A stretch of 24,000 nucleotides of DNA, from the NCBI RefSeq assembly GCF_000719515.1, contig NZ_JOGR01000001.1:16773-40772 (forward strand), read 5' to 3'. The notes under the pieces are model-generated. The model searched no databases and had not been told where the DNA came from. It worked only from the letters and a program-made list of their open reading frames with translations. Source of the DNA: Glycomyces sp. NRRL B-16210. GTDB lineage: Bacteria; Actinomycetota; Actinomycetes; Mycobacteriales; Micromonosporaceae. The translations under genes and the position numbers were made by a program. Positions 1-24,000 of the stretch are shown piece after piece. The stretch's first letter is position 1, and every line of letters starts with the position of its first letter.

Positions 1-1753
1 GGGCGCGGGCGGCGTCGATGGGCAGGCCGGTGGTCATCTCGTCGCCGACGCCGAGGGCGCGTTCGGCGAGGCGCTGGAGTTCGGGCGGGGCGTCCATCGA
101 GTGCTCGTCGTAGTCGCGCTGCTGGCTGCGGATGAGGCGCAGGCGGTGGTCGAGGTCGCGGAAGGCCTCGCCGGGGCCGAGGATGTCGATGCGGCTGGAG
201 AGTTCGACCGGCCAGGGGCAGCGCTCGTGGAAGTGCAGCCACGGCTCGTGGCGCTGGGGGATCTCCAGTTCCTCCATGCGGCCGACGGTGAGGACGGCGG
301 TGTGCTTCTCCTCGCCGGTGAGGCGGTTGACGAGCTTGACGGTGGAGCCGTAGGGGCTGCGGTAGCGCTCGATGGACTCGGTGAGGGCGAGGACGTCGCC
401 GGCCTCCCAGTCGGCGCCCGAGCCCGAGAGCAGGCGCGGCGGTTCCATGCCGAGGGCGACCGAGCGGTAGACGAGCCATTCGAGTTCGGCGGTGGTGGCG
501 CGGTGGGCGCGGACGCCGAAGGAGCCGAGGACCTCGTCGAACTGGAGGCTGCGCTTCTCGATCTTCTCGCGTTCGGACAGGCGGGTGCCGCGGCCGACCA
601 TGCGGCCGAACTTCTCGCCGAGCTGGTCGAAGGCGCCCCGGCGCGAGAAGGTGATGCCGAGGAAGGTCTCGCCTTCGGCGTGGGAGAGCACCTGGAGGTG
701 GCGCTGGGCGGCGACGAGGTGGTCGGCCCAGCTGGTGCCGCCGGGGACGGTGCGCAGGGGGCGGGCGGTGTGGCGGTCGACGGTGCGGGCCCACTGGTCG
801 GCCGGGAAGGGCCGGGTGGTGCGCCGCAGGTGGACGCGCATCCCGGCGAGGCCGGCGAACTGCTCGGCAATGGCGACGATGAGCGCTTCGCGTTCGAGGT
901 CGGGCCGGAAGGACCAGCGCACGCCCGGCAGCACGTACCAGGCGGTGACCGAGGCGGGCGTGAAGGTCACGTGCCCGGCGATCTCGGTCAGGCTCAGCTC
1001 GCGCAGCGGCTGGCGTTCCTTCGGGGTCGGCAGCGGCTTGACGCGCGAGGGCTTCGCCTCGCCGGTCTCGACGAGCTGCTGGGCCTCGGCGCGGGCCTGT
1101 TTGACCGGGACGAGGTCCTGGCCGGGCACGCGCGTCGCGCCCTTCGACGCGGCTGCGCGGCGGCCCGTGGACGGGGCTCCGCCACCTGCGGCGGTGCTTC
1201 CGCGGCCCTGGTCAACAGCCTGTGGATAACTCTGCCCCGACTGTGGATAACTTCCGTTGTGTTGTGGATAACCCTGTGGATTATCGCTGGTCGGAGCCTG
1301 TGCGTAACGCTGTGGATATCCCTGTGGATAACTCGGCTGATTCTGTGGATAACTCTGGGGATAACCCTGTGGACGAGCGATGGACGGAGGGGTCATCGAC
1401 GCAGGTGGCGATGCGTGTCCCGCCGGGTCCACTGGGGAGGCCTGGGGGCGGGCGCCGCGCGGCGCGGTCGGGGGCGCGACCGGCTGGCCGCTCGACTGCC
1501 CGCTCGGCTGCCCGTTCGACTGCGGGGCGCTCGGCTGCCCGTTCGAGGGCGGCGCGGTCCGCTGGGCGGTCGGCGCGGCGGGGCGCCGCGGTTCGGACTG
1601 CGAGCGCGGCGGCTCGCCCCGGAAGACCGCGTCCGCGAGCGCGGTGGCGTCGTCGCCGAGGTCGCCGGTCTGCCGCTCGCGGTCCCGCACGGGTGCGGGC
1701 GGGCGCGGGGCGGAGAACTTGGCGACGGGCTGACGGCGATCCTCGCCGCTCAT
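1..1753 (-). CDS. Large protein, N-terminal ~584 codons only (runs off the left edge). Disordered Q/P/Y/G-rich N-terminus followed by a globular domain. Candidate VirB4-like or T4SS-locus protein (tentative).
   Basis: Own translation of the minus frame from ATG 1753-1751: MSGEDRRQPVAKFSAPRPP...PQGYPQSYPQNQPSYPQGYPQRYAQ...LSLTEIAGHVTFTPASVTAWYVLPGVRWSFRPDLEREALI...ALGVGDEMTTGLPIDAARA. The frame is open to position 1, so it is absent from the ORF track. ATGA start/stop overlap with the upstream 129-aa gene. No Walker A motif in the visible part, so the functional call rests on operon layout and my recollection of similar actinobacterial proteins. Confidence 0.7.
   Translation of the reverse strand, partial: MSGEDRRQPVAKFSAPRPPAPVRDRERQTGDLGDDATALADAVFRGEPPRSQSEPRRPAAPTAQRTAPPSNGQPSAPQSNGQPSGQSSGQPVAPPTAPRGARPQASPVDPAGHASPPASMTPPSIARPQGYPQSYPQNQPSYPQGYPQRYAQAPTSDNPQGYPQHNGSYPQSGQSYPQAVDQGRGSTAAGGGAPSTGRRAAASKGATRVPGQDLVPVKQARAEAQQLVETGEAKPSRVKPLPTPKERQPLRELSLTEIAGHVTFTPASVTAWYVLPGVRWSFRPDLEREALIVAIAEQFAGLAGMRVHLRRTTRPFPADQWARTVDRHTARPLRTVPGGTSWADHLVAAQRHLQVLSHAEGETFLGITFSRRGAFDQLGEKFGRMVGRGTRLSEREKIEKRSLQFDEVLGSFGVRAHRATTAELEWLVYRSVALGMEPPRLLSGSGADWEAGDVLALTESIERYRSPYGSTVKLVNRLTGEEKHTAVLTVGRMEELEIPQRHEPWLHFHERCPWPVELSSRIDILGPGEAFRDLDHRLRLIRSQQRDYDEHSMDAPPELQRLAERALGVGDEMTTGLPIDAARA
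1221..1376 (-). repeat. Cluster of DnaA-box-consensus 9-mers (TTATCCACA on the minus strand) embedded in the CDS: 5 exact and 4 near-exact copies, all in the same orientation.
   Basis: Exact TGTGGATAA on the plus strand at 1221-1229, 1242-1250, 1263-1271, 1323-1331 and 1344-1352. One-mismatch copies at 1275-1283, 1311-1319 and 1356-1364. Two-mismatch copy at 1368-1376. They correspond to (S/G)YPQ peptide repeats encoded as xGT TAT CCA CAG. Confidence 0.6.
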
Positions 1754-2139
1754 AGGCGCTCCTCAGTTCGGACGGGCTCCACGAGTGTGGGCCGCAAGCG
1801 GATCGAACGGGTCGTGAACGCCGGGATCCGCGTCTCGGTCCCCGCGTCGCGCGTGTGCTTCCAGTCGGTGAGCAGCGTGCGGACGACGGTGGTCGCGGGT
1901 CGGTCGGCGTCGACGTAGCGGAAGATCAGCGAGGTCGCGACGAGGGCGAGGGAGATCTCGATGGCGGGGAACAGGTCCACGTCGCCGGTGAAGGCCCAGC
2001 GCAGGAGCATGAACAGGGCCAGGAGCGCGGCGAAGGCGCCGTACTGCCCGTAGGGCAGGTGGACCGGCAGCGTGTATCCGGGAGGGCCCAGGTACAGAAG
2101 GCGGGCACGGTAGATGTCGTCATCGGTGCGCAAGCGCAT
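1750..2139 (-). CDS. Small membrane protein (129 aa, about 2 TM helices). VirB3/PrgI-like position in a T4SS-like operon (tentative).
   Basis: ORF track. Hydrophobic segments GAFAALLALFMLLRWAF and FPAIEISLALVATSLIF. Its TGA (1752-1750) overlaps the ATG (1753-1751) of the downstream large gene, suggesting translational coupling. Confidence 0.7.
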   Translation of the reverse strand: MRLRTDDDIYRARLLYLGPPGYTLPVHLPYGQYGAFAALLALFMLLRWAFTGDVDLFPAIEISLALVATSLIFRYVDADRPATTVVRTLLTDWKHTRDAGTETRIPAFTTRSIRLRPTLVEPVRTEERL

Positions 2140-2187
2140 GGGCGTCCTCCGTCCGGCCTGACTGCTCGGGGGCGATGTGGGGGCCTG

Positions 2188-2478
2188 CTAGTCCTCGGAG
2201 CTGAAGAGCACGTCGACCAGTCCGTTGCCGACGGCCACCAGGACCACGGCTCCGGCGATGAAGGCGATGCCGATGATGGCGATGGTCGATGAGGTGAGCA
2301 CGCGGCTGACCTCGCCCTTGTTGGCGCGGGCGATGAAGATGAGTCCGAGGATGGCCAGGAGGATCGGGGCGATTTTGGACAGGAAGAACCCGATGATCCC
2401 CGAGGTGTTGATCTCGGCGCCGGCCTGCGAGTGCGCGGCCACGGTCCAGAGTGTCTCTCTCAGCATCGTACGTTCCAT
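2188..2478 (-). CDS. Small 2-TM membrane protein (96 aa). VirB2/TrbC pilin-like candidate by size, topology and position (tentative).
   Basis: ORF track. Hydrophobic segments IIGFFLSKIAPILLAILGLIFIA and IAIIGIAFIAGAVVLVAV. It is the first gene of the minus-strand operon. The start is ATG 2478 or the in-frame ATG four codons downstream. Confidence 0.65.
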   Translation of the reverse strand: MERTMLRETLWTVAAHSQAGAEINTSGIIGFFLSKIAPILLAILGLIFIARANKGEVSRVLTSSTIAIIGIAFIAGAVVLVAVGNGLVDVLFSSED

Positions 2479-2645
2479 CCTCTCGTCACACGGGTCACTA
2501 CAACCTCACGTAACGCAATTTTCACTCATGTTTCTTGTCTCCCAACCCGATGCGGGTTCTGCCCCTCATCATATGCCGGGCCCCTGACGGAACGCACCTT
2601 CGTCGGCTCGAAGAGCGACCGCGCGGCCCGTCTGAAGCGGTGTTC

Positions 2646-2676
2646 CCTTCAGTGAAGGCGATATGCCCCTTGAAGG
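2646..2676. promoter_or_regulatory. Two adjacent palindromes sharing CCTT/AAGG half-sites, in the divergent intergenic region. Candidate operator.
   Basis: CCTTCAGTGAAGG at 2646-2658 and CCTTGAAGG at 2668-2676, separated by cgatatgcc. They lie in a lower-GC ~440-nt gap between the minus-strand operon (start 2478) and the plus-strand gene (start 2922). Confidence 0.35.
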
Positions 2677-2921
2677 CAATCCGATGAGCGCGATCACTCA
2701 TTGTCGGGAATCCGACACCCCTTCGAGCGGGCCGCGGCGGGCCTGGCTGGGATCTTGAGGTGAGGGTCCGTCGCGAATTCGGCGGAGGGGTCGGCGTCGA
2801 TCACCCTGCGTCGAGGCTCCGACACTAGGATGGCATTGCCAGGTGTCCTAGGCCCGGTGTCGGTCGCCATCGGCACAATGGACTTCGACCACATCGCCAT
2901 GCGCCATCCGCGGAGGTCCCA

Positions 2922-3797
2922 TTGGACGCAATCGACGACATCGCCGGGCGGCTCACCGTCGCCGCGATCGCCTTCGCCGTCGCCGGTCTCGCCCTCGCCG
3001 CGATCTCGGCCGCCGCCCTCGGCGGGGTGCGGGCCGCCGAGAAGTGGCCGTCGGCGCCCCTGCCGCGCGTCGGCCGCGGCGCCGTCATGACCGGCGCGCT
3101 CATCGGACTGGTCGCCTTCGCCCTCGCCGCCGGCCTGTTCTCCCTGGCCCGCATCGGCACCGGGCTCGACGCCAACCTGCGGGTCCTGCTCGCCGTCGGC
3201 ATCGACCTGGTCGCACTGGGCGTGGGCCTGTGGATGGTGAGCGCCGTGGCCGGGCGCGTGGAGATGCGCACCCTCATCGCGGTGCCCGACCACCCCGCGA
3301 CCCCGCCGCCGATCCCGGTCTCGGGGGACCCGACGCGCTACCAGATGCCCGACTACACCGAGACGCCCGTCGAGCCCGAGCCGCAGGACTACCCGCACCC
3401 CGGCTCCGAGCCGCGCGGATACGCCGCTCACCCCGGCTCCGAGCCGCAGGGGTACCCGCCGCGCGTCGCGCCCGAGCCCCGGCACCCCCTGCCGCCGTTC
3501 GCCCCCGACATCGCCGCGACCGGGCAGCAGCCGGCCGTGCGGTCCAAGGTGCCCACCATCCCGACCGACACCCGGCCCGGATGGGTCTTCCAGGACCGGG
3601 GGACCGGCGCGTTCTACGCGGCCGTCGCCCAGAGCCGGGGCGGCATCAGCCTGCTCGCCCTGGACGACTTCACCGTGGCGCGAACGGCTTCGCTCGTCGG
3701 CCCCCTGGAACTGGTCGGCTCCGTCGAGGCGACCGTGTGGCCGCTGGAGAACGGCGAGAACGGCGGTGCCGAGACCGGGGCCGAGCAGGAGGCCTGA
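2922..3797 (+). CDS. Membrane protein (291 aa): 3-4 N-terminal TM helices, a Pro-rich linker with HPGSEP(R/Q)GY repeats, and a C-terminal globular domain. Function unknown.
   Basis: ORF track. TTG start with GGAGG 6 nt upstream (2912-2916). TM-like segments LTVAAIAFAVAGLALAAISAAAL, VMTGALIGLVAFALAAGLF and VLLAVGIDLVALGVGLWMVSAV. Confidence 0.7.
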   Translation: MDAIDDIAGRLTVAAIAFAVAGLALAAISAAALGGVRAAEKWPSAPLPRVGRGAVMTGALIGLVAFALAAGLFSLARIGTGLDANLRVLLAVGIDLVALGVGLWMVSAVAGRVEMRTLIAVPDHPATPPPIPVSGDPTRYQMPDYTETPVEPEPQDYPHPGSEPRGYAAHPGSEPQGYPPRVAPEPRHPLPPFAPDIAATGQQPAVRSKVPTIPTDTRPGWVFQDRGTGAFYAAVAQSRGGISLLALDDFTVARTASLVGPLELVGSVEATVWPLENGENGGAETGAEQEA

Positions 3798-3913
3798 CCC
3801 TAGCCGGACGCGCCGGCGGCCCGGAGCCGTTGGCCTGGAAGAGGATCGAACCCGCGGCGGCTGCCTGCTAACCTGGTCCCGACACCACCGCCACGCCATT
3901 GGAGGTGCCACCG

Positions 3914-4261
3914 GTGTTCGGATTCGTCCAGGTGGAGAGCCAAGCCATTCGCAATGCGTCGCAGCAGATGCAGCAGTACGCCTCCCAGGCCGGGAGCCTC
4001 CCCGACAGCGCGGTGCAGGCCGCCGAACGCGCCGAGAGCGCCAACCGCGGCTTCATGTGCGCCGACGGCGCCAAGGACTTCGCCGACGACCTCAAGACCG
4101 ATATGCAAGAGCTCCAAGAACATCTGGACGACACCGCCGAGCTGTTGCAGGACATAGCCGACGACTGGGACGAGGCCGACGAGCACGGCGCGAGCGTGTT
4201 CAAGCCCATCGAGTCCGACCTCAGCGGATTCCGCGTCCCCACGATCCAAGGCGGGGTGTGA
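3914..4261 (+). CDS. Small helical protein S1 (~115 aa). EspC/PE-like partner of the downstream WXG protein; paralogous to 9494-9808 and 17539-17865(-).
   Basis: The ORF track gives 3899-4261. GTG 3914 sits 8 nt after GGAGG (3901-3905) and gives an N-terminus (MFGFVQVESQAIRNA) that aligns with MTWIDVDAEKLREA of S3. The C-terminal acidic motif IADDWDEADEHG resembles CADDMEAADEA (S2) and CADEHEGNDAA (S3). Confidence 0.7.
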   Translation: MFGFVQVESQAIRNASQQMQQYASQAGSLPDSAVQAAERAESANRGFMCADGAKDFADDLKTDMQELQEHLDDTAELLQDIADDWDEADEHGASVFKPIESDLSGFRVPTIQGGV

Positions 4262-4265
4262 CACC

Positions 4266-4796
4266 GTGCCCACCTTCCAGCAGTGCCTCGACGCCAACCC
4301 GACCGAGCTCATGACCCTCGGCGCCTCCATCGGATCGGCCGCCGCGCAGCTCACCCAGCTCGGCGCCTCCTACGGCACGACCGTCGCCGGCCTCGCCGCC
4401 TCCTGGCAGGGCGAGGACTACCAAGGACTCGTCCGATGGTCCGGCCAGGTCGCCGCCTTCATCGGCCGCAGCGACGCCGCGATGATCACCTGCGCCGGCG
4501 GACTCGGGACCACCGGCGCCGCCTTGATGGCCACCTGCACCGCCATGAAGGCCACCAAGCAGGCCGCCGAAGGCATCGGCTACAAGGTCCTGCCGACGCC
4601 GTTCGTGATCCTCGGCCCCAGCCAGTGGTCCCAGGTCTCCGCGGCCGGACCCGGCGCGCCCGCGGTCCTCGCCGCCTACCAGGCCGGAGCGGTCGCCTTC
4701 ACCACCGCCCTGGTCAGCATGTACACCGCGATCATCGCCCAGGACACGGCCGGGTACGCCGTCATCCGCACCGCCCTCGCCCTCAGCCCCTCCTGA
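4266..4796 (+). CDS. WXG-motif protein W1 (176 aa). Short member of the WXG100-like (T7SS-signal-type) family; candidate carrier or partner for the downstream toxins.
   Basis: GTG start 4 nt after the S1 stop. Contains ...LAASWQGEDYQGL... (W-x-G-x-D), preceded by the NPTELMTLGASIGSAAAQL helix that parallels NPGDLMKAAGAWMTLA in W2. Ala/Thr/Gly-rich hydrophobic C-terminal half. Confidence 0.7.
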   Translation: MPTFQQCLDANPTELMTLGASIGSAAAQLTQLGASYGTTVAGLAASWQGEDYQGLVRWSGQVAAFIGRSDAAMITCAGGLGTTGAALMATCTAMKATKQAAEGIGYKVLPTPFVILGPSQWSQVSAAGPGAPAVLAAYQAGAVAFTTALVSMYTAIIAQDTAGYAVIRTALALSPS

Positions 4797-4812
4797 CGGC
4801 CGGAGACGAGCG

Positions 4813-5388
4813 ATGCCGACGACCAACCACGGCGCCCTGCCACGAAGCGGCGAGCGCAGGCCGCAGAGCGCCAACCCGACCTCCGTCGCGGGCGCGTCCG
4901 ACTTCCGGCGCACCATCGGCAACCGCGTCCCCTACGGGCAGTCGCGCCTGGGGCAGCACGTCGCCGACATGCGCACGGTGCAGCCGACGAAGCCGCCGTC
5001 GATCGCGCCCACGGTGAAGAAGAACCTCGCCGCCGCCGAACTCAGCGACGGCACGATCATCGACGGCACCAGCGGCGGCGCACTGGGGTGCTCGGAGAAC
5101 GAGATCCAGTCGAAACTCGACGCGCTCAACCAGAGCCGGGCCCCAAGCGACCAGTTGACGATCAAGGAGCTCTACACCGAGCGTCAGCCGTGCTGCAAAT
5201 GCGAGAACCTCATGAAGACCAAGCATCCCGACGCGAAGGTCGACTGGTCCGTGGAATTCTTCGACACTCCGGACGCGCAGTCCCTCTCGCCCGAGCAGCT
5301 GACGGTCATGCGCTCGCTCAACAAGTTCGAACTCGGTGAACTCAAGCGGGTGAGCTATGCCTACCATGGGGTCCCGTTGCCGGGTTAG
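4813..5388 (+). CDS. Polymorphic-toxin-type nucleic-acid/nucleotide deaminase (CDA fold), with CxE in place of HxE (191 aa).
   Basis: GGAGA lies 6 nt upstream of ATG 4813. GCSENE and YTERQPCCKCE motifs are about 30 residues apart, matching zinc-site spacing. Clear paralogy to the 5808 ORF: AAAELSDGTIIDGTSGG vs AAAALGDGSVVTGRSRG, YTERQPCC, EFFDTP. Confidence 0.7.
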   Translation: MPTTNHGALPRSGERRPQSANPTSVAGASDFRRTIGNRVPYGQSRLGQHVADMRTVQPTKPPSIAPTVKKNLAAAELSDGTIIDGTSGGALGCSENEIQSKLDALNQSRAPSDQLTIKELYTERQPCCKCENLMKTKHPDAKVDWSVEFFDTPDAQSLSPEQLTVMRSLNKFELGELKRVSYAYHGVPLPG

Positions 5389-5430
5389 CACGCCCGGACG
5401 GGCACCCGACCGCGTGAGGAGGAACCGGCG

Positions 5431-5811
5431 TTGAGCCTAGAGGACGCGACGACCGCCGAGCTCGAACGAGTGGCCCGACTCGTCGCCGAGGCCCTGGAGC
5501 GGGCGGGCATCCCCTGGTCGCCCACCGAACAGCCCCTCGACCACGATGTGGCGCAAGTGATCGTGGACGACTCCGATGACGACGACCGGGGCGTGTTCGT
5601 CTCCTGGACGCTCTCGGTGCAGGAGAACTCCGCCATGCACGCGCTCGTCGTCGAAGGCGACCACGCGAACCCGGCGATCCTCCAGGCCGGGCGCCGGTTC
5701 GAGGAGGCCCTGGACCGCATCCAACGGGTGCTCCGCGGCGCGGGGATCGCCTCGGTCAACCCCGAGGACGACTTCGACCCCTACATGCTGAAGATCGTCA
5801 GCGCCCCGTGA
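5431..5811 (+). CDS. Candidate immunity protein for the upstream deaminase (126 aa, acidic).
   Basis: TTG start with GAGGAGGA 7 nt upstream. Sits immediately downstream of the toxin candidate. Homologous to the C-terminal half of the 5808 ORF (GVFVSWTLSV vs GVHVSWHVGA; RVLRGAGIASVNPEDDFDPYMLKI vs AVLDEAGIAAEPVTDGTAPYSLHL). Confidence 0.6.
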   Translation: MSLEDATTAELERVARLVAEALERAGIPWSPTEQPLDHDVAQVIVDDSDDDDRGVFVSWTLSVQENSAMHALVVEGDHANPAILQAGRRFEEALDRIQRVLRGAGIASVNPEDDFDPYMLKIVSAP

Positions 5812-6602
5812 GCTTCGGCCCCGACCTCCCCGGCATCGCGTTCGAACGGCGCCGCCGGGACTACCCCGGCGCCCCGAGCCCGATCGCCCGCAACTACGCC
5901 GCCGCCGCGCTCGGCGACGGCTCGGTCGTCACCGGGCGAAGCCGCGGGAGCCTCCTGCACGCCGAGATCGACGTGCTCCGCCAGGCCTCGGCCGTCGGGT
6001 CCCCCGTCGCGGCGATCTACACCGAGCGGCAGCCGTGCTGCGAGTGCGAGGCCGCCCTCGAAGCGGCCGGCGTCGCGCCCGACGCGATCACCTACTCCGC
6101 CGAGTTCTTCGACACGCCCGGCGAACCGACCGCCGAGGACGGCGCCGAACTGGCGCGGCTCAACCTCGGCGTGTTCGAGCACCTGCGGCAGATGATCCGC
6201 GAAGCCGAGGGCTCTCAACCACGCCCGGCCGGAGCGGACCCGGCCGCGGCGCTCGCGCGTTCGGTCGCGGGGCATATGGAACGGCACGGGCTGCGGGTCG
6301 CCGCAGAACCGGACCTCGGCGCCGAGCCCGGCGTCGAACTGGCCGTGGACGGCCTCGCCGACGGCGCGGGCGGCGTCCACGTCTCCTGGCACGTCGGCGC
6401 CGACCTCACCGCGCGCGTCCTCGACGCGGTGCACGGCGACCGGCTGGAGGACCCGGCGCTCACCGAAGCCGCCGCGATCAAGCAGCACCGGCTCGCCGGA
6501 CTCGCGGCGGTCCTCGACGAGGCGGGCATCGCCGCCGAACCGGTCACCGACGGCACCGCGCCCTACAGCCTCCACCTCCCCGTCCACACCGGTCCCCGGT
6601 GA
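5808..6602 (+). CDS. Deaminase domain (HAE...PCxxC) fused in-frame to an immunity-like domain (264 aa).
   Basis: GTG 5808 overlaps the TGA of the upstream gene (GTGA). LLHAEIDVL and IYTERQPCCECE motifs are present. Residues ~140-264 align with the free-standing 126-aa protein at 5431-5811. The ORF track shows a continuous ORF. Confidence 0.7.
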   Translation: MSFGPDLPGIAFERRRRDYPGAPSPIARNYAAAALGDGSVVTGRSRGSLLHAEIDVLRQASAVGSPVAAIYTERQPCCECEAALEAAGVAPDAITYSAEFFDTPGEPTAEDGAELARLNLGVFEHLRQMIREAEGSQPRPAGADPAAALARSVAGHMERHGLRVAAEPDLGAEPGVELAVDGLADGAGGVHVSWHVGADLTARVLDAVHGDRLEDPALTEAAAIKQHRLAGLAAVLDEAGIAAEPVTDGTAPYSLHLPVHTGPR

Positions 6603-6825
6603 AGCGCCCGCCGCGACTGGTTGCCGCGCATATATAGTCGCAACGACGAGTCATGTTCCCCCACCCCAGGAGCACTGATCCATGGCACCGATCCACACGC
6701 GACGGCAGGCACCCCGCGACGGTCGCGCCAGGACGCGGCAGCACCCGCCCGGCCCCGCCAGAGATGCAGCCGCCCGAGCCGCAGCCGCCCGCGCCGCGCT
6801 GGCCCTCTGAAGGTAAGGAGCAGCC

Positions 6826-24000: not shown

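What the first reader, a model, noticed from the sequence alone, without database searches (positions are those of the whole stretch)
1221..1376. Same-orientation cluster of exact DnaA-box 9-mers written in rare codons inside a coding repeat
Seen in sequence: five exact TTATCCACA and four near-exact copies lie within 156 nt, all on the coding (minus) strand. Spacings are 12, 21 or 36 nt. They encode (S/G)YPQ as xGT TAT CCA CAG. Within the repeat, Tyr is TAT in 7 of 8 cases and Pro is CCA in 7 of 8 cases. All five Tyr codons I read elsewhere in the same gene are TAC, as expected for a high-GC genome.

Established knowledge: TTATCCACA is the canonical DnaA box, and actinobacterial DnaA binds TT(G/A)TCCACA. 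Box clusters occur at oriC, at plasmid origins and at DnaA-titrating or reactivating loci.

Inference: the nucleotide sequence, not only the peptide, appears constrained. This may be a dual-use segment, for example a DnaA titration site, replication control of a conjugative element, or DnaA-dependent regulation of the T4SS-like operon. The alternative is recent duplication of one 12-nt unit, which would carry its codons along.
Basis: partly seen in the sequence, partly recalled or inferred. Interest (0 to 1): 0.65.

Follow-up and report, generated by a model that had tools for sequence, protein, structure and literature searches.

The report
Conserved DnaA-box array inside a gene
Ten copies of the binding site for the replication initiator DnaA (five of them perfect) are written in frame into a floppy, fast-evolving part of a conjugation-type ATPase gene, and they are kept letter for letter across Glycomyces species, so this stretch of gene very probably also works as a DNA docking site.

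Summary
Window 1221-1376 (minus strand) holds 5 exact TTATCCACA and 5 imperfect boxes. All are in frame in the disordered N-terminal region of an AAA_10 (VirB4-like) ATPase gene of a Glycomyces-like actinobacterium. They are written in codons that are otherwise almost unused here: TAT 4%, CCA 3%, AGT 0.6%.

Eight other Glycomyces genomes and Stackebrandtia albiflava each carry exactly 5 perfect boxes in the same gene region. In the Glycomyces genomes the boxes sit at the same positions, while the spacers and the rest of the N-terminus diverge. Across the window and seven Glycomyces genomes that could be codon-aligned, 0 of 45 box positions vary against 26 of 111 other positions in the array. 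At the gene-wide rate, about 10 changes were expected at the 15 third-codon positions inside the boxes; none was seen.

No orthologue keeps the YPQ peptide with common codons. Relatives without boxes have no YPQ at all.

The unit (A/G)G-TTATCCACA-G and the 12/21-nt spacing match non-coding arrays next to dnaA/dnaN in unrelated bacteria, and they match the E. coli "double box" arrangement.

Best reading: a DnaA-binding array outside the origin, embedded in coding sequence (datA/DBC/D78-like), possibly coupled to transcription of the operon. DnaA binding itself is untested. This is a new variant of a known kind.

The parts
1221..1376 (-). The whole array: 10 DnaA-box-like 9-mers in 156 nt, all in one orientation and in frame (xxT TAT CCA CAx).
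   Evidence: Conserved in 9 other genomes.
1344..1352 (-). Perfect box TTATCCACA. It is the 3' member of a 'double box' TTATCCCCA-gag-TTATCCACA.
   Evidence: Invariant in the window and 7 Glycomyces genomes and in L001. The upstream partner differs between lineages (TTATCCCCA, TTCTCCACA, ATATCCACA) but always sits 12 nt away.
1323..1331 (-). Perfect box TTATCCACA, 21 nt after the previous one and followed 12 nt later by a variable weak box.
1263..1271 (-). Perfect box TTATCCACA. It is the 3' member of the double box TAATCCACA-ggg-TTATCCACA.
   Evidence: The preceding residue is Gly or Ala (GGT/GCT) but its third base T never changes. The Gln third base just after the box varies G/A.
1242..1250 (-). 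Perfect box TTATCCACA, 21 nt spacing.
   Evidence: Also perfect at the aligned position in S. albiflava.
1221..1229 (-). Perfect box TTATCCACA, 21 nt spacing; the last of the array.
   Evidence: Also perfect at the aligned position in S. albiflava.
1368..1376 (-). Imperfect box TCGTCCACA (8/9 to the actinomycete consensus TTGTCCACA).
   Evidence: Invariant in the window and 7 Glycomyces genomes, although the residue that supplies its first T is Ala, Val, Ser or Gly (always NNT).
1356..1364 (-). Imperfect box TTATCCCCA.
   Evidence: Conserved in the window and 7 Glycomyces genomes with a Gly/Ala change just before it.
1311..1319 (-). Imperfect box ATATCCACA. This unit evolves freely (TAT CCA / CAA / GCA).
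1299..1307 (-). Imperfect box TTACGCACA (TTACCCACA in the other Glycomyces).
1275..1283 (-). Imperfect box TAATCCACA (AATCCACA is conserved; the first base varies).
2..1741 (-). Host gene, which runs off the left end of the window. It encodes an ATPase with a roughly 230-residue disordered, hypervariable N-terminus followed by a highly conserved body. Full-length orthologues are 1039-1100 aa and carry an AAA_10 domain (VirB4-like).
1750..2478 (-). Two small membrane-protein genes (2188-2478 and 1750-2139) directly upstream on the same strand. They probably form one operon with the ATPase gene, with the promoter in the 2479-2921 gap.
   Evidence: The same arrangement is seen in L002, L004 and L009.
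1400..1419 (-). Conserved rare-codon stretch upstream of the array: GACACGC at 1413-1419 and CCACCTGCG at 1400-1408. Meaning unknown.
1209..1220 (-). GCT GTT GAC CAG immediately after the last box, invariant in the window and 7 Glycomyces genomes, with rare codons. Meaning unknown.

Best explanation
The segment is a functional array of DnaA boxes outside the replication origin, written in frame into the dispensable, disordered linker of a VirB4-like ATPase gene.

**Shown**
- The DNA sequence of the boxes is under purifying selection.
- The array has the sequence, flanks and spacing of genuine DnaA arrays.

**Inferred**
- The chromosomal initiator DnaA binds cooperatively. Three 'weak box, 3 bp, perfect box' pairs would nucleate binding, and the perfect boxes at 21 bp (two helical turns) would extend a complex of roughly 8-10 protomers.
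- I think the most likely role is a chromosomal DnaA sink or handling site that damps re-initiation, like E. coli datA, the B. subtilis DnaA-box clusters and the Streptomyces D78 cluster.
- Because the array lies inside a transcribed gene, DnaA occupancy and transcription of the operon should oppose each other. RNA polymerase would strip DnaA off, and bound DnaA would impede RNA polymerase.
- The YPQ peptide is largely a by-product of the DNA motif, tolerated because this part of the protein is unconstrained.
For: 1. **Conservation.** The window, eight other Glycomyces loci (L001-L008) and S. albiflava (L009) each carry exactly five perfect boxes in the same gene region and orientation. The Glycomyces spacing is 21/60/21/21.
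2. **Selection test on the window plus 7 Glycomyces genomes.** Zero of 45 box positions vary, against 26 of 111 other array positions with 48 Fitch changes (Fisher p = 8e-5). The 15 third-codon positions inside boxes show 0 changes against 10.3 expected at the gene-wide third-position rate (Poisson P = 3e-5). Only 14 of 35 other A/T-ending codons at invariant residues are invariant. Third-position invariance along the gene peaks at 0.90-0.95 over the array and falls to 0-0.45 in the flanking N-terminus.
3. **The constraint follows the 9-mer, not the peptide.** The residue before Tyr changes (Ser/Gly/Ala, and Ala/Val/Ser/Gly at unit 1) but its third base T never does. The Gln third base just outside the box varies G/A.
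4. **L001.** It is 12% diverged in the conserved domain, and most of its N-terminus upstream of the array cannot be aligned, yet all five boxes are kept.
5. **No relative has the peptide without the boxes**. The same genome writes other Tyr-Pro motifs as TAC CCG.
6. **Array grammar.** In 92 distinct metagenomic arrays the flanks are A (-2), G (-1) and G (+10), and extra boxes sit at 12, 21 or 11 nt. Of the 120 loci, 26 have dnaA and/or dnaN in the fetched DNA, mostly right next to the array (Pfam-confirmed for L079). The Glycomyces units are (A/G)G-TTATCCACA-G at 12/21 nt.
7. **Literature.**
   - TTATCCACA is the highest-affinity box in E. coli and B. subtilis (PMC4285127).
   - E. coli DnaA binds in vivo at pairs of boxes 2-3 bp apart, such as ...CAgagTTATCCACAg at oriC, datA and purH (PMC11317965).
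   - M. tuberculosis DnaA does not bind a single box and S. coelicolor DnaA binds one only weakly, so both need clusters (PMC4285127).
   - The stable B. subtilis binding sites are clusters with at most 3 perfect boxes (PMC2533591).
Against: - DnaA binding was not and cannot be tested here.
- The 'perfect' box of the studied actinomycetes is TT(G/C)TCCACA, not TTATCCACA (PMC4285127). TCT (Ser) would fit the frame, yet all conserved boxes have A at position 3. The box preference of Glycomyces DnaA and the make-up of its oriC are unknown.
- The known non-origin clusters compared here are non-coding: intergenic in B. subtilis, non-coding regions in E. coli. This one is coding.
- The Glycomyces genomes are only 3-10% diverged in the conserved domain, so the depth of the test rests on nine related species and one distant one.
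- Nothing here separates titration from transcriptional coupling.
- The distance to oriC is unknown.
Confidence: 0.6

Rival explanations
1. DnaA binds the array, but its selected role is local. It would act as a DnaA-dependent roadblock or attenuator inside the operon. Expression of the ATPase and the downstream genes (a 642-649-aa protein and an M23 peptidase) would then depend on the replication or growth state.
For: - It shares all the evidence for DnaA binding.
- The array has stayed in this one gene since before Glycomyces and S. albiflava split. In S. albiflava the boxes were reshuffled but remained in the same gene region and the count stayed at five.
- All boxes point in the direction of transcription.
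- DNA-bound proteins can block RNA polymerase (abstract of PMC13584721).
- DnaA is a known transcription factor (PMC11317965; PMC2533591).
Against: - Regulators usually act at promoters. The array lies about 1.1-1.25 kb inside the transcription unit, and no promoter-like site is nearby.
- Related operons in Phytomonospora, in the two other Stackebrandtia loci and in the other homologues lack the YPQ-encoding array, and no box cluster lies in the sequenced flanks of L010-L013. DnaA control is therefore not a general need of this system.
- Roadblocks inside an ORF are costly.
Confidence: 0.2
2. The conserved 9-12-mer is read by something other than DnaA. Candidates are another sequence-specific DNA-binding protein, for example one encoded by the T4SS-like locus, or an RNA-level reader of GUUAUCCACAG in the mRNA.
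For:
- Position -1 (G in 49 of 50) and position +10 (G in 45 of 50) are also nearly fixed, so the recognised unit could be longer than 9 nt.
- All copies lie on the mRNA-sense strand.
- Studied actinomycete DnaA proteins prefer G/C at box position 3.
Against: - The invariant core is exactly the universal high-affinity DnaA box.
- The same flanks and 12/21 spacing occur in arrays next to dnaA/dnaN in unrelated phyla, which an element-specific protein would not explain.
- There is no Rfam match, and the RNA folds no better than shuffled sequence (z = 0.24).
Confidence: 0.1
3. There is no DNA-level function. The repeat would be a (S/G)YPQ peptide repeat that arose by duplication of one 12-nt unit carrying odd codons, or a cluster of rare codons kept to slow translation, and the match to the DnaA box would be a coincidence.
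For: - The N-termini of this protein family are full of lineage-specific peptide repeats.
- AT-rich genomes do produce TTATCCACA arrays from ordinary GYPQ-type coding repeats (L061 and L111).
- Every codon kept here is a rare one, as a pausing model would predict.
Against: - The units do not share flanks (61% matches).
- Boxes stay fixed while spacers and neighbouring residues change.
- A pausing model does not predict one particular rare codon at each site.
- A repeated conserved 9-mer equals the top-affinity DnaA box by chance with a probability of about 1e-5 (2 of 262,144 9-mers; inference).
- It would also have to copy the flanks and spacing of real DnaA arrays.
Confidence: 0.06
4. The array is the replication origin of an integrated conjugative element or a former plasmid. 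It would be an iteron-like origin inside a gene, as in phage lambda, where ori lies in gene O.
For: - Direct repeats at a 21-bp (two-turn) spacing are typical of iteron origins (own knowledge).
- Homologues of the ATPase lie on Gram-positive plasmids.
- Metagenome locus L017 shows DnaA-box-bearing 21-bp repeats inside the linker of a phage replication-initiator gene.
Against: - There is no AT-rich unwinding region. The lowest GC in any 300-nt stretch around the array is 0.64.
- The host gene is an ATPase, not an initiator.
- Pfam scans of most predicted genes in the window found no Rep, relaxase or integrase.
- The gene tree roughly follows taxonomy, and synteny is kept across species, which suggests vertical inheritance.
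Confidence: 0.04

Closest known systems
Non-origin DnaA-box clusters: E. coli datA, the B. subtilis DnaA-box clusters (DBCs) and the Streptomyces coelicolor D78 cluster
   Same: - They are dense clusters of consensus DnaA boxes away from oriC, thought to hold or inactivate DnaA and so restrain initiation.
- Stable binding needs several boxes (PMC2533591; PMC4585315 abstract; Smulczyk-Krawczyszyn 2006, cited).
- The unit ...CAgagTTATCCACAg of datA is the same as here.
   Different: - The E. coli and B. subtilis clusters are non-coding. This one is in frame inside a protein-coding repeat and dictates the peptide.
- It has more perfect boxes (5) than any of the B. subtilis clusters listed (at most 3).
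- No IHF-type partner site is known here.
- Function is untested.
oriC and dnaA-flanking DnaA-box arrays
   Same: The 9-mer, the flanks (AG...G), the single orientation within a run and the 12/21-nt spacing are all shared.
   Different: - Neither dnaA nor dnaN turned up among the predicted genes of the window that were scanned.
- There is no AT-rich unwinding element.
- The array lies inside an ORF.
Phage lambda ori inside gene O, and the similar metagenomic phage locus L017
   Same: Both place an array of protein-binding direct repeats with about two-turn spacing in the linker-coding part of a gene, so that DNA function and coding overlap (lambda: own knowledge; L017).
   Different: There the host gene is the initiator itself and an AT-rich region adjoins the repeats. 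Here the host gene is a VirB4-like ATPase and the repeats are bare DnaA boxes.
DnaA as a transcription factor at double DnaA boxes (E. coli nrdA, mioC, purH, dnaA; B. subtilis sda, ywlC)
   Same: The same pairing of a weak and a perfect box 3 bp apart occurs three times in the array.
   Different: The B. subtilis sites are intergenic and most E. coli sites lie just upstream of genes. This array lies well inside a gene.
Low-complexity Pro/Gln/Tyr-rich peptide repeats of actinobacterial proteins
   Same: The peptide is similar in type, and the location in a disordered terminus is the same. The neighbouring gene at 2922-3797 has GYP/DYP motifs.
   Different: Those motifs use the genome's normal codons (TAC CCG). 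Here rare codons are fixed across species.

Membership tests
Non-origin DnaA-box cluster (datA / DBC / D78 type) | Several boxes matching the DnaA consensus, closely spaced. | tested here: met
   There are 5 exact and 5 imperfect boxes in 156 nt, with 12/21-nt spacing and three pairs 3 bp apart.
Non-origin DnaA-box cluster (datA / DBC / D78 type) | Conserved between related species as DNA. | tested here: met
   The window, eight other Glycomyces loci and S. albiflava each keep 5 perfect boxes. In the window plus 7 Glycomyces genomes, 0 of 45 box positions vary against 26 of 111 other array positions.
Non-origin DnaA-box cluster (datA / DBC / D78 type) | Bound by DnaA in vitro or in vivo. | not testable with these tools
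   This needs EMSA, footprinting or ChIP-seq with Glycomyces DnaA.
Non-origin DnaA-box cluster (datA / DBC / D78 type) | Deletion or extra copies alter initiation of replication. | not testable with these tools
   This is a genetic experiment.
Non-origin DnaA-box cluster (datA / DBC / D78 type) | Non-coding location, as in the E. coli and B. subtilis examples. | tested here: not met
   The array is in frame inside the gene at 2-1741 minus. This is the feature that makes it a variant.
Chromosomal origin oriC | Next to dnaA/dnaN (usual, not universal). | tested here: not met
   Pfam scans of most predicted genes in the window found neither dnaA nor dnaN. In L001 the locus lies at 0.72-0.74 Mb of a 5.58-Mb contig.
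Chromosomal origin oriC | AT-rich DNA unwinding element beside the box cluster. | tested here: not met
   The lowest GC in 300-nt windows around the array is 0.64, caused by the boxes themselves.
Iteron origin inside a replication gene (lambda O type) | The repeats lie inside the gene of the initiator that binds them. | tested here: not met
   The host gene is an AAA_10 ATPase. Pfam scans of most predicted genes in the window found no Rep.
Iteron origin inside a replication gene (lambda O type) | Direct repeats at about two helical turns. | tested here: met
   A 21-nt spacing occurs at three of the steps between boxes.
Recent simple tandem coding repeat | Units, including their flanks, are near-identical, and codons drift between species. 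| tested here: not met
   Tandem Repeats Finder gives 61% matches. Spacers diverge while boxes are fixed.
VirB4-like conjugation ATPase (host gene) | AAA_10 (PF12846) domain, and homology to T4SS ATPases of Gram-positive plasmids. | tested here: met
   Full-length orthologues match PF12846 at 3e-21. They are 32-37% identical over 95% of their length to 'ATP-binding protein' genes on Streptomyces and Rhodococcus plasmids, and further matches lie on Enterococcus, Bacillus and Clostridium plasmids.
VirB4-like conjugation ATPase (host gene) | Part of a complete conjugative element (relaxase, coupling protein, integrase). | tested here: inconclusive
   Small membrane proteins lie upstream, and a 642-649-aa protein and an M23 peptidase lie downstream. 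No relaxase or integrase was seen in the DNA held.

The most novel reading that the evidence does not exclude
The array is a two-way coupling device between chromosome replication and a conjugation-type secretion machine. When free DnaA is high it would occupy the array and choke transcription of the ATPase operon. When the operon is switched on, RNA polymerase would sweep DnaA off the array and release a pulse of initiator. The protein's YPQ repeat would then exist only because the DNA had to carry DnaA boxes, making it a case where a regulatory DNA array has written part of a protein.
Probability: 0.2. Interest if true: 0.8.

Novelty: new variant of a known kind. Interest (0 to 1): 0.66.

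Why it matters
DnaA-box clusters outside the origin are a main means by which bacteria limit replication to once per cycle. They are known from only a few model species, and the examples compared here are non-coding. This one is apparently a high-affinity array hidden inside a gene, kept by selection on synonymous sites, in a little-studied actinomycete family.

It matters in three ways:
- It is a clean natural example of overlapping codes, in which a DNA-binding array dictates a peptide and a disordered protein linker serves as cheap space for regulatory DNA.
- It gives a ready-made experiment. Synonymous recoding removes the boxes without touching the protein, so it can test DnaA titration or transcriptional coupling in actinomycetes.
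- It warns that origin finders and DnaA-regulon scans that ignore coding sequence will miss such sites.

If the link to the conjugation-type operon is functional, it would connect replication control to DNA transfer.

Tried and rejected
- **Protein families on the truncated gene.** Pfam and NCBIfam gave no hits for the truncated window protein. The family only became clear from full-length orthologues.
- **Plasmid DNA search.** Megablast of window 1-6000 against plasmids found nothing.
- **Solved structures.** The ATPase body has no sequence match in the PDB.
- **Internal promoter or terminator.** None lies near the array. The single terminator-like hit, at 2389-2404, is inside the upstream gene. 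The TTGACC just after the last box has no -10 partner (read from the sequence).
- **RNA explanations.** There is no Rfam match at E up to 1, and the RNA folds no better than shuffles (z = 0.24).
- **More orthologues carrying the YPQ region.** A second search of the protein database with the N-terminal 291 aa returned nothing at E up to 0.001. That search was wasted.
- **The Glycomyces oriC.** I wanted to see which box variant its DnaA uses.
- **The Streptomyces D78 paper.** PMC1595370 is not held, so it is cited only through the reference list of PMC2533591.
- **PhoP, MtrA and other response-regulator repeats.** I considered these from memory. They need an 11-nt phasing and a different core, so I rejected them.
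- **Origin of replication.** Rejected for lack of an AT-rich unwinding region and of a Rep gene.
Full report
**1. What is in the sequence**

The window has 70% GC. The finding lies on the minus strand inside an open reading frame that starts at 1741 (MSGEDRRQPVAKF...) and runs off the left end of the window.

One search finds five exact TTATCCACA and three one-mismatch copies between 1221 and 1364. All are on the minus strand, and there are none elsewhere in the 24 kb. Shuffles give 0.76 matches on average, and 0 of 100 reach 8. Two more units, TCGTCCACA at 1368-1376 and TTACGCACA at 1299-1307, complete a run of ten box-like 9-mers spaced 12, 12, 21, 12, 12, 24, 12, 21 and 21 nt apart.

From base composition about five exact boxes are expected in a whole 5.6-Mb genome. 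Five sit here within about 130 nt (131 nt from the first base of the first to the last base of the last).

They are read as xxT TAT CCA CAx, giving (S/G)YPQ. The codon claim holds:
- Inside the array Tyr is TAT in 7 of 8 cases, while the gene's five other Tyr codons are all TAC.
- In 25 ORFs of the window outside the array, TAT is 6/137, CCA 10/384 and AGT 2/348. Nine of ten other Tyr-Pro dipeptides are TAC CCS.
- Local GC falls to 0.64.
- Tandem Repeats Finder sees only a degenerate 12-nt period with 61% matches, so this is not a block of identical units.

**2. The host gene**

The truncated product has no Pfam or NCBIfam hit. Its homologues are 850-1010-residue 'ATP-binding proteins' of Micromonosporaceae, Stackebrandtia and related actinomycetes that carry PF12846 (AAA_10). 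Full-length Glycomyces orthologues match AAA_10 at 3e-21.

Genes 32-37% identical over 95% of the length lie on Streptomyces, Rhodococcus, Nonomuraea and Pseudonocardia plasmids. Further matches lie on Enterococcus, Bacillus and Clostridium plasmids. The protein is therefore a VirB4-like ATPase of the Gram-positive conjugation type.

Two small membrane-protein genes precede it on the same strand. In relatives a 642-649-residue protein and an M23 peptidase follow it.

The first ~230 residues are Pro/Gln-rich and hypervariable, and they carry different repeats in different lineages. The body is about 70% identical between families. The rest of the window carries T7SS-type cargo and toxin genes. 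Pfam scans of most of its predicted genes found no integrase, relaxase or Rep.

**3. Comparative test: the decisive result**

The closest protein in the database led to locus L001, a 5.58-Mb contig. It has five exact boxes in the same place. Its conserved domain is 12% diverged at the DNA level, and most of its N-terminus upstream of the array cannot be aligned.

A scan of one genome per species returned seven named Glycomyces species (L002-L008) and Stackebrandtia albiflava (L009). Every one has exactly five exact boxes on the coding strand. The Glycomyces spacing is 21/60/21/21, and the S. albiflava spacing is 66/21/21/45.

In the DNA alignment GTTATCCACA stands out as invariant blocks, while the 9-nt spacers differ: aatcagccg / gaacggtcg / aatccgggg, and cacaacgga / caaccacag / gacggcgga.

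Codon-level results for the window plus seven Glycomyces genomes:
- All 15 third-codon positions inside the boxes are invariant. Only 14 of 35 other A/T-ending codons at invariant residues are invariant.
- On a UPGMA tree, Fitch counts give 0 changes at 45 box positions, against 48 changes at 26 of the 111 other array positions (Fisher p = 8e-5).
- They also give 0 changes at the 15 box third positions, against 10.3 expected at the gene's third-position rate (P = 3e-5).
- Third-position invariance along the gene peaks at 0.90-0.95 over the array. This is the only place rich in A/T-ending codons. It drops to 0-0.45 in the neighbouring N-terminus.

The constraint follows the 9-mer rather than the peptide:
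- The residue before Tyr is Ser, Gly or Ala, yet its third base is always T.
- At unit 1 that residue is Ala, Val, Ser or Gly, always NNT, which preserves TCGTCCACA.
- The Gln third base, one position outside the box, varies G/A.

S. albiflava is 27% diverged in the conserved domain. It keeps perfect boxes at three aligned positions and has two more elsewhere, so the count of five is maintained.

Relatives without boxes have no YPQ peptide at all. These are Phytomonospora (two loci), S. soli and Ca. S. faecavium (the last two only partly sequenced upstream) and 119 other homologues. No orthologue keeps the peptide while using normal codons, and the flanks of the units are not identical.

**4. 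Is it a DnaA array?**

TTATCCACA is the highest-affinity box of E. coli and B. subtilis (PMC4285127).

- In 92 distinct arrays the flanks are A at -2 (213/276), G at -1 (184/276) and G at +10 (144/276).
- Further boxes next to the three sit at 12 nt (34 cases), 21 nt (22) or 11 nt (9), and rarely anywhere else.
- Of the 120 loci, 26 have dnaA and/or dnaN in the fetched DNA, mostly directly beside the array. For L079, Pfam confirms dnaA and dnaN on either side.

The Glycomyces units are (A/G)G-TTATCCACA-G (G at -1 in 49 of 50, G at +10 in 45 of 50) with 12/21-nt spacing. They obey the same grammar.

ChIP-seq in E. coli showed that DnaA binds in vivo mainly at pairs of boxes 2-3 bp apart, typically a weak box followed by a perfect one. 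Examples are ...CAgagTTATCCACAg at oriC, datA and purH. Only 13 of the 32 perfect single boxes in that genome are bound (PMC11317965). The window contains three such pairs:
- TTATCCCCA-gag-TTATCCACA
- TTATCCACA-ggg-ATATCCACA
- TAATCCACA-ggg-TTATCCACA

In all ten genomes the first perfect box has an imperfect partner exactly 12 nt upstream, although the partner's sequence differs between lineages.

M. tuberculosis DnaA does not bind a single box, and S. coelicolor DnaA binds one only weakly. A dense cluster is what such proteins need.

The main caveat is box preference. The 'perfect' box of the studied actinomycetes is TT(G/C)TCCACA. Which variant Glycomyces DnaA and oriC prefer is unknown, and I could not retrieve it.

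**5. Alternatives**

- **RNA.** There is no Rfam hit and no excess folding (z = 0.24).
- **Promoter or terminator.** None lies near the array.
- **Origin of replication.** There is no AT-rich unwinding region, no Rep was found, and the host gene is not an initiator. The design of a binding array in a linker-coding segment does have a precedent in lambda ori/O. It also has a metagenomic parallel: three perfect 21-bp repeats containing AGTTATCCACA lie inside a phage replication-initiator gene (L017).
- **Pure peptide repeat or rare-codon pausing.** This does not explain why one particular base is fixed at every site, why the core equals the DnaA box, or why the flanks and spacing copy real DnaA arrays. 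AT-rich genomes can produce such arrays from ordinary codons (L061 and L111), but a 70% GC genome with 8% A/T-ending codons cannot.
- **Another DNA-binding protein.** This cannot be excluded but is not parsimonious.

**6. Mechanism (inferred)**

DnaA would bind cooperatively, nucleated at the double boxes and extended along the boxes two turns apart. The most likely selected effect is that of known non-origin clusters, namely holding or processing DnaA to restrain initiation. These include datA, the B. subtilis clusters and Streptomyces D78 (PMC2533591 and the references in it; PMC4585315 abstract).

The array is transcribed as part of the operon. DnaA binding and transcription should therefore interfere with each other, which leaves room for coupling in either direction.

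The array probably grew by slippage in a repeat-prone, unconstrained linker. That would explain why it lies in a gene.

**7. Limits**

- Binding is untested.
- The Glycomyces species are only 3-10% diverged in the conserved domain.
- The codon-level tests exclude L001, because its gene is frameshifted in the assembly.
- The array's distribution is narrow: Glycomyces and one Stackebrandtia.
- The function of the operon and whether it is mobile are unknown.
- I found no paper describing this array.

Noticed in passing
window 3899-5388, 9467-12443, 17539-18042; also 7938-8684 and 12940-13299: T7SS-type cargo genes (EspC-like PF10824, WXG100, PPE-like), a XOO_2897-like deaminase toxin (4813-5388) and YbaB-like proteins lie beside the VirB4-like operon. 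They look like polymorphic-toxin cassettes. The cassette at about 3.9-7.9 kb seems to be absent from the G. paridis locus L002.
   Followed up: partly
window 1400-1419 (minus) and 1209-1220 (minus): Two further stretches are conserved at the DNA level and use rare codons. GACACGC...CCACCTGCG upstream of the array is invariant or nearly so in all Glycomyces, and CACCTGCG also in S. albiflava. GCTGTTGACCAG lies just after the last box. In L001 and L003-L008 a further weak box, GTTTCCACA, follows about 25 nt downstream. All are unexplained.
   Followed up: partly
L017 6413-6475, inside ORF 6007-7371 (minus): On a phage-like metagenomic contig, three perfect 21-bp repeats GGGGTAGAAAAGTTATCCACA lie in the inter-domain part of a replication-initiator gene (phrog_270). 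This is a lambda ori/O-like design whose iterons contain a DnaA box.
   Followed up: partly
L061 298-348 (GC 0.28) and L111 1271-1321 (GC 0.17): In very AT-rich contigs, tandem repeats that read in frame as GYPQQPP (L061) and GNVVYPQ (L111) generate TTATCCACA arrays at 21-nt spacing. This shows how such arrays can arise by chance where TAT CCA CAA are normal codons.
   Followed up: no
Only 26 loci showed dnaA or dnaN in the DNA fetched. What the rest are (short contigs, plasmids, phages) was not examined.
   Followed up: partly
window 1469-1564 (minus): A second, unrelated coding repeat lies in the same N-terminus. It has a 27-nt period, about 3.7 copies, encodes SNGQPSAPQ-like units and uses normal GC-rich codons. 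It is absent from the other Glycomyces orthologues.
   Followed up: no
L001 9366-12483: In assembly GCA_054775695.1 the VirB4-like gene is split into three overlapping calls (frameshifts at about 10000 and 11850). These are probably sequencing errors rather than a pseudogene.
   Followed up: no

Follow-up and report, generated by a model that had tools for sequence, protein, structure and literature searches.

Why should a toxin-type deaminase domain and its putative neutraliser be carried on a single polypeptide, immediately downstream of a cassette in which two such modules are encoded by separate genes? The question is raised by a 264-aa reading frame in Glycomyces sp. NRRL B-16210. It lies within a 24,000-nt window (NZ_JOGR01000001.1, positions 16,773 to 40,772), which is the whole stretch of DNA analysed and to which all coordinates below refer.

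Organization of the toxin locus

The fused gene, its parts and its neighbours are as follows.

3899-4261, plus strand: EspC-like small helical protein, 120 aa (PF10824 T7SS_ESX_EspC, E 6.9e-9, 36.5 bits vs 23.5)
4266-4796, plus strand: 176-aa WXG100-like protein (weak WXG100 match, E 0.053)
4813-5388, plus strand: cassette-1 toxin T1, 191 aa (PF14440, E 9.1e-7, 29.4 bits vs a cut-off of 27)
5431-5811, plus strand: cassette-1 immunity-position protein I1, 126 aa, no Pfam family
5808-6602, plus strand: fused gene, 264 aa plus stop, GTG start (orthologues P0002-P0005 and P0007)
5808-6212, plus strand: N-half of the fusion, residues 1-135, predicted leaderless deaminase toxin domain (PF14440; HAE at nt 5958-5966, PCCEC at nt 6033-6047)
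6213-6242, plus strand: linker, residues ~136-145, variable in sequence and length among orthologues
6243-6599, plus strand: C-half, residues ~146-264, predicted complete immunity-family domain (hhalign vs the I1 family; AF2 pLDDT 87-98)
6826-7847, plus strand: toxin/immunity-type cassette private to this genome, encoding proteins of 244 aa (6826-7560) and 91 aa (7572-7847)
7983-8684, plus strand: YbaB-like protein, 233 aa (PF02575, E 3.5e-7)

The EspC-like gene, which is syntenic in L001, L002/L003, L004, L005 and L009, opens a conserved, operon-like block; the gene order of the block is EspC-like, 176-aa gene, T1, I1, fusion and YbaB-like. The 176-aa protein is highly conserved (79-94% identity between loci, dN/dS 0.07-0.49), and the YbaB-like gene, with 69-84% identity, forms the conserved and syntenic downstream flank of the toxin block. 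Between these flanks, T1 and I1 differ by type or are replaced from locus to locus, whereas the fusion occurs in some species and is missing from others but is not swapped. The cassette at 6826-7847, whose 244-aa product is small-alarmone-synthetase-like (PDB 8vx3 'SaSAS', E 1.2e-27), has no counterpart in the interval from fusion to YbaB-like gene of L001, L002, L004 and L011; we regard it as locus context, separate from the fusion. A scan for promoters and terminators gave no signal exceeding the shuffled background.

T1 consists of an N-terminal leader of ~65 aa (MPTTNHGALPRSGERRP...) followed by an XOO_2897-clade deaminase, in which the first zinc-ligand position is a cysteine (C93-S-E, nt 5089-5097) and the second motif reads PCCKC. 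The initial annotation had described cassette 1 as two genes and had placed the start of the fused frame on the upstream stop, and the coordinates agree with both statements: T1 stops at 5386-5388, a 42-nt gap follows and I1 starts with TTG at 5431, while the GTG of the fused ORF at 5808 overlaps the TGA of the 126-aa ORF (5431-5811) as GTGA. This overlap with I1 is kept in four loci; in G. buryatensis the fused gene starts with ATG and has an AGGAGG Shine-Dalgarno sequence. A check for a stop or frameshift hidden between the two domains, also called for by that annotation, found none in the six loci, which come from independent assemblies. The junction is in frame in six diverged sequences from NCBI, ENA and Logan assemblies, one of them a MAG, which argues against a sequencing or assembly artefact that masks a stop or frameshift between two genes; we give this explanation practically no weight. 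Third-position GC is high throughout the single frame (95.6% in the N-half, 89.1% in the C-half) and resembles that of the adjoining genes.

A leader of the form M-x-x-T-N/K-H/R-G-x-L-P-x-S is common to T1, to the TNT toxin found in L005 (PF14021, E 1e-27) and to other toxins of these loci. This short N-terminal segment, shared by four toxin types, may act as an export or adaptor signal of T7SS-associated toxins in actinobacteria. The fusion has no such leader and begins directly at the toxin-domain helix DLSxAAFxRR; neither a WXG100 match nor a WXG-type helical domain was found in it with Pfam. The earlier observation that the protein has no N-terminal export domain is thus upheld. Since it is without the leader of the exported toxins in these loci, the fusion is probably cytoplasmic.

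The two halves of the fused protein

The fused ORF matches the XOO_2897-like deaminase family PF14440 over residues 28-103 (E 2.6e-8, 34.3 bits, curated cut-off 27). Its first motif, LLHAEIDVL, contains H51 and E53 (nt 5958-5966), and its second, IYTERQPCCECE, contains C77 and C80 (nt 6036-6047) in the arrangement P76-C77-C-E-C80. The zinc/catalytic set proposed from the initial reading of the N-half is therefore intact in a domain that scores above the family cut-off. Residues 26-129 of the fusion are 35% identical to the cassette-1 toxin at 4813-5388 (E 8e-19). The core of the N-half is modelled by AF2 with pLDDT 88-97, and a Foldseek search with this model returned only cytidine deaminases among its best matches (E 5e-4, TM 0.53-0.59); model and search together assign to the N-half the cytidine-deaminase fold of PF14440. 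Cytosine deamination on ssDNA has been reported, in a base-editor assay, for other XOO_2897 clade members (bioRxiv 10.1101/2023.05.21.541555). The N-half terminates at an invariant R-E/D-A-E-G, which is also the end point of related free toxins; the free relatives stop 4-6 residues past the equivalent of MIREA.

The C-half, with an alpha-beta-beta-beta-alpha-alpha-beta secondary structure, contains a tryptophan (W194) that is invariant over 92 sequences of the family. In a single pairwise comparison, residues 149-257 of the fusion are 29% identical to residues 14-122 of I1 (E 3e-4). Comparison of the two families by hhalign, with five sequences per side, extends over 120 columns with a probability of 98.9% (E 1.1e-17), well beyond chance, and so bears out the proposed alignment of the C-half with the free 126-aa protein encoded upstream. 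The I1 family comprises free proteins of ~110-160 aa and is absent from Pfam. Its genes are the immediate 3' neighbours of XOO_2897-type deaminase genes in cassette 1 of the window, in three further Glycomyces loci (L005, L006 and L008), in Salininema (L007) and on a metagenome contig (L013). Judged by gene position, it behaves as the cognate immunity family of these deaminases, with protection as its putative function. Free immunity proteins of other contigs match the C-half far better (E 1e-25 to 1e-15) than I1 next door does (E 2.8e-5), which indicates that the fusion is not a recent copy of cassette 1; a recent tandem duplication was rejected on these grounds.

Between the two halves lies a linker of ~10 residues, for which two models give a pLDDT of less than 50, one over residues 135-142 and the other over residues 135-138. 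Free immunity proteins start approximately where the linker starts. Two other accounts of the junction were considered and rejected. In the alignment, the C-terminus of the toxin abuts the N-terminus of the immunity domain, with ~10 residues between the helices, which speaks against read-through of a translated intergenic spacer. An internal start yielding a free immunity protein was sought by a start-codon scan of the orthologues, in which the linker showed no conserved in-frame start preceded by a Shine-Dalgarno sequence; a conserved ATG at M129 is without a Shine-Dalgarno sequence upstream.

Overall, the gene is predicted to encode a single polypeptide in which a complete, leaderless XOO_2897-clade deaminase and a complete immunity domain are joined where the toxins normally end. 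AlphaFold models of the full fusion contain confident domains with no confident relative placement (pTM 0.47 and 0.53), and the last helix and the linker have a pLDDT of about 55. The alignment supplied to AlphaFold, A7, combined the fusions with immunity-only sequences, so that only six sequences inform the N-half and the interdomain signal; it was used because in A5 and A6 MAFFT had stacked sequences with the deaminase alone onto the C-half.

Distribution and conservation of the fusion

A word-indexed protein search with the immunity alignment returned the query alone, and an exhaustive HMM search over 1.84 billion representatives was used instead. Both halves were spanned by only 2 of the 199 hit clusters; the other listed matches are either toxins with a C-terminal deaminase or free immunity-type proteins of ~130 aa. 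Among the 150 matches listed, taken together with the known orthologues, we counted 6 fused proteins, 58 with the deaminase only and 90 with the immunity domain only. The same exhaustive search brought up no close relative of the N-half that is unfused and carries a leader, and against which the fusion might protect; the nearest deaminase-only match is T1 itself (E 1.6e-15). In the homologue search for split and fused architectures suggested by the initial annotation, the fused form occurs in six Glycomyces loci, and split pairs in L005, L006, L007, L008 and L013.

In the six Glycomyces loci the in-frame fusion occupies the same position, at 44-67% identity, and no stop or frameshift interrupts the gene in any of them at a synonymous divergence (dS) of 0.6-1.7. 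The dN/dS ratio is 0.20-0.47 for the N-half and 0.36-0.65 for the C-half, and among the orthologues the N-half is better conserved than the C-half (61-70% vs 44-63%). Five of the six keep all four of the residues H51, E53, C77 and C80. In the remaining one, P0007 of G. buryatensis, the zinc ligands have changed from H to P, C to S and C to A; its ORF is nevertheless intact, with an N-half 50% identical to the others and an omega of about 0.3. Since this ORF is constrained despite the loss of all three zinc ligands, catalysis appears dispensable for retention in one species. The G. buryatensis fusion sits among four orphan immunity genes of the I1 type, and T1 is replaced there by a YwqJ-type toxin.

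It had been proposed that the gene is a stop-loss relic of an orphan cassette, that is, a cassette minus its stop codon, neutral and on its way to becoming a pseudogene. Several observations are in keeping with this explanation: the displaced-cassette position downstream of a complete toxin-immunity pair, the loss of the zinc ligands in one lineage, the absence of the gene from the two Glycomyces genomes L005 and L006, and a protein that changes more rapidly than those encoded beside it (dN 0.36 vs 0.034 for the 176-aa gene, in the L002-L004 comparison). They are outweighed by the persistence of an uninterrupted ORF in six lineages, even at 44% identity, and by dN/dS well below 1 in both halves. 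Furthermore, even the catalytically dead copy keeps its N-half under constraint, and an in-frame GC3 of 89-96% is that of a typical coding sequence. We consider decay very unlikely. As the fused form is intact in at least six lineages, it is better seen as a working protein than as a broken gene. What stands of the earlier interpretation is the domain architecture and the missing export region; the decaying relic is the part that has to be given up.

Possible roles and relation to known systems

The reading that we favour, with a probability of about 0.55, is that of a fixed, self-neutralised fusion of toxin cassette and immunity domain, retained independently of export and, in one species, of catalysis. 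It would have originated from a toxin-cassette and immunity pair of an ESX/T7SS-associated polymorphic-toxin locus and then become fixed in Glycomyces. The leaderless protein would stay in the cytoplasm of its producer, where the immunity domain would hold the deaminase inactive at an obligatory 1:1 stoichiometry, either in cis or through reciprocal head-to-tail pairing of two chains. The selected role may be a non-killing one, for instance an immunity-type or neutralised-store function within an immunity array; selection would then not act on export nor, in at least one species, on catalysis. The invariance of all four motif residues (H51, E53, C77, C80) in five orthologues, together with the better conservation of the N-half, would also fit a conditional use of catalysis. 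Were the immunity surface taken up in cis, it would be difficult to envisage protection from toxins that enter the cell.

In CapRel-type proteins, a toxSAS toxin is fused to its antitoxin in one chain. By analogy with CapRel or EzeT, the Glycomyces fusion could be an autoinhibited single-chain toxin-antitoxin, in which a trigger (a phage protein, stress or a protease) frees the deaminase; the freed enzyme would damage or mutate the nucleic acid of its producer and cause abortive infection or growth arrest. We hold this to be distinctly less probable than the favoured reading. The likeness is one of architecture only, a toxin and a cognate-type neutraliser being carried on one chain in the CapRel domain order, and it gains from the invariant catalytic and zinc residues of five orthologues, from the more constrained N-half, from the missing leader, by which any activity would be intracellular, and from the activity of other XOO_2897 clade members on ssDNA cytosines (bioRxiv 10.1101/2023.05.21.541555). 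However, the gene is strictly syntenic in a T7SS-type toxin locus of one genus, with no mobile or defence-island context, and is translationally coupled to an immunity gene; the G. buryatensis orthologue remains under purifying selection without any of its three zinc ligands, no trigger has positive support, and the models do not dock the two domains confidently (see the pTM values above). Somewhat more doubtful still is a caged nucleic-acid deaminase, that is, an intracellular toxin-immunity switch fixed in the T7SS toxin locus, whose immunity domain would be displaced or cleaved by a trigger. The trigger could be a phage protein, a stress protease, or a toxin or immunity protein arriving from a competitor. 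Were it true, such a protein would represent a new class of fused toxin-antitoxin or abortive-infection effector built from the parts of interbacterial warfare, and a ready-made template for switchable base editors.

We think it improbable that the fusion is itself an exported effector, secreted by way of the EspC-like and 176-aa proteins, with the immunity domain serving as a safety catch that proteolysis at the linker would remove extracellularly or within the target. This possibility is suggested by the Glycomyces MAG contig L004, in which the fusion comes right after the 176-aa WXG-like gene, in the position that T1 has elsewhere, and by the junction, where an invariant or nearly invariant REAEG is followed by a flexible linker. 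Yet REAEG is the natural end of the last helix of the toxin domain in the free relatives, so that its conservation needs no cleavage-site explanation. Moreover, the leader common to the four toxin types is absent, there is no WXG-type helical domain, and an effector role would make no sense for the G. buryatensis orthologue, which is catalytically dead.

In the DddA-DddI and SsdA-SsdAI systems, which are T6SS-delivered and belong to other deaminase clades, the deaminase toxin has a small immunity protein of its own, which is encoded adjacent to it and neutralises it. To our knowledge these are always two proteins, and we know of no fused version. The cassette-1 pair T1/I1 follows their pattern. 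Literature phrase searches did not find a natural toxin-immunity fusion; they returned only toxin-antitoxin cases (EzeT) and an engineered expression platform. EzeT of E. coli (Rocker & Meinhart, PMC4826407), a zeta toxin that is inhibited in cis by its own antitoxin domain, resembles the fusion in the covalent linkage of a toxin and a putative neutraliser. The protein families are unrelated to those of EzeT and CapRel, the toxin half being a deaminase and not a zeta or toxSAS toxin. Furthermore, EzeT and CapRel are type II toxin-antitoxin or defence genes, whereas the fusion sits in an interbacterial-toxin locus, and cis-inhibition with a trigger has been demonstrated for those two proteins, to which the fusion is likened by domain architecture alone.

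The closest counterparts are the solo toxin cassettes with their immunity genes (Zhang et al., 2012, PMC3482391). As in these, the toxin domain of the fusion is without a trafficking domain and belongs to a clade typical of polymorphic toxin systems; the order is toxin followed by immunity, and the unit lies in a T7SS-type locus, downstream of a toxin-immunity pair that is itself complete. However, the cassettes were described as separate gene pairs, and a phrase search of that article found no natural toxin-immunity fusion, whereas the fusion is one reading frame in all six orthologues. It also differs in not being polymorphic: it is orthologous and syntenic over six loci while the neighbouring T1/I1 varies. 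With the XOO_2897-like deaminase toxins (Iyer et al., 2011, PMC3239186; PF14440) the N-half shares the family, the HAE and PCxxC motifs, the cytidine-deaminase fold, a short domain ending after the last helix and a T7SS-linked clade. In those toxins the domain is C-terminal, behind trafficking, Rhs or Hint modules, while in the fusion it is N-terminal and leaderless. The immunity partner given for the XOO_2897 clade is SUKH4 (Iyer et al., 2011, PMC3239186); the immunity family of the fusion is a different one, not in Pfam.

Polymorphic toxin systems have been described with toxin and immunity on separate genes, and the fusion represents a covalent form kept through speciation. It suggests that such cassettes can be domesticated as stable proteins, probably cytoplasmic ones, and raises the question of what selection acts for in a permanently tethered toxin. 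It also offers a compact natural system for studying how a non-Pfam immunity family of at least 90 sequence clusters may block an XOO_2897-clade deaminase, and the ssDNA cytosine deaminase activity of other clade members is relevant to base editing. Finally, the I1 immunity family is also found as a tandem double (P0008), which recalls the polyimmunity proteins (Zhang et al., 2012, PMC3482391); these combine immunity domains only, whereas the partner in the fusion is a toxin domain.

The fusion gene and its two halves

The 264-aa ORF lies in a gene block (G+C of the window ~70%) that is an ESX/T7SS-substrate-type polymorphic toxin locus, and which follows the toxin-then-immunity cassette logic set out for polymorphic toxin systems by Zhang et al. 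(2012, PMC3482391).

3899-4261, +, EspC-like gene (PF10824, E 7e-9)
4266-4796, +, 176-aa WXG100-like gene
4813-5388, +, T1, the 191-aa deaminase toxin of cassette 1
5431-5811, +, I1, the 126-aa protein in the immunity position of cassette 1
5808-6602, +, fusion, 264-aa ORF
6826-7560 and 7572-7847, +, gene pair with 244-aa and 91-aa products
7983-8684 and 8745-9497, +, YbaB-like genes
9812-10774, +, PPE/WXG-like gene
17539-18027, -, second EspC-like gene (PF10824, E 5e-5)

More WXG100-like and YbaB-like genes accompany the second EspC-like gene downstream.

All sequence features described in the initial annotation were found again: the GTG start at 5808 and the stop of I1 overlap within GTGA, the zinc/catalytic set of the deaminase domain is intact (HAE, nt 5958-5966; PCCEC, nt 6033-6047), and in cassette 1 the toxin gene ends in a stop, with 42 nt before the next gene. 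A protein of Glycomyces sp. NRRL B-16210 matches the product at 100% identity. The N-half of the product (residues 1-135) scores 34.3 bits against the XOO_2897-like deaminase Pfam model, above the cut-off of 27, and shares 35% identity with T1 (E 8e-19). This deaminase family was treated by Iyer et al. (2011, PMC3239186), and other members of the XOO_2897 clade deaminate cytosine in ssDNA (bioRxiv 10.1101/2023.05.21.541555). The likeness of the C-half (residues ~146-264) to I1 holds pairwise (29% identity, E 3e-4) and in a profile-profile comparison with five sequences per side (probability 98.9%, E 1e-17, 120 columns). Pfam lacks a model of this immunity family, and sequence comparison gave no relative in the PDB. 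The GC3 of the two halves (96% and 89%), in one frame, matches the expectation for a single coding sequence, and no conserved internal start able to yield a free immunity protein was found in the linker.

AlphaFold with five sequences gave a pLDDT of 67.9 and a pTM of 0.47; with 92 sequences, of which 86 were free immunity proteins and six were fusions (so that only six were paired), these rose to 85.5 and 0.53. In the latter model both cores exceed a pLDDT of 87, and residues 101-144, the last toxin helix plus the linker, stand at 53-57. Foldseek matched the N-half to cytidine deaminases only in the PDB (E 5e-4, TM 0.53-0.59).

The first zinc-ligand position varies among these proteins. Cassette-1 deaminases carry Cys (CSE) in the window (C93-S-E of T1, nt 5089-5097) and at comparison loci L005 and L006, and Asp (DSE) at L001 (6987-7577), L002/L003, L011 (784-1314) and in a further relative, P0029; the fusions carry His (HAE). 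For a zinc deaminase, an Asp here is unusual.

Conservation, rarity and origin of the fusion

The same in-frame architecture occurs at six loci, the window included, with the gene order around it kept.

Fusion orthologues and their identity
P0002, L001: 67%
P0005, L002/L003: 61%
P0004, L004 (Glycomyces MAG): 60%
P0003, L011: 58%
P0007, L009/L010 (G. buryatensis): 44%

No stop or frameshift interrupts the ORF at any of the six, at synonymous divergences of 0.6-1.7. The N-half is the more conserved (61-70% identity, against 44-63% for the C-half), with dN/dS of 0.20-0.47 and 0.36-0.65, respectively. The GTGA overlap with I1 was seen again at four loci, and the G. buryatensis fusion has an ATG start with an AGGAGG Shine-Dalgarno sequence. 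T1 and I1 exist as two types (38-40% identity between types), and the fusion is orthologous at all loci. It evolves much faster than its flanks: between L002 and L004, dN is 0.36 versus 0.034 for the 176-aa gene.

A profile of five fusions, scored against 1.84 billion cluster representatives (E <= 1e-3), gave 199 matches, with both halves spanned in two clusters (P0003 and P0007). When the best 150 of the 199 were re-scored together with the orthologues found before, 6 proteins were fused, 58 had the deaminase only and 90 the immunity-type domain only. The deaminase-only proteins carry the domain C-terminally, preceded by Rhs, Hint or other regions; those with only the immunity-type domain are free-standing and ~110-160 aa long. 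Other arrangements include a 281-aa protein with two immunity domains in tandem (P0008, L014 840-1685) and a 12-member cluster of 328-aa proteins (P0107/P0156; Dermatophilaceae, Nostocoides) with the immunity domain C-terminal to an unrelated ~190-aa region lacking any Pfam match. Split pairs of the same two families occur in other Glycomyces (L005, L006 and L008), in Salininema (L007) and on a metagenome contig (L013), so the split form is the norm and the fusion, seen in Glycomyces alone, is a derived state.

The toxin's free relatives end 4-6 residues past the MIREA equivalent and the free immunity proteins begin at about the start of the linker, so at the junction the natural C-terminus of a toxin meets the natural N-terminus of an immunity protein. 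Only ~10 variable residues separate the helices there, with no long translated spacer. Such a junction probably arose through a small deletion, or through loss of the stop where toxin and immunity genes lay close together. A recent duplication of cassette 1 was rejected, since free immunity proteins from elsewhere match the C-half better (E 1e-25 to 1e-15) than does I1 next to it (E 2.8e-5).

Catalysis, export and the role of the fusion

In G. buryatensis the fusion has lost all three zinc ligands (H to P, C to S, C to A) but keeps an intact ORF; its N-half retains 50% identity with dN/dS ~0.3, and NYAA..L.DG and YSERQP, motifs of the family, are still present. Such constraint after loss of the ligands indicates that, in at least one species, retention of the fusion does not need catalysis. 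In place of T1 this species has a YwqJ-type deaminase toxin of 241 aa and, belonging to it, a 157-aa partner; downstream of these, four I1-type genes (127, 145, 125 and 124 aa; L009 7616-10158) flank the fusion, an array that looks like orphan immunity genes left after toxin replacement.

Several toxins in these loci share the N-terminal motif M-x-x-T-N/K-H/R-G-x-L-P-x-S-x-x-R:

window 4813-4900, +, N-terminus of T1
L005 4217-4732, -
L006 within 6479-7372, +
L001 5397-6002, -, and 6987-7577, +

Its carriers have different toxic domains; among them are T1 (XOO_2897 deaminase), a toxin with a TNT domain (PF14021, E 1e-27) and, in L001, a 201-aa protein of no assigned class. As a candidate leader of these actinobacterial T7SS-associated toxins, the motif could act in export or in adaptor binding. 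The fusion, described in the initial annotation as having no N-terminal export domain, indeed lacks it, and starts at the toxin-domain helix DLSxAAFxRR, which comes after the delivery modules in Rhs and Hint relatives. Export by the route of the leader-bearing toxins is therefore unlikely.

The reading we favour, at a probability of roughly 0.55, is that separate toxin-cassette and immunity genes became one gene, which was then fixed in Glycomyces; its product would be a self-neutralised two-domain protein kept in the cytoplasm, with a selected role independent of export and, in one species, of catalysis. The initial annotation had offered either a self-neutralised stop-loss relic or a CapRel-like autoinhibited toxin freed by a trigger. 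The latter is unlikely: in its favour, five orthologues keep the catalytic set unchanged and constraint is stronger on the N-half, but the genomic context, the catalytically dead orthologue and the lack of evidence for any trigger speak against it. The remaining explanations are all less likely. That the fusion is an exported, processed effector is improbable in view of the missing leader, and a decaying relic is very improbable and was not borne out, the ORF being intact at six loci with dN/dS below 1 in both halves. An assembly artefact is ruled out, as several of the sequences come from independent assemblies.

For natural toxin-immunity fusions, phrase searches of Zhang et al. (2012) and of a literature library returned only toxin-antitoxin analogues (EzeT, PMC4826407) and engineered constructs. 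The new element here is the conserved covalent toxin-immunity fusion.

Other features of the locus

The 176-aa WXG-like gene and T1 are separate ORFs in different frames every time, with 16-17 nt between them in the window, L001 and L003 and 12 nt in L005; delivery-type helical protein and toxin thus seem to be two polypeptides and not one LXG/WXG-toxin fusion. On ENA contig L002 the gene caller joined the two differently, possibly through an assembly difference.

The 244-aa protein (6826-7560) has no Pfam match and aligns with a small alarmone synthetase of known structure (PDB 8vx3, 'SaSAS', E 1.2e-27); it may carry a weaker version of the leader. Among the loci compared, only the window genome has the 244-aa/91-aa pair between fusion and YbaB-like gene (it is absent from L001, L002, L004 and L011). 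The pair looks like an additional RelA/SpoT-type toxin and immunity cassette that entered the T7SS toxin locus by insertion.

A 359-aa gene (16460-17539, -) adjoins the second EspC-like gene on the strand opposite to the toxin block, which suggests a second substrate module of the region. Upstream of the EspC-like gene, related loci carry a ~1050-aa AAA_10 (PF12846) ATPase and two small genes:

L001 1-2833, AAA_10 ATPase region
L002 745-3909, AAA_10 ATPase region
L009 348-3488, -, AAA_10 ATPase region

Finally, paralogous 520-aa and 567-aa proteins (10881-12443 and 14681-16384, +) combine a weak WXG100-like region with low-complexity Gly/Pro-rich tails and a near-identical acidic C-terminal motif (...W-G-F/I-x-N-E-D/E-D-D-P-Y-A); each is followed by a gene for a ~110-aa protein.
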